A stretch of DNA of 64,000 nt, taken from Eubacteriales bacterium. GTDB lineage: Bacteria; Bacillota; Clostridia; Oscillospirales; CAG-382. Below the pieces are notes generated by a model, which did no database searches, was not told the origin of the DNA, and was given only the letters and a program-made list of their open reading frames with translations. Every line of letters starts with the position of its first letter. The stretch's first letter is position 1. The stretch is taken from positions 7,816-71,815 of the forward strand of contig JAZTXJ010000046.1 of assembly GCA_045636285.1 (NCBI GenBank). The letters run 5' to 3'. This document shows positions 1 through 64,000 of the stretch, piece after piece. A program made the position numbers and the translations under genes.

Positions 1-578
1 TTTTCCGCCGCCATCGGAGCTTCCTTCCATATTTCGCGGTATATTTCCTTCGGCGAATACACTCTGCCCGTATACGTCATCAGCAATTTCAGTATTTCGT
101 ATTCGGTCGGGGTAAGCTGTATCGGGATGCCGTCGCGCGTGACAAGCTTTGAATTGTCGTCGAGCTCGATACCGCCGACCGTGAGTATATGCGGCTTTAT
201 TTTGCCCGCACCCAGCTGCATATAACGGCGAAGCTGTGATTTCACCCTTGCCGAAACCTCGATCGGATTAAAGGGCTTTGTAATATAATCGTCCGCACCG
301 ACCGTAAGCCCCAAAATCTTGTCGCTGTCCTCGCTCTTTGCGGTAATAAGTATTATCGGGACGTTGCTTCTCTCGCGTATTTTCACCATAGCGGAAATAC
401 CGTCGAGCTCGGGCATCATAACATCCATAAGTATCAAATGTATATCCTCGCGCTCTATCGTTTCGAGCGCCTGATTGCCGTTAAAGGCTTCGAAAAGATT
501 ATGGTTCGGGTCTGTGAGATATATCTTGAGCGCGTTAACTATATCCTTGTCGTCGTCGCAAATAAGTATGTTATACAT
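1..578 (-). CDS. OmpR/PhoB-family response regulator; C-terminus runs off the window edge
   Basis: ATG at 578 follows a GGAG. Translation MYNILICDDDKDIV...DVMMPELDG...ITAKSEDSDK...GADDYITKPF is a receiver domain, followed by a winged-helix part (LTPTEYEILKLL). The frame is open to position 1. Confidence 0.85.
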   Translation of the reverse strand, partial: MYNILICDDDKDIVNALKIYLTDPNHNLFEAFNGNQALETIEREDIHLILMDVMMPELDGISAMVKIRERSNVPIILITAKSEDSDKILGLTVGADDYITKPFNPIEVSARVKSQLRRYMQLGAGKIKPHILTVGGIELDDNSKLVTRDGIPIQLTPTEYEILKLLMTYTGRVYSPKEIYREIWKEAPMAAE

Positions 579-610
579 ATAAGGCTTGCTCCTTTTCGGT
601 TTCTGGCACT

Positions 611-639
611 ATTATAGTACAAAAGTCTTGAATTTTAAA
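611..639 (-). promoter_or_regulatory. sigma-A-type promoter candidate for the response regulator gene
   Basis: Minus strand reads TTTAAA-N17-TATAAT, about 35 nt upstream of the ATG. Confidence 0.4.
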
Positions 640-685
640 GAGGGTAAAGCATTAAGAATTTATTAAGATGCGTCGGAAAAGCAAC

Positions 686-712
686 AAAAAAGCTCACTTT
701 GCGGTGAGCTTT
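686..712 (-). terminator. Rho-independent terminator after spoIIIAH
   Basis: Stem AAAGCTCAC/GTGAGCTTT with a 6-nt loop, followed by a T-run on the minus strand. It starts 9 nt after the stop codon. Confidence 0.7.
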
Positions 713-720
713 GATTTTTA

Positions 721-1362
721 TCAGGATTGTTTTTTCGCCTCGACGACGGTTATGTTGGTGACGGGAATTCCGGTCTGCTCGTAAACTATATCGGTTATCT
801 GTGTGAGCTCGTCGGGCAAAAGTCCGCTTTGGTTAACGATAACCGAACAGCTTTCGCCGCTTATAACCGCAACGCAATCGGCGATACCCTTTGCCTTTAT
901 AAGCGTTTCGATATTCGCCTCGGCAGACATATCGTCGGCAATATCGGCAATCGAAGCAAGCGCATCCTCCTTCGCATCGGGAAGCGTATCGGGGCTTTCG
1001 GCGATCTCGCGGAGCACCTCAAGCGCGGAATCACGCACTTGTGTACGGTTGATTATTGCCATTGCGAAGAAATCCTCTGCCGTTTCGGGCGAAGCGTTTA
1101 TGTTTTCGCCGCTTTCCGCATCGGCGTTGGTCTGGCTGTCGCCCGCCGCGCTCGAATCGACAAGCAGGGTGTTGCCGAGCACGCGGTTGCCCTCATCCTC
1201 GGGAACGTCCGTGCCGTTGTTTAGCAGACTGCTGACCAGCACCGCAACCCCGATAAGCATAATACAGCCGACGGTGATAAACGCCCTTGTGCCGATAAGC
1301 TTTTTGAAATCAACCTTTTCGATTTTTTCCTTTAACTTCCCGAATTGCTCTCTGATATCCAT
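721..1362 (-). CDS. spoIIIAH: stage III sporulation protein AH
   Basis: Last gene of the spoIIIA cluster. It has an N-terminal TM segment and an acidic linker, and SpoIIIAH-like C-terminal motifs (ETLIKAKG...AVISGESCSVIV). Start is taken at the internal ATG at 1362 with GGAGG upstream, not at the ORF-track start 1488. Confidence 0.8.
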   Translation of the reverse strand: MDIREQFGKLKEKIEKVDFKKLIGTRAFITVGCIMLIGVAVLVSSLLNNGTDVPEDEGNRVLGNTLLVDSSAAGDSQTNADAESGENINASPETAEDFFAMAIINRTQVRDSALEVLREIAESPDTLPDAKEDALASIADIADDMSAEANIETLIKAKGIADCVAVISGESCSVIVNQSGLLPDELTQITDIVYEQTGIPVTNITVVEAKKQS

Positions 1363-1391
1363 AATATCCTCCGTGTATAGCATATATTTGT

Positions 1392-1901
1392 TCAGGTCTG
1401 AACGCTTATGCGGTTGCTTTTTATATCGAAGAGCGCGCACATAAGCTCGATAATGCGATATTGAGTTTCGTAGGACGCGCTTCCGCACACCACCGCCACC
1501 CCCGCAACCTTCGGCATCGTTTCCTCGATAACGAGCGCCTCTTCTCCGTTTTCGCCGTCGGCAAGCACGATCGTTTTATCGGTCTGCTTGCCGTTTTCGT
1601 TCTCGTTGACGTGCTGGTCTGTGGCGTATATATAGCCGTATCCGCAATCGAGCGTGATAAACACCCTGCAATCCTTCACCTCGGGCAGCTCGCAGATAAG
1701 CTCCTGCGCCTTTGCTTCGAGCAGTGCACAGTATTCGGCGGAGGTAAGGTTGGCTTTTTCGCTGTTTGCGGCGGGTGCTTCTCCGCTTCCGCTCGGCATA
1801 AGCATAAGTGCAACCGAAGCGATCAGCCCGAAAACGATAAAGCCGAACCCCTTTTTCGAAGAAAGCGTCTTTAACCGTTCGGTCAGTCCTTCAGCCTTCA
1901 A
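1392..1901 (-). CDS. spoIIIAG: stage III sporulation protein AG
   Basis: 169 aa with an N-terminal TM segment. The C-terminal motif VAGVAVVCGSASYE...IIELMCALFDI is typical of SpoIIIAG. Position in the operon fits. Confidence 0.85.
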   Translation of the reverse strand: MKAEGLTERLKTLSSKKGFGFIVFGLIASVALMLMPSGSGEAPAANSEKANLTSAEYCALLEAKAQELICELPEVKDCRVFITLDCGYGYIYATDQHVNENENGKQTDKTIVLADGENGEEALVIEETMPKVAGVAVVCGSASYETQYRIIELMCALFDIKSNRISVQT

Positions 1902-2346
1902 TAACCGTCACCCCGCTTCCGAGCGTGTTTTCGAGATAAGCCGAGGTGCGTTCCGCGAAAGCGAAATCCCCGCCCGAAAGCGCGACCGTCACCTGCTCGA
2001 TTATCGGCTCTTCCTTATCCCAATCTATTCTTATGTCGGTATACAGCACCTTTATTCCGAATTCCGCAAAAACGATTTGCGATATATATTCCTCGGCGCG
2101 CTCCTCTGCCATTTCCGAAGCGAGCGCATAAAGCTCCGAGCCGCACTCTGCGGAATATGAATATTCGTCGCCGACGTAATCGGAAATTTCCGAAAGCTCA
2201 AGCTCCCTAAACGGCGAAATCATAATAACCATACAAACGAGCGAGGCTATGTACTTGACGTATTTTTCGAACCCGCCCCACGCGAGCAGAGTGCAGACCG
2301 TTCCGCAGACAGAGGCGGTAAGCAAAGCAAGAAAATATGAGCTCAT
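1891..2346 (-). CDS. spoIIIAF: stage III sporulation protein AF
   Basis: 151 aa with two N-terminal TM helices. It sits between spoIIIAE and spoIIIAG and overlaps both neighbours. Confidence 0.75.
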   Translation of the reverse strand: MSSYFLALLTASVCGTVCTLLAWGGFEKYVKYIASLVCMVIMISPFRELELSEISDYVGDEYSYSAECGSELYALASEMAEERAEEYISQIVFAEFGIKVLYTDIRIDWDKEEPIIEQVTVALSGGDFAFAERTSAYLENTLGSGVTVIEG

Positions 2347-3437
2347 ACCGTAATCCCCGTTTTAATAAACACCGCAAGCGCGATAATGCATACCGCGCCC
2401 GCACCGCAGGTAAGCGCGAGCAAAACACCCGTAAGCCCGCCCAAATCGTATAAAAACGCGCTTTCGCGCTCACAGCCGAGCGTTTTCGCACAGATTCCGC
2501 AGGCGGTGAGCATTAATCGGTGAAGCACGACCGCGATTATGGGCGGAAGCACCGCCGAAAGCACCAAAACCACCCCCGCCGCGCCCACCGTGCCCTTCAC
2601 CACCGAAACCGAGGCGATCACCGTGCGCGAGGCTTCGCCGAGCATACCGCCGATAACCGGCACGAAAACCCCGCTTGCGAATTTTATGCTTCGCGTAACG
2701 TAGGTATCGCCCGCGGAAGCAACGCTTGTCTGCAGGTAAAGCGCAAAGCCGAGCAGAGAAAACAAAAAAGCCATAAGCGTTGTCGCGGTGTTTTTCACAA
2801 GGCTCGTCACCGCGCTCAGATTCACGCTCTGCGGTACCGCACCGCAAAGACAGAGCGCGAACGATATTTGCAGAAGCGGAAGAAGCACCTTTGTGCAGAT
2901 ATTCGAAAGCACGGTAAGAAAAAGCGTAAGCCCCGCACCGCTTGCCGCGCCCGCGCCCACCGTTCCGCCCATTGCGTGAAGCGAAGCCATTATCGGCATA
3001 AGCGAGCTCATCGCAAGATTCAACGCCTCCATCGAAGCGATAATATATATAAATAAATTGTAGAAAACCGAATAAGTCACACCCGAGAGGGCAAGCACCG
3101 AAATATAGCGGCAAACAGGCGAAAGTATTCCCGAATCCGAAAAATCAAAGGCGTTCATAACTCCGGAAAGCAAAATGACCGAAATCACCGCGCCGAACGA
3201 GCGCAAAAGCGAGCCGCCCTTGCCGTTAAGATAATCGGTGATTATTATTACCGCCTTTTCGAATACATTTATGCTTTTATCGCCCGAAAGCTCGTCCCTC
3301 GAAAGATATTCGTTTTGGATCTCTTCTGCGTTTGCGGCGTCGGCAATGCTTTGCGCCTCTTCGGAATATGCGCTCGCGTTGACCGCCGTGAGCATTAACA
3401 GCAGAAGAACGAAAATCGGTATCAGCGTTTTTTTCAT
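2343..3437 (-). CDS. spoIIIAE: stage III sporulation protein AE
   Basis: 364 aa with a signal peptide, then a polytopic Gly/Ala-rich membrane domain. Order in the operon fits. Confidence 0.85.
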   Translation of the reverse strand: MKKTLIPIFVLLLLMLTAVNASAYSEEAQSIADAANAEEIQNEYLSRDELSGDKSINVFEKAVIIITDYLNGKGGSLLRSFGAVISVILLSGVMNAFDFSDSGILSPVCRYISVLALSGVTYSVFYNLFIYIIASMEALNLAMSSLMPIMASLHAMGGTVGAGAASGAGLTLFLTVLSNICTKVLLPLLQISFALCLCGAVPQSVNLSAVTSLVKNTATTLMAFLFSLLGFALYLQTSVASAGDTYVTRSIKFASGVFVPVIGGMLGEASRTVIASVSVVKGTVGAAGVVLVLSAVLPPIIAVVLHRLMLTACGICAKTLGCERESAFLYDLGGLTGVLLALTCGAGAVCIIALAVFIKTGITV

Positions 3438-3817
3438 TTCAGCAGATCCTTTGCGATTTCAAAAAGCTGTTGTATTACGGGCAGGCTTATTAAAATTATC
3501 CCAGCCTTCCCCGCAAGCTCGATATGCGCTCCGAGCGCGCCCTCTCCGCAATCGCGGCAGATTTCCGATGAAAGCTTACAGCAAAAGGATATTGCGAGCG
3601 CCTTTATCATAAGCGCGAAATAGCTTGCAAGCCCTTGCTCCTCCGCTATCCCGCGTACGAGCGAAATAAACGGCGCGACGGATTCCGCCGCATAACCGAA
3701 AATAAGCACCGCGGAAACGGCGGAAGCGAGCTCGGCAAGCTCGGGGCGCAGTCTTCTTATCGTTGCGATCGCGCAGGCGGCGGCTATTCCGAACCCGCAC
3801 AGTGCCGTAATACTCAC
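3434..3817 (-). CDS. spoIIIAD: stage III sporulation protein AD
   Basis: 127-aa membrane protein with a 4-nt overlap to spoIIIAE. Confidence 0.85.
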   Translation of the reverse strand: MSITALCGFGIAAACAIATIRRLRPELAELASAVSAVLIFGYAAESVAPFISLVRGIAEEQGLASYFALMIKALAISFCCKLSSEICRDCGEGALGAHIELAGKAGIILISLPVIQQLFEIAKDLLK

Positions 3818-4008
3818 AGCCCGAAAACGCTTTTAAGCGTCGAAAACAGCGTGCTTATTTCCCCCGCGAGCAGAAGCATTGCGATTATCACACCCGCAAC
3901 GGTAACAAAGGTTGCCTGCTCGTCGCGCCCGCTTTTTTGAAGTATCTGGCAGGCGACGCTCACCACAATGCCGATGCCCGCTATTTTTAATACAAGTGAA
4001 ATCCCCAC
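3814..4008 (-). CDS. spoIIIAC: stage III sporulation protein AC
   Basis: 64 aa. The motif KIAGIGIVVSV is like B. subtilis SpoIIIAC (QIAGVGIVVA). Confidence 0.85.
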   Translation of the reverse strand: MGISLVLKIAGIGIVVSVACQILQKSGRDEQATFVTVAGVIIAMLLLAGEISTLFSTLKSVFGL

Positions 4009-4018
4009 AGCTTTGCTC

Positions 4019-4504
4019 CTATAAGAGAATTATTGCCGTTATAAGTCCTATGATAAGGCAGACGGTTTTGGTGCTTTTCTGCTTTTCGGGAAGCGTTTTC
4101 GCCGCGCTGTTCCGCGCGCCCTCGAGCATTGCAATACAGCCGTCGAGCCGTTTTAATTGTTCGTCGAGCGGAAGGCTTCCGAGCGCTTCCCCGAACAAGC
4201 ACAGCTCGCGCTTTACTCCGTTTTCGATAAAAAGCAGCTCTACCGCTTGGCGCCACACACTGCCGAGCATCGCTCTCTGCGAGCGCAAAAGCGGAAGAAA
4301 GCCGCATTTTTCGAGCCGTTCGTTTTCGTATTCGGCGAAAATACGGTATAGCGGTATCCGCTCGCCGTATATCCTTCTCCGCATACAGCAAAGGAACGAA
4401 ACGAGCGCTTCGAGCGTGAACAGTCTTTCCTTCTCGCCCGCGGCGAGCATCGCGCCCGCCGTATAGGAGCAGAGCGTTAAAGCAATCGCGCCTATCCAAT
4501 TCAT
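4019..4504 (-). CDS. spoIIIAB: stage III sporulation protein AB
   Basis: 161 aa with TM helices at both termini. It sits between spoIIIAA and spoIIIAC. Confidence 0.8.
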   Translation of the reverse strand: MNWIGAIALTLCSYTAGAMLAAGEKERLFTLEALVSFLCCMRRRIYGERIPLYRIFAEYENERLEKCGFLPLLRSQRAMLGSVWRQAVELLFIENGVKRELCLFGEALGSLPLDEQLKRLDGCIAMLEGARNSAAKTLPEKQKSTKTVCLIIGLITAIILL

Positions 4505-5382
4505 AAAAGCTCCCTCGAAATTACGGCACAGCGATCGGCGTTCAGCGTCACAAACAGCGAAAACACGCCCGATTCGATAAGTCCTTTAAGCCTGCCGCGC
4601 TTCAAAAGCGCGCCTGCGCTCTCGCAATGAGCCGAAGCGATAAGCGTTACACCCGTGTTTTGCGCCTCGGCAACCGCTTCCGCTTCGGATGCGCTTATTT
4701 CATCGCATATTATTATTTCGGGCGACATCGTTCTCGTAAGCATGGTTATCGCCTGCGCCTTCGGTATGCCCGAAAGTATATCGCAAAGCCCGCCGACCGC
4801 CGTCCCCGCCGCGATTTCACAGCGCTCGTCGGCAATACAAACCCGCTTCGGCGCAATGCCCGTCCCGCCCGAAAGCAGATAAGCGGCACTGCGCAGGAAC
4901 GTGGTTTTCCCCATTGCGGGGGGCGAGCACACCAGCGCAGAGCAGATTCCGTTTTGCGAAAAATACCGCACGAGAGGGCTTGCGGCGTTCGGAATAAGTC
5001 GGTGCAATCTTATCGAAACCGAGCAGATTTCGGCAAAGCCGCCCTTGCCGTCCGACCTTCCGCACACCCCTGCCCTGCCGCCCTCGGCAAGCGGAATAAA
5101 CCCCTGTGCGATAAATTCGTCGCAGGTATAGCGCGAGCTTTCGGTCAGCCGAAGCAGACATTCGTTAATTTCCTCCGCGCTTGCCTTTAACGCTTTTTGT
5201 ATCGGGCAGAGCACGCCGTTTTCGTCGAAGGTTATATTTCTCTGCCCTGCGGTTGCCGAAACCGCCGCCCCTTTTCTCAGACGAATTTCGTCTAACGCTT
5301 CGAATATTTCGGGCGGGAGCAGATGAACCGCGCGCGATATGCGAAGCGGCAGATAACGGAAAAGAAGTTCGGACGTGTTCAT
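4501..5382 (-). CDS. spoIIIAA: stage III sporulation protein AA (AAA-type ATPase)
   Basis: 293 aa with Walker A SPPAMGKTTFLRS and Walker B IIICDEI. It is the first gene of the spoIIIA cluster. Confidence 0.88.
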   Translation of the reverse strand: MNTSELLFRYLPLRISRAVHLLPPEIFEALDEIRLRKGAAVSATAGQRNITFDENGVLCPIQKALKASAEEINECLLRLTESSRYTCDEFIAQGFIPLAEGGRAGVCGRSDGKGGFAEICSVSIRLHRLIPNAASPLVRYFSQNGICSALVCSPPAMGKTTFLRSAAYLLSGGTGIAPKRVCIADERCEIAAGTAVGGLCDILSGIPKAQAITMLTRTMSPEIIICDEISASEAEAVAEAQNTGVTLIASAHCESAGALLKRGRLKGLIESGVFSLFVTLNADRCAVISRELL

Positions 5383-6917
5383 CGCTTCAGCCTTTCGGCA
5401 AGCGCCTTTATACGCTCAAACGCGAACAGAAGCAGAAACAGCGCAAACACGCCGATATATACCGCCGTACCCGCCGCCGCGCCCGCCGTGCGCGATAACG
5501 GAAAGAGCTTTAGCAAACCGCGTGCCGCAACCCCCGAAGCAAGCGCGCTCACGAGCGGAAGCGTTATATCGGTCACCCAGCGCGGCTTTATTCCCGTTAC
5601 CTTAAAGAGCCTTATTCTGCAAAGCAGATATGTAAAGGTGTTTGAAATCACGAGCAGCCACAGATAACCCCTGTCCCCCGTGCGCGAAACGAGCAAAAGT
5701 ATCAAAAGCACGCGCAGAACCGAATTGTATACCGAAAATTTAAGCGTCTGCACCTGCTCGCCTATCGCCTTTAAAAGCCCGTCGCTCACCGTTTCGACGT
5801 ACATAAACGGCGTAACGAGCGAAAGTATCTTTATCGCGCCCGCCGTATTTCGGTTGGGATAAAAGGCTTCTCCGATTTCGTAGCTCAAAAAGAAGAACAT
5901 TCCCCCTACCGCCACCGAAAGAATAGAAACGAACGACATTATCGAGCTTATTCTCGCATACAGCGGACGTCTGTCGGAAAGCAGGTTCAAACGGCTTATT
6001 TCGGGTGTAAAAACCGAAACAAGACTTGCCAGAAATGCGAACGGGAAAAAGAGTATCGGCACGACCATTCCGCGTATCATACCGAACTGCGAAAGCGCGT
6101 ATCCTCTGTCGCCCGAATAGCTTTCGAAAACATAGGGAATAAGCAGGGTTTCGGCTGTGTGCAGAATACTCGTAAGATAAACCGAAAGCGAAATCGGAAG
6201 CGTTACGCTTATAAGCGAGCGCATGCTGTCGGCTCGGCTTTCGGTCGGCTTGTCGCCGCTCCTTCTTCGGTTCGGAATAACGCAGAACAAGAGCAGATAG
6301 GTAAACGAGCAGATTTCCGAAACCGTAACCCCCGTCACTATCCCCGCGCAAAGCGTTCCTATATCGTCCGAGCCCGACATTATGATATTCAGAAACAGCG
6401 CTATAACCGAAATTTTCACGATTTGCTCGAAAAGGCTTGCCGACGAAGTCACCGTCACCCTCTGCTTCGCGATAAACCAACCCTTCAAGCAGGCGGCGAT
6501 CGCCATAAACGGCATACTGAGCGCGAGTATGCGAAGCGGCTGTGCACAGCGCGCGTCGCCGAGAAATTTAACCGCCGTAATATCGGCAAAGCCGAGCATA
6601 AGCACCGTCGCCGCAACGCTTATCACCGCCGAGGCGGCAAACGAATTGTTGAGCAGCAAACGCGCGTCGCTCCCGCTTCGCTCGTTCTTTTCGGCAACAA
6701 GCCGCGAAACCGAAACGGTAAAGCCCGCTGTCGCAAAGGTGGAAAACATTGTATAAACACTCATAATAAGCTGATAGAGCCCCATGCCCTCGCTTCCGAT
6801 ACGCGACGAAAGAAACAGTCTTAAAAATACGCCCAAAAGCTTGTTTATGAGCGAAAACACCGTCATCGCCGCCGCACCCTTTATGAGTACGCCCGCTCTG
6901 CCTTTTATATCGATCAC
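5379..6917 (-). CDS. spoVB: MOP-superfamily flippase, SpoVB-like (stage V sporulation protein B)
   Basis: 512-aa polytopic protein. The N-terminal pattern GSEGMGLYQLIMSVY...ATAGFTVSVSRLVAE parallels B. subtilis SpoVB. Its stop overlaps the spoIIIAA start by 4 nt. Confidence 0.7.
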   Translation of the reverse strand: MIDIKGRAGVLIKGAAAMTVFSLINKLLGVFLRLFLSSRIGSEGMGLYQLIMSVYTMFSTFATAGFTVSVSRLVAEKNERSGSDARLLLNNSFAASAVISVAATVLMLGFADITAVKFLGDARCAQPLRILALSMPFMAIAACLKGWFIAKQRVTVTSSASLFEQIVKISVIALFLNIIMSGSDDIGTLCAGIVTGVTVSEICSFTYLLLFCVIPNRRRSGDKPTESRADSMRSLISVTLPISLSVYLTSILHTAETLLIPYVFESYSGDRGYALSQFGMIRGMVVPILFFPFAFLASLVSVFTPEISRLNLLSDRRPLYARISSIMSFVSILSVAVGGMFFFLSYEIGEAFYPNRNTAGAIKILSLVTPFMYVETVSDGLLKAIGEQVQTLKFSVYNSVLRVLLILLLVSRTGDRGYLWLLVISNTFTYLLCRIRLFKVTGIKPRWVTDITLPLVSALASGVAARGLLKLFPLSRTAGAAAGTAVYIGVFALFLLLFAFERIKALAERLKR

Positions 6918-6923
6918 TCCGTT

Positions 6924-8120
6924 TTATTTTCTGAACAAAAGGGTGGTAAACAGCTTGGAAAGCAACGAAAAATAAGAAATCTCCGCTATATCCTCGTCGA
7001 CATATATACAGGTGCGCCCCACAAGCTCGTTTTCGCGGTAATAGGAAACGGTCCCCACCTCTTTCCCGCGCGTTGTCGGCGCTTCAATGCTTTCGCAAAG
7101 CTCGATTTTCGCTTCGAGCCCGCCCTTTGCTCCCTTTTCGGTAAGAATGGTTATCGGCTCCGCTATAAGCCTTGCCGAATCCTTGACTCCTCGCTTTACC
7201 TTCAGCGGCTCTAAATTCGGAAGCTCGGGCGTGATGATTGCATAGTTTGCAAATCCGTAATCGAGCAGTCCCTTTGCCGCGGCAAAGCGTTTATCGCTCG
7301 TTTCGGCGCCCAGAACAACGGCAATAAGCTTCATTCCGTCGCGCTCCGCCGTGCCCGAAAGGCAATATTTCGCTTCGCCAGTGAACCCCGTTTTCATTCC
7401 CGTCGCGCCCTTGTAAAAGCGAATGAGCTTGTTCGTGTTCGCCAGCCCGAAGCTGCCGTTGCGAATGGTGTCCATCCATATTTTCGTGTAGTTGAATATA
7501 AGCTCGTGCTTCATCAGCTCGCGCGTGATGATCGCGACGTCAAGCGCGCAGGAATAGTGGTTTTCGGCGGGGAGTCCGTTCGTGTTCACGAAATTGCTGT
7601 TTTCGCAGCCGAGCTCGCGCGCTCGCTCGTTCATCGCCTGAACGAACGCCGATTCGCTCCCGCATATATATTCCCCCAGCGCGACGGTCGCATCGTTTGC
7701 CGAAACGACAACGAGCGATTTAAGCAGATCGTTTACCGACATCTGCTCGCCCGGCTCCAAAAACACCTGCGAGCCGCCCATGCTTGCCGCGTATTCCGAA
7801 ACGGTCACGCTGTCGTTAAGCGTTATTTTTCCGCTGTCTATCGCTTCGACAACAAGAAGCGTGCTTATCACCTTCGTGACCGAGGCGATGGGAAGGTGCT
7901 CGCGCTCGTTTTCGGCAAAAAGCACTCTGCCGGTTGAATATTCCATTAAGAGCAACGCCTTCGCGCTTCCGTCGCTCACGTATTCCGCGCCCGCGGGCTC
8001 AAACCAGAAATCGCCTATTTCGGCATCGTAAGGATAAACGGCGGCTTGCTCGGTCGCGCCCGCCGTGATCGACGGAAAAATAAAAACAAGGGAAAGCAAT
8101 ACGGATATTAGCTTTTTCAT
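6924..8120 (-). CDS. D-alanyl-D-alanine carboxypeptidase (PBP5 class, DacB/DacF-like)
   Basis: Has a signal peptide, an SxxK motif (ASVTKV), an SGN-like motif (SANDA) and a KTG motif (MKTGFTG), plus a PBP5-type C-terminal domain. Confidence 0.85.
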   Translation of the reverse strand: MKKLISVLLSLVFIFPSITAGATEQAAVYPYDAEIGDFWFEPAGAEYVSDGSAKALLLMEYSTGRVLFAENEREHLPIASVTKVISTLLVVEAIDSGKITLNDSVTVSEYAASMGGSQVFLEPGEQMSVNDLLKSLVVVSANDATVALGEYICGSESAFVQAMNERARELGCENSNFVNTNGLPAENHYSCALDVAIITRELMKHELIFNYTKIWMDTIRNGSFGLANTNKLIRFYKGATGMKTGFTGEAKYCLSGTAERDGMKLIAVVLGAETSDKRFAAAKGLLDYGFANYAIITPELPNLEPLKVKRGVKDSARLIAEPITILTEKGAKGGLEAKIELCESIEAPTTRGKEVGTVSYYRENELVGRTCIYVDEDIAEISYFSLLSKLFTTLLFRK

Positions 8121-8235
8121 ATAATTTCTCTCTTTCGGCTGTACTCGTTAAATCCTATTCAGCCCCCTGCTTTGTTTATGTCAAAAAAATAAATCGAAAA
8201 AATAAAAAAATTATTGAAAAAAACCGAAAATTTTT

Positions 8236-8264
8236 CTTGTATTTCGCGTTATTAACTGCTATAA
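8236..8264 (+). promoter_or_regulatory. sigma-A-type promoter TTGTAT-N17-TATAAT upstream of guaA-like gene
   Basis: Hexamers at 8236-8241 and 8259-8264, preceded by about 100 bp of phased A-tracts. Confidence 0.55.
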
Positions 8265-8307
8265 TATTTCATCATATTTTTTTAAATACAAATGGAGGAT
8301 CCCATCA

Positions 8308-9309
8308 ATGCAAAATAACCTTCGCCCCGAATCTATGGCTCGTATAACTAATTTCGAGCTCGCAAACGCGTTTATCGAAGAACAAATCGCAGAAATCCGC
8401 GCTCAGGTAGGCGATAAGAAGGTTCTGCTCGCTCTTTCGGGCGGCGTGGACTCCTCTGTTGTTGCCGCTTTGCTCGTAAAGGCTATCGGCAAGCAGCTCG
8501 TCTGCGTTCACGTTAACCACGGTCTTATGCGTAAGGATGAATCCGAAAACGTCGTTAAGATCTTCAAAGACGAGCTCGACGCTAACCTTATCTACGTCGA
8601 TGCGACCGACCGCTTCCTTAACCTTCTCGCAAACGTTTCCGATCCCGAAAGCAAGAGAAAGATTATCGGCGCGGAATTCATAAACGTTTTTGCCGATGAA
8701 GCACGCAAGCTCGAAGGCGTTTCCTTCCTCGCACAGGGCACCATCTATCCCGATATTCTCGAAAGCGTTAAGCAGGCAGAAGGCAAAAAGGCGGTAAAAT
8801 CGCACCACAACGTCGGCGGTCTTCCCGAAGATTTGCAGTTCGAGCTTGTAGAACCTATCAAGCTCCTTTATAAAGACGAAGTACGCGTTGTCGGCGAAGC
8901 TCTCGGCTTGCCTCACGCAATGGTTTACCGTCAGCCGTTCCCCGGTCCCGGACTCGGTGTTCGCTGCCTTGGCGCTATCACGCGTGACAGATTGAACGCA
9001 CTCCGCGAAGCAGACGCTATTCTTCGCGAGGAATTCGATATTTGCGGTCTTGCCGAAAAGGTTTGGCAGTACTTTATCGTTATTCCCGATATTAAATCGG
9101 TCGGCGTTAAGGACGACAGCCGCTATGAAGGCTGGCCCGCAATCATCCGCGCCGTCAATACGCTCGATGCAATGACCGCTTCGATCGAAGAAATCCCCTA
9201 TGCAGTGCTTCATAAGATCACTCTCCGTATCACTAACGAGGTAGAGGGCATTAACCGCGTTCTCTACGACCTCACACCGAAGCCCTGCGGAACAATCGAG
9301 TGGGAATAA
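8308..9309 (+). CDS. guaA: GMP synthase ATP-pyrophosphatase plus dimerisation domains only (no glutamine amidotransferase domain)
   Basis: Has the P-loop ALSGGVDSSV, QGTIYPD, KSHHNVGGLP and the canonical C-terminal TIEWE. At 333 aa it corresponds to only the C-terminal two-thirds of a fused GuaA. Confidence 0.85.
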   Translation: MQNNLRPESMARITNFELANAFIEEQIAEIRAQVGDKKVLLALSGGVDSSVVAALLVKAIGKQLVCVHVNHGLMRKDESENVVKIFKDELDANLIYVDATDRFLNLLANVSDPESKRKIIGAEFINVFADEARKLEGVSFLAQGTIYPDILESVKQAEGKKAVKSHHNVGGLPEDLQFELVEPIKLLYKDEVRVVGEALGLPHAMVYRQPFPGPGLGVRCLGAITRDRLNALREADAILREEFDICGLAEKVWQYFIVIPDIKSVGVKDDSRYEGWPAIIRAVNTLDAMTASIEEIPYAVLHKITLRITNEVEGINRVLYDLTPKPCGTIEWE

Positions 9310-9351
9310 GCTTTGCCGAGCAAAAAGCTTTAAAATAAATTCAAGATACAC

Positions 9352-9386
9352 AAGCGGCTCCGAATTACGATTTCGAGCCGCTTTTT
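9352..9386 (+). terminator. Rho-independent terminator after guaA-like gene
   Basis: Stem AAGCGGCTC(C)GAA / TTCGAGCCGCTT followed by TTTTT. Confidence 0.7.
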
Positions 9387-9424
9387 GTAAATACGTTCAC
9401 GACGGTTCCCGACAGGTAAAGAAT

Positions 9425-10252
9425 ATGTACAGCAAGGTTTATATAGAAATAACCAATATATGCAATATGCGTTGCTCGTTTTGCCACGGGCACAAAAGGG
9501 CGCCGCGGCGGATGACCTTTGCGGAGTTTATATATATTCTCGAGCGTCTTCACGGACAGACCGAATATATTTATTATCATCTTATGGGCGAGCCGCTGAC
9601 ACATCCCGAGCTTCACGAGTTTATCAAGGCGGCGGGAACACGTGGCTTTAAATCTATCGTAACGACAAACGGAACGCTTATAAAAAAACGGCAGGACGAG
9701 CTTTTAACGGCGGGACTGCACAAGGTAAACTTATCGCTCCACAGCTTCGAAAACGGCTCCGACAGCGATTACCGCCGTTATATAAACGAGCTTTCTGATT
9801 TCGCAAGGCTTGCCGCCGAAAGCGGAATTATCGTCGTGTTCCGTCTTTGGAACGAAGGCTTTGACAACGGAAGAAACGAAACCGCGATAAAGCTTTTGAA
9901 GGAAAGCCTCGAGGGCGAATGGAAGCAAAACACCCGCGGCATAAAAATACGCGATAAAATATATATCGATTCTGCCAAGCGGTTCGAATGGCCCGACAGC
10001 GAAGCCGAAATCAAGGGCGAAAAATTTTACTGCTATGGGCTAAAGGACCAATTCGGAATCCTTGCAGACGGCACCGTCGTGCCCTGCTGTCTGGACAGCG
10101 AAGGGGTTATCGCACTCGGCAACGTTTTCGGGCAGGATATTGTCGAAATACTGAGCTCCGAAAGGGCAAAAGCGATGGTAGAAGGCTTTTGCAGAGGCGT
10201 TGCCTCCGAAGAGCTTTGCAAAAGGTGCGGCTACGCGCAAAGATTTGTCTGA
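9425..10252 (+). CDS. radical SAM protein with C-terminal SPASM/twitch-like Cys cluster
   Basis: The N-terminus carries CNMRCSFC (CX3CX2C). The C-terminus carries CYGL...VVPCCLDSEG...CKRCGY. Confidence 0.8.
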   Translation: MYSKVYIEITNICNMRCSFCHGHKRAPRRMTFAEFIYILERLHGQTEYIYYHLMGEPLTHPELHEFIKAAGTRGFKSIVTTNGTLIKKRQDELLTAGLHKVNLSLHSFENGSDSDYRRYINELSDFARLAAESGIIVVFRLWNEGFDNGRNETAIKLLKESLEGEWKQNTRGIKIRDKIYIDSAKRFEWPDSEAEIKGEKFYCYGLKDQFGILADGTVVPCCLDSEGVIALGNVFGQDIVEILSSERAKAMVEGFCRGVASEELCKRCGYAQRFV

Positions 10253-10276
10253 ACAGGCTTCACAATCAATAACCCA

Positions 10277-10314
10277 AAACGTCGGCAATGCGAAAGCGGT
10301 GTCGGCGTTTTTTG
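10277..10314 (+). terminator. terminator hairpin after radical SAM gene
   Basis: AAAACGTCGGC...GTCGGCGTTTT stem containing G-U pairs, followed by a T-run. Confidence 0.5.
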
Positions 10315-10327
10315 TTGCGGTGTGCTA

Positions 10328-10356
10328 TTGACTTTTTGCGAAAGGTATGATAATAT
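10328..10356 (+). promoter_or_regulatory. sigma-A-type promoter TTGACT-N17-TAATAT of the TetR-ABC operon
   Basis: Hexamers at 10328-10333 and 10351-10356. Confidence 0.55.
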
Positions 10357-10362
10357 AACAAC

Positions 10363-10384
10363 CGATATATAACGAACGATATAT
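10363..10384 (+). promoter_or_regulatory. candidate TetR operator: two CGATATAT repeats
   Basis: CGATATAT occurs at 10363-10370 and 10377-10384, between the -10 element and the RBS of the TetR gene. Confidence 0.35.
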
Positions 10385-10398
10385 TTTGGAGATGCGAT

Positions 10399-10962
10399 AT
10401 GCCGCCAAGGGTAAAAATAACAAAAGAAGAGATAATAAATACAGCCGTAAGCGTTGTCCGCAAAAGCGGAGCGCAGGCTTTGAACGCGAGAACGGTTGCC
10501 GCCGCGCTCAACTGCTCCACCCAGCCGATATTTTCGAATTTCGAAACGATGGAGGAATTGCAGAAGGCGGTGATAAGCTCTGCTTATGAGCTATATCTGG
10601 GGTTTTTGAAAAGAGAATACGAAAGCGGAAAATATCCCGCATATAAATCCTACGGTATGGCTTACATTCGCTTTGCAATGGAGGAAAAAGAGCTTTTCAA
10701 GCTATTGTTCATGCGCGACAGAAGCGGCGAAGACACCTCGACCTCGCCCGATTTTGAAGAAGCCGAGCAAATGATTATTAAAGCCAACGGCGTTTCGCCC
10801 GAAAAGGCGAGAATGATACATTTGGAGGTGTGGACCTGCGTTCACGGTATCGGTGTTATGATTGCCACGTCGTTTTTGCCGCTCGAATGGGCGCTTATCG
10901 ACGATATGCTGAGCGACGTGTATCTGGGAATCCGCGCAAGGCATTTAACGGAGGAAAAATAA
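10399..10962 (+). CDS. TetR/AcrR-family transcriptional regulator
   Basis: N-terminal helix-turn-helix EEIINTAVSVVRKSGAQALNARTVAAALNCSTQPIFSNF. Size is 187 aa. Confidence 0.85.
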   Translation: MPPRVKITKEEIINTAVSVVRKSGAQALNARTVAAALNCSTQPIFSNFETMEELQKAVISSAYELYLGFLKREYESGKYPAYKSYGMAYIRFAMEEKELFKLLFMRDRSGEDTSTSPDFEEAEQMIIKANGVSPEKARMIHLEVWTCVHGIGVMIATSFLPLEWALIDDMLSDVYLGIRARHLTEEK

Positions 10963-10963
10963 T

Positions 10964-11692
10964 ATGACCGCAATAAGAATTGAAGGGCTCACGAAGCGCT
11001 ACCGCGACGTGCTTGCCGTCGACTCGCTTTCGCTTTGTATCGAAGAGGGCGAGCTGTTTTCACTGCTCGGCGTGAACGGCGCGGGCAAAACCACGACCGT
11101 AAAAATGCTTTCCTGCCTTGCACGACCGACAAGCGGAAACGCGTTTTTGCTCGGAAAAAGCATTATCGAGGACACAGCCGAGGTTAAATCGTTAATCGCG
11201 GTTTCCCCGCAGGAAACGGCGGTTGCCGCAGGGCTTTCGGTGCGCGAAAATCTCGAGCTTATGTGCGGCGTTCAGGGCTTTTCGAAGGAAAAGCGCAATG
11301 CCAAAATCGAAGAGCTTACCGAGCTTTTGGGGCTGGAAAGCGTGATTGCGCGAAAAGCGGGAAAGCTTTCGGGCGGCTGGCAAAGAAGATTGAGCATTGC
11401 AATGGCGCTTATCTGCGAGCCGAAAATACTTTTTCTCGATGAACCGACGCTCGGGCTCGACGTGCTTGCGCGGAGCGATCTGTGGGAGCTTATCCGCTCG
11501 CTCAAGGGCAGGGTTACGATTATTCTCACAACGCACTATATGGAAGAGGCAGAAGCGCTTTCCGACCGTATCGCAATTATGAAGAACGGCAGACTGCTTA
11601 TCTGCGATACCGCCGAAAAAATCAAGCAAACGGCGGGAAGCGATAATTTCGAGCAGGCGTTTATAAATATCGTAAAGGGGGCGGAACGATGA
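10964..11692 (+). CDS. ABC transporter ATP-binding protein
   Basis: Walker A GVNGAGKTT, signature LSGGWQRRL and Walker B ILFLDEPT. Confidence 0.9.
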   Translation: MTAIRIEGLTKRYRDVLAVDSLSLCIEEGELFSLLGVNGAGKTTTVKMLSCLARPTSGNAFLLGKSIIEDTAEVKSLIAVSPQETAVAAGLSVRENLELMCGVQGFSKEKRNAKIEELTELLGLESVIARKAGKLSGGWQRRLSIAMALICEPKILFLDEPTLGLDVLARSDLWELIRSLKGRVTIILTTHYMEEAEALSDRIAIMKNGRLLICDTAEKIKQTAGSDNFEQAFINIVKGAER

Positions 11693-12420
11693 GAATGCTC
11701 GCATTTGCAAGCCGAAACACAAAAGAAATCCTGCGCGACCCGCTGAATCTCTTCTTCGGGCTCGGCTTCCCTCTCGTTCTGATCGTGCTGTTAAGCGCGA
11801 TTCAGGCGAATATCCCCGTTTCGCTTTTCGAAATACAGCGGCTTACACCGGGCGTTACGGTTTTCGGCTTGGCGTTTATGACGCTGTTTTCGGCAACCGT
11901 TATCGCAAAGGACAGAGGAAGCTCGTTGCTCCAACGTCTTTATACCACTCCCCTCACCCCGATCGATTTTATTCTCGGCTACACACTGCCTATCGTTCCG
12001 ATCGCGGTCGCGCAGTCCGTTGTTTGCTATATCGCGGCGGTCGTTCTCGATCTGAACGTTACGCTCGGTATTTTGTATTCGGTTTTGTTTACCGTGCCGA
12101 TTTCGGTTCTTTATATCGCGTTGGGTCTGCTTTGCGGAAGCGTGTTTAACGATAAACAGGTCGGCGGTATCTGCGGTGCTCTGCTCACCAACCTTTCCGC
12201 TTGGCTTTCGGGCATTTGGTTCGACCTTGAGCTTGTCGGCGGCGTTTTCAAAAAAATCGCGTATGCGCTTCCGTTCGTTCACGCGGTCGAGCTTCAGCGC
12301 GCCGTGCTTGCAGAAGATTTCGCAGGTATTTTCCCGCATTTGTGGTGGGTGCTCGGATATGCATTCGTCCTGCTCGCCGCGGCGGTGCTGCTCTTCCTGC
12401 GCCAAATGAAAAGGCAGTAA
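11689..12420 (+). CDS. ABC-2-type transporter permease
   Basis: 243 aa with six predicted TM segments and a 4-nt overlap with the ATPase gene. Confidence 0.8.
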   Translation: MRMLAFASRNTKEILRDPLNLFFGLGFPLVLIVLLSAIQANIPVSLFEIQRLTPGVTVFGLAFMTLFSATVIAKDRGSSLLQRLYTTPLTPIDFILGYTLPIVPIAVAQSVVCYIAAVVLDLNVTLGILYSVLFTVPISVLYIALGLLCGSVFNDKQVGGICGALLTNLSAWLSGIWFDLELVGGVFKKIAYALPFVHAVELQRAVLAEDFAGIFPHLWWVLGYAFVLLAAAVLLFLRQMKRQ

Positions 12421-12463
12421 AAGGGTAAAAACTCATAGAGAAAGCAAGGCTGTTTTCCAAAAT

Positions 12464-12505
12464 AAAAAAATCAAGCTTCACCGTAAAAATGAAGCTTGAT
12501 TTTTC
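12464..12505 (+). terminator. Rho-independent terminator of the TetR-ABC operon
   Basis: Perfect 10-bp stem TCAAGCTTCA/TGAAGCTTGA flanked by an A-run and a T-run. Confidence 0.75.
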
Positions 12506-12592
12506 TGTTGCCCTTTTATTTCAAGGGCGCAAAAAGCGGTCCCCGAAAATGCTTGTACTTTTGGGGTGTATTAAACCGTTTCGCCGCGCTTT

Positions 12593-12615
12593 AAAAACCA
12601 CCGCGGGTGGTTTTT
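12593..12615 (-). terminator. terminator of the Asn/Gln microprotein gene
   Basis: AAAAACCACC-GCG-GGTGGTTTTT. The TAA stop lies inside the 5' arm on the minus strand, and a T-run follows. Confidence 0.65.
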
Positions 12616-12784
12616 ATCGGTTCTGGTTGTTCTGATTGTTCTTATTCTGGTTGTTGTGGTTATTCTGGTTGTTCTGGTTGTTCTGACGGTTTTGCTCGTT
12701 CTTATTGTTCTGGTTGTTCTTGTTCTGATTGTTCTGGTTGTTCTGATTGTTCTTGTTCTGGTTGTTCTGGTAATCCTTGTTCAT
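12614..12784 (-). CDS. 56-aa Asn/Gln-rich microprotein (MNKDYQNNQNKNNQNN...QNNQNR), unannotated in the ORF track
   Basis: ATG at 12784 with AAAGGAG 7 nt upstream. It has 56 sense codons and a TAA stop, with a terminator directly after and a promoter-like element upstream. See findings. Confidence 0.6.
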   Translation of the reverse strand: MNKDYQNNQNKNNQNNQNNQNKNNQNNKNEQNRQNNQNNQNNHNNQNKNNQNNQNR

Positions 12785-12821
12785 AAATATTCTCCTTTAA
12801 TGATTTGTCCTTATAAGACAA

Positions 12822-12854
12822 GAATAGTTTGCCTGTTTTCCGAACAAACTATTC
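12822..12854. promoter_or_regulatory. perfect 10-13-10 palindrome that reads GAATA-N18-CAAACTA on both strands (forespore sigma-G/F-like promoter or operator)
   Basis: GAATAGTTTG at 12822-12831 is the exact reverse complement of CAAACTATTC at 12845-12854. It lies between the divergent microprotein and amidohydrolase genes. Confidence 0.45.
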
Positions 12855-12885
12855 ACGGAAAATATTTTTTCGGGGAGAGAGAAAA

Positions 12886-14022
12886 TTGCTTTTAATAAAA
12901 AACGGAACGCTTTTTACAATGGAAGCAAACGAAGCGATACGCGCCGATTTGCTTGCGGACAAGGGAAAAATCATACAGATTTCGCCCGATATTGCCCCCA
13001 CCGAGCGTATGGAGATTATCGATGCGGCGGGACTGCGGGTTTATCCGGGGTTTATCGACGCGCACAGCCATATCGGTATTTCCGAGGAGAAGAAAACACA
13101 CCAAATCGACGAAAGCAACGAAAACACCAATCCGATAACGCCCTGCGTTCGCGCAATCGATGCGATCAACCCGATGGACAGCGCGTTCCACAACGCACTC
13201 GCGGCGGGCATAACGGGGGTAATGGCGGGCCCCGGCAGTGCAAACCCTATCGGCGGTCAGTTTGCCTTTATAAAAACCCACGGCAGACGGATAGACGATA
13301 TGACGGTGCTCGCCCCTTCGGCGATGAAAATAGCGTTCGGCGAAAACCCGATGACAAATTACGGCACGAACGGAAATATCCCCTCTACGCGTATGGGTAT
13401 CGCCTCGCTTATCCGCGAGGAGCTTTCTCTTGCAAGAGATTATTTTTCGAATACGCAAAGCGCGAACGAATTCGGTATGGAGTGTTACAGAGAGCTGTTC
13501 GAGGGCAGAATTCCGCTTAAAGCGCACGTTCACCGCGCCGACGATATATTCACCGCAATCCGTATCGCAAAGGAATTCGGGCTGGGGCTGACGCTCGATC
13601 ATTGCACGGAAGGGCATCTTATTGCCGATAAGATTGCCGAAAGCGGTTTTCCCGCCATTGTCGGACCCTCGCTTGCTTCGAGAAGCAAAAACGAGGTGGA
13701 AAATCTCGATTTCAAAACCCCTGCTATATTGCAAAAGGCGGGTGTTACGGTCGCGCTTACCACCGACCACCCCGTTTCTCGCATACAGTATCTTCCGCTT
13801 TGCGCGGGGCTTGCCGTTAAGGAAGGAATGAGCGAATGGGGTGCCTTACGCGCAATAACCGCCGATGCGGCGCGTATATGCCGTGTCGATAACCGATTGG
13901 GCAGCTTGAAGGTCGGCAAGGACGCCGATATCGTCATAACCGACGGCAGTCCGCTCGAAATAGCCACCGCCGTGAAATACACGCTGGTCAACGGAACTGT
14001 CGCGTGGCGCAGAGAGGAATAA
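12886..14022 (+). CDS. metal-dependent amidohydrolase family protein
   Basis: LLLIKNGTLF...GFIDAHSHIG (HxH metal motif) and a C-terminal GSLKVGKDADIV. Start is taken at TTG 12886 behind GGGGAGAG, rather than the upstream ATG 12829. Confidence 0.8.
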   Translation: MLLIKNGTLFTMEANEAIRADLLADKGKIIQISPDIAPTERMEIIDAAGLRVYPGFIDAHSHIGISEEKKTHQIDESNENTNPITPCVRAIDAINPMDSAFHNALAAGITGVMAGPGSANPIGGQFAFIKTHGRRIDDMTVLAPSAMKIAFGENPMTNYGTNGNIPSTRMGIASLIREELSLARDYFSNTQSANEFGMECYRELFEGRIPLKAHVHRADDIFTAIRIAKEFGLGLTLDHCTEGHLIADKIAESGFPAIVGPSLASRSKNEVENLDFKTPAILQKAGVTVALTTDHPVSRIQYLPLCAGLAVKEGMSEWGALRAITADAARICRVDNRLGSLKVGKDADIVITDGSPLEIATAVKYTLVNGTVAWRREE

Positions 14023-14025
14023 GGA

Positions 14026-14062
14026 AAAAGCGTTGACGTTCGTTCGGGCGTTGACGCTTTTT
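14026..14062 (+). terminator. terminator hairpin after amidohydrolase gene
   Basis: AGCGTTGACG...CGTTGACGCT stem with two G-U pairs, followed by TTTTT. Confidence 0.5.
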
Positions 14063-14076
14063 GTCGCCGTCCGCTC

Positions 14077-14105
14077 TTGATTTTCGCTTGAAGCGGTGAT
14101 ACAAT
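14077..14105 (+). promoter_or_regulatory. sigma-A-type promoter TTGATT-N17-TACAAT with TG extension
   Basis: Hexamers at 14077-14082 and 14100-14105, with TG at 14097-14098. Confidence 0.55.
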
Positions 14106-14162
14106 ACGGGTGAAGACGATAAATCGGGAACACAAAAACGACAACCGCAGAGGGAAACGAAA

Positions 14163-14978
14163 ATGAACAGAATTCTGTGCTCCACGGGAGCGCTTATCGG
14201 ACGGCCGAACGGCAGGGATTTTACGCTTTTGACAAAATGCCGCGAAATGCTCGAATGCGACGGGTTTGAATTTATGATGTACGGCGATTGGCGAGCAAGG
14301 GCGGACGAGCTTAAAAGCTTTATTTCGAAGCTTTCGGTTCCCCTTCCCGTGTTTCATATCGAAAAGGACGTCGGAAACCTTATTTCGCGCAACGAAGAAG
14401 GCGATACAGAAAAGGCTTTTTCGATTTTCGAATCCAACTGCGCTTTCGCAAGGGAATTCGGTTCCGACACGCTGGTGCTTCATTTGTGGGGCGGGCTCGA
14501 TTCCGATAAAGACTTTGCAAACAACCTTGCCTGCTATAAGCCCCTGCGCGAAATCGCCGATTCGTTCGGGCTCACGCTTACCGTCGAAAACGTTGTCTGC
14601 AACCGCAAGGACCCGATGACTCATCTTGCAGAGCTTATTAAGGCTTACCCCGATATCCGCTTCACCTTCGATACGAAGATGGCGGAATTCCACTGCCAGA
14701 CCGACCTGCTCTATCTCCCCGAAAACCAATTTTTGTTCCCGAGCATAGCGCATTTTCATATCAACGACTATGCGGGCGGATATTTGGATTGGGGCAATTT
14801 AAAAACCCTACATATCGGCAAAGGGCATATCGATTTCGCAAGGCTGTTCGAATATCTGAAGAAAAAGGATTACCGCGGAGATTTCACCGTCGAAGCGACC
14901 TCGTTCAACAGCGAAGGAGTTATCGATTTCGAATCGCTCAACCGAAGCTTTTTTGCAATACGCGAATATATCGCCTGA
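14163..14978 (+). CDS. sugar phosphate isomerase/epimerase (xylose-isomerase-like TIM barrel)
   Basis: 271 aa. LHLWGG, TVENV, HINDY and TVEATS motifs are spaced as in the AP-endonuclease-2/TIM-barrel family. Confidence 0.65.
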   Translation: MNRILCSTGALIGRPNGRDFTLLTKCREMLECDGFEFMMYGDWRARADELKSFISKLSVPLPVFHIEKDVGNLISRNEEGDTEKAFSIFESNCAFAREFGSDTLVLHLWGGLDSDKDFANNLACYKPLREIADSFGLTLTVENVVCNRKDPMTHLAELIKAYPDIRFTFDTKMAEFHCQTDLLYLPENQFLFPSIAHFHINDYAGGYLDWGNLKTLHIGKGHIDFARLFEYLKKKDYRGDFTVEATSFNSEGVIDFESLNRSFFAIREYIA

Positions 14979-15066
14979 ATAAAGGTGTTGAAATTATTCT
15001 TTATTTTTAAGATTTCTTGTGATATAATGTGTTATAATACGGTATAATTCGATTCACGGAGAATTT

Positions 15067-16368
15067 ATGGCAAAGAAAGTAAAAAAGCCGTTGCGCTGGG
15101 TTCGGCTCGACAACGCGGCGAAGATATACCCCGCCGCAATGCGTAAAAATTGGAGCAATCTCTTCCGCCAATCCGTCACGCTGACGGAAGCGGTCGATAA
15201 GGACGTGCTCAAAAGAGCGCTCGAGGTTGTCGTAAAGCGCTTCCCCTCGATTGCCGCAAGGCTTCGCAAGGGTGCTTTCTGGTTTTATCTTCAGCAGGTG
15301 GAAAAGGCACCCGAATTAAAAGAAGAATACAGCTATCCGCTTGTTTTTATGGATAAAAAGGAGCTGCAGCAGTGCGCCTTCCGTGTTATCGCCTATAAAA
15401 ACCGTATCGCAGTGGAATATTTCCATTCGCTCACCGACGGCTCGGGTGCATTGATCTTTCTTAAAAACCTTACCGCCGAATACCTCGAACAGAAATACGG
15501 TATTTCGGTACCGCTTACCGACGGTATTCTCGACAGAAATCAGCCCCCGCGTGAAGAAGAGCTCGAGGACAGCTTTTTGAAATACGCGGGCAACGTAAAG
15601 GCAAGCCGCAAGGATACGAACGCGTGGCGAATGGGCGGTGTACCGAACACCGACAGCTCGCTCGACCTTACCTGCTTTTCGCTTCCCGTAAAGGACGCGC
15701 TCGAATGCGCGCGCCGTTACGGCTATACGCTCACCGTGTTTTTCAGCGCGGTGATGATGCAGGCGCTCTTGAATCTGCAAAGGGAGCTGACCCCCGAAGT
15801 AAAAAGGCAAAAGCGCATTAAGGTGCTTATTCCGATAAATCTGCGCGCCCTGTTCCCGAGCAACACCCTGCGTAACTTCGCAATGTATACCGTGCCCGAG
15901 CTCGACCCGCGGCTGGGTGAATATACGCTCGAGGAAATTTGCGGGATAGTTTATCACAAAATGGGTGCAGAGTTCAATGCAAAGCACATGGGAAGCGTTA
16001 TCGCCACAAACGTAAACGACGAACGCAACCCGCTTGTAAGGCTTATTCCGCTTCCGCTCAAAAACGCGGTTATGAGGGCGGTGTACGATACGGTCGGCGA
16101 AAGAAAATCCTGCCTTTCTTTTTCCAATCTCGGCGCGGTGCGCGTTCCCGAAATTATGGCAGGCTATATCGAACGGTTCGATTTTATTCTCGGAGCGCAG
16201 GCATCCGCACCCTATAACTGCGGTATGCTTTCCTTCAAGGATACGCTCTATATCAATTTTATACGTAACGTAAAGGAGCCGGGGCTCGAACGCCATTTCT
16301 TCGCGGTGCTCAAACAGCTCGGGTTCACGGTCACGGTCGAAAGTAATCACGGACGGGAGGAAGAATAA
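15067..16368 (+). CDS. condensation-domain-like acyltransferase (HxxxDG; alcohol acetyltransferase / WS-DGAT / PapA5-like)
   Basis: 433 aa with the motif EYFHSLTDGSG about 140 aa from the N-terminus. No signal peptide. Confidence 0.65.
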   Translation: MAKKVKKPLRWVRLDNAAKIYPAAMRKNWSNLFRQSVTLTEAVDKDVLKRALEVVVKRFPSIAARLRKGAFWFYLQQVEKAPELKEEYSYPLVFMDKKELQQCAFRVIAYKNRIAVEYFHSLTDGSGALIFLKNLTAEYLEQKYGISVPLTDGILDRNQPPREEELEDSFLKYAGNVKASRKDTNAWRMGGVPNTDSSLDLTCFSLPVKDALECARRYGYTLTVFFSAVMMQALLNLQRELTPEVKRQKRIKVLIPINLRALFPSNTLRNFAMYTVPELDPRLGEYTLEEICGIVYHKMGAEFNAKHMGSVIATNVNDERNPLVRLIPLPLKNAVMRAVYDTVGERKSCLSFSNLGAVRVPEIMAGYIERFDFILGAQASAPYNCGMLSFKDTLYINFIRNVKEPGLERHFFAVLKQLGFTVTVESNHGREEE

Positions 16369-17060
16369 TGTTTTGCATTAATTGCGGCGTAAAGCTCGAC
16401 GACAGCGAAAAAAGCTGTCCGCTTTGCGGAACCTCGGTTTATCACCCCGAAATAAAGCAGAGCGAAAAGGATTCGCTGTTCCCGAAAGGAAAAAAGCCTA
16501 ATGCAAAGGCTAATTCAAAGGTTATAAACGAGCTCTATGCCCTGCTGTTCATAATTGCCGCCATAACCTGCGTTTTTTCGGATATGCGCCCCGACGGCAG
16601 ACTTAATTGGTTCGGATATGCGGCGGGCGGATTGCTGCTCTTCTATATCGCGTTCGCGCTTCCGCTCTGGTTCAAAAAGCGCAACCCCGTAATTTTCGTC
16701 CCCTGCGTTTTTGCCGCCGCAATCATTTATCTGCACTACATAAATTGGGTGACCGACGGTAATTGGTTTTTAAGCTTTGCGTTTCCGGTCGTCGGCACGC
16801 TTGCGCTTATCGTATGTGCGGTGGTAACGCTTATGCGGTATCTTAAAAGAGGCAAGCTCTACGTGTGGGGCGGTGCCTTCGTTGCATTCGGCGCGCTTAT
16901 CGTGCTCGTCGAGCTTATGCTCTGCGTCACCTTCGGGCTGGATTTCGCGTGGTGGTCGTTTTATCCGTTTGCCGTAATGCTTATCTTCGGCGGCTTTATA
17001 TTCCACCTCGCAATAAGCGAAAACGCACGCGAAACGCTCAAAAGAAAGCTGTTTTTCTGA
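16368..17060 (+). CDS. zinc-ribbon membrane protein (N-terminal CxxC...CxxC, about 5 TM helices)
   Basis: MFCINCGVKLDDSEKSCPLCG followed by hydrophobic helices. Its start overlaps the upstream stop (TAATG), with GGGAGG upstream. Confidence 0.7.
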   Translation: MFCINCGVKLDDSEKSCPLCGTSVYHPEIKQSEKDSLFPKGKKPNAKANSKVINELYALLFIIAAITCVFSDMRPDGRLNWFGYAAGGLLLFYIAFALPLWFKKRNPVIFVPCVFAAAIIYLHYINWVTDGNWFLSFAFPVVGTLALIVCAVVTLMRYLKRGKLYVWGGAFVAFGALIVLVELMLCVTFGLDFAWWSFYPFAVMLIFGGFIFHLAISENARETLKRKLFF

Positions 17061-17093
17061 AATCGTACCAAAGAGCGCGTCTTTCCTCGCACT

Positions 17094-17130
17094 AAAACGG
17101 GTCGGCTGGGCTAAGCCGATCCGTTTTTTG
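17094..17130 (+). terminator. Rho-independent terminator
   Basis: AAACGGGTCGGCT...AGCCGATCCGTTT stem followed by TTTTTT. Confidence 0.7.
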
Positions 17131-17199
17131 TTCCCGCCCTCTTGAAAAAATCGCAAATATATGTTAATCTGTTAAAAAGGGTAAATGGAGGGAAATTTT

Positions 17200-18747
17200 A
17201 TGAAATTTATGAAAGCGGTATCTCTTTTGCTGGCGGCGTTGCTTGTCTGCCTGCCGATGCTTTACAGCTGTGAGCAGGAAGCCGAAGAGCAAAGCGCAGA
17301 AAGCAGTAACAGCGGCGCAAACCGCACCGAATATACCGATGAAAACGGCGCGTATTACGCAAAAACGAGCGGCAAGCGCTACGACGGCAAATCGATCGTA
17401 TTTCTCACCTGCGGCGAAGCGGTGGTTTATGAATCCGAAATTATGCCGAACACCGTTTATTACGAAGACGGCGCAAGCCAGACCTATCCTCAAATTATCA
17501 ACGACGACCTTAAGCTGAGAGCAGAACAGCTCGAAATCCAGCTCGGTCTTACGCTCGAAGAGGTGCAATATTACAGCCCCACCCGCAAAAACGGCGAAAT
17601 GCTGAAATACGTTATGCAGGGCAATCTGAGCACCACCGGCGAATATCACGTCGTTGTTCCCTGCCTTTACGACGGCGCAAGTCTTGCCTTGGGCGGACAT
17701 CTTTACAATCTCCGCGCGCTCGAAGGCTTGCAGATCGATGCACCCTGGTGGAACGCCGAATTCAACAAGAGCATGACTTACGGCGATCAGCTTTACTTTA
17801 CTATCGGCGATATAGGTCTTGTTAATAAAGCGAGCACCAGCGCACTGTTTTTTAACTATGAGCTCTGGAACAAATACGGTCTTTCCGAAAAATACGGCGG
17901 CAACCCCTATGAGCTCGTTCGCAAGGGCGAATGGGTTGTTGATACCGTGTTCGAAGCGGCAAAGATTATGAGCAACGACCTTAACTTCGACGGAAAAATA
18001 GATTACAACGACGAATACGGCTGGAGCGGACAGCTCGACGATATGTGGGGCATCTTCTTCGGCTCGGGCGAAAAAATCGCCGCTTCCGATGCCGACGGCT
18101 ACCCGATGATAACGATGTATAACTCCAGAAGCGCGAAGGTTATCGACAAGCTTCAGGAATTCGTAAAGGGCAAGGATTATTACGTTTCGGCGAACGACTA
18201 TTTCAGCGTTTCTAGCAGTCCCGTCGACCTCACGCGTGAAGCGTTTATAACCGGCAGATCGCTCTTCTTCAACGACGCGTTGAGCTCGGTTACCAGACTC
18301 GGCGATATGGAACAGCACTTCGGCGTTGTTCCCGAGCCCAAGTTCGAAAAATCGCAGGAAAACTATTATTCGCTCGTTAATCCGTGGGGTGCAAGCTGTT
18401 TCGCTATCCCCACCTCCGTGCTCGGCGACGATCTTACAATGACGGTAGACGCATTGAACGTTCTCGGCGCGGTTTCGAAGAACACGGTTGCAAAGGATTA
18501 TCAGGAAACCGTGCTTTCCTATATGAAAACCCGCGACGATGAATCGGCGGAAATGATAAACGAATATATCCTTCCCACCCGTGCCTGCGATATAGGTATG
18601 GTCTACCAGTGGGGCGGGCTCGATATTATGCTTCAGAATATGGCGTACTATCCTCAGGGCTCGTTCGCTTCGCAGTTCGAATCGAGCAAATCCGCGGCGG
18701 AAACCGCACTCAAGCAAACCATAGAATTTTACAGAAAGAACGGATAA
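17200..18747 (+). CDS. solute-binding-protein-like lipoprotein (family-1 SBP-like, LipO type)
   Basis: MKFMKAVSLLLAALLVCLPMLYSC lipobox with GGAGGG 7 nt upstream. Its architecture parallels the paralogs at 24889 and 26409 (PWWN..., GDI..., VVDTVFE...). Confidence 0.65.
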   Translation: MKFMKAVSLLLAALLVCLPMLYSCEQEAEEQSAESSNSGANRTEYTDENGAYYAKTSGKRYDGKSIVFLTCGEAVVYESEIMPNTVYYEDGASQTYPQIINDDLKLRAEQLEIQLGLTLEEVQYYSPTRKNGEMLKYVMQGNLSTTGEYHVVVPCLYDGASLALGGHLYNLRALEGLQIDAPWWNAEFNKSMTYGDQLYFTIGDIGLVNKASTSALFFNYELWNKYGLSEKYGGNPYELVRKGEWVVDTVFEAAKIMSNDLNFDGKIDYNDEYGWSGQLDDMWGIFFGSGEKIAASDADGYPMITMYNSRSAKVIDKLQEFVKGKDYYVSANDYFSVSSSPVDLTREAFITGRSLFFNDALSSVTRLGDMEQHFGVVPEPKFEKSQENYYSLVNPWGASCFAIPTSVLGDDLTMTVDALNVLGAVSKNTVAKDYQETVLSYMKTRDDESAEMINEYILPTRACDIGMVYQWGGLDIMLQNMAYYPQGSFASQFESSKSAAETALKQTIEFYRKNG

Positions 18748-18751
18748 CAAT

Positions 18752-20170
18752 ATGAAACGTACGTTTTTAATATTCCTTTCGGCAATTCTCTGCTTTGGGC
18801 TTTTCGCCTGCGGCGAAGCTATCGAACCGACCGAATCGGCTCAATCCTCGCAGGAAGCGCAATCCTCGCAGGAAGAGCAGTCCTCGAAAGCGGAGCAATC
18901 CTCGCAGGCTGTTTCGGAATCGGAAGAGGAGCAGTCCTCACAAGCGGAACAGAGCTCGCAAGCCGAGCCCGATACCGTTGCTCCGATAATAACGCTCGAA
19001 GCGGGAACCGAATCCGTGACTGTTAAAAACGGCGAAGAATACGACCTTATGACCGGCGTTTCGGGCTATGACGAAACCGACGGCGACATTACCGATAAAA
19101 TAACGATAAGCAAGGGAGGCTTTGATTCGGCAAAGGCCGGAGAATACACCGTGACATATAATCTTAAAGACAGCGCGGGTAACGCCGCAACCGAAATGAC
19201 ACGCAAAATAACCGTAACCGAAAAGGAAAGCGATTCGGGCTACGAAATTTACAACGGAGCAATCGCGGGCGAAAAGCTCAACCCCAAGCCCCACCCCGTT
19301 TTCGGCGGTGCCTGGTACCACAAGGTAGTATCCTCGAAGGATAAGTGGATCGGTATCGAAGGCACGGTAACCCTTCCCGAAGTAAAGCTTTCGCGCTATA
19401 ACGGCACGAGCAACCCCGCACTGAACGTCGATCCCAACGTTAAAAGCAAGGATAACCCTTCGGTTTATCTCGGCGGCAACGCGATGAGCGAATCGGACGT
19501 CGGACTTTCCCTCTCGCTCGGCGTTATCGATACGAAAACAAATAAAATCAGCACGGGAAGCATAGCCTTCCGCCCCTTCTGGCGCTATATTACCGAAAAC
19601 GATAAGGACGTCGGCGGCTATGACGTTCACGACGGCAAATACGCCGTTACCGCAAACGGAAACAACTGCTTTGCAAACTATCATTGGAGATATACCGAAT
19701 ATTACTATCTCCCCGGCGACACGCTCCGTATAAGCGTTTATTCGCCCGCACCCGATAAGTTACAGATGAAAATCGAGGTTATCGAAAAATCCACGCTTGC
19801 TTCCTCGGTCGAAATGCGTGAAAAATACGGCTGGAACGACCCTGCGGACTTTATAAGCCCGATCTTCTCCTCGCCCGGACACGGAAAAGGGCTTGCCGCG
19901 GAATTCAAGCGCGTAAACGCAATCGACCAGAGCGGTAACGAAGGCGGCGTGGCGGCGAACACCAACACCGAAGTCACAAACGCGATCTGGCACAGCACCT
20001 ATCTCTACCGCGAAATCGACGGAAAGGTTTACCGCGTGCCGATGAACGAAGCGCGCCGTGCGACTACCGATGCACCCTATAAAGATGCGTTCGAAATAAC
20101 CACCGACAAGGAATCCTCTGCAATCGGCGGCGAAACCGTAACCATTAAGCCCAACAACGAAAATAAATAA
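18752..20170 (+). CDS. lipoprotein with SSQ(E/A)EQ linker repeats, one bacterial Ig-like domain and a C-terminal domain of about 310 aa with unknown function
   Basis: Lipobox LFAC. DTVAPIITLEAG...GEYTVTYNLKDSAGNAA is a DUF5011-style Ig fold. The rest is not recognisable by eye. Confidence 0.6.
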   Translation: MKRTFLIFLSAILCFGLFACGEAIEPTESAQSSQEAQSSQEEQSSKAEQSSQAVSESEEEQSSQAEQSSQAEPDTVAPIITLEAGTESVTVKNGEEYDLMTGVSGYDETDGDITDKITISKGGFDSAKAGEYTVTYNLKDSAGNAATEMTRKITVTEKESDSGYEIYNGAIAGEKLNPKPHPVFGGAWYHKVVSSKDKWIGIEGTVTLPEVKLSRYNGTSNPALNVDPNVKSKDNPSVYLGGNAMSESDVGLSLSLGVIDTKTNKISTGSIAFRPFWRYITENDKDVGGYDVHDGKYAVTANGNNCFANYHWRYTEYYYLPGDTLRISVYSPAPDKLQMKIEVIEKSTLASSVEMREKYGWNDPADFISPIFSSPGHGKGLAAEFKRVNAIDQSGNEGGVAANTNTEVTNAIWHSTYLYREIDGKVYRVPMNEARRATTDAPYKDAFEITTDKESSAIGGETVTIKPNNENK

Positions 20171-20192
20171 AAGCATAAAGGAGAACACAAAA

Positions 20193-21038
20193 ATGAAAGT
20201 AGGCGTTTGCTTAAGCCTTGTTGACATGGCTGAAATGCCCCAAAAATTAAAGACCTTGAGAGAGCAGGGATTCGATAACTGCCAGCTTCTCTCCTGGAGC
20301 CCTGCACGCTGGACCGATGAAAACGCAGAAAAGCTCAACGAGCTTCTTGCGGAATACGGCGTAACTATTTCTGCATTCTGGTGCGGCTGGGAAGGCCCTT
20401 GCACCTGGAACTTCTATGAAGGTCAGCAGAATCTCGGTCTTGTTCCCCCTCAGTACCGCGAAATGCGTGTTAAGAACCTCTGCGACGGTGCAGACTTCGC
20501 AGCAAAGCTCGGCGTTGAAAACGTAGTTACACACATGGGCTTTATCCCCGAAAACCCCAACGATCCCGAATTTTTACCCTTCTGCGAAGCAGTAAAGAGA
20601 GTTGCCGATCATCTTAAAAAGAACAACCAGTGGTTGCTTTTCGAAACCGGTCAGGAAACCCCCGTTACCATGCTCCGTTGCTTCGAAACCGCAGGTGCGG
20701 ATAACCTCGGCGTAAACCTCGATACCGCAAACGTTATTCTTTACGGCAGAGCAAACCCCGTTGACAGCTTGGACGTTTTCGGCAAGTACGTTCGTAACCT
20801 CCACGCAAAAGACGGCAAATACCCCACAAACGGACACGACCTCGGTGTTGAAACCGCTATCGGCGAAGGTAAGGTTGACTTCTACGGCGTTATCAAGGGC
20901 TTGCACGAGCTCGGCTACGACGGCTACGTTACTATCGAACGCGAAATCGAAGGCGAACAGCAGGCGAAGGATATTATCAAGGCTAAGGAATACCTCGAAG
21001 GCATTATAAAGGAAATCACCGGCAAGGACGCTGAATAA
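20193..21038 (+). CDS. sugar phosphate isomerase/epimerase (xylose-isomerase-like TIM barrel)
   Basis: 281 aa with VVTHMGF, LLFETGQE, NLDTANV, LHAKDG and TIEREI motifs. Confidence 0.7.
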   Translation: MKVGVCLSLVDMAEMPQKLKTLREQGFDNCQLLSWSPARWTDENAEKLNELLAEYGVTISAFWCGWEGPCTWNFYEGQQNLGLVPPQYREMRVKNLCDGADFAAKLGVENVVTHMGFIPENPNDPEFLPFCEAVKRVADHLKKNNQWLLFETGQETPVTMLRCFETAGADNLGVNLDTANVILYGRANPVDSLDVFGKYVRNLHAKDGKYPTNGHDLGVETAIGEGKVDFYGVIKGLHELGYDGYVTIEREIEGEQQAKDIIKAKEYLEGIIKEITGKDAE

Positions 21039-21060
21039 TAAAAGTCAAGTGAGTGATATT

Positions 21061-21852
21061 ATGCGTTTCACAAAAATGCAGGGTTTGGGCAACGATTATC
21101 TTTACTTCTTCGGTGAGGTGCCCGATAACGTTGCGGAGCTGACAAAAAGGCTTTCCGACCGTCATTTCGGCGTCGGATCGGACGGCACCGTCTTTATAAC
21201 AGGCTCGGAAAACGCCGATTTCGGTATGCGTATCTTCAACGCGGACGGTAGCGAGGCAATGATGTGCGGAAACGGCATCCGTTGCGTCGGCAAATACGTT
21301 TACGATAAAGGGCATACGCAGAAGACCGAAATCACCGTCGAAACCCGCTCGGGCATAAAAACGCTTACGCTTTATCCCGAAGGCAAGCGCGTAAAAAGCA
21401 TTCGCGTCGGTATGGGCAAAGCGGTTGCGGGCGGCGAAGCCGTTATAACCGTGAACAAAAGCGAAGTGAGCTTCATTCCCGTCGACGTCGGCAATCCCCA
21501 CGCGGTCATCTTCGTCGACGATGCCGAAAAAGCCCCCGTTTATACACTCGGCGCGGACATTTGCGGAGATCGCTACTTCAAAGACGGCGTGAACGTTGAA
21601 TTCGTTTCCCGAATAGGCGAAAACAGGATTCGTATGCGCGTTTTCGAAAGAGGAAGCGGCGTAACCATGGCTTGCGGCACCGGCGCGGTGGCTTCTGCCG
21701 TTGCGGCGGCAAGCGTCGGGCTTTGCTCGGCGGATAAGCCGATATACGTTCTTCTCGACGGCGGCGAGCTTAAAATCGAGCTTTGCAGGGACGGGCGTGC
21801 TTTTATGACAGGTCCTGCGGAAACCGTTTGCGATTGCGAAATCGAAATTTAG
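21061..21852 (+). CDS. dapF: diaminopimelate epimerase
   Basis: MRFTKMQGLGNDY, with both catalytic Cys motifs (MCGNGIRC and MACGTGA). Confidence 0.92.
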   Translation: MRFTKMQGLGNDYLYFFGEVPDNVAELTKRLSDRHFGVGSDGTVFITGSENADFGMRIFNADGSEAMMCGNGIRCVGKYVYDKGHTQKTEITVETRSGIKTLTLYPEGKRVKSIRVGMGKAVAGGEAVITVNKSEVSFIPVDVGNPHAVIFVDDAEKAPVYTLGADICGDRYFKDGVNVEFVSRIGENRIRMRVFERGSGVTMACGTGAVASAVAAASVGLCSADKPIYVLLDGGELKIELCRDGRAFMTGPAETVCDCEIEI

Positions 21853-21918
21853 AACTTTTAAAACCCCATAGACATTATTCGGTCGATATGATAGAATAAT
21901 ATCTGTGGGGTGATTTTT

Positions 21919-22668
21919 TTGAAAAAGAAGGATTTGGCTGTAAAATATTCTGCGACAGCGCTCGGCTCGGTGTTTGTTCTGCTCGGAGTTATCTACAATA
22001 TAAAATCTAATTTTACGGTCGGAACGGTTTTTGCATATCTGCTCGGCGTGATTTTGCTCCTTTACGGCGTGCTTTACAAAAGGCTTTCGCGCGCTCTGCC
22101 GAAATGGCTTAAATACACAGCCGTTTTCGGATATATCTTCGTTTTGGCGTTCACTGCGGCGGTTTATATCTGTGGCGCGAACGATACCGTCACCTATAAA
22201 GAAGATGCGGTTATCGTGCTCGGCGCGGGTATAAAGGGCGAAATGATAGGCAGTAACCTGCAGGAACGGCTCGATACCGCGCTCGAATACCACGAAATGA
22301 ATCCGAATGCCGTTATCGTGGTAAGCGGCGGCAAGGGAAATTACGAAAGCATTACCGAAGCGCTGGCGATGGAGCGTTATCTGGTGCAAAACGGCGTTCC
22401 GCAGGAAAAGATCATTAAAGAGGAGCGCTCGACAAGCACCGAAGAAAATTTCGCATTTTCGAAGGAAATACTCGATTCGCATTTCGAAAACGGCTACACC
22501 GCCGCATATATCACCAACGGCTTTCATATCTACCGTTCAGGCTGTATGGGCGAAGCGCAGGGGTTTGGCGGGCTCACTCATTTAGGCGCGAAAACGCCGT
22601 GGTATACCGCAGTGCCGAACGGTCTGCGCGAAATGCTTGCGATATTGAAAATGTGGATATTCGGATAA
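21919..22668 (+). CDS. YdcF/ElyC (DUF218) family membrane protein
   Basis: Three N-terminal TM helices, then VIVLGAG...VVSGGKG...STSTEEN. Start is taken at TTG 21919 behind the extended SD GGGGTGAT. The ORF-track GTG at 21910 directly abuts this extended SD, which runs through it. Confidence 0.75.
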   Translation: MKKKDLAVKYSATALGSVFVLLGVIYNIKSNFTVGTVFAYLLGVILLLYGVLYKRLSRALPKWLKYTAVFGYIFVLAFTAAVYICGANDTVTYKEDAVIVLGAGIKGEMIGSNLQERLDTALEYHEMNPNAVIVVSGGKGNYESITEALAMERYLVQNGVPQEKIIKEERSTSTEENFAFSKEILDSHFENGYTAAYITNGFHIYRSGCMGEAQGFGGLTHLGAKTPWYTAVPNGLREMLAILKMWIFG

Positions 22669-22781
22669 AACAATCGGATAAACAAAACGCCTGCAGATTT
22701 GGTGCAATACTCGGTTAAGAGTATCACGCCGAATCCGCAGGCTTTTTTCACGCAGGTGAAACAAGAAAGGAAAGGCTTATT

Positions 22782-23477
22782 CTATTGATTTTCGACCATA
22801 ACCTCGAACTTATAGCCGACACCCCAAATCGTTTTGAGCACCCATTTTTCCGAAGCACCCTCCAGCTTTTCGCGCAGGCGCTTTATGTGAACGTCAACCG
22901 TGCGGCTGTCGCCGAGGTAATCGAAGCCCCAGACCTTATCCAAAAGCTGATCGCGGGTGAAAACGTGGTTGTAGTGCGAGGCAAGGAAGTAAATGAGCTC
23001 CAATTCCTTCGGGGGAAGATCTACCGATCTGCCGCAAACCCGTAGCTCGTATTTCTGGAGCGAAATTTCGAGATTATCGAACTTAATAAGCTCGCCGTCC
23101 GCCTTGTCGCGCTTTGCATAGCGGCGAAGCACCGCCTTTATGCGTGCGAATACCTCTTTCATATCCAACGGCTTAACGATAAAATCGTCGGCGCCGAGCT
23201 CAAGCCCCAAAACCTTGTCGATCGTTTCGCCCTTGGCGGTGATCATTATTATCGGCTTTAAGGATTGCTCGCGGATTTCACGGCAAATCTGCCAGCCGTC
23301 CTTTTTGGGAAGCATAATATCGAGCAGAACCATATCGGGATCGTACATACGGAAAGCCGACATACCTTCTATTCCGTCGTTGGCGATACGCACCTCGTAT
23401 CCCTCCTTTTCGAGATACATTCGAAGCAGATCGCATATATTCATATCGTCGTCAATAACGAGTATTCTGGTTGCCAT
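22782..23477 (-). CDS. OmpR/PhoB-family response regulator with no adjacent kinase
   Basis: RILVIDDD...LLDIMLPKKDG...ITAKGE...GADDFIVKP, plus a winged helix (DVHIKRLREKL, WGVGYKF). Confidence 0.9.
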   Translation of the reverse strand: MATRILVIDDDMNICDLLRMYLEKEGYEVRIANDGIEGMSAFRMYDPDMVLLDIMLPKKDGWQICREIREQSLKPIIMITAKGETIDKVLGLELGADDFIVKPLDMKEVFARIKAVLRRYAKRDKADGELIKFDNLEISLQKYELRVCGRSVDLPPKELELIYFLASHYNHVFTRDQLLDKVWGFDYLGDSRTVDVHIKRLREKLEGASEKWVLKTIWGVGYKFEVMVENQ

Positions 23478-23638
23478 AGCAAAATTCTCCTTTTCTTTAA
23501 CAATTTAAATTTTAACTCAAATTTACCTTGTGTCTATATTTTAAACCATTTTCTTTGCTGTGTCAAGGGGAATTATCACATATATTGTTAACTATTGTTT
23601 AATTTTTTATGCGTTTAAATATGACTAAAAATTATATA

Positions 23639-23667
23639 TTGCATATCTCGCGGAAATGTATTATACT
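23639..23667 (+). promoter_or_regulatory. sigma-A-type promoter TTGCAT-N17-TATACT for ychF
   Basis: Hexamers at 23639-23644 and 23662-23667. Confidence 0.5.
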
Positions 23668-23728
23668 ATTTGGGAATAAACACGCGCGCACGCGCGCGAA
23701 GTTGTCGGTTCAAGGAGATTTTTTATTT

Positions 23729-24823
23729 ATGAAACTTGGTATAGTAGGCCTGCCCAACGTCGGCAAGAGCACACTGTTTAATGCACTCACAAAGGCGGGT
23801 GCCGAAAGTGCAAACTATGCGTTCTGCACTATCGATCCCAACGTCGGCGTCGTTCCCGTTCCCGACGAACGCCTTGATAAGCTCGCCGAGCTCTACAATC
23901 CCAAAAAGGTTACCCACGCAACCGTCGAATTTGTCGATATTGCGGGCTTGGTAAAGGGCGCGGCAAACGGCGAAGGTCTTGGCAATAAATTCCTTTCGCA
24001 CATCCGCGAGGTAGATGCGATCGTGCACGTCGTTCGTTGCTTCGGCGGAAGCAAAATAATCCACGTCGAAGATTCGGTCGATCCCGCGCGTGACGTCGAA
24101 ACGATAAACACCGAGCTTATTCTTTCGGATATCGAAATGCTCGAACGCGCTATCGACAGACTCACAAAAGCAGGCAAGGGCGATAAAAGCGCGCTTGCGG
24201 ATGCAGAGGTACTCAAAAGAGTCTGCGCCGAGCTCACAAAGGGCATTTGCGCAAGAAACGTTTCGCTTTCCGAAAGCGAAGCAGAGCTTTTGAAAACCGT
24301 TCCTCTTCTTTCGGGCAAGCCTGTAATTTACTGTGCAAACGTTTCCGAAGACGATCTTGCCCGTCCCGATGAAGAAAACGAATATTACAACGCATTAAAG
24401 GCTTATATCGCAGGCGAGGATGCCGAAATAATTTCGGTCTGCGCCGAAACCGAAGCGGCCTTGGGCGATCTCGATGAAGAAGAGCAGCAGGCTTATCTTG
24501 AAGATTTGGGAGTTACCGAAACAGGTCTTTCCAAGCTTATAAAAGCGTCCTATGCATTGCTCGGACTTATTTCCTTCCTCACCGCAGGCGAACCCGAGGT
24601 TCGCGCATGGACTATAAAGAAGGGCACGAAGGCGCCCGGTGCGGCAGGTAAGATACACACCGATTTCGAACGCGGATTTATTCGTGCCGAGGTCGTTCCC
24701 TATGAAGCACTTATCGAAAAGGGCTCGCTTACCGCTTGCAAGGAAGCAGGACTTGTAAGAAGCGAAGGCAAGGAATACGTTATGAACGACGGCGACGTTG
24801 TTCTCTTCAGATTCAACGTATAA
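23729..24823 (+). CDS. ychF: redox-regulated ribosome-binding ATPase YchF
   Basis: [21 protein letters not shown], with AAGGAG upstream and a TGS-like C-terminus [11 protein letters not shown]. Start is at the internal ATG 23729. Confidence 0.92.
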
Positions 24824-24888
24824 ACTCAAAACAACATATCGCATCGCACAAAGCCCGTTAAAACGGCTACAACGAGAAAGGACCTGCC

Positions 24889-26370
24889 ATGAAAAAGCTC
24901 ATTACGTGTGTTTTGGCAATTTTAATGCTCGCGGTGCCTCTCGCGGCGTGCGGAAACGGCAACGCCGAAAATTCCGAGGGTTCCGAAAACGGCAACACGC
25001 TTCAGTGCACCACCCCTGTTAAAGACCTGAACGGCAGACAAATCAACGTCCTTTGCCACGACTTTGCGGCAGGCGTTCAGCTTCTTTTCGGATATACCGG
25101 TGAAATCATATATTCCGAAGAAAACCCCTCTTCTGTTGACGAAGCAAAGAAAATCGTCTGCGATTACGTAGAATCGGCTTACAACTGCAACATCGAAGGC
25201 GAGCTCACCTCGTCTGTTTACGGCTCCGACGTGGTTACGCTTGTGAAGAATCAGGTAGCCTCGGGACTGCATCAGTACGATATAGTTTTCGACAGCCTCG
25301 GCAGAGCTCCCACTCTCGCTCTCGAAGGAATGCTCGTCGATCTGAAAAGCGTTTCCACCATCGATCTTTCTAAGCCCTGGTGGGACCAGAACGCAGTAAA
25401 CGATCTTTCGGTGTCGGGTAAGGTTTTCTTTGTCAACGGCGACATCAACACCTACGACGATCAAGGTACCTGGTGCGTGCTTTTCAACAAGTCGCTCAAG
25501 GACAGACTAGGTATCGAAGAGGATTTCTATCAGCTCGTGCGCGACGATAAATGGACCTTCGACAAATTCGTCGAAATCTGTTCCGAAAGCGGCGCGACCT
25601 TCGATTCCTCTGCAGACGGCGTTCAGGACGAGCACGATAACTGGGCGTTCGGCACCGAAACCTATAACATCTACATCCACCTCGCAGGTGCGGGCATCAA
25701 GATCGCCGAAAAGGACGAAAACGATCTTCCCGTGCTCACGGCAATAGAGTCTCCCGACCGGACATACAACCTTCTTTCCGAAGTGCTCGACTTTTATAAC
25801 CGTTCCGAGCTCGTTATGGTTGCAAACACCGAGCCCTACTTAAGCAAGGGCTATCCCAACGTTTTCGAAGCTACCGTGCACACCGCATTCCTCGAGGGCA
25901 GAGAGCTCTTCTATATGTGCGGTCTTATGAACGGTCCCAGCTTCCGCGTTATGACAGACGAATTCGGTATCCTTCCCATTCCCAAGCACTACGAAACGCA
26001 GGACAGATATTATCACACCATATCCTCTTATAACTCCACCGTGCTTATGATTCCCGAGGGAACCCCCAACGTCGAAGATCTCGGTCTTGTCATTTCTGCT
26101 CTTGCAGAGCTTTCCAAGCAGCGCGTTACTCCCGCTTATTACGACGTTCAGCTCAAATACCGCGACACCCGTGACAGCGAATCCGGCGAAATGCTCGACA
26201 TCATCTTCGCTTCCCGTACCTTCGACCTCGGCTGCTATTACAACTGGGGCGGTGTGCGCGATCTCTATACCGACATCAGCCCGAACGTCGCTTCAAGATT
26301 CGAAAACAAAATCCATATCGCGCAGAGCGCAATGGACGAGTTTATCGATACCGTCCTCGCTAAAAATTAA
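24889..26370 (+). CDS. solute-binding-protein-like lipoprotein, tandem paralog A
   Basis: Lipobox LAAC. Long blocks are identical or near-identical to the next gene (DDKWTFDKFVEIC, DEFGILPIPK, VTPAYYDVQLKYRD). Confidence 0.7.
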   Translation: MKKLITCVLAILMLAVPLAACGNGNAENSEGSENGNTLQCTTPVKDLNGRQINVLCHDFAAGVQLLFGYTGEIIYSEENPSSVDEAKKIVCDYVESAYNCNIEGELTSSVYGSDVVTLVKNQVASGLHQYDIVFDSLGRAPTLALEGMLVDLKSVSTIDLSKPWWDQNAVNDLSVSGKVFFVNGDINTYDDQGTWCVLFNKSLKDRLGIEEDFYQLVRDDKWTFDKFVEICSESGATFDSSADGVQDEHDNWAFGTETYNIYIHLAGAGIKIAEKDENDLPVLTAIESPDRTYNLLSEVLDFYNRSELVMVANTEPYLSKGYPNVFEATVHTAFLEGRELFYMCGLMNGPSFRVMTDEFGILPIPKHYETQDRYYHTISSYNSTVLMIPEGTPNVEDLGLVISALAELSKQRVTPAYYDVQLKYRDTRDSESGEMLDIIFASRTFDLGCYYNWGGVRDLYTDISPNVASRFENKIHIAQSAMDEFIDTVLAKN

Positions 26371-26408
26371 TAATAAATAAAAAAACACATACCGAAAGGA
26401 CTCCAGCA

Positions 26409-27884
26409 ATGAAAAAGTTTTTATTCTGTTTACTCGCACTTGCTATGCTCATTCCCCTTCTCGTTGCCTGCAACGGCGAAGAAGCACAAGAGCAGTCGCA
26501 GCAGTCGCAGTCTTCCGGCGAATACGTTCCCGTTACCCCCGTTAAAGATATGGGCGGTAAGGAATTCAACGTAATTTGTCACGACTGGGGCTACAACTCC
26601 ACCTCGATTCTCGGCTACACCGGCGAAATCATGTATGCGGAAGAAAACCCCTCTTCTGTTGACGAAGCCAAGAAATGGGTTGTAGACTACGTTGAAACAA
26701 CCTACAACTGCGAAATCGTAGGCGAAAAGACCGGTACCGAATCGGTTCCCTCCATTATCAGAAATCAGGTTTTGGCAGGCAGTGAAGATTTCGAATACGA
26801 TATCTGCTTCACCGGTATTTCTTCCACCGCGCCTCTCGCATTTGACGGCGTTATCGAAGACCTCCGCGGTATTTCCACTATCGACCTTACTCAGCCCTGG
26901 TGGGACCAGAACGCTGTTGCCGATCTTTCTATCGACAACAAGGTATACTTCACCTGCGGCGCAATCAACACCTATGACGACCAGGGTACCTGGTGTATGC
27001 TCTTCAACAAGGATCTCAAGAACACCCTTAACATTCAGGAAGACTTCTATCAGCTCGTAAGAGATGATAAATGGACCTTCGACAAGTTCGTAGAAATCTG
27101 CACCGAAAGCAATGCAACCTTCGACTCCAACGGCGATAACGTTATCGACGAACAGGACAACTGGGCATTCGGTACCGAAACCTACAACATTTACGTTCAC
27201 ACCGTTGCTTCCGGTCAGAAGATCGCTCAGAAGGACGCTGACGACATCCCCTACATCACTCTCACCAAGGAAACCGAAGCCACCTACAACGTTATCCAGA
27301 AAACTCTCGATTTCTATAACAACAATAACCTCGTTATGATCGCAAACGGCCCGATCTACGGCACCAAGTTCCCCGATCATCCTTGGGAAAAGACCGTACA
27401 CAAGGCATTTATCGAAGGCAGAGAGCTCTTCTATATGTGCGGCCTTATCCACGCAGCGTCCTTCCGTGTAATGGAAGACGAATTCGGTATTCTTCCCATT
27501 CCCAAGTTCTACGAAACTCAGGACAGATATTACCACACCGTTTCGCAGGGTAACGCTTCCTGCATGTGCGTTCCTATCGGTCTTCAGGACACCGAAGACG
27601 TTGGTCTTATCATCTCTGCAATCGCAGAAATGTCGCTCCAGAAGGTAACTCCCGCATACTATGACGTTCAGCTCAAGTACCGCGATTCTCACGATGACGA
27701 ATCCGGCGAAATGCTCGACATCATCTTCGCTTCCCGTACCTTCGACCTCGGCGCAGCATTCAACTGGGGCTCCTTGCTTACTCAGTACACCTCTGTTGAC
27801 ACCAACATCGCGTCCCGCTTCGAAGCAAACCTTTCCTCTGCTGATGCTAAGCTTCAGGAAATGCTCGAATACTTCAACGAATAA
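26409..27884 (+). CDS. solute-binding-protein-like lipoprotein, tandem paralog B
   Basis: Lipobox LVAC. It is collinear with paralog A over its full length. Confidence 0.7.
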   Translation: MKKFLFCLLALAMLIPLLVACNGEEAQEQSQQSQSSGEYVPVTPVKDMGGKEFNVICHDWGYNSTSILGYTGEIMYAEENPSSVDEAKKWVVDYVETTYNCEIVGEKTGTESVPSIIRNQVLAGSEDFEYDICFTGISSTAPLAFDGVIEDLRGISTIDLTQPWWDQNAVADLSIDNKVYFTCGAINTYDDQGTWCMLFNKDLKNTLNIQEDFYQLVRDDKWTFDKFVEICTESNATFDSNGDNVIDEQDNWAFGTETYNIYVHTVASGQKIAQKDADDIPYITLTKETEATYNVIQKTLDFYNNNNLVMIANGPIYGTKFPDHPWEKTVHKAFIEGRELFYMCGLIHAASFRVMEDEFGILPIPKFYETQDRYYHTVSQGNASCMCVPIGLQDTEDVGLIISAIAEMSLQKVTPAYYDVQLKYRDSHDDESGEMLDIIFASRTFDLGAAFNWGSLLTQYTSVDTNIASRFEANLSSADAKLQEMLEYFNE

Positions 27885-27962
27885 TCAAAAACAATCAAAC
27901 AGTTAAGAAAAGGTCGGATTTTTATATCCGACCTTCTCCAAATAAAGAAAGGATGCATATTG

Positions 27963-30488
27963 ATGAATTTTGCAAAAAGAGCTCTCGCGGTAATGCTTCT
28001 TGCACTTATGGTGTTGCCGTCGTTCCTCTTTTCCGCCTCTGCCGAACCGATTACAATTAAGGCAGACGCGATAAACGCAATACGTGAAAGCGGTTGTCTG
28101 GTTATCTATACCCCCGAACACGGCGAGACCACAGGCACTAACGAATGGGGCTATGAGGTCATTATCGAAAACAACAAGGCTGTTTCTCACAACAAGGGCA
28201 ACAGCGCTATTCCCAAAAACGGCTTCGTTCTCTCGGGACACGACGAAAACGAGGGCGGCAAAAATATGGGCACCTGGATAAAAGAAAATATCAAGGTGGG
28301 CGACTACGTTTATTACACCCCCAGCGGAGTTATAACCGTTTCCGAAGAGCCCGTAGCCGAAAACGCGTTTTACGAGCTCACCCAGAAGATTCTCGGCGTA
28401 AACACCACCCGTCAGACCGATTCGATCGTTATATACAACAAGCGCGGCACCACCACCGGCACTAACGACTGGGGCTACGAGGTCGTATGCGAAAACGGTA
28501 TCGTCGTTTCGCTCGGCGGCAACAACAGCCTGATTCCCAACAAGGCAAATTCCTTTGTCGTTTCGGGACACGGCGCAATGGTTACCTGGCTTCAGGACAA
28601 CGCAAAGCTCGGTATGTCGGTAACCTATGACGAAAACAAAAAAACCGTAACCTTTTCCTTTGACGATTCCGCGGCTACCGCAGGTATGGACCTTTGCATC
28701 AGCAATCTTTGGGATTCCTACAATGCGGCTCTCGCAAGATACGATTATTTCAACTACGCATCCGCAAAGGCGGCTATCGAAGAGCTTGAAAACACCGTTG
28801 CCGGTATAAAGTCCGACTATAAAAAGAACAAGGACGACGTAAAGCTCGTTACCGAAGCAAAGAACGTCGAAGACCGTGCGGTTGAAATCAGCCTTATTAT
28901 TTCCGAAAGCAAAACGGTTGAATACCGCGGCGTATGGATAAGACCTACCGACACAAGCGCGGCTCAGGTCGAAGCAACCGTGCAGAAGCTTTACGAGCAG
29001 GGTATAAATCTGATCTGTGTCGAAACGCTCTACGACTGCACGATGATAATGCCCATGCCCGAGGACAGCCTTTTCGAAACCAATCCCAAGTTCAAAAAGT
29101 TCGACCTTCTTCAATCCTATATCGATGCCTGCCACGAACGCGGCATGGAGCTCCACCTCTGGATGCCTATCTTCTACGTAGGCGACGCAAACTCCTCGAA
29201 CGCCCGCTATTCTGTCGGCAACAAAAAGAAGGAATGGCTCTCTCTTTCCAGCACGGGTAAGTATTCGCATCAGGTAAACGGCGAGCTCGGCGCGCTTATG
29301 ATGCTCGACCCCGCAAACGAGGAAGCCTGCAACTATCTCCTCTCCACCTATAAATACATTCTCGAAAAATACGATATCGACGGCTTCCAGCTCGACTATA
29401 TCCGTTACTATGCACGCACCGCCGAATACGATATGGGCTACAACAAAACCGCACTCGACGCTTTTGAAAAGCAGTACGGCATACGCCCGAAATACGACAC
29501 CAAGGCAGGCTATTGGAAGGATTGGGTCAACTTCCGTTGCAATTACGTCGATTCCTTCGTTCAGCGTGTAAGAAAGCTTATCGATGACGTCAAGCCCGAC
29601 GTGCTTCTCGGCGCAGACGTTGTTCCCGATCCTACCGACAGTGTAGGCAACAACTATCAGAACTACTACACCTGGCTCGAAAACAAGTGGATCGATATTC
29701 TGTTCCCGATGTCCTACGGCTACGGCTATGAAGAGGATATTGCAGACCAGACCGAGCGTTGCGGCGAAAACTCCTTTATCGCTGTCGGCTTGGGCATATT
29801 CATGCCGGAGCTCACTCCTACCGATATGCAGACACAGGCAAGCTACAACACCTCTGTTTTGGCAGACGGCTCGGTTTACTTCGAAGCCTCCGCATATAAC
29901 AAGAAAAACACCGGCGAACACCTTTTAAAGGGCGTTTATCGCAACAAGGCAATCACTCCTACCTTTGATATTCTCGAAGGCGCAAAGGCGCAGGCAGAAT
30001 ATATGAAGGGCAGAATCAACGATATTATCGTTCCTCTCGGCGGACTTACCGAGGATAACGCAAAGACCGTTATCGCGGCGATCGATGCATTTACCGCAAC
30101 TCTCACCGCAGAAGGCTTCGATGCAGATAAATATCAGGCTCTTTCAACCGCAATCGCAGAAGCAAACGGCGAAAAGGGCGTAGCCGAAAGACTTACCTCC
30201 GATCTTAAAGCGATCGTAAAGGCATACACCGTTGCAAACAAGGAGCTCGATTTGAGCGACGTTCCCGATATCCCCGAAAACCCCGATTATTCCGAAAAGC
30301 CCGATGACGAAAGCAAGGGCGGCGAAAGCACCGCTTCGGAAGCAGAGTCTGAAGCAGACTCCGACGAAAGCGACGCAGCTGCCAAGAAGACAAACGGCGG
30401 ACAGATCGTTATCGTAATCATCTGCGCGATCGTTATCATCGGTTGTGCAGTAACCGTCATCCTCGTTTCCAAGAAAGGAAAGAAGTAA
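27963..30488 (+). CDS. GHL10 (YngK/DUF187-like) glycoside-hydrolase-like surface protein with a C-terminal TM anchor
   Basis: Has a signal peptide and two N-terminal modules of about 90 aa. The TIM-barrel core is YRGVWIRPT...CVETLYD...LHLWMPIFY...FQLDYIRY. An acidic Ser/Asp/Glu linker is followed by IVIVIICAIVIIGCAVTVILV-KKGKK. Confidence 0.7.
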   Translation: MNFAKRALAVMLLALMVLPSFLFSASAEPITIKADAINAIRESGCLVIYTPEHGETTGTNEWGYEVIIENNKAVSHNKGNSAIPKNGFVLSGHDENEGGKNMGTWIKENIKVGDYVYYTPSGVITVSEEPVAENAFYELTQKILGVNTTRQTDSIVIYNKRGTTTGTNDWGYEVVCENGIVVSLGGNNSLIPNKANSFVVSGHGAMVTWLQDNAKLGMSVTYDENKKTVTFSFDDSAATAGMDLCISNLWDSYNAALARYDYFNYASAKAAIEELENTVAGIKSDYKKNKDDVKLVTEAKNVEDRAVEISLIISESKTVEYRGVWIRPTDTSAAQVEATVQKLYEQGINLICVETLYDCTMIMPMPEDSLFETNPKFKKFDLLQSYIDACHERGMELHLWMPIFYVGDANSSNARYSVGNKKKEWLSLSSTGKYSHQVNGELGALMMLDPANEEACNYLLSTYKYILEKYDIDGFQLDYIRYYARTAEYDMGYNKTALDAFEKQYGIRPKYDTKAGYWKDWVNFRCNYVDSFVQRVRKLIDDVKPDVLLGADVVPDPTDSVGNNYQNYYTWLENKWIDILFPMSYGYGYEEDIADQTERCGENSFIAVGLGIFMPELTPTDMQTQASYNTSVLADGSVYFEASAYNKKNTGEHLLKGVYRNKAITPTFDILEGAKAQAEYMKGRINDIIVPLGGLTEDNAKTVIAAIDAFTATLTAEGFDADKYQALSTAIAEANGEKGVAERLTSDLKAIVKAYTVANKELDLSDVPDIPENPDYSEKPDDESKGGESTASEAESEADSDESDAAAKKTNGGQIVIVIICAIVIIGCAVTVILVSKKGKK

Positions 30489-30489
30489 T

Positions 30490-32622
30490 ATGTCGAAAAA
30501 GCTCTTATGCGTTTTCCTTTCTCTTCTTTTCGTATTCACCGTTATTCCCTTTTCGGCTTCCGCCGATGAAATCACCACCCAAAAAATAAGCGCGATCAAC
30601 AAAACGCGCCTTACCGATTATCTCGTTATCTATACCCGTTCCTACGGAAGCACCACCGCAACAAACGTATACGGCACCGAAGCCACGGTTACAAACGGAA
30701 CCGTCACCTCGGTCGGCGGAAACAGCAGTGCCATTCCCGCAGGCGAAAACAGCTTTGTAATTTCGGGACACGGCGCAATGTCCGATTGGGTAAAGAATAC
30801 TATTATCGTCGGTATGAAGGCAAGCTACAACGCAAGCACGATGACGCTTACTCTCGTGTTTGACGATTCTACCCTGCTCTTCCGTGTCAACGATGCGAAA
30901 AAACGCGCAGAGGATGCGAAAGCGCAGGCAGAGGAAGCGTTCATTGTCTATGATTCGAACGCAGACGCTTTGTTCGAATCGGCTTGCGCGAAGCTGAATT
31001 CGCTTACCAACCCCACCGAATCCGAAATCGATAAGCTGGTTGCCGAATTCGACAAGGCGGCGATGCTCTATAAAGAGCGCGAAATCGCCGAATACCGCGG
31101 TGTATGGCTCCGCCCCACGCAGAAAAGTATGACCGAGGTCAGAAATTACGTTAAGCAGTGCGTCGGCGCAGGCATAAATATGATATCTATCGAAACGATG
31201 TATTCGGGCACGATGATATACAAAACGCCTGCCGACAGCCTTTTCAAGCAAAATCCGATATTCAAGGGCTTCGACGTTCTCGCGGCGTTTTCCGAGGTAT
31301 GCGCGGAATACGGAGTAGAGCTTCACTGCTGGATGCCCGTATTCTATTCCTGCAATTCCTCGGGCGAAAACTGGCATTTGAGCGTTGCGGCGAAAAAGCC
31401 CGAATGGCAGTTAAAGTCCAACCTCGGCTCGAACATCTATTCCTATGAAACGACGGGTATGGTGTTCCTCAACCCCGCACTCGACGAGGTGCAGGACTTC
31501 CTTGCAGAAACCTATACCTATATTCTTGAAAATTACGATATTCACGGCTTCCAGCTCGACTATATCCGCTACCGCGACAGATATGCCGACGACGATTTCG
31601 GATACGACAGCACGACTATCGCAAAATTCAAGGAAGCTTATCCGAAATACAAAAACAGCACGATACGCCTCGATACGCGTGCAGAGTATTGGAACGACTG
31701 GGTAAAGTTCCGCGCACAGCAGGTTACCAGGTTTGTCGAGCGTATGCGCGAAATTATCGATACCGTTGCCCCCGACGTGCTTCTTACGGCAGACGTCGGC
31801 GCGCAGTTCTCGACCTCGTACAACACGCTTTATCAGGACAGCGAAACCTGGCTTGAAAACGGCTGGCTGGATATGATTCACCCTATGGCATACGGAAGCG
31901 GCTATGCACCCCAGATGAAGCCCTTTCTCGATGCCGCGGGCGAAGACTGTATGGTCGTTCCCGGACTCGGTATATTTATGGATGAATTCGACGGCAACGA
32001 TATGGCGACCCAAGCCTTCGAAATGGCACAGGTCGGCTGTGACGGCGTTGTTTATTTCCAAACCGCGCAATATTTCAGCAAGGATGCCGACGGCGTGCTT
32101 TCCTCTACGCTTTACACCGAACCCTCGCTCGCACCCGCATTTGATAATATCAAAACGATCCAAGACACAATGTTCAGATCGGCAGAGCGTATTCGCAATG
32201 CAAGAGATGCAGATAAGCTTTCGGAATCGCTTGCGTATGAAATACTCGTGCTTTGCGAAAGCGTTGTCGAAAGCGCAAGCGTCAACGCCGCAAGCGCAAT
32301 CGAGGAAATAACCGCGCTTCGCACGAAGCTGAACGCGCTTCCCTCCTCTGCCCTGCGCGAACGTTTGTTGAAGGACGCGAGAATCGCTTATCTCGCAGTG
32401 CTCCGCGGTATTAACGCGCAAGCGGCAAACCTTGGCGACGTTAACAACGACGGAACTATAAATCAGTACGATTATATTCTCGTTAAGCGTCACCACTTCG
32501 AAACCCGTGCACTCACAAACAGCGAAGCGCTCCGCGCGGACGTGAATAAGGACGGTATCGTAAACCAATACGATTACCTTCTTATCGCAAGGCACTATTT
32601 CGGAACCTATACAATCAAATAA
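30490..32622 (+). CDS. GHL10 (YngK/DUF187-like) glycoside-hydrolase-like protein with a C-terminal type-I dockerin
   Basis: Has a signal peptide and one N-terminal module of about 90 aa. The core is YRGVWLRPT...LHCWMPVFY...FQLDYIRY. The C-terminal duplicated Ca-binding repeat is GDVNNDGTINQYDY / ADVNKDGIVNQYDY. Confidence 0.75.
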   Translation: MSKKLLCVFLSLLFVFTVIPFSASADEITTQKISAINKTRLTDYLVIYTRSYGSTTATNVYGTEATVTNGTVTSVGGNSSAIPAGENSFVISGHGAMSDWVKNTIIVGMKASYNASTMTLTLVFDDSTLLFRVNDAKKRAEDAKAQAEEAFIVYDSNADALFESACAKLNSLTNPTESEIDKLVAEFDKAAMLYKEREIAEYRGVWLRPTQKSMTEVRNYVKQCVGAGINMISIETMYSGTMIYKTPADSLFKQNPIFKGFDVLAAFSEVCAEYGVELHCWMPVFYSCNSSGENWHLSVAAKKPEWQLKSNLGSNIYSYETTGMVFLNPALDEVQDFLAETYTYILENYDIHGFQLDYIRYRDRYADDDFGYDSTTIAKFKEAYPKYKNSTIRLDTRAEYWNDWVKFRAQQVTRFVERMREIIDTVAPDVLLTADVGAQFSTSYNTLYQDSETWLENGWLDMIHPMAYGSGYAPQMKPFLDAAGEDCMVVPGLGIFMDEFDGNDMATQAFEMAQVGCDGVVYFQTAQYFSKDADGVLSSTLYTEPSLAPAFDNIKTIQDTMFRSAERIRNARDADKLSESLAYEILVLCESVVESASVNAASAIEEITALRTKLNALPSSALRERLLKDARIAYLAVLRGINAQAANLGDVNNDGTINQYDYILVKRHHFETRALTNSEALRADVNKDGIVNQYDYLLIARHYFGTYTIK

Positions 32623-32633
32623 CAAAAAAAGCA

Positions 32634-32670
32634 AGAGAACCTCTTTGATTACAAGAGGTTCTCTCTTTTT
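32634..32670 (+). terminator. Rho-independent terminator
   Basis: Perfect 12-bp stem AGAGAACCTCTT/AAGAGGTTCTCT, followed by a T-run. Confidence 0.8.
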
Positions 32671-32756
32671 CGGCGGCAAAAATCTTCGGTTACGTTGCAT
32701 GTGCAACGCTTCCTTTTTCTGTTTTGGGGTATAATATAAAAAAGGAGGTAGTTATT

Positions 32757-33785
32757 ATGAAATTTGCTTTTTTCGATACAAAGCCTTACGATATACCGTC
32801 TTTCGAAAAGTACGGAAACGAAAACGGAGTAGAATTCAAATTTTTCGAAACCAAGCTCAACCGCGATACCGCAACGCTGGCAGAGGGCTGTGACGGCGTT
32901 TGTGTTTTTGTGAACGATACTGTCGATTCCGAGGTTATCGACAAGCTTTATTCCGCGGGTGTGAGGTGCGTTGCGCTTCGCTGTGCGGGCTACAACAACG
33001 TCGACGTAAAGCACGCATTCGGCAAGCTTCATATCTTCCACGTGCCCGCTTATTCGCCCTATGCCGTTGCCGAGCACGCGATTGCGATGCTTCTTACCTC
33101 TATCCGCCGCATACACAAGGCGTATATACGCACGAAGGATTTTAATTTCAGCCTTGCGGGGCTGACAGGCTTTGACCTGCACGGCAAAACCGTGGGTATT
33201 ATCGGCACGGGCAGAATCGGACGCGTGTTTGCCGATATTTGCAAGGGGTTCGGAATGAAGGTGCTCGCATACGATAAATTTCCCAATAGCGATTGCGGTC
33301 TTGAATACGTAACGCTCGAGGAGCTTTTTGCAAAAAGCGATATTATTTCGCTCCATTGCCCGCTTACCGAAGAAACCCGCCACCTGATTGACGAAAACGC
33401 GATAAATAAGATGAAAAAGGGTGTTACCCTTATCAACACCTCGCGCGGTGCTCTGATCGATGCCGAGGCTCTGCTTGCGGGTATTAAATCGCGCCATATC
33501 GGTGCGGCGTGCCTCGACGTTTACGAGGAAGAATCGGATATATTCTTCGAGGATTTTTCGGGTCATATTATGGACGACGACACGCTTGCCCGACTTATTT
33601 CGATGCCGAACGTTATCGTAACCTCGCACCAAGCGTTTTTGACCGAGGAAGCGCTCAACAATATCGCCGAAACCACCGTGAGCAATATTATTGAATTTTC
33701 CGAAAAGGGATATTGCGATAACGAGCTCTGCTACCGTTGCGGAAACACCGAAAGCTGCAAAAGCAGACGCAAAAAATGCTTTTAG
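32757..33785 (+). CDS. ldhA: D-lactate (D-2-hydroxyacid) dehydrogenase
   Basis: MKFAFFDTKPYD..., the NAD motif GIIGTGRIGRV and the catalytic region TSHQAFLT. AAGGAGG lies upstream of the ATG at 32757. Confidence 0.85.
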   Translation: MKFAFFDTKPYDIPSFEKYGNENGVEFKFFETKLNRDTATLAEGCDGVCVFVNDTVDSEVIDKLYSAGVRCVALRCAGYNNVDVKHAFGKLHIFHVPAYSPYAVAEHAIAMLLTSIRRIHKAYIRTKDFNFSLAGLTGFDLHGKTVGIIGTGRIGRVFADICKGFGMKVLAYDKFPNSDCGLEYVTLEELFAKSDIISLHCPLTEETRHLIDENAINKMKKGVTLINTSRGALIDAEALLAGIKSRHIGAACLDVYEEESDIFFEDFSGHIMDDDTLARLISMPNVIVTSHQAFLTEEALNNIAETTVSNIIEFSEKGYCDNELCYRCGNTESCKSRRKKCF

Positions 33786-33897
33786 ATTTTACAATTCTAT
33801 AACAAATCCCGAAAAGATTTAAAATATACGGGGAGTAGTATTACGGCAACGGCAGTAAATTAATGCCGTTGCCAACTATCACGAAAGGAGATACGTT

Positions 33898-34848
33898 ATG
33901 AAAAACAAAACACTCGCGCTTATCACCGCGGCGCTGATTACCGCCGCCGCACTCATTCTCACGGCAAGCCTTTCGCTCCTCGATTCCTCGGCTATCGATG
34001 ATTCTATCGTCGTTTCTGCCGCAGATTCGGGCACGCTCGGACTTGATTCCTTCGAACAGAACGAAGAACTTACCGAGGACAAACCCGCAGAAGACGAAAT
34101 CGTTGAAGGTGAAGCAACCGAAGACGAAATTGTCGAAGACGAAATCGTTGAAGGCGAAATCACCGAAGACGAAACCGTCGAAGATGAAATCGTCGAAGAA
34201 AAGCCTGTTTACGTTCCCGAAATCGGTCCGCTCGGCAACCCCGTGTTCCCCGTAAGTCCCGAATACGACGGCTCCGAAATCGTTGAAGGTCACTCCGCGC
34301 CCACCTATATCGATGACGTTGTCGTAGCAATCTACGAGCACGCTACCGGTGAGCTTGTCGGTCAGGTAACCTTCAGAGATGATCAGATTTGGAAGGACGT
34401 CGAAGAGCTCCACCGCGGCGTTTATACGCTCGGTAACTGCGTTTACGACAACAACGATAAGGATGCTGTTCCGATCGCTATCCCCAACGGCAAATATCGC
34501 GTTGAGGTATACGCTATCTGGTGGGCAGACGACGGCGGCTGTGGCACGTTGTTCTTCGCCTACACCTATGGCACGAACGAGCTTTTGGAAATGTGGAAAT
34601 GCGGCACGCTTTACTCCGGCGGCCACGAATTTATCGCATATATCGACGCGCTTATCGCCGATGAAATGGCGGCTATCGAGGCAGGCACGAACACCGTTCC
34701 CGCGCTTGAAGAAACCGTAACCTATATTTGCGGCTTCGGCGCAGAAAAGGTCAGCTTCAGCGCTTTCGAATGGACTGGCGACTTCCACAAGACCTTCGAG
34801 TCTATGCGCGGAACTCCTCGCTTCCCTTATATCGAAACCGAAGAATAA
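33898..34848 (+). CDS. secreted/anchored hypothetical protein with acidic EDEIVE(G/D) repeats
   Basis: Has a signal/anchor helix and six or more copies of (T/A)EDEIVE. The Cys/Trp-containing C-terminal domain has no recognisable family. AAGGAG is upstream. Confidence 0.6.
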   Translation: MKNKTLALITAALITAAALILTASLSLLDSSAIDDSIVVSAADSGTLGLDSFEQNEELTEDKPAEDEIVEGEATEDEIVEDEIVEGEITEDETVEDEIVEEKPVYVPEIGPLGNPVFPVSPEYDGSEIVEGHSAPTYIDDVVVAIYEHATGELVGQVTFRDDQIWKDVEELHRGVYTLGNCVYDNNDKDAVPIAIPNGKYRVEVYAIWWADDGGCGTLFFAYTYGTNELLEMWKCGTLYSGGHEFIAYIDALIADEMAAIEAGTNTVPALEETVTYICGFGAEKVSFSAFEWTGDFHKTFESMRGTPRFPYIETEE

Positions 34849-34865
34849 TTTCCCCTTACAAAGCG

Positions 34866-34900
34866 AAACCGTCAAGAGCAATCTTGACGGTTTTGTTTTT
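34866..34900 (+). terminator. Rho-independent terminator
   Basis: AAACCGTCAAG...CTTGACGGTTT stem followed by TTGTTTTT. Confidence 0.75.
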
Positions 34901-34918
34901 ATGTTGTTTTTGTCGTTG

Positions 34919-34945
34919 TTTCGGTTTATCCGAAATTTGAAGCCG
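34919..34945. repeat. 27-nt direct repeat, copy 1 (TTTCGGTTTATCCGAAATTTGAAGCCG)
   Basis: Matches 35179-35205 at 26 of 27 positions. Contains an internal TTTCGG/CCGAAA hairpin. Confidence 0.8.
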
Positions 34946-35017
34946 TGTAACAGCCAAATTAGTCGAGTAACAACACAGTTAAACGGAGGCGCACAAATTT
35001 CGCGATAAAATCGGGGG

Positions 35018-35058
35018 TTTCGGCGCGTGGCTGTAGAATTCTACTGCCCGAGCCGAAA
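35018..35058. repeat. long imperfect inverted repeat with an 18/20 palindromic core GGCTGTAGAATTCTACTGCC
   Basis: The core lies at 35029-35048. The outer arms TTTCGGC / GCCGAAA extend the helix. Confidence 0.6.
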
Positions 35059-35178
35059 AGCACGATAGAAAAAATCCAGTAAATCCTTCCAAGTAACGAT
35101 CAAATCGTTGGCAACAGCCTCGCGGGTATGTTGAAACAAAACTATTCGAACACCTCCGCGGGAACCAAAAAAGGATTT

Positions 35179-35205
35179 TTTCGGTTTAGCCGAAATTTGA
35201 AGCCG
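35179..35205. repeat. 27-nt direct repeat, copy 2 (TTTCGGTTTAGCCGAAATTTGAAGCCG)
   Basis: Ends 1 nt from the tgt stop codon. It is 260 bp from copy 1. Confidence 0.8.
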
Positions 35206-35206
35206 A

Positions 35207-38228
<3,022 letters not shown>

Positions 38229-40793
38229 TTAGTCAAGCTCCTTTTTAAGCTCATAAAGAAGCGATATCGCTTCATAGGGTGTCAGTGTGTTAATATCCAC
38301 CGAGCGTATTCTTTCCAAAACACGCGCTTCGTTCAAGGCTTCGAAGCTGATATTATCCTCTTCCGCCTTTGCTCTTACGGCAGGGCGCGCACCTGCTTCC
38401 GTAAGGGTTTGCAATACCTGCTTTGCGCGGTTCACGACCGCTTCGGGTACCCCTGCGAGATGTGCAACCTCGATACCGTAGCTGTCGTCTGCCGCACCCT
38501 TTATTATCTTACGCAGGAAAACGACGTCGTTTCCGCGCTTCTTTGCGGCGATATTGTAGTTCACAACCCCTTCGGTTTCGCCCTCGAGCGCGGTAAGCTC
38601 GTGATAGTGGGTTGCAAACAGCGTTTTTGCGCCTATCTTTTTCGCAGTGTATTCGACAACGGCACGCGCAATGCTCATACCGTCGTACGTGCTGGTGCCT
38701 CTGCCTATTTCATCATAAATAATCAAGCTTTTCTTGGTTGCGTTTTTAAGAATATCGGCAACCTCGTTCATTTCGAGCATAAAGGTCGAATTGCCGCTTG
38801 CAAGGTCGTCCGAAGCGCCGACGCGCGTAAATACACGATCGACAATTCCGACTCTCGCTTCGGTCGCGGGGACAAAGCAGCCCGCCTGTGCAAGTATAAC
38901 GCAGAGCGCAACCTGACGCATATATGTCGATTTACCCGCCATATTCGGACCGGTAATAAGCATTAAACGGCTCGCACCGCAATCGAGCGAGCAATCGTTG
39001 GGAACGAAATAGCTTCCTTCCAAAAAGCGTTCGACAACGGGGTGACGGCAGTTTTTGAGCACGATTTTATCCGAACGGTCTATTTCGGGGCAGGTATAAC
39101 CCTGCTCACGCGCGATTTCGGCGTTCGAGCAATAAACGTCGAGCTCAGAAATCGCGTTTGCCGCCGTTTTTATACGGTTGAGCTCCTTCAAAACGTACTC
39201 GCGCAGTGCAACGAACAGCTCGTATTCAAGCGCATAAAGTCTGTCGCGCGCGCCGATAACACGGCTTTCGGTTTCCTTTAATTCGGGTGTTACAAAGCGT
39301 TCGCCGTTGGTTAAGGTCTGTCTGCGTATATAGGTTTCGGGCACCTGCGAAAGATTTGCCTTCGAAACCTCGATATAATAACCGAAAACGCGGTTATAGC
39401 CGACCTTTAAGGTCTTTATTCCCGTTCTTTCGCGTTCGAGCTCTTCGATTCTCGCTATCCACGCCTTGCCGTTTGTAACCATTTCATACAGCTCATCGAC
39501 AGCGGCGTTACAGCCGCGGCGGATAATTCCGCCCTCCTTCAAAACCGCAGAGGGCTCCTCGGCAATGGTTTTTTCTATCGCTTCGGCAACGTCCTCGAGC
39601 GGATCGATTTCGCTGTTAATGCGCTTCAGCGAGCCTGCACGCGTATTTGCGATAAGCTCCTTTATCTGCGGGAAGAGCTTTATCGTTTTTTCGAGCGATT
39701 TAAGGTCGCGCGCGTTGGCGGTACCGTAAACAAGTCGCGTGGTAAGGCGTTCTATATCGGTGATGTTTTTTAATATTTCGCGTATTTCCTCGCGCATAAC
39801 TCCATCGGAATAGAGCTCGCGCACGGCTTCGAGCCTTGCACGGATTGCATTTTCGTTCACAAGCGGCTTTTCGAGATGACGGCGCAAAAGCCTTGCGCCC
39901 GCGCTTGTGCGGGTACGGTCTACCGCCCACAAAAGCGAGCCCTTGCGTTGCTTTTGGCGCATCGATTCGGCAATTTCGAGATTCCTGCGCGATGCGCTGT
40001 CTATTCCCATAAATTCATCGCAGGAATAGAAGTTTATTTTTTGCAGATAAGAAAGATCTATTTTCTGTGTGCGCTTTATGTATGCAATCAAGCCGCCGAC
40101 AGCGCGAAGTGCGTAGTCGCTGTTGCTTGCGGGAGGCGCTTTGTATATTTCCTTTATCGATTCAACGGCGGAGGTGAGCGCAAAATCAAGCAGCTCGCCG
40201 TTCGAAACGAGCGTGTTGAACCGCGCGGTAAAAAGTCCGCTTGTCATTTGCGGATAATCGTTCGGCACGATAAGCTCGCTCGGACTGAACGCCGCCGCTT
40301 CCGAAACGATTCTTGCGGGCAGATTTTCGCCCAAAAGCTCTGTCGCACTTATTTCGCCTGTCGAAATATCGGCAAAAGCAATACCGCAGCCGAAATCGTC
40401 GCAGACCGAAGCGCATATATAGTTGTTCTTCTTTTCGTCGAGATAACCGCCCTCGGTAACCGTGCCGGGAGTGATAATACGCACAACGCCGCGCTTTACC
40501 AAGCCCTTTGCGGTTGCGGGGTCTTCCATCTGTTCGCAGATAGCTACACGGTACCCGCGCGAAACGAGCTTTGCGATATATCCCTCGACGGCGTGGTGAG
40601 GCACACCGCACATAGGCGCACGCTCTTCAAGTCCGCAGTCCTTGCCCGTGAGCACTAAATCGAGCTCGCGCGAGGCAATTTTTGCGTCCTCGAAAAACAT
40701 TTCGTAGAAGTCGCCGATACGGCACATCAGGATACATTCGGGATGCTCCTGCTTGACTTCCAAATATTGCTTCATAAGCGGCGAAAGAGCCAT
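38229..40793 (-). CDS. mutS: DNA mismatch repair protein MutS
   Basis: MALSPLMKQYLEVKQEHPE...GDFYEMFFEDA, Walker A GPNMAGKST and ATHYHEL. Start is at the ATG 40793 with GGAGG upstream. Confidence 0.93.
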   Translation of the reverse strand: MALSPLMKQYLEVKQEHPECILMCRIGDFYEMFFEDAKIASRELDLVLTGKDCGLEERAPMCGVPHHAVEGYIAKLVSRGYRVAICEQMEDPATAKGLVKRGVVRIITPGTVTEGGYLDEKKNNYICASVCDDFGCGIAFADISTGEISATELLGENLPARIVSEAAAFSPSELIVPNDYPQMTSGLFTARFNTLVSNGELLDFALTSAVESIKEIYKAPPASNSDYALRAVGGLIAYIKRTQKIDLSYLQKINFYSCDEFMGIDSASRRNLEIAESMRQKQRKGSLLWAVDRTRTSAGARLLRRHLEKPLVNENAIRARLEAVRELYSDGVMREEIREILKNITDIERLTTRLVYGTANARDLKSLEKTIKLFPQIKELIANTRAGSLKRINSEIDPLEDVAEAIEKTIAEEPSAVLKEGGIIRRGCNAAVDELYEMVTNGKAWIARIEELERERTGIKTLKVGYNRVFGYYIEVSKANLSQVPETYIRRQTLTNGERFVTPELKETESRVIGARDRLYALEYELFVALREYVLKELNRIKTAANAISELDVYCSNAEIAREQGYTCPEIDRSDKIVLKNCRHPVVERFLEGSYFVPNDCSLDCGASRLMLITGPNMAGKSTYMRQVALCVILAQAGCFVPATEARVGIVDRVFTRVGASDDLASGNSTFMLEMNEVADILKNATKKSLIIYDEIGRGTSTYDGMSIARAVVEYTAKKIGAKTLFATHYHELTALEGETEGVVNYNIAAKKRGNDVVFLRKIIKGAADDSYGIEVAHLAGVPEAVVNRAKQVLQTLTEAGARPAVRAKAEEDNISFEALNEARVLERIRSVDINTLTPYEAISLLYELKKELD

Positions 40794-41006
40794 GAAAACA
40801 CCTCCGGTGTTTTGAAGTAATAGGTAATTGAAAAGGTTAGGTAGCTTTTTGCGAGCAAAAAGCCACTTTCCCTCAAAATACAACGTATTTTTACAATATA
40901 AATATTATAAAAATCCGCGACGTAAGCGTTTTTGCCCTCACTGCTTGGAGAGCAAAACGAGATTGACCGTTATACCGTTATGCGCTTCATTGATTGCAGA
41001 ACAGAT

Positions 41007-41092
41007 GCAGAACGGACAAACAAAACCCGAAGCTGTAGAAATCCACTGCGAGCGGTTGTGTTTGTTCGTAGCACGGACGCCGTGCGTTCTGC
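41007..41092 (-). other. predicted three-way-junction RNA fold in the ylbF-like/mutS intergenic region
   Basis: P1 is GCAGAAC(41007-13)/GTTCTGC(41086-92). P2 is GCACGG/CCGTGC (41071-85). P3 is about 12 bp (41015-27 with 41054-67). A second tandem GCAGAAC copy at 40996-41002 could pair as an alternative. Confidence 0.3.
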
Positions 41093-41104
41093 GCTGTTAT
41101 GCAA

Positions 41105-41500
41105 TTAATGACAGCCGCCGCAGGTGGAACAGTCGTGAGTACAATTAGCCTGTTCGGGCTCGATGGTGAAACGAACGGCGTCGTTAATTGCGTTTACAAC
41201 GAGAGAGAGTGCAGATTCTGCTTCGCGCATTGCGGCAAGAGTCTTGCTTTCGGTGATGGTGTCGTAAACTTCGCGAAGACGTGCGGAAATGCTTTCGATA
41301 AGAGCGGTGTCGCGTTCTGCTTCGGGCTTTCTGCCTTCCTGTTCGAGAATAGCCGCCTGAACGTTATATTCGTTGATGAGCTTGTTGAGCTCTTCGTCTG
41401 CGTCGTAAGCTTCCTTTGCGGCGTTGTATGCCTTTAATTCTTCGCTTGCCGCGAGTGCTTCTTTAAGAGTTTCGATTGCTTTGATCATTGCTTCATTCAT
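41105..41500 (-). CDS. YlbF/YmcA (RicF/RicA)-family regulator with a C-terminal CX3CX2CX2C tail
   Basis: 131-aa helical protein (LKAYNAAKEAYDADEELNKLINEYN...) that ends in NCTHDCSTCGGCH. The miaB-ylbF-mutS context fits. Confidence 0.7.
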   Translation of the reverse strand: MNEAMIKAIETLKEALAASEELKAYNAAKEAYDADEELNKLINEYNVQAAILEQEGRKPEAERDTALIESISARLREVYDTITESKTLAAMREAESALSLVVNAINDAVRFTIEPEQANCTHDCSTCGGCH

Positions 41501-41526
41501 TGTTTTTTATTTCCTTTCGGTTTTTA

Positions 41527-42912
41527 TTACTTTATTTTTCCGCCGAGCGCATAGGCACCTGCGGTTTCGATTAAAACGTCTGCGAATTCGCCTGCGGGAA
41601 CCGCTTTATCGAAGGTGACGATCTTATTTTGTGTGCTTCTGCCGCAGGGTATTCCGTTTTTGTTGAACCCGTCGGAAAGCACGCGCAGAGTACGCCCGAT
41701 AAATTTATCGTTAAGTCCTTGTGCGATTTCGTTTTCCATATCCGAAAGCGCTTTAAAGCGCGCGTTCGAAATTTCTTTGGGGATTTGCCCCTCCATCTTC
41801 GCCGCGACGGTACCGACGCGCGGAGAATAGATAAAGGTGTATATCATATCGAACCCGACAGCCTTTACGAGCGACATAGTATCTTCGAAATCCGCATCGG
41901 TTTCGGTCGGGAATCCGCAAATAATATCGGTAGTGAGGCTGATGTCGGGAATTTTTTCCTTTATTTCAAATGCCTTTTCCAAATATTGCTCGCGGGTGTA
42001 TTTGCGGTTCATCAATTTAAGCACTCTCGTCGAGCCCGACTGCACGGGAAGGTGAAAATGCTTTGCTACGTTTTTATTTCTGCTTATAACCTCGATAAGC
42101 TCGGTTGATGCGTCCTTCGGGTGACTCGTCATAAAGCGCACGCGGTATTCGCCTTCGAACGATGCACAATCGTTAAGCAGGGTTGCGAAATCGCACCCGC
42201 CGTTATAGGAATTAACGTTCTGACCGAGCAGGGTTATATCCTTATAGCCCCTTTCGACAAGCTCTTTTACCTCGTTCAAAACGTCCTCTTTTTTGCGGGA
42301 GCGCTCGTGCCCTCTCGCAAAGGGAACAACGCAATAGGTGCAGAAATTGTTACAGCCGTACATTACGGGCACCCAAGCCTTGTACGTGTTTTCACGCAGG
42401 ACGGGCATACCCTCGCTTATTACGCCGAATTCGTTATGCGGCTTATCGGTAATAAAGCTGAAGCGCTTTTTCGATCCGAAGGCTGTTTTTATGATCTCGG
42501 GCAGCTTGTGGTGCATATCGGTGCCGAAAACGAAATCGACGTAAGGGTAGCTTTTATAAATCTGTTCTCTGCGGTGAGATTGCTGAGCCATACAGCCGCA
42601 AAGTCCGATTTTAATGCTTCGGTCGCGCTCTTTTCTTCCCTTGAACTGACCTGCTTCGGAAAGCGCACGGATTTCGGCGTGCTCACGAATGGCGCAGGTA
42701 TTAATAATAATCATCTGCGCTTCATCGGGGTTTTGGGTGATTTCGTAGCCGCAAAGCTGCAATGCACCCATAATACGCTCGCCGTCGTTTTCGTTCTGCT
42801 GACAGCCAAAGGTTATAACGCACGCCCTTTTGCCCGCCGTTTCGCTTCTGAGCGAAAAAGCGATTTCGTGCTGGCGTTCTATTTCATTTTGCGGAATAAA
42901 AATATCGTTCAT
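41527..42912 (-). CDS. miaB: tRNA-i6A37 methylthiotransferase MiaB
   Basis: UPF0004 N-domain (FGCQQNENDGE), radical SAM motif GCNNFCTYC and a TRAM C-terminus. Start ATG 42912 overlaps the upstream stop (ATGA). Confidence 0.9.
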   Translation of the reverse strand: MNDIFIPQNEIERQHEIAFSLRSETAGKRACVITFGCQQNENDGERIMGALQLCGYEITQNPDEAQMIIINTCAIREHAEIRALSEAGQFKGRKERDRSIKIGLCGCMAQQSHRREQIYKSYPYVDFVFGTDMHHKLPEIIKTAFGSKKRFSFITDKPHNEFGVISEGMPVLRENTYKAWVPVMYGCNNFCTYCVVPFARGHERSRKKEDVLNEVKELVERGYKDITLLGQNVNSYNGGCDFATLLNDCASFEGEYRVRFMTSHPKDASTELIEVISRNKNVAKHFHLPVQSGSTRVLKLMNRKYTREQYLEKAFEIKEKIPDISLTTDIICGFPTETDADFEDTMSLVKAVGFDMIYTFIYSPRVGTVAAKMEGQIPKEISNARFKALSDMENEIAQGLNDKFIGRTLRVLSDGFNKNGIPCGRSTQNKIVTFDKAVPAGEFADVLIETAGAYALGGKIK

Positions 42913-43682
42913 CAAAATGCAGTTCCTACGCAAACAAATATGTTGTAAAGCGGGCTGTTTTCATCGAAATGCTCGATAACAACCTTGCCCTTCGAAGCGG
43001 TGGAGTGGATTATTTCGTTGTTACCGAGATACATTGCGATATGACCCTTAAAGAATATAAGGTCGCCTACCTTAGCTTCGCTGAAGGGGATTTCGCGGAG
43101 GTTTTCGCATCTGCTGAAATCGGCATCGCGCCAGATACTGATACCGTTAAGACGGTATGCATTGAAGCAAAGTCCCGAGCAGTCGATACCGTGGTGGGTT
43201 CTTCCGCCCCAGCGGTACTGCGTTCCGAGATATTCCTTTGCGGTTTCGACGAGCGAAGCGCGAAGCTCGTCTTCGGTAAGCGCGCTCTTATCGATTGTCG
43301 AAATGGGAGCGACGTGGTTTTTGTGGAGATAATAAATACGCTTGCTGGGAAGCACGGCAAAGCCGTATCTGCCCTCTTTTTCGGAAAATCCGACGTCAAC
43401 TCTCGAGCCGCGGGGGAGAGTCATCGGCGCCTGATAATAGTTCTTGCCTTCGAAAAGGAGGTCGGTAAAGGGGGTTACGGTGACGTGATTTGCATCGTGA
43501 AGCTTTTCGAAAAGATTGCTCTTTGCCGTCCAGCCGATATATCCGTATTCGGTTTTGATTTTGTAAAAGCTTCCCGATTCTTCGAGAATTTCGGCTTCCT
43601 CGCCATAGAGAATTTCATCAACGTTTTCTGCCATAAGCTCGGGTTCGGAGTAAAGAGCTGCATAGGGAACACAACATACCAT
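42912..43682 (-). CDS. NlpC/P60 (C40) peptidoglycan endopeptidase with an N-terminal SH3-like domain
   Basis: YRWGGRTHHGIDCSGL (catalytic Cys) and GHIAMYLGNNEIIHST (catalytic His). Confidence 0.85.
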   Translation of the reverse strand: MVCCVPYAALYSEPELMAENVDEILYGEEAEILEESGSFYKIKTEYGYIGWTAKSNLFEKLHDANHVTVTPFTDLLFEGKNYYQAPMTLPRGSRVDVGFSEKEGRYGFAVLPSKRIYYLHKNHVAPISTIDKSALTEDELRASLVETAKEYLGTQYRWGGRTHHGIDCSGLCFNAYRLNGISIWRDADFSRCENLREIPFSEAKVGDLIFFKGHIAMYLGNNEIIHSTASKGKVVIEHFDENSPLYNIFVCVGTAF

Positions 43683-43762
43683 AATAATCGCCTCTGTTTC
43701 ATTTTTTTGGTTTGAATATATAAATGTTTTTTTGCAAAAATATATAAAAAGGAGTGATTTTT

Positions 43763-44539
43763 TTGAAGCTTTTGAAATTTATTACCGCCTGCCTGCTCGC
43801 CGTTGCCTTTTTATCGGGCAGTGCAGACGCGAGCTCGGATACCGAGCGGTTAGATTGGTTTTATAAAACCCGCGGCGAAAACGAGCGCCCCGATATTATG
43901 GGCGGAAGTATGCCCAAGGGAATCGAAAATTCGCTTTTTATCGGCAACGAGGGCGATAAAACCGTTTATCTTACCTTCGATGCGGGCTATTCGAACGAAA
44001 ACGTCGAAAGCATACTCGATACCCTGAACGAGAAAGGCGTTAAAGCCGCATTCTTTATTTTGCCCGGAATTATTAAAAACAGTCCCGAAGCGGTAAAGCG
44101 CATGGCGGACGAGGGGCATTTGGTTTGCAACCACACGACAAGCCACGGCGACGTTTCGAAAATAAACGACATCGAGCAGTTCAAGCGCGAGCTTTGCGGA
44201 GTCGAGGAAAAATACTTCGAGCTTACGGGAAAGGAAATGGAAAAATATTTCCGCCCGCCCGAGGGTGCTTTTTCCGAAAAAACGCTCGATTTTTGCGCTT
44301 CTCTCGGCTATACCCCTGTTTTTTGGTCGTTTGCTTATGCCGATTGGGATAACGGCAAGCAAATGCCGCCCGAAAAGGCTAAAAGCAAGGTGCTTTCGCA
44401 AATGCACGACGGTGCGGTGCTTCTTTTACACCCGACAAGCGCGACCAACGCAAAGATACTCGGCGATATAATCGACGAGCTTTCCGCCCGCGGTTATTCC
44501 TTCGGCACGCTCGACGAGCTTAAAGACAAGTTGCGATAA
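43763..44539 (+). CDS. pdaA: polysaccharide deacetylase, PdaA-like (spore-cortex delta-lactam de-N-acetylase)
   Basis: Has a signal peptide, plus LTFDAGY, NHTTSH and LLHP motifs and a LDWFYK-type N-terminus. Start is taken at TTG 43763 behind GGAGTGAT. The ORF-track GTG at 43754 overlaps this SD by 1 nt and lies inside its GTGAT extension. Confidence 0.75.
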   Translation: MKLLKFITACLLAVAFLSGSADASSDTERLDWFYKTRGENERPDIMGGSMPKGIENSLFIGNEGDKTVYLTFDAGYSNENVESILDTLNEKGVKAAFFILPGIIKNSPEAVKRMADEGHLVCNHTTSHGDVSKINDIEQFKRELCGVEEKYFELTGKEMEKYFRPPEGAFSEKTLDFCASLGYTPVFWSFAYADWDNGKQMPPEKAKSKVLSQMHDGAVLLLHPTSATNAKILGDIIDELSARGYSFGTLDELKDKLR

Positions 44540-44585
44540 GCATTCATAGTATTATACCCCAAAAACCGCGATAAATCAATAGAAA

Positions 44586-44619
44586 AAGGAAGGTTTGTAA
44601 CACCTTCCTTTTATTTTTA
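44586..44619. terminator. bidirectional Rho-independent terminator
   Basis: AAGGAAGGT/ACCTTCCTT stem flanked by an A-run and a T-run, between convergent genes. Confidence 0.75.
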
Positions 44620-45834
44620 TTTCATTTCTGCCGCAATTTTTATCCTTCTTGCTGTTTTTAGATAATACAAGGCATAGAACAGACAAAAGCCGAGATAAAG
44701 CAGAGCAAACACGCAAATAAGTGCAAGCGGAAAATAAAATCGCGTATTATCTCCGTCTGCCACCGCAATGATGTGAAACACCAGCACCGTCAAAAACGAC
44801 CCCAAAATACCAAAAATGCTTGAAATCGAGTAGATTATAAGACTTTCCACAAGCGTCATTTTCTTTATATCGCTTTGCGACATGCCTGCCGATTTAAGCA
44901 AGGCAAGCGTGCGCGCACGGTTTTTTATGTTTGCAACCGCCGACATTGCGGCACAGATAAGAGATATTACCGTAAGCGATATTCCCATCCACACAGCGGT
45001 GAGCGCAAGCGGGTCGGCTTTTAAGGGATTGAATTCGCCGTTCGACCAGGAACGCATCATAAAAGCTGAATAAACGGCTACTACAAGCACACTGCAAAGC
45101 GAAAGCGAAAGCGACACCGCACGTATTCGCGGAGCGTAATTAATATAGCTTGCCGCCGAAAGCCTGCCGATATAACCGAATATTCTTTTGCAAACACGCT
45201 CGATAATTCCATCTCGTTCGCTTATATTTATTCGCTCCGTCCCCTTCGACGATTCAACAGGAGAGGTTTTATAAGCTCGCAGCATCGGCGTTACCGTTGC
45301 CGAAAGCACGGCAAAAAGGCAAACCGCAATCGTTAAAAACACGACAGTTGCAGAGGAATTGAACTCAACGTGTCTTATTGCCATATCGGTACCGTAATAT
45401 TTGCCGTAACGATTAGATAGGTATATTTGCATTTGGGAATCGTAGAAGGAAACGTAAAATTTCGCAAAGCCTCTGCCGATAAAGAACCCCAAAGCAGTAC
45501 CGATAACACCGTAAAACAGATTTTCGATAAGCAGAGTAAGCGAAGCTTGAAAACGAGTCATACCGAGCGAAATAAGCAATCCGAGCGTTTTTGTTCTTTC
45601 GCCGAGATTCACGGTGAATACCGAGCGTATTATGAAGACCGCAAGCAAAGAAACGAGCAATACGAGAAACACAAATACCTTTCTTGATTGTGCGTCGTTT
45701 GCGGTGAACGCCGAAAAGAAGAAGCCGCAACAGGCAGATATTACACACGCGGCAAGCGTTATGCATACGAAACTCACCGCGGCATACAGCTTTTTACTTT
45801 TTATATTTGCCCAAACCAGCTTAAAAAATAGCAT
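44617..45834 (-). CDS. FtsX-family ABC permease (MacB-type), paralog 2
   Basis: 405 aa from the internal ATG 45834 (MLFFKLVWANIK). Has 4 TM helices and an extracytoplasmic domain, and ends in RRIKIAAEMK. Confidence 0.8.
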   Translation of the reverse strand: MLFFKLVWANIKSKKLYAAVSFVCITLAACVISACCGFFFSAFTANDAQSRKVFVFLVLLVSLLAVFIIRSVFTVNLGERTKTLGLLISLGMTRFQASLTLLIENLFYGVIGTALGFFIGRGFAKFYVSFYDSQMQIYLSNRYGKYYGTDMAIRHVEFNSSATVVFLTIAVCLFAVLSATVTPMLRAYKTSPVESSKGTERINISERDGIIERVCKRIFGYIGRLSAASYINYAPRIRAVSLSLSLCSVLVVAVYSAFMMRSWSNGEFNPLKADPLALTAVWMGISLTVISLICAAMSAVANIKNRARTLALLKSAGMSQSDIKKMTLVESLIIYSISSIFGILGSFLTVLVFHIIAVADGDNTRFYFPLALICVFALLYLGFCLFYALYYLKTARRIKIAAEMK

Positions 45835-45842
45835 ATTTTCAC

Positions 45843-47066
45843 CTATTTCATTGCCTGTGCAATTTTTATCCTTCGCGCCTTCAGCGTTGCATAAAGCGCA
45901 AAAACCAGACAGAAAATTGCGTCTACACCGACAAAAACAATCCATTCGCGCCACGGAAAATGGAACCACTGCACCGTGTTCGAGGTCCACAAAAACAAAT
46001 ACTGTCCCAAAACCGAAAGATAAGAGCCGACAAGCCCGAACAAAACCGCGTGCACGAAAATAAATATCCCCTCGCAAAGCATAAGCTTTAACATATCCTT
46101 ATCGGACATACCCATCGATTTCAGCACCGCGAATTCGCGTTTTCTGCCGTTTATATTTACCGTCATGCTTCCCATCGCGCCCAAAAGAGCGATAAGGGTG
46201 AGAATAACTCCTATCGAAATTCCGCTTGTAAAGCGCGGATCGTTATAGGCGTTGAATATCCCCTCTTCCCAGAAGTCCCACATAAACAGCGAATATATGC
46301 TCACGAAAATTATCTGCGAGCAGGGCAAGGTAAAGGAAACGGCGCGGTATCGGGGTGCGTTGTTATCGAAATTCTGACCCGCAAGCCTGCCGATACGCCC
46401 GAAGAATTTGCACATTATCTTTTCGAAAATACCTTCGGTAAGCGAAACGTTTATGCTTACGTCGGCTTTGAGCGAATTTATTACCGAAAGCCGCGACAAG
46501 CGCATTATCGGCTTATATGCGGCAAGCGCGGTGACTATAAAGGTAAGCAAAAACGCAAGCAGAAGCACGTAGGGCGGAACGTTGTATTGGTAAAATACCT
46601 CGCCCGAAACGTCCCTGCCGTAGCGTGTAAGGAAGAATTCGACCATTCCCCTGTTCATATAATCGATATGGAAAACCGAAATGATTTTTCCGATAAGAGT
46701 GCCTGCCGCACCGCCGAAAACGGCATAGAGCGCCGTTTCGACCGCAATCAACCTCGCCTTGCCGCCGTTTGTCATTCCGACAGTGGAATAAAGCCCCAAA
46801 ACGTTAACGCGTTCGCTGAAGCTTATCACAAACACCGAGCGTATGAGCACGACCGAAGCTATGGAAACGGCGAGCACGAGCGTTATAAACACAAGCACGT
46901 CGGTGGTATAGCTGCGGCTGTTTTTATCGAGCTCGCTTATCATCGAAGAAGCGAAGCAGCAGATAACCGACAGCAGAGCCGAGGCAAGCAATATTCCAAG
47001 AAAAGTTATCGCCGCGCGCAACGGCGCCTTTTTTATGCCCGCAAAAGCAAGCCTTAACGTCAGCAT
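45843..47066 (-). CDS. FtsX-family ABC permease (MacB-type), paralog 1
   Basis: 407 aa with the same architecture, ending in RRIKIAQAMK. It overlaps the ATPase gene by 7 nt. Confidence 0.8.
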   Translation of the reverse strand: MLTLRLAFAGIKKAPLRAAITFLGILLASALLSVICCFASSMISELDKNSRSYTTDVLVFITLVLAVSIASVVLIRSVFVISFSERVNVLGLYSTVGMTNGGKARLIAVETALYAVFGGAAGTLIGKIISVFHIDYMNRGMVEFFLTRYGRDVSGEVFYQYNVPPYVLLLAFLLTFIVTALAAYKPIMRLSRLSVINSLKADVSINVSLTEGIFEKIMCKFFGRIGRLAGQNFDNNAPRYRAVSFTLPCSQIIFVSIYSLFMWDFWEEGIFNAYNDPRFTSGISIGVILTLIALLGAMGSMTVNINGRKREFAVLKSMGMSDKDMLKLMLCEGIFIFVHAVLFGLVGSYLSVLGQYLFLWTSNTVQWFHFPWREWIVFVGVDAIFCLVFALYATLKARRIKIAQAMK

Positions 47067-47746
47067 TCCGCCACCCTCTCGTCAGAAACTATCAAGCCGT
47101 CCTCTATCCGTATTATTCTGTCGGTTTGGGCGGCTACGTTCATATCGTGCGTGACGATAATAATCGTTTGTCTGTATTTTTCGTTCGCACGGCGGAAGAG
47201 CGTCATTATTTCCTCGGTGTTCTTCGAATCGAGGTTGCCCGTCGGCTCATCGGCAAGCAATATAGACGGCTGTGTGTATATCGCTCTTGCGATAGCAACG
47301 CGTTGCTGCTGACCGCCCGAAAGATAAGGCGGGTAATGAAATTCCTTTTCGAAAATGCCGAGCGTTTTCATCGTGCTTATCAAGCGCTCCTCTTCGACCT
47401 CTTTTCCGTCGAGCTCGCTTGGAAGCGTTATATTATCGCGCACGTTCAGCATCGGAATAAGGTTATACGCCTGATAAATAAGCGAAACGGTTCTTCGGCG
47501 GTAAAGCGCAAGCTCGCGTTCGCTCATTTTGTGCACGTTCTGTCCGTTCACGCAGACACTGCCCGAGGTAGGCGTATCTACCCCGCCGATAATATGCAAA
47601 AGTGTCGACTTCCCGCTTCCCGACGTGCCGACGATCGCGATAAATTCGCCCTCTTCTACTTCAAGCGAGATTCCGTTTAAGGCGTTTACCTCGCTTTCGT
47701 TTCTTCCGTAGGTTTTATAAAGTCCGTTTACAGATAAAATGCTCAT
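47060..47746 (-). CDS. ABC transporter ATP-binding protein (MacB/LolD class)
   Basis: Walker A GTSGSGKST, signature LSGGQQQRV and Walker B LLADEPTGNLD. Confidence 0.9.
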   Translation of the reverse strand: MSILSVNGLYKTYGRNESEVNALNGISLEVEEGEFIAIVGTSGSGKSTLLHIIGGVDTPTSGSVCVNGQNVHKMSERELALYRRRTVSLIYQAYNLIPMLNVRDNITLPSELDGKEVEEERLISTMKTLGIFEKEFHYPPYLSGGQQQRVAIARAIYTQPSILLADEPTGNLDSKNTEEIMTLFRRANEKYRQTIIIVTHDMNVAAQTDRIIRIEDGLIVSDERVAEC

Positions 47747-47774
47747 AAAAAAACACCCCCTGCTTTATGATACG

Positions 47775-47804
47775 ATTGTAGCACAAAGCAGAGAGGTATC
47801 GCAA
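47775..47804 (-). promoter_or_regulatory. sigma-A-type promoter TTGCGA-N18-TACAAT (TG-extended) of the FtsX-ABC operon
   Basis: On the plus strand, ATTGTA at 47775-47780 and TCGCAA at 47799-47804. Confidence 0.5.
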
Positions 47805-47818
47805 GCAAACTCGGCAAA

Positions 47819-47866
47819 TCTTAACGAAATCTTTACGATTCTAAAATTTCTTTACGTTTTCTTTAC
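47819..47866 (-). repeat. four phased direct heptamers GT(A/T)AAGA (two pairs at 11-bp spacing)
   Basis: Plus-strand TCTTAAC at 47819 and TCTTTAC at 47830, 47849 and 47860. They lie upstream of the -35 element of the ABC operon. Confidence 0.6.
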
Positions 47867-47871
47867 ACTTG

Positions 47872-48558
47872 TTAACGCTTTACAAATTCGCGTATTTTGT
47901 CTATCGCGCTTTTTTCCAAGCGCGAAACGTAAGAGCGCGAAATCCCCATCATCTGTGCAACGTCGCGCTGGGCGTAGTGTCTTCCGCTTTTGTTCAGCCC
48001 GTAGCGAAGCATCATTATCTTCTTTTCCCTTTCGGTAAGCACCGTCTTTATCGCTTTTGCTATCCTTTCGAGCTTTATTTTGCGGTCTATCGAATCGACA
48101 ATATCGTCGGGAGAAGCAATTATTTCGAGATAGGTAAGCGGATTTCCGTCCTTATCGACGTCCACGGGGTCGTTTATCGAGCTCACGCCCGAATGCTTCT
48201 TCTGTGCGCGGAAATACATTAATATTTCGTTTTGCAGGCATTTTCCCGCATAGGTCGCAAAGCGCGCCCCCTTTTCGTAATTAAAGCTGTCTATCGCCTT
48301 TATAAGTCCGACCGTGCCGACCGAGATAAGATCGTCCTGATCGGGCGCGGTGGTATAGTATTTTTTCACGATATGTGCAACAAGCCGCAGATTGTGCTCG
48401 ATAAGCTTGTTTCTCGCAATAGGGTCGCCCCTGCGCGTTCGGGCAAAGAGCTCGTATTCCTCTTCTTTCGAAAGCGGAGGCGGAAACGAATGTGTGTCCG
48501 ACGTACGCAAAAGCAGACAAAAGCATTTCGAAACTATGTTTAAAAGAAAGGATAACAA
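47872..48558 (-). CDS. sigK: sporulation sigma factor, pro-sigma-K type
   Basis: LIEHNLRLVAHIVKKY matches B. subtilis SigK region 2, and region 4.2 reads GISRSYVSRLEK. A hydrophobic pro-sequence precedes SFPPPLS. No spoIIGA or sigG is adjacent. Start is TTG 48558 behind GAGAGGTGAT, or GTG 48567 in the ORF track. Confidence 0.65.
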   Translation of the reverse strand: MLSFLLNIVSKCFCLLLRTSDTHSFPPPLSKEEEYELFARTRRGDPIARNKLIEHNLRLVAHIVKKYYTTAPDQDDLISVGTVGLIKAIDSFNYEKGARFATYAGKCLQNEILMYFRAQKKHSGVSSINDPVDVDKDGNPLTYLEIIASPDDIVDSIDRKIKLERIAKAIKTVLTEREKKIMMLRYGLNKSGRHYAQRDVAQMMGISRSYVSRLEKSAIDKIREFVKR

Positions 48559-48673
48559 AAAAATCACCTCTCGAAAATATATGCGGCATACATAACAAAT
48601 ATTTGCGCTAAACTATGGAAAAACGGTTTGCTTTTTGATATAATGTACGTATATCGAAAACGAGGTGTTTTTT

Positions 48674-50275
48674 ATGGAACAATGGCATAAAGAGATAGTC
48701 GCTTATCAGATATACCCGAAAAGCTTTATGGATACCAACGGCGACGGTATCGGCGATATTAAAGGAATTATAAGCAAGCTTGATTATTTAAAAGAGCTCG
48801 GCATAAACACCGTTTGGCTTTCGCCCTGCTATCCCTCGCCGGGGGACGACAACGGTTACGATATTTCAAATTACCGCGGAATCGCCTCCGAATACGGCAC
48901 GCTCGAGGAATTCAAGCAAATGCTCGACGGAATGCATTCGCGCGGGATCCGTCTTTTGATGGATTTGGTGGTCAACCATACCTCCGATGAGCACGAATGG
49001 TTTGTCGAATCGCGCAAGAGCCGCGACAACCCCTACCGCGATTATTATATCTGGCGCGACCCTGTTGACGGTCACGAGCCGAACGAATGGGTAGCCGCAT
49101 TCGGGGGAAGCGCTTGGGAATACGATGAAGCAACTGGGCAGTATTACCTTCACCTTTTCTCGAAAAAACAGCCCGATCTTAACTGGGAAAACCCGATCGT
49201 CCGCCAAGAGATCGCAGATATGATCAATTATTGGCTCGATATGGGTGTGGACGGATTCCGTTGCGACGTTATAAACAACATTTCGAAGGACTTCACCCGT
49301 CCCTATGCGGGCGGAAACGGACCCAGACTGCACGAATTCCTTCACGAGCTCCACGTTCGCGCGCTCGAACCGCACAAGGCATATACTGTCGGCGAAACGT
49401 GGGGACTTTCCCCCGCGCAGGCGCTCGATCTTACGGGCGAAGCACGCGGCGAGCTTACTACGACCTTCCAGTTCGAGCATCTTTTGCTCGGCAGAGTCGG
49501 GGGCGATAAATTCATTCCCGAGCCCGTTGACAGAAAAGCGTTTGTCGATATTCTCGCAAAATGGGAATACGGCTTGAAGGACGACAGCTATCCCGTGCTC
49601 GTTATGGAAAACCACGACCAGCCGCGTGCGCTTTCGCGCTTCGGCGACAGAGAAAAATACCCCTTCGAAAGCGCAACCATGCTCGCAATGCTTCTTTACG
49701 GCATGCGCGGAATCCCCTTTATTTATCAGGGACAGGAGCTTGGTCTGCACGACCCGACCTTCAGCTCTATGGACGAATACCGCGATATAGAAACGCTTAA
49801 CGCATATAACGAGCTTAAAGCAAGCGGCAAGTTTACCGATGAAGAGCTGATTGCCAAAATGCAATTCGGCTCGCGCGATTGCGGACGCACCCCTATTCCT
49901 TGGACGACCGATAAAAACGGCGGCTTTACAAGCGGCACGCCTTGGATAAAGACTCAAATCGACAAGGGATATACCGTTGCCGAGCAGGAGCGCGACGAAA
50001 AATCGGTGCTCAATTTCTACCGCAAGCTCTTAAAGCTCCGCAAATCGCTTCCCGCGCTTGCAGACGGCGAATTCGAGCTGCTTCTTAACGAAAGCAATAT
50101 AAGCGTTTACACCCGCAAAGCAGAAAGCGAAACCGTTTACGTCGTTTCCAATTTCGACGAAAACGAACGCCCGATGCCCGAATTCATTCCCGCCGATTGC
50201 GAAGTAATACTTAATAACTACGAAACCGTTTCCGAAACGTTAAAGCCTTATCAGTCGGTTTGGTTCAAAAAGTAA
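48674..50275 (+). CDS. GH13 oligo-1,6-glucosidase / alpha-glucosidase
   Basis: YQIYPKSFMDTNGDGIGD, DLVVNHTS, GFRCDVI, GETW and NHDQPR conserved regions. Confidence 0.9.
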   Translation: MEQWHKEIVAYQIYPKSFMDTNGDGIGDIKGIISKLDYLKELGINTVWLSPCYPSPGDDNGYDISNYRGIASEYGTLEEFKQMLDGMHSRGIRLLMDLVVNHTSDEHEWFVESRKSRDNPYRDYYIWRDPVDGHEPNEWVAAFGGSAWEYDEATGQYYLHLFSKKQPDLNWENPIVRQEIADMINYWLDMGVDGFRCDVINNISKDFTRPYAGGNGPRLHEFLHELHVRALEPHKAYTVGETWGLSPAQALDLTGEARGELTTTFQFEHLLLGRVGGDKFIPEPVDRKAFVDILAKWEYGLKDDSYPVLVMENHDQPRALSRFGDREKYPFESATMLAMLLYGMRGIPFIYQGQELGLHDPTFSSMDEYRDIETLNAYNELKASGKFTDEELIAKMQFGSRDCGRTPIPWTTDKNGGFTSGTPWIKTQIDKGYTVAEQERDEKSVLNFYRKLLKLRKSLPALADGEFELLLNESNISVYTRKAESETVYVVSNFDENERPMPEFIPADCEVILNNYETVSETLKPYQSVWFKK

Positions 50276-50281
50276 ATATAA

Positions 50282-50324
50282 AAACGGCATCTTCCGCAAA
50301 GAAGATGCCGTTTGTTTTTGTTTT
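50282..50324. terminator. bidirectional Rho-independent terminator
   Basis: AAACGGCATCTTC/GAAGATGCCGTTT stem with T-runs on both strands. Confidence 0.8.
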
Positions 50325-50348
50325 GTGCTATGCGCCGTTCGGACGCCG

Positions 50349-51722
50349 TTAGATTATAAAATGTGCGCCCTTTTCGATCATAATATTTCTAACCTCGGAA
50401 CCGTCGATGTCGCGGGGAAGGACGTTGCGGTCGAGTGCAAGCGCCGCGCCGATACCTGCGGCTTCGCCGGATGCGCGAACGGAATGCTGTACGCGGAGCG
50501 AGCTCTGTGCGAGGAATTCCGCACCAAGACAACGACCGGTGATATAAAGGTTATCGATACCCTTTACAACGAGCGAGCGGTAAGGAATTTCGTACCAACG
50601 CTTGCCGTCGTCAACGGGAGCGAGGTTGCCTTCGAACTGAAGGGTCTTGCCGTGAATATCGACAGGATAGTTCGACTGGCAGAACATATCCTCGAACTTA
50701 ACGCGGCGAAGAAGGTCGGAAGCCGAAAGAACGTATTCGGTTTCGATATTGCGGCTTTCGCGGATGCCTACCATCGAAGCGATTTCTGCGATATAAGCCT
50801 TTTCGAAGCCCTTCATATACTTTTTATAGAACTTGAGCTGGCGAAGAATACGCTGTTTACCCTGAATCTGAGTTTTGGTAAGGTGGTTGGGATCGGTACC
50901 GTCAACGTCATCGAAGAATTCGGGGTTGTTGAAGGCGATTGTGTTTTCTCTGCCCGCAACCATAAAGCCCTGCCAATAGTTCTTATCGTCTTCGATAAGG
51001 TCGCCGTTTGCGATAGCTTCATCGAACATGGGAGCAAAGGTCCAATGGTCGCCCGCACAGCAAGCAACGTATACGGTGTCTTTTCCGTCGTAGCTTGCGC
51101 CGTAGTCCTTGCCGGTCTTTTCGATAGTTTCTTTAATAAATTCGCCGAACGCGCGAACGTCTACGTTCGCAACGATATAACGGAGCGAAATGGGCTGGTT
51201 CTTGCCGGTTTCGGGGTTGCCCTTGGTAAAGCCCGCGCCTGCGCGCACGCAAACGTCGCCGTCGCCGGTGCCGTCGATGAATATTTTACCCTTGATAAGT
51301 CCCAAGCCGCGCTTGTTTGCAACGACGATAGCTTCGAGCTTGCCGTCGTTAACGATAGCTTCTGCGATAAAGGTGTGAAGAAGGATTTTTACGCCCGCTT
51401 CGTCACACATGGTTTCGAGCACCGATTTGAGCACGAGCGGGTCGAAGTTCGCGCCGTTGTTGTGTTCTGCGCCGAACTCTGCCAATTTGTCGCGTACGAT
51501 GTTCGCAATATAAGAGCACTGGGGATTTTCGGGAATATGGGTGTGCATTATAGGAAGAACAAGACCGTTGGTAGCAGTGCCGCCGAGCGCACCGAACTGT
51601 TCAACGATAAGCACGTCCTTGCCCATATCCGCTGCCGCCTTTGCGGCAAACGCGCCTGCTGTACCGCCGCCGCAAACCACTACTTCGGCTTCGGCAAATA
51701 CGGGAAGTTTGGAATAGTCCAT
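50349..51722 (-). CDS. FAD-dependent oxidoreductase (GIDA/FAD_oxidored-like)
   Basis: N-terminal dinucleotide fold VVVCGGGTAGAFAAKAAADMGKDVLIVEQ. Size is 457 aa. Confidence 0.8.
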   Translation of the reverse strand: MDYSKLPVFAEAEVVVCGGGTAGAFAAKAAADMGKDVLIVEQFGALGGTATNGLVLPIMHTHIPENPQCSYIANIVRDKLAEFGAEHNNGANFDPLVLKSVLETMCDEAGVKILLHTFIAEAIVNDGKLEAIVVANKRGLGLIKGKIFIDGTGDGDVCVRAGAGFTKGNPETGKNQPISLRYIVANVDVRAFGEFIKETIEKTGKDYGASYDGKDTVYVACCAGDHWTFAPMFDEAIANGDLIEDDKNYWQGFMVAGRENTIAFNNPEFFDDVDGTDPNHLTKTQIQGKQRILRQLKFYKKYMKGFEKAYIAEIASMVGIRESRNIETEYVLSASDLLRRVKFEDMFCQSNYPVDIHGKTLQFEGNLAPVDDGKRWYEIPYRSLVVKGIDNLYITGRCLGAEFLAQSSLRVQHSVRASGEAAGIGAALALDRNVLPRDIDGSEVRNIMIEKGAHFII

Positions 51723-51743
51723 TATGTTTCTCCTTTTTGCTTG

Positions 51744-54688
<2,945 letters not shown>

Positions 54689-54693
54689 AGCTT

Positions 54694-55407
54694 TTATCCG
54701 TCCGATGCGGACGCTTCTCCCCATATAGGTATTGCCTCGCCCAAATACTGCGGCTCGGGCTTGAAAATCGCTTCGAGTACGTATTTCGGTCTTGCGGCTA
54801 TTTCTCTTAAATCGTTCATTATGTTTCTGCCGTATGCTCCGGTATCGCAATCGACACCGTAAGCTTCGAGCCCCAACGCGTTTGCGATAAACACCGCGCG
54901 CGAAAGGTGGAAGCCCTGCGTTACGATAATAACGCGCTTCGCCTTGAAAATTTCTTTTGCGCGGTACATTGTATCGTAGGTATCGAATCCCGCGTGGTCG
55001 GTGAAAACGACGTTCGCTTCTATTCCGCGCTCAAGCATATATTTCTTCATCGCGCCGACCTCGTTATAATCGGCGCGCGAATGGTCGCCGCTTAAAAGCA
55101 GTCTTTCGGAAGCACCCGCAAGATAAAGCTCCGCCCCGCACAAAATACGTTCGTAAAGCAGGTTCGAAGGGCTTCCGTCGGCTTTAAGCCCCGCACCGAG
55201 CACGATAATGCAATCGACGTCGGTCAGCGCCTTCGCCTCGTCGAAGGTCAGTATGCTTTTGCTTGCCGAAGCGATTACGATTATATTGCACACCGCGACG
55301 GAAAGAATACCCAAAAGCACAAGCGTTATTAAGGTGTTCCGTATTATTTTATATATTCTTTTTTTCGGGTTTTCAGTTTTTGTTCTGTCTGATTTTTTCT
55401 CTTTCAT
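54694..55407 (-). CDS. SanA/YdcF (DUF218) family protein
   Basis: N-terminal TM helix, then CIIVLGAGLKADGSPS...LLLSGDH...FDTYDT. Confidence 0.75.
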   Translation of the reverse strand: MKEKKSDRTKTENPKKRIYKIIRNTLITLVLLGILSVAVCNIIVIASASKSILTFDEAKALTDVDCIIVLGAGLKADGSPSNLLYERILCGAELYLAGASERLLLSGDHSRADYNEVGAMKKYMLERGIEANVVFTDHAGFDTYDTMYRAKEIFKAKRVIIVTQGFHLSRAVFIANALGLEAYGVDCDTGAYGRNIMNDLREIAARPKYVLEAIFKPEPQYLGEAIPIWGEASASDG

Positions 55408-56239
55408 ACATCATTTTCATAATAACCGCATCGTCCGATTGAGTGCCCGCGGATTCGCAAATGATCGTGGGGGACACCCCGAGCGAAACGATAGCCTCTG
55501 CCAAGGGCTCGAAATTGGGTCCGTAAACATCATCATCAAAGGTAAGATGCTTCTTTTCGCCCATTTCGGTATACATTATCTTCGAAAAATGGCAATGCAG
55601 ATTTTCGGCATACTCCGCGCCGAGCGTTTCGGAAATTCTTTCGAAAACGCGCTTATAATCGTCGGCGGTATAGAAAACGCCTCTGTCGCGCGCGTTCAGA
55701 TGCCCGAAATCGACAACGGGCGCAAAAATTTCGGATATTTTACAAAGCGTAAGCACCTCGTCGAGCGTGCCCAACTGGTTTACCTTGCCCATCGTTTCGA
55801 TACCGACGCGCGTTTTGTAACCGAAGGCCCGCATCATTTCGGCGGTGTTTTCAAGCGTTTCGCTCGCGTATTCCATTGCGGTTTCGCGGCTTATTTTTGC
55901 ACACGAGCCGCAATGCACGACCATTATATTTGCGCCCAAAAGCGTACTCACCTCGGCGCTTCTGCGTATGTATTCGACGCTGTTATCGCGCTTTTCCTTT
56001 TCGACCGAGGAAAGCGATATGAAATACGGCGCGTGGAACGACATTTTTATCCCATGCTCGCGCGCCTTCGCGCCGATTGCGAGAAACATTTCGTTGCTTC
56101 CCGTAATACCGTTGCCCGCTTCGTATTCATACGCCTCCAAGCCGAGCTCGCGCACGAACCGCGGTGCTTGCAGAGTCGATTTTAATCCCGCGGCGCGAAA
56201 GCTTTCCGAGTTTCCGCCGGGACCGAATTTTGCACTCAT
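55373..56239 (-). CDS. endonuclease-IV-like TIM-barrel protein
   Basis: HAPYFISL, VVHCG, IETMG, DFGH and HCHFS are spaced like Nfo metal ligands. It overlaps the next gene by 35 nt. Confidence 0.6.
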   Translation of the reverse strand: MSAKFGPGGNSESFRAAGLKSTLQAPRFVRELGLEAYEYEAGNGITGSNEMFLAIGAKAREHGIKMSFHAPYFISLSSVEKEKRDNSVEYIRRSAEVSTLLGANIMVVHCGSCAKISRETAMEYASETLENTAEMMRAFGYKTRVGIETMGKVNQLGTLDEVLTLCKISEIFAPVVDFGHLNARDRGVFYTADDYKRVFERISETLGAEYAENLHCHFSKIMYTEMGEKKHLTFDDDVYGPNFEPLAEAIVSLGVSPTIICESAGTQSDDAVIMKMMYEREKIRQNKN

Positions 56240-56244
56240 ATTAT

Positions 56245-56790
56245 TTATCCTTTACCTTGTTTTTTTCTTATCTTCGCCAGAGCGTTTTTCGGGTTGAGCC
56301 AATCCAATCGTTTAACGAAGGGACGCTCGAAAAATCTTTTCAAACGGAAAAATCTGCTTTCGACAGGCTGTATCGGCTTTACTATCGCAAACCGTATTCC
56401 CGCGCGGTGTGCCGCAAGGCAATCGGTGAATATCTGGTCGCCGACGGCAAGAACCTCTTTGTTTTCGAGCCCGAAATGCGCGATACATCTTCTTACGCCC
56501 TTGGGCGAGGGCTTGCCCGCCTTGCAAACGTAGAAAAGCCCAAGGCTTTCGTTGAACACCGTAACGCGCGGACCCTTGTTGTTCGAAACGAACGCCATTT
56601 TAATACCCGCATCACGCAGGGATGCGAAATATTCCTTCATTTTTTCGGTGGGACGCTCGATTTCATAAGGTGCTACCGTGTTATCGATATCGAAAACAAC
56701 GCCCTTTACCCCGAGCTCGCGCAGAGCTTCGGGGTTTATGGTATAAACGTCGCAAAACGCCATATCGGGGCGAAAGAAAGAAAATAACAT
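56245..56790 (-). CDS. YqeG-family HAD-IIIA phosphatase
   Basis: VVFDIDNTV, VSNN and VGDQIFTD motifs. Size is 181 aa. Confidence 0.85.
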   Translation of the reverse strand: MLFSFFRPDMAFCDVYTINPEALRELGVKGVVFDIDNTVAPYEIERPTEKMKEYFASLRDAGIKMAFVSNNKGPRVTVFNESLGLFYVCKAGKPSPKGVRRCIAHFGLENKEVLAVGDQIFTDCLAAHRAGIRFAIVKPIQPVESRFFRLKRFFERPFVKRLDWLNPKNALAKIRKKQGKG

Positions 56791-56813
56791 TTAATAACTC
56801 CGTTCAAACGGTT

Positions 56814-58868
56814 TTATTCCACCGTTGCATATACTATCGAAAGCGGAGGTATTTTTGCACTGCCGCAACCGTTTTCGATAATCATTTCCCCTTCGGTATC
56901 GCCCGAAAGGATATATTTGCCGTCTTCAAGACCGTAGGTATATTTTACCTCTGCTTCGGCTTCGCCTGCGTTTACGATAAGAAGCAATCTCTTACCGTCG
57001 TTTCTTTCCCAATGCTCGGAAAAGACCGCGCTGTGCTCGACAAGTCCGCCGTAAGCTTCCTTACAGCGCGTGGTGCGGATCACGGGCTGATCGTCTTCGA
57101 ATTCGGGCGAGCGCAAAAGCCTGCCGTTATACATATAGGAACCGACGCGAGCTCTTTCGTGTACGCATTTTTTATAGAAATCCTTATGCTTCATCTGCAA
57201 ATAAAGATCGGGTGCGTTCCAGCCGAGCTGTTCGCCGAAGGTGAACGACTGCGCGATATGTATGCGCTGACCTTCATCGTCGTCGTAAGGCATATAGCGG
57301 TAATTTCTGCCGAACATCGTAACGTAGCCCGAATATACCGCAACGAACGCGGGCACCTGACGGTTATGCACCCAAAGCCACGTAAGGTAACCCTGCATAC
57401 GCTTCATAAAGGGATCTGCCGTGCATTCGGTGGTGAGCGCGCTTCCCTCGGGACGAACTCGGTTCACGTGGTCGAGCAGATTATTATAGCCCTCTACCCA
57501 CCAAGTACCGCCGCCTGCGCGGTGAGAGTGGTTTTTATCCTCGCACATCTTCGGTGCCGCCGCCGCGATCTGATCCATATATACCGCGTTTACGCCGACC
57601 TCGTTTAACAGCTTATCGACAAGGTAGGTCACCTTTTCCTGCCAGCAGGCAGTAGAGGGGCACATTATCGAATGTCTTACGGGTGTGCCGTCGGCTTCCT
57701 TCGAATTATAGGTTTCGATAAAAGGGGTTCCGTTTCTGTCCTTGGTGCAGTTAGGCTTTGCCTTTTCGGACCATTCCCAATCCTCCATACCTCTGTCCTT
57801 GGTGTCCCAAAGACGCGCGTTGATATAGGGCATAACCCTTACGCCGTTTTCCTGCAGGCGCTTAACGCCGGTGTGGAAGGCTTCTTTTGCGGGGAAATAG
57901 TGGGGATAATCGTTATCGTAAGGGATTTTGAACCAGTCGTAAAGATGAATAGGGCTGTTGTAACCCAAATCCGCGTTCGCTTTAAGAACGTCTTCGACGT
58001 ACTGCTCGTCGTCCTTCATACGAACTATCCACCAGTGGTTTTCCTGCTTCATCCAATCGGGTGTATCTTTTCTGCCGTTTTCGTCGGTATCGGGCTTCCA
58101 TACCGCGTTGTTTATAAAGAAATCGCGGTAGATTTGCGAAGCATCGTACCAATCGCCGTCGAATATTTCCCAAACACAAACACCGCAAAGCGATTGCGTG
58201 TTGCAGGGGGAATTAATATCGGTAAGAGGAAGCTTTCCGCAAAGGGTGAAGAATTTTTCGTTTTTCTTCTTTTCGAAATATATCTTTTTATAGGCGGGAG
58301 AAGCATCGTGAAGACCGTAATAAATACCTCTTCTCCACTTCTTGTTCCAAAACGCCATAAACTGCATGCTCGCGCCGTAAGAGGGGTAATCCTGACAGGA
58401 TTTACATTCCTCGGCACCGTTCCACAATTCGCCGGGGCCGTTGGGCGACATAAACCAGAAGTCCTTTTTCGCATCGAACGAAATTGTCGGGTAATCGCAG
58501 GAATAAAGGCTGTAATCGTTATTTCCGCTGATAAGGCTTACCGACCATTCTATTCTGTTGCCGATAGTGTGGGCGCAAAGTATAGCCGTAACGCCGACAA
58601 GCGCTTTATTGCCCGAAAGCATAAAAACGGTATCGCCGCCGACCGATTCAACGGCAACGCTTTCCCAGCCGCATTCCGAAGAAACGGTAATGGTTTCATC
58701 GCTCGTCATTGCGCGTGCGGTAAGGGTAAACAAAGGGCGTTCGACAGTGAGAAAATTCTTTTTGATCTTTCTGTCACGCAGAGAATAAAGCGCAATGCCA
58801 TCCTTCCTGCGCGAAACGGTACACAGCAGCTCTCCTGCGGGGATACGGATAAGGTCGTTCTGTTTCAT
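56814..58868 (-). CDS. large cytoplasmic glycoside-hydrolase-like protein, family not assignable by eye (possibly DUF6259-type)
   Basis: 684 aa with no signal peptide. Has an N-terminal beta-rich region and a central TIM-barrel-like segment (VRVMPYINARLWD, VNAVYMDQIAAA, LTTECTADP). Confidence 0.55.
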   Translation of the reverse strand: MKQNDLIRIPAGELLCTVSRRKDGIALYSLRDRKIKKNFLTVERPLFTLTARAMTSDETITVSSECGWESVAVESVGGDTVFMLSGNKALVGVTAILCAHTIGNRIEWSVSLISGNNDYSLYSCDYPTISFDAKKDFWFMSPNGPGELWNGAEECKSCQDYPSYGASMQFMAFWNKKWRRGIYYGLHDASPAYKKIYFEKKKNEKFFTLCGKLPLTDINSPCNTQSLCGVCVWEIFDGDWYDASQIYRDFFINNAVWKPDTDENGRKDTPDWMKQENHWWIVRMKDDEQYVEDVLKANADLGYNSPIHLYDWFKIPYDNDYPHYFPAKEAFHTGVKRLQENGVRVMPYINARLWDTKDRGMEDWEWSEKAKPNCTKDRNGTPFIETYNSKEADGTPVRHSIMCPSTACWQEKVTYLVDKLLNEVGVNAVYMDQIAAAAPKMCEDKNHSHRAGGGTWWVEGYNNLLDHVNRVRPEGSALTTECTADPFMKRMQGYLTWLWVHNRQVPAFVAVYSGYVTMFGRNYRYMPYDDDEGQRIHIAQSFTFGEQLGWNAPDLYLQMKHKDFYKKCVHERARVGSYMYNGRLLRSPEFEDDQPVIRTTRCKEAYGGLVEHSAVFSEHWERNDGKRLLLIVNAGEAEAEVKYTYGLEDGKYILSGDTEGEMIIENGCGSAKIPPLSIVYATVE

Positions 58869-58888
58869 TTTTGATCTCCCTTGTTAAA

Positions 58889-59551
58889 TTAATCTGTTTT
58901 TGCGAGAACCAACGGCACTACCGAGCGCGAAACGGTTCCGCGCAGAATATCCGCGCACGCCTTTATCGTCGCGCCTGTGGTGCATATATCGTCCACCAAA
59001 AGAATTTTGTTGTAAATTTTATCCGTTTTGTAATCTTTTCTTATTCTGAACCGACCGAGCATATTCTTATAGCGCTCACCGCGGCTCAAAAGCTTTTGCT
59101 CCTTGCCGCCGATACGCTCGAGCGCATATATCGCGGGGATACCGTAAAGCTTCGAAACCGATTTTGCGAAAAGCTCGGATTGGTCGAACCCGTAACGGTT
59201 TCGGTTCTGCTTCGAGCGGGGTACAAACGCGACCGCATCGAAGCCCTTCATATTAATCCCGCCTGCTCTCACGGCAAGCTCCGCCCAAAAATCCATTGCG
59301 CGTTTATCTGCTTTATCCTTAATAAGATAAATAATACTGCGCGCCACTCTGCCCTTATAGAAGAACGCAAATCTTACGTTGCGGTTTTCCGCACAGGTGC
59401 AGGCAGACGGCTTTTTGCCGCAGGCGCGGCATTCGGTTGTGAGAATTCTTTGAAGCTCGTTTATGCACTTTTCGCAGAACGGAAGCTCGTTATAGCAAAT
59501 ATTGAGCTTGCATATCGTGCAGGGAAGCGGAAATATAAGGTCTGTTTTCAT
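58889..59551 (-). CDS. comFC: ComF-family protein (ComFC, phosphoribosyltransferase fold with N-terminal zinc finger)
   Basis: CxxC...CxxC...CxxC N-terminus and the PRT motif ILLVDDICTTGATI. Confidence 0.85.
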   Translation of the reverse strand: MKTDLIFPLPCTICKLNICYNELPFCEKCINELQRILTTECRACGKKPSACTCAENRNVRFAFFYKGRVARSIIYLIKDKADKRAMDFWAELAVRAGGINMKGFDAVAFVPRSKQNRNRYGFDQSELFAKSVSKLYGIPAIYALERIGGKEQKLLSRGERYKNMLGRFRIRKDYKTDKIYNKILLVDDICTTGATIKACADILRGTVSRSVVPLVLAKTD

Positions 59552-61740
59552 ATCAGCTCCAGCAGATGCCTGAGCGCCGTGTGGCGCACGGGTATTCTGT
59601 CGTTCCCGACCATTACCGAAAGCGAACGGCTCGAGCCGACGATAACGACCATATCCTTGGCACGCGTCACCGCGGTATAGAGCAGGTTGCGCGTCATAAG
59701 CGGGAACGGCGCATCGAACGAGGGGATAACCACTATTCTGTATTCACTGCCCTGACTTTTGTGTGCGGTCACGGCATAGGCGTGCTCGAGCTCATCGAGC
59801 TGTGAAAAATCGTACTCGGTCATTCGTCCCTCGAAATCGACCGTTACCGTTTCGTTGCGGGTATCTATTTCGGAAATTCTGCCGATATCGCCGTTAAATA
59901 CACCCGTACCCGATTCGGCTCCGCGCTTCCATTCAAGGTCATAGTCGTTCTTGATCTGCATAACCTTATCGCCTTCGCGGAAAAGCACGCTTCCGTATTT
60001 CTTTTCGTTCTTTTTATTGCTTTTGGGGTTGAGCACGTTCTGGAACAGCGTGTTCAGCTCGTAAGTGCCCAAAGCGCCCTTGCGCGTGCAGGAGATGACC
60101 TGAATATCCTCCAAAGGATCGGCGTTATAGCGCTTGGGAAGCCGTTCGGAAACAAACGCGACAAGCAACGCCTTTACCTCTTCGGTATTGCGCTTTTCGA
60201 CAAAGAAGAAATCGTTATCGCGCGAATTGATTATCGGCATTTCGCCGCGGTTTATCGCATGGGCGTTGACTACGATAAGGCTCTGCTCGGCTTGGCGGAA
60301 AATCTTATCGAGCCTTACCACGTTGAATTTTTGTGAATTTATTATATCGTTAAGACAGTTTCCCGGTCCAACGGGGGGAAGCTGGTCGGGGTCGCCGATA
60401 AGTATTAGATAGCTTCCGAGCTTGACCGCTTTAAGAAGCGCGCACATAAGGTTTGTATCGACCATCGACATTTCGTCGATAATTATAACCTTTTGCGCTA
60501 TCGGGTTTTCCTCATCGCGCTGAAAATGGTGGTGTCCGTTATCCGAAATGCTCGCTTCGAGCATACGGTGTATGGTTTTCGCTTCCTTGCCCGAGGATTC
60601 GAACATTCGCTTCGCCGCTCTGCCCGTCGGCGCGGCAAGCACGCAGGAAAATTTAAGTATATTGCAAATATCGAGTATCGCCTTGATAACCGTCGTTTTA
60701 CCGGTACCGGGTCCGCCCGTGATAACGGTAACTCCGCCCGTGAGCGCAAACGAAATCGCTTCGCGCTGTTCGGGTGCATAGCTTATTCCGTATTTTTCCT
60801 CGAGCACGGTTATCTGCTCGTCGAGCCCTTCGAGCACAAACGGGAATTTGAACTCCGAAAGCGCCTGAAGCTTCGCCGCGATATACACCTCCGACGAATA
60901 AAGCTCGGAAAGCGAATATGCCTTGTATTCCCCTATATCGAATTTTTTTATTCTTTCGACCGTGCAGAGCCGTTCCGCCGCCGCACGCGCTACCTCTTCA
61001 TTTACTCCGAGCACGCGGGAAGCGGCTTCGATAAGCTCGTGTTCGGGCAGATAGCAATGCCCGCCGTTCATTGCGGCAACGTTAAGCGTATGCACGATGC
61101 CCGCATCTGCTCTGTCGGGGCTGTCGGGAGCGATACCGACCGACATGGCAACCCTGTCTGCCTTTTCGAACCCGATACCCTGAATATCGGCACAAAGGCG
61201 GTAGGGCGTTGCTTTGATAATATCTATCGACGCAGAGCCGTATGCCTTGAAAATCTTTACCGAAAGCGCGGGGCCGAAAAATTCGTTGCAGAACATCATC
61301 ACGTTACGCATACCGAACTGTTCGACGTAGTTCCGCTGTATTTCGTCGGCGCGCTTGGGGGAAATCCCGCGAATATCGCAAAGCCAGCGCGGGTTGTTTT
61401 CGATAACGTCGAGCGTGTCTTCCCCGAACCGTTCGACAATTCTTTCGGCTGTAACGGGGCCGATACCCTTTATTGCGCCGGATGCGAGGTATTTTTTTAT
61501 CGCCGCAACGGTGGTGGGAAGTCTTTTTTCGAAATAATCCACCCTGAACTGACGACCGAACGTCGAATGCACCTGCCAATCGCCCTGAACGCGAATGGTT
61601 TCGCCTTCGCCGATATAGGGCATTATGCCGACAAGCGTTATCGGTTCGCCGCCGCAGTTTATGGTGCAGACGGTGTATCCGTTTTCGCCGTTTGAATATA
61701 TTATATCTTCAACAACGCCGTCAAGATACAGCTCGCCCAA
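59548..61740 (-). CDS. recD2: RecD2-type SF1B ATP-dependent DNA helicase
   Basis: N-terminal OB/HhH (AIKGIGPVTAERIV), Walker A GGPGTGKTT, IIDEMSMVD and a C-terminal AVTAHKSQGSE. Confidence 0.92.
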   Translation of the reverse strand: MGELYLDGVVEDIIYSNGENGYTVCTINCGGEPITLVGIMPYIGEGETIRVQGDWQVHSTFGRQFRVDYFEKRLPTTVAAIKKYLASGAIKGIGPVTAERIVERFGEDTLDVIENNPRWLCDIRGISPKRADEIQRNYVEQFGMRNVMMFCNEFFGPALSVKIFKAYGSASIDIIKATPYRLCADIQGIGFEKADRVAMSVGIAPDSPDRADAGIVHTLNVAAMNGGHCYLPEHELIEAASRVLGVNEEVARAAAERLCTVERIKKFDIGEYKAYSLSELYSSEVYIAAKLQALSEFKFPFVLEGLDEQITVLEEKYGISYAPEQREAISFALTGGVTVITGGPGTGKTTVIKAILDICNILKFSCVLAAPTGRAAKRMFESSGKEAKTIHRMLEASISDNGHHHFQRDEENPIAQKVIIIDEMSMVDTNLMCALLKAVKLGSYLILIGDPDQLPPVGPGNCLNDIINSQKFNVVRLDKIFRQAEQSLIVVNAHAINRGEMPIINSRDNDFFFVEKRNTEEVKALLVAFVSERLPKRYNADPLEDIQVISCTRKGALGTYELNTLFQNVLNPKSNKKNEKKYGSVLFREGDKVMQIKNDYDLEWKRGAESGTGVFNGDIGRISEIDTRNETVTVDFEGRMTEYDFSQLDELEHAYAVTAHKSQGSEYRIVVIPSFDAPFPLMTRNLLYTAVTRAKDMVVIVGSSRSLSVMVGNDRIPVRHTALRHLLELI

Positions 61741-61766
61741 ACCCTTTTACCTCGTTTCCGAAAAAT

Positions 61767-62018
61767 TCAACACTTCTTTATATAAACCGTTCTGCTTTCG
61801 CCGTTGCAAACCCGCCTTATTATCTCCTCCTGCTCTGCATCGGTACGGCAGATAATAAGCATATCGGGCTCGCAATCCCCGAAAAGAAGCTCTTCGCGAA
61901 AGCAAACGCAAATGTATTCGGCGTGCCTTGCGCGGTGTACGCGCACAAATTCGAGCACGGCAAGCGCCACTCCCAAAGCGGCAAGCACCGAAACAAAAAC
62001 ACTGCAAAATACGTACAT
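61767..62018 (-). CDS. 83-aa hypothetical membrane-anchored protein upstream of recD2
   Basis: ATG at 62018 with AGAGGTGAT upstream. One N-terminal TM helix is followed by a Cys-containing acidic tail. Its stop lies 26 nt before the recD2 start. Confidence 0.55.
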   Translation of the reverse strand: MYVFCSVFVSVLAALGVALAVLEFVRVHRARHAEYICVCFREELLFGDCEPDMLIICRTDAEQEEIIRRVCNGESRTVYIKKC

Positions 62019-62032
62019 ATATAATCACCTCT

Positions 62033-62061
62033 ATTATATTATACGCGAACGCGTTTTGCAA
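62033..62061 (-). promoter_or_regulatory. sigma-A-type promoter TTGCAA-N17-TATAAT for the small-gene/recD2/comFC unit
   Basis: On the plus strand, ATTATA at 62033-62038 and TTGCAA at 62056-62061. The spacer contains the inverted repeat ACGCG..CGCGT. Confidence 0.55.
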
Positions 62062-62142
62062 GTGATTTTTTATTAAATTAAAAAGAGCGCACGTTGGCGG
62101 AATTCCTTTTTGGAAACCCTGCCGACCGTACGCCCGAACGTT

Positions 62143-62931
62143 TTATATTCCGTGGTAAACCTCTAAGCCTTCGAGAAATACCGTATCGATACCGCGCCCG
62201 CAAAGCTCCTCTGCCAAAAGGCGCATGCCCGCATATTCCGAGCTGTAATGCCCAAGCACGATAATAGATTTGTTTTCGCCGAACCAGCAGGCATCGCGCA
62301 CGTATTCGTCAACGCACACCTCGCCTACCTCGCCGGTGATAAAAAGGTCGCTTCCCGGTTCGAAAAGCTTGTTGATCTGGGCAAATCCCACTCCGCCAAG
62401 CCCAAGACAGACGGTTTGCAAGGGGTAATCGTCGCGCCCGACGATACGCACGAATTCCACACCGAGCCGTTCTCGTATGCGGCTTGCAAGCTCGCGCGTT
62501 GTAACCGCTTCATCGAGCTCGTATCTACGCACGCCGAGGCTTTCTATCGGGTATTTTTTCTTTATTTTCAAGCCGACGTCGCGGATAAAGCCCGCGTGGA
62601 TATAATCGCATTCGCGGTGGTGCGCGTGGTCGTGAAAACGGTAAACCGTAATCCCGCTTTTGATCAAAAGCTCGTGCTTGAGCTTGTCGATTCCGAAAAA
62701 TTCCGCCGCTTTATCGCCCTGCGAAAAGGTCGGCTCGTGCGTGATAATCATATCGATTCCGTTGCGCGCCGCCTTGTCGATCAGCTCTGCGGTCAACTTA
62801 AAGCAGGTCGCAAGCTTGCTTACCTCTTTTTCGCTGTCCCCTGCGATAAGTCCGTCGCAGGTGTTTTCCCATACGCTTATCGCGCCGACAAGCAACGATT
62901 CATAAATCTCTTTCGCAGTCATTTTCTTCAC
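62143..62931 (-). CDS. Nif3-family dinuclear metal centre protein
   Basis: DMIITHEPTF, FHDHAH and a C-terminal VLGHYSSE. Size is 262 aa. Confidence 0.8.
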   Translation of the reverse strand: MKKMTAKEIYESLLVGAISVWENTCDGLIAGDSEKEVSKLATCFKLTAELIDKAARNGIDMIITHEPTFSQGDKAAEFFGIDKLKHELLIKSGITVYRFHDHAHHRECDYIHAGFIRDVGLKIKKKYPIESLGVRRYELDEAVTTRELASRIRERLGVEFVRIVGRDDYPLQTVCLGLGGVGFAQINKLFEPGSDLFITGEVGEVCVDEYVRDACWFGENKSIIVLGHYSSEYAGMRLLAEELCGRGIDTVFLEGLEVYHGI

Positions 62932-62945
62932 CTTGATTTTCGCAT

Positions 62946-63395
62946 TTATGCGTTTTTTTCGAGTGCTTCGTGGATTTTGCGAACAAGACGGTCGGAAAGT
63001 ATCGCCGCAGATTCGATATGCACCTTATCGTTGCCGACAAAAAGGGTGGCCGAATCGGAATTTCTGCGAATTCTCTTTATATCGGCAAAGCGATAAATCT
63101 TTTTCGTGCCCGTAAAGGTTGTGTATTGAAAGCGCTCGTCGTCAAGCACGATTATTTTTTGGTTTAACCAGCACATACACGCAAGCACCGAAAGTATCGC
63201 ACATCCCGCCATACCGATAAGCCAGCCCCAATGCAAAAGAATCGCAAATGCAACCAAGCAGGCTACCGCGCCCAAAGCAAGCAGACAGCCGAACACCAAA
63301 AGCCAGCGCGGAAGAAACATATCCGCTCTCGGCTCGCCGTTCTTTTCGGGTATGCCCTTAAATAAATCGAGTATTGCTCTGACAATAAATCCCAT
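62946..63395 (-). CDS. hypothetical membrane protein (2 TM helices plus a soluble C-terminal domain)
   Basis: 149 aa. Hydrophobic helices LLVFGCLLALGAVACLVAFAILL and LIGMAGCAILSVLACMCW. No recognisable family. Confidence 0.55.
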   Translation of the reverse strand: MGFIVRAILDLFKGIPEKNGEPRADMFLPRWLLVFGCLLALGAVACLVAFAILLHWGWLIGMAGCAILSVLACMCWLNQKIIVLDDERFQYTTFTGTKKIYRFADIKRIRRNSDSATLFVGNDKVHIESAAILSDRLVRKIHEALEKNA

Positions 63396-63415
63396 TTTTG
63401 TTCTCCTTTTATGGT

Positions 63416-63949
63416 TTATAACAATACGTATAGTTCACGCAAAGCGGAATCTAACGACTCCTTGTTCCACGAAACGTCACTATATCCATGACGTTCAAAT
63501 GCGGCATTGGCATTGAACACAGAATCACGGTATTCAATATAGCGTGTCATCACATAAATAACTTTGGCTGAAACAACCGACAATCTCGCAGTTTCATATA
63601 CAGCTTGTATTTCTACATCTAAATTTTTCACCGCATCTATTTTTTCTTGATGCTCGGACAGTGCCTTTTGAATGGATTTGTTGATTTTTTCGGCAGAATC
63701 GTCATAATCGGCATCTTGCCAAACCGAACATACATCGGTTGCGATAACATCAATCAAAGCTATCGATTCGACAATTTTATCGTAAAAATCGCCTGCCGTA
63801 ATATAATAAGACTCTTCTGCCAACAATGATTCTTCAACACGACGGGAATCTTCGGAGCGACGGGATTCTTCGTACTGTTGAAAATAAGCGCACGATGAAA
63901 AGATTACGACAAAAATTATCACAAAGAATAAACATACAACCTTTTTCAT
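63416..63949 (-). CDS. hypothetical lipoprotein in a low-GC segment
   Basis: MKKVVCLFFVIIFVVIFSSC lipobox with GAGGTG upstream of ATG 63949. The mature part is helical and acidic. Confidence 0.6.
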   Translation of the reverse strand: MKKVVCLFFVIIFVVIFSSCAYFQQYEESRRSEDSRRVEESLLAEESYYITAGDFYDKIVESIALIDVIATDVCSVWQDADYDDSAEKINKSIQKALSEHQEKIDAVKNLDVEIQAVYETARLSVVSAKVIYVMTRYIEYRDSVFNANAAFERHGYSDVSWNKESLDSALRELYVLL

Positions 63950-64000
63950 AAATACACCTCTCGTAGCTTTTATACTAATATGATAGCACACCAATCGTTC

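Follow-up and report, generated by a model that had tools for sequence, protein, structure and literature searches.

Does the Asn- and Gln-rich reading frame on the minus strand of this window (the whole 64,000-nucleotide stretch of DNA that was analysed) encode a protein, and if so, of what kind? The frame (12614..12784, minus strand) opens with an ATG at 12784..12782 and closes with a TAA at 12616..12614, and the Shine-Dalgarno (SD) sequence AAAGGAG (12792..12798, minus strand) lies 7 nt 5′ of the start codon, as a first-pass annotation of the locus had described. The predicted product is a 56-aa microprotein (MNKDYQNNQNK...NQNR), and our codon counts matched the composition given in that annotation: 31 Asn and 13 Gln, or 79% of the residues, with five Lys, two Arg, one each of Asp, Glu, Tyr, His and Met, and no aliphatic residue past Met1. 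TRF resolves the tract into 17.9 copies of a degenerate 9-bp repeat with 73% match. The AF2 model of the peptide contained no confident structure (pLDDT 57.6, pTM 0.22), and this, together with the strong N+Q bias, is the composition expected of a prion-like sequence. At the 3′ end, a terminator-like hairpin (12593..12615, minus strand; 10-bp stem, 3-nt loop, U-run inside the 3′ arm) overlaps the stop codon. Its sequence, read from 12615 to 12593, is AAAAACCACC-CGC-GGTGGTTTTT, and it formed in the MFE RNA fold, in agreement with the earlier description of a GC stem and T-run at this position. A generic terminator scan of the region did not flag the hairpin because its T-run is paired with an A-run, and by such generic measures it counts as a weak terminator.

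We found no described family to which the microprotein could be assigned. Searches with hmmscan against Pfam-A and NCBIfam returned no families, phmmer returned no matches among either 5.8 billion or 1.84 billion proteins, an exact-sequence look-up found nothing, and no PDB model matched. The similarity and profile searches proposed in the first-pass annotation thus returned no homologous protein. This silence is weak evidence of absence, because the composition-bias corrections of such searches penalise low-complexity sequence. None of 11 peptides of the family described below was present among ~15 billion predicted proteins, and two public genomes that carry the neighbouring amidohydrolase gene on record have no gene call at the locus on either strand; the family is missed by gene callers. 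Literature searches likewise yielded no description of an Asn-rich microprotein family, so that the earlier statement to this effect still stands. Rfam gave only sub-threshold chance matches (rimP leader and CrcZ), on which ground an RNA-family explanation was rejected.

Relatives of the locus were retrieved through the gene on the other side of the promoter region, a 378-aa amidohydrolase gene with a TTG start (12886..14022, plus strand) and the SD sequence GGGGAGAGAG (12872..12881, plus strand) read directly in the sequence. Eighty loci, each from a different GTDB species, were fetched with this neighbour, and the linkage figures that follow were accordingly measured in that one direction only. 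In ~50 of the 80 loci, an equivalent Asn-rich ORF of 31–82 aa directly adjoins the amidohydrolase gene; the remaining ~30 have the amidohydrolase without the small ORF. Record titles place the carriers in Oscillospiraceae, Lachnospiraceae, Christensenellaceae, Sedimentibacter, Ruminiclostridium, Sporobacter, Clostridium and Ca. Epulonipiscium; two of them, Sedimentibacter saalensis DSM 13558 (L027) and Clostridium aminobutyricum DSM 2634 (L069), are cultivable. The two genes stay adjacent in four arrangements, mostly divergent as in the window, with convergent (L030, L076) and tandem (L048, L069) cases as well, and no other neighbouring gene is conserved. No further Asn-rich small ORF was found elsewhere in the fetched loci or in the 64-kb window. 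Synteny in relatives, which had been suggested as a check, therefore revealed a pair, and by these comparisons the microprotein gene is half of a widely conserved gene pair with the divergent amidohydrolase gene, a partnership that the first-pass annotation had overlooked.

The members of this family average about 54% Asn and 18% Gln, with N+Q ranging from 52 to 90%. All but one of 46 members carry a net positive charge, and the C-terminal residue is Arg in 33 of the 46, even though Arg makes up only 8.5% of all residues. Repeat units vary by taxon (NNQ, NNR/NND, NNDLRNK, NSQ, NKME), the longest uninterrupted N/Q run (~34 residues) occurs in L004, and L010 carries a 21-codon remnant that apparently arose by deletion. 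A terminator-like hairpin was detected by a crude test in just 21 of the 46 loci. For a search in the reverse direction, a degenerate DNA pattern for (QNN)n was run against metagenomes. This mostly returned unrelated NNQ tracts within long ORFs and microsatellites from aquatic samples, together with roughly five family-like ORFs. At least two to three of these (L161, L169, L170) have no amidohydrolase gene beside them, so the partnership is not obligatory; the ORF in L169 directly follows spoVAD-spoVAE.

Several sequence features of these loci show that the minus-strand frame is under constraint at the protein level. An SD sequence lies 6–12 nt upstream of the start codon in 44 of the 46 family ORFs. 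Among the seven alignable relatives, column entropy over codons 2–11 was 0.99, 0.59 and 8.75 at codon positions 1, 2 and 3, respectively. Codon use is mixed, with Asn encoded by both AAC and AAT and Arg by up to five codons. For Asn, the AAC fraction reaches 0.70 in the small ORF against 0.47 in the neighbouring gene; of 43 loci compared, 34 have the higher value in the small ORF (Wilcoxon p = 1.7e-6). The first-pass annotation had proposed repeat-length variation in multiples of 3 as a coding test; this is a weak test here because the DNA period is itself 9, and we give more weight to the statistics on codon position and codon choice.

The opposite reading, that no gene for the peptide exists and that the tract is a non-coding 9-bp microsatellite or the complement of a Leu/Val-rich antisense ORF, draws on the TRF period, on the failure of gene callers to call anything here, and on the antisense frame being necessarily open. 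That antisense ORF (12656..12895, plus strand, GTG start) is indeed present, as the ORF track lists it, but it has no SD sequence and at the window locus crosses the promoter into the start of the amidohydrolase gene. The repeat is also degenerate, and its variation falls on minus-frame third positions, which are first positions of the antisense frame. Moreover, the repeat units differ between taxa and yet the Asn richness, the N- and C-termini, the SD sequence and the promoter are all kept, and no frameshifted or stop-interrupted orthologue was seen in ~50 loci. We consider this reading extremely unlikely and the gene almost certainly real. The recurrence of the same signals on equivalent ORFs in ~50 other species shows that the feature is more than chance, and the comparative coding evidence from these species supports the earlier proposal of a genuine unannotated protein-coding gene. 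What has been overlooked is almost certainly a real and widespread family of translated, Asn-rich microproteins in endospore-forming Clostridia. Two other classes of short ORF were considered and rejected: leader-peptide attenuation, since the ORF ends in a terminator of its own with no same-strand gene behind it, and a RiPP or bacteriocin precursor, since the peptide lacks both a Cys/Ser/Thr core and a leader.

We examined the region upstream of the ORF for signals of its regulation. GAATA (12854..12850) and CAAACTA (12831..12825), separated by an 18-nt spacer, form a −35 box TGAATA (12850..12855, minus strand) and a −10 box (12825..12831, minus strand) that ends 40 nt before the ATG. Across the family, TGnATA-N17/18-(C)AnAnTA was found in the sense orientation at a fixed distance upstream of 43 of the 46 ORFs. 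Shuffled sequences gave a mean of 5.3 and a maximum of 10, and the background in real sequence was 5.8%, or 10.8% in AT-rich windows; the forespore-type promoter claimed in the first-pass annotation is thus recovered far above a background of 6–11%. The spacer is invariably 17 or 18 nt, and columns that the search pattern left free are conserved too, with T preceding GnATA in 38 of 42 loci and the fourth −10 position occupied by A in 40 of 42. The family motif resembles the experimentally mapped sigma-G promoters of C. difficile (Saujet 2013, Table S6), and its boxes, spacing and distance to the start codon are those of a sigma-G/sigma-F regulon promoter. Within the window, a stringent version of the motif occurs just three times on both strands together, once before the microprotein ORF and once before a pdaA-like gene, the only other gene with a well-placed copy; pdaA belongs to the sigma-G regulon. 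The promoter thus appears to be of the forespore sigma-G/sigma-F type, the motif being one that cannot separate sigma-F from sigma-G. With these comparisons, the compact layout of promoter, SD sequence, ORF and terminator noted earlier gains support from other species, and expression of the microprotein in the forespore seems to us very probable.

In the window, the two boxes are at the same time the arms of an inverted repeat, GAATAGTTTG-N13-CAAACTATTC (12822..12854, 10-bp arms), so that the plus strand reads the same promoter towards the amidohydrolase gene (GAATA at 12822-12826, an 18-nt spacer and CAAACTA at 12845-12851). We regard this element as a candidate bidirectional forespore promoter. 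The two-way match is shared by ~17 close relatives, and across the pair loci the same forespore motif precedes the amidohydrolase gene in 28 of 48, against 5.8 expected. This palindromy, which is what a repressor operator would look like, is the argument for the view that the small protein is real but not specific to sporulation, being instead a hydrophilic vegetative or stress peptide, with GnATA/CAnAnTA an operator or a chance likeness. In distant loci, however, the palindrome is gone, while both boxes, their 17/18-nt spacing and their distance to the start codon are kept; on this basis a repressor operator was rejected. The opposite-strand match persists in only a few distant loci, and in Sedimentibacter (L027, L033, L041) it lies ~28 nt before the amidohydrolase start. 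A generic scan found no sigma-70-like promoter facing the ORF, and the motif shared with the pdaA-like gene of the same window also speaks against a function outside sporulation, which we consider quite improbable.

The genetic surroundings are consistent with a role in spores. As the first-pass annotation had noted, the window carries sporulation genes; we identified spoIIIAA, spoVB, the pdaA-like gene and a weak, below-cutoff match to spoIIIAE. In loci that lack the small ORF, a spoIID-like gene (TIGR02870, 176 bits against a cut-off of 234.75) and an M23-peptidase gene with only a weak match to SpoIIQ (45 bits) often precede the amidohydrolase gene. A 'putative amidohydrolase' of C. difficile, CD2841, depends on sigma-G and is associated with spores, and we liken it to the present enzyme by description; a search of metagenome contigs for the mapped CD2841 promoter sequence gave no matches.

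The amidohydrolase itself, present in a public collection as P0001, matched PF01979 and PF07969 above the Pfam cut-offs, and its closest solved structure is PDB 3ooq (full-length match, E 2.6e-99). H60, H62, K148, H214, H239 and D294 are invariant over 24 homologues; by the layout of the superfamily these would be the metal ligands, and the Amidohydro_1/3 domain combined with this HxH, Lys, His, His, Asp set places the protein in the amidohydrolase superfamily. Every match to an NCBIfam equivalog model fell far below its cut-off, and an AF2 model from a shallow alignment reached a pLDDT of 46. Among weaker PDB relatives, Xaa-Pro dipeptidases and an Arg carboxypeptidase from this superfamily appear (2qs8, 3feq, 3be7). 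The peptide might act mainly through the enzyme, either as its dedicated substrate (for instance in deamidation or removal of the C-terminal Arg) or as a stoichiometric inhibitor or chaperone that silences it in the dormant spore. Adjacency in four arrangements across orders of Clostridia with nothing else conserved, the excess of terminal Arg and these relatives would all suit such a role. Against this, the likeness to carboxypeptidase-type members is partial and weak, family-like ORFs occur with no enzyme nearby, and the enzyme occurs without the peptide, both in the ~30 loci mentioned above and in non-sporulating Thermotoga, the source of 3ooq. We consider a function centred on the enzyme improbable.

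Judging from its sequence context, the product of the microprotein gene is probably a small spore protein of a kind not described before. Its most likely role would be that of a disordered, basic, nitrogen-rich microprotein made in the forespore as a reserve and/or protectant. The gene would be transcribed in the forespore late in sporulation, as ssp genes are, and the peptide, which by our count holds ~2.0 N atoms per residue, would build up in the core of the spore, forming a disordered polymer that is soluble in acid and dense in nitrogen. [quoted passage not shown] The metal-dependent amidohydrolase, co-located and often co-regulated, would be the most likely mobilisation partner, with a peptide or amide bond as its target. 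We hold this account as a whole (real gene, forespore expression, reserve and mobilisation) with moderate confidence, the weight lying on its first two steps; that the amidohydrolase takes part in such a reserve or mobilisation system is a tentative proposal. Binding of DNA by charge alone, conceivable given the positive net charge, was set aside, as no motif speaks for it.

A different physical role has also to be weighed. The same gene, likewise expressed in the forespore, may make a protectant or matrix former, a Q/N-rich prion-like peptide that sets into a gel, a reversible amyloid or a glass in the dehydrated core, so that core contents are immobilised or protected until the matrix dissolves at germination. 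The N-terminus MNNNYQNNQN resembles the Sup35 zipper peptide GNNQQNY, which we count in favour of this role, as we do the high N+Q content across members, the long N/Q runs and the lack of a predicted fold. A further point in its favour is GerG of C. difficile, whose Asn-rich repeats drive spontaneous gelling in vitro (PMC5241399). However, the same repeats are dispensable for GerG function (PMC5241399), and in most members K, R, D or E recurs every few residues, which with the positive net charge favours solubility. A matrix would also leave the conserved enzyme neighbour with no role. We judge a purely physical function unlikely, and lean towards the reserve reading.

The family is a concrete candidate for the role of SspE, the gamma-type SASP, in Clostridia, and it occurs in many uncultured gut organisms of the Oscillospiraceae and Lachnospiraceae type. 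Trypsin-based proteomics would miss the microprotein just as gene calling does, and what could be an abundant component of spores may thereby have escaped notice. Its extreme composition is of interest for the ways in which cells cope with, or make use of, poly-Asn sequences and for the physical state of the core, and the conserved pairing offers a lead into an uncharacterised amidohydrolase subfamily with a solved structure (3ooq). In its broadest form, our proposal is that spore-forming Clostridia of gut and environment may make an unrecognised poly-Asn/Gln forespore microprotein, missed through its size and low complexity, as a counterpart of gamma-type SASP (a nitrogen and amino-acid store, possibly a core matrix former) mobilised by a dedicated, co-regulated amidohydrolase; this we advance as a conjecture, possible rather than probable.

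How does such a protein compare with known systems? Hydrophilins and LEA-like proteins are defined by high hydrophilicity and a Gly content above 6%; the microprotein is very hydrophilic, but Gly makes up 0.3% of the pooled family and is absent from the window peptide. With Q/N-rich prion domains such as that of yeast Sup35 N it shares the extreme N+Q bias, short NNQ/QNY-type motifs and the lack of a predicted stable fold. Unlike Sup35 N, it is bacterial, a complete protein of 31–82 aa rather than a domain, and regularly punctuated by charges. Compared by description, GerG (CD0311, Clostridioides difficile) is a spore-associated protein, predicted to be prion-like, with Asn-rich low-complexity repeats that differ in number from strain to strain (PMC5241399), and the L069 variant (MENKMNNRMENKMNNK...) resembles its N/M-rich repeats. 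In contrast to the microprotein, GerG is much larger (its predicted prion-forming domain alone spans aa 43–270), contains ~30% Asn with Met, Pro, Ser and Gly, carries repeats only in its centre, occurs only in C. difficile and acts on the incorporation of Csp proteases.

SspE shares more with the microprotein. Both are small, hydrophilic, repetitive and Gln/Asn-rich, and both are encoded by monocistronic genes with a strong SD sequence and a terminator. Sigma-G is the factor that transcribes SASP genes (PMC3533761), and the breakdown of SspE during germination serves as a source of amino acids (PMC7649253). None of the clostridial genomes examined encodes SspE (PMC3533761), which leaves the niche of gamma-type SASP open there. 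In contrast to SspE, the microprotein has a far more extreme composition (55% Asn), no similarity to SspE in sequence (no Pfam or NCBIfam match) and a conserved amidohydrolase neighbour, while its abundance in spores and its breakdown at germination are proposals. It also lacks a cleavage site of the GPR type (E-F/I-A-S-E type), as A, S, F and I are absent from the window peptide and each below 3% in the pooled family. The alpha/beta-type and minor SASPs (SspA-D/F, Ssp4, SspH, SspI, Tlp, SspK-P) resemble it in gene size and architecture, in the type of forespore promoter and in the basic, acid-soluble character predicted for the microprotein. They differ in that none of their family models matches it and no helix-turn-helix DNA-binding fold is predicted for it by AF2; a regex search of all six frames of the window for the alpha/beta signature K-x-E-[IVL]-[AS]-x-E-[LFMI]-G found none.

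Cyanophycin offers an analogy to the proposed way of storing nitrogen, being a nitrogen-dense polymer of Asx and basic residues laid down for later mobilisation. The last step of its breakdown is carried out by a dipeptidase of the amidohydrolase superfamily (IadA type). No IadA structure was among the PDB matches of the present amidohydrolase, which is not detectably an IadA orthologue. The two polymers differ in origin, cyanophycin being made non-ribosomally, whereas the microprotein polymer is encoded by a gene.

Reading of the minus strand, together with the ORF listing, confirmed the gene model proposed in the first-pass annotation: an ATG at 12784, the SD AAAGGAG (12798..12792) 7 nt from it, and a 56-codon frame, MNKDYQNNQNKNNQNNQNNQNKNNQNNKNEQNRQNNQNNQNNHNNQNKNNQNNQNR, closed by a TAA at 12616..12614. 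Asn accounts for 31 of the codons and Gln for 13; the rest are 5 Lys, 2 Arg and single Asp, Glu, Tyr, His and Met codons. By our own count the product has ~2.0 nitrogen atoms per residue, and its AF2 model looked disordered (pLDDT 57.6). Largely as had been claimed, the stop codon overlaps a hairpin (AAAAACCACC-CGC-GGTGGTTTTT, minus strand, 12615..12593), which formed when the 3' region was folded for minimum energy; it is missing from the output of a generic terminator scan because its U-run is paired with an A-run. The antisense Leu/Val ORF (12656..12895, plus strand) was also present as described. TRF detected a degenerate 9-bp period in the region (73% matches), and an Rfam search returned no family accounting for it. 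Between the end of an ABC-2 permease gene (12420, plus strand) and the microprotein gene, a strong hairpin at 12460-12500 with a 19-bp stem and flanking A- and T-runs looks like a bidirectional terminator; a second hairpin, GCCCTT/AAGGGC, lies at ~12510-12530.

Protein searches with the microprotein (exact look-up, phmmer, Pfam and NCBIfam) found nothing, presumably because low-complexity corrections blind them. The divergent amidohydrolase gene (12886..14022, plus strand) served as the handle for relatives and gave 80 loci from a collection with one genome per species. A six-frame scan and a second scan at a lower threshold detected a small Asn-rich ORF adjoining the amidohydrolase gene in ~50 of the 80 loci; neither the rest of these loci nor the rest of the 64-kb window contained another. 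By record titles, the carriers are Oscillospiraceae, Lachnospiraceae, Christensenellaceae, Sedimentibacter, Ruminiclostridium, Sporobacter, Clostridium and Ca. Epulonipiscium. The pairs are mostly divergent, with two convergent (L030, L076) and two tandem (L048, L069) exceptions, and no other conserved neighbour genes were found around them. In one locus (L010, 3898-3963), the microprotein gene is reduced to a 21-codon remnant, MQKNYADNSRNQKSLTAVFRS (starting MQKNYADNSRNQ...), an apparent recent loss; the amidohydrolase there retains a forespore-type motif in front. Ten family peptides, including the one from the window, were absent from ~15 billion predicted proteins. The predicted proteins of the window genome contain its amidohydrolase (P0001, 100% identical) and lack the sense product as well as the two antisense ORF products tried, and the deposited gene calls of a further genome (GCA_054291365.1, L081) skip a 74-codon N-rich ORF. 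Full-text literature searches found no description of the family; with the Pfam and NCBIfam results, in searches hampered by low complexity, this agrees with the earlier remark that it was not recognised as a described family.

Several features of the 46 members used for the main statistics argue for translation. An SD lies 6-12 nt upstream of the ORF in 44 of them, the length is 31-82 aa (median 53.5), the net charge is positive in 45, and the stop is TAA in 38. The pooled composition was N 53.5%, Q 17.6%, R 8.5%, K 5.0%, D 3.8% and E 2.9%; Arg, despite its 8.5% share overall, is the last residue in 33 of the 46 members and in 16 of the 27 distant ones. Across the family (loci L001-L077), this terminal Arg usually follows Asn and precedes TAA, and one aromatic residue or Cys often stands among the first 5-12. 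The repeat units differ between lineages (NNQ, NNR/NND/NNE, NNDLRNK, NSQ, NKME); conservation thus lies in the amino-acid character and not in a DNA repeat. In a gap-free alignment of seven relatives, column entropies summed across codons 2-11 came to 0.99, 0.59 and 8.75 at codon positions 1, 2 and 3, respectively; the variable third positions of the minus-strand frame are the first positions of the antisense frame. Asn is encoded by a mixture of AAC and AAT, and Arg by up to five codons. The AAC share was 0.70 in the small ORF vs 0.47 in the adjacent amidohydrolase gene. The small ORF had the higher value at 34 of 43 loci (Wilcoxon p = 1.7e-6), and the difference was most marked in AT-rich genomes, an enrichment consistent with selection for efficient translation. 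On these findings taken together, we rejected a microsatellite as well as a coding role for the antisense Leu/Val ORF.

When the upstream regions were aligned at the start codon, two conserved boxes appeared. The pattern G[ACT]AT[AG]-N16-19-[ACG]ANN[ACT]T[AT], sought in sense orientation no more than 130 nt from the start, matched at 43 of 46 small-ORF starts (shuffles: mean 5.3, maximum 10); among 5168 real 130-nt windows the background was 5.8%, rising to 10.8% in those rich in AT. The spacer is 17 nt in 20 loci and 18 nt in 22, and the end of the -10 box is usually 19-43 nt from the start codon. Conservation extends to columns left free by the pattern (T ahead of the -35 G, 38/42; A at -10 position 4, 40/42). 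[quoted passage not shown] TGTATA..CAATAATA and TGAATA..CAACAATA (Saujet et al. 2013, Table S6). The forespore-type promoter proposed in the first-pass annotation is thus borne out at the sequence level. With both strands of the window counted, a stringent version of the motif has three occurrences. Besides the copy before the microprotein gene, the only well-placed one (TGAATA-N17-AAAAATA followed by an AGGAG SD, 43713-43764, plus strand) precedes a pdaA-like polysaccharide deacetylase ORF (43754-44539, plus strand; TIGR02884, 257 bits vs a cut-off of 298). As pdaA is a sigma-G regulon gene in the literature, this putative promoter provides an internal control. The third copy is probably due to chance, because it lies inside the end of a gene beside dapF. 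The window's reputed richness in sporulation genes was also upheld, by spoIIIAA (4501-5382), spoVB (5379-6917) and a DacF-like D-Ala-D-Ala carboxypeptidase gene (6924-8120) in a minus-strand cluster (2343-8120) that includes an ORF with a weak, below-cutoff spoIIIAE match (2343-3437; 76 bits vs 247).

The amidohydrolase gene, whose true start is TTG 12886 after the SD GGGGAGAGAG, shares this promoter type. Its own motif was found in 28 of 48 pair loci vs 5.8 expected, and, where the small ORF is absent, in 10 of 28 loci vs 3.3 expected. In the window, the candidate -35 and -10 boxes of the microprotein gene are the 10-bp arms of an inverted repeat (GAATAGTTTG-N13-CAAACTATTC; arms 12822-12831 and 12845-12854), so both strands read the same forespore-type promoter; on the plus strand this is GAATA-N18-CAAACTA, ~34 nt before the amidohydrolase start. 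The two-way element is common to ~17 close relatives. In distant loci the palindrome is gone and both boxes are kept, which argues against an operator. In 17 loci without the microprotein gene (L026 and 16 others, Eisenbergiella/Robinsoniella-type Lachnospiraceae), the amidohydrolase follows, on the same strand, a spoIID-like gene (TIGR02870, 176 bits, below the cut-off of 234.75) and a gene for an M23 peptidase whose match to SpoIIQ is weak (45 bits vs 250). The enzyme carries Amidohydro_1/3 domains (Pfam), and H60, H62, K148, H214, H239 and D294, which we take from the superfamily layout to be metal ligands, are invariant in 24 homologues. It matched over its full length an uncharacterised T. 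maritima structure (3ooq), resembled dihydroorotases, prolidases and an Arg carboxypeptidase only partially and weakly, and came near the cut-off of no NCBIfam equivalog.

The linkage count comes from loci ascertained through the amidohydrolase. A reverse search of metagenomes with a degenerate (QNN)n DNA pattern gave 120 loci (L082-L201), none with the amidohydrolase and most with unrelated NNQ tracts. Exact (QNN)n-coding tracts are common in aquatic metagenomes, inside long ORFs or as short microsatellite-like runs, and were rejected as members of the clostridial family. Family-like ORFs do occur apart from the enzyme. One (in L169, region 1295-2811), MNNQNKNQNQNNQ..., ended by the contig edge, lies directly 3' of spoVAD and spoVAE, which share its strand and both score above their NCBIfam cut-offs; this is a canonical forespore operon context, with GGATA-N17-AAAAATA upstream of the ORF. 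Another (L170) combines GCATA-N17-AAAAATA with an SD and a strong terminator, and a third (L161) is near a CwlD-like amidase with a weak, below-cutoff match (TIGR02883, 75 bits vs 221.55). These cases strengthen the link to sporulation and weaken the argument for an obligatory enzyme partnership; an enzyme-centred role of the microprotein, which the usual pairing might suggest, seems improbable to us.

We consider it established at the sequence level that this is a conserved, unannotated, translated gene for a microprotein, that its promoter is of forespore type and that an amidohydrolase gene is its usual neighbour. Its expression in the forespore is quite probable, and we infer that a disordered, basic, nitrogen-rich product would accumulate in the spore. 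Such a product might protect the spore or form a matrix, the main rival reading, which we regard as unlikely. The likeliest function, proposed tentatively, is that of a reserve that would be mobilised during germination with the help of the amidohydrolase.

For the enzyme, a counterpart by description only is CD2841 of C. difficile, a sigma-G-dependent 'putative amidohydrolase' also detected in spores. The only Asn-rich spore protein retrieved in the literature search was GerG of C. difficile, which, unlike the microprotein family, is larger and lineage-specific and has gel-forming repeats (PMC5241399). In Clostridium aminobutyricum DSM 2634 (L069, 3729-3902), an N/M/K/E-rich variant, MENKMNNRMENKMNNK..., has a terminator of its own and precedes the amidohydrolase in tandem; its N/M repeats are reminiscent of the GMPNNMSNNMNSNM repeats in GerG. 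Of the SASP-like reading in the first-pass annotation, the forespore-type promoter, SD, tiny ORF and hairpin stood. Every sequence-based test placed the microprotein outside the known SASP families. SspE is reportedly missing from every clostridial genome examined (PMC3533761). The microprotein is best described as a new family of putative 'small forespore proteins', set apart by a composition without precedent and by the enzyme gene conserved beside it; if a reserve, it would be a functional analogue of gamma-type SASP and not a family member.
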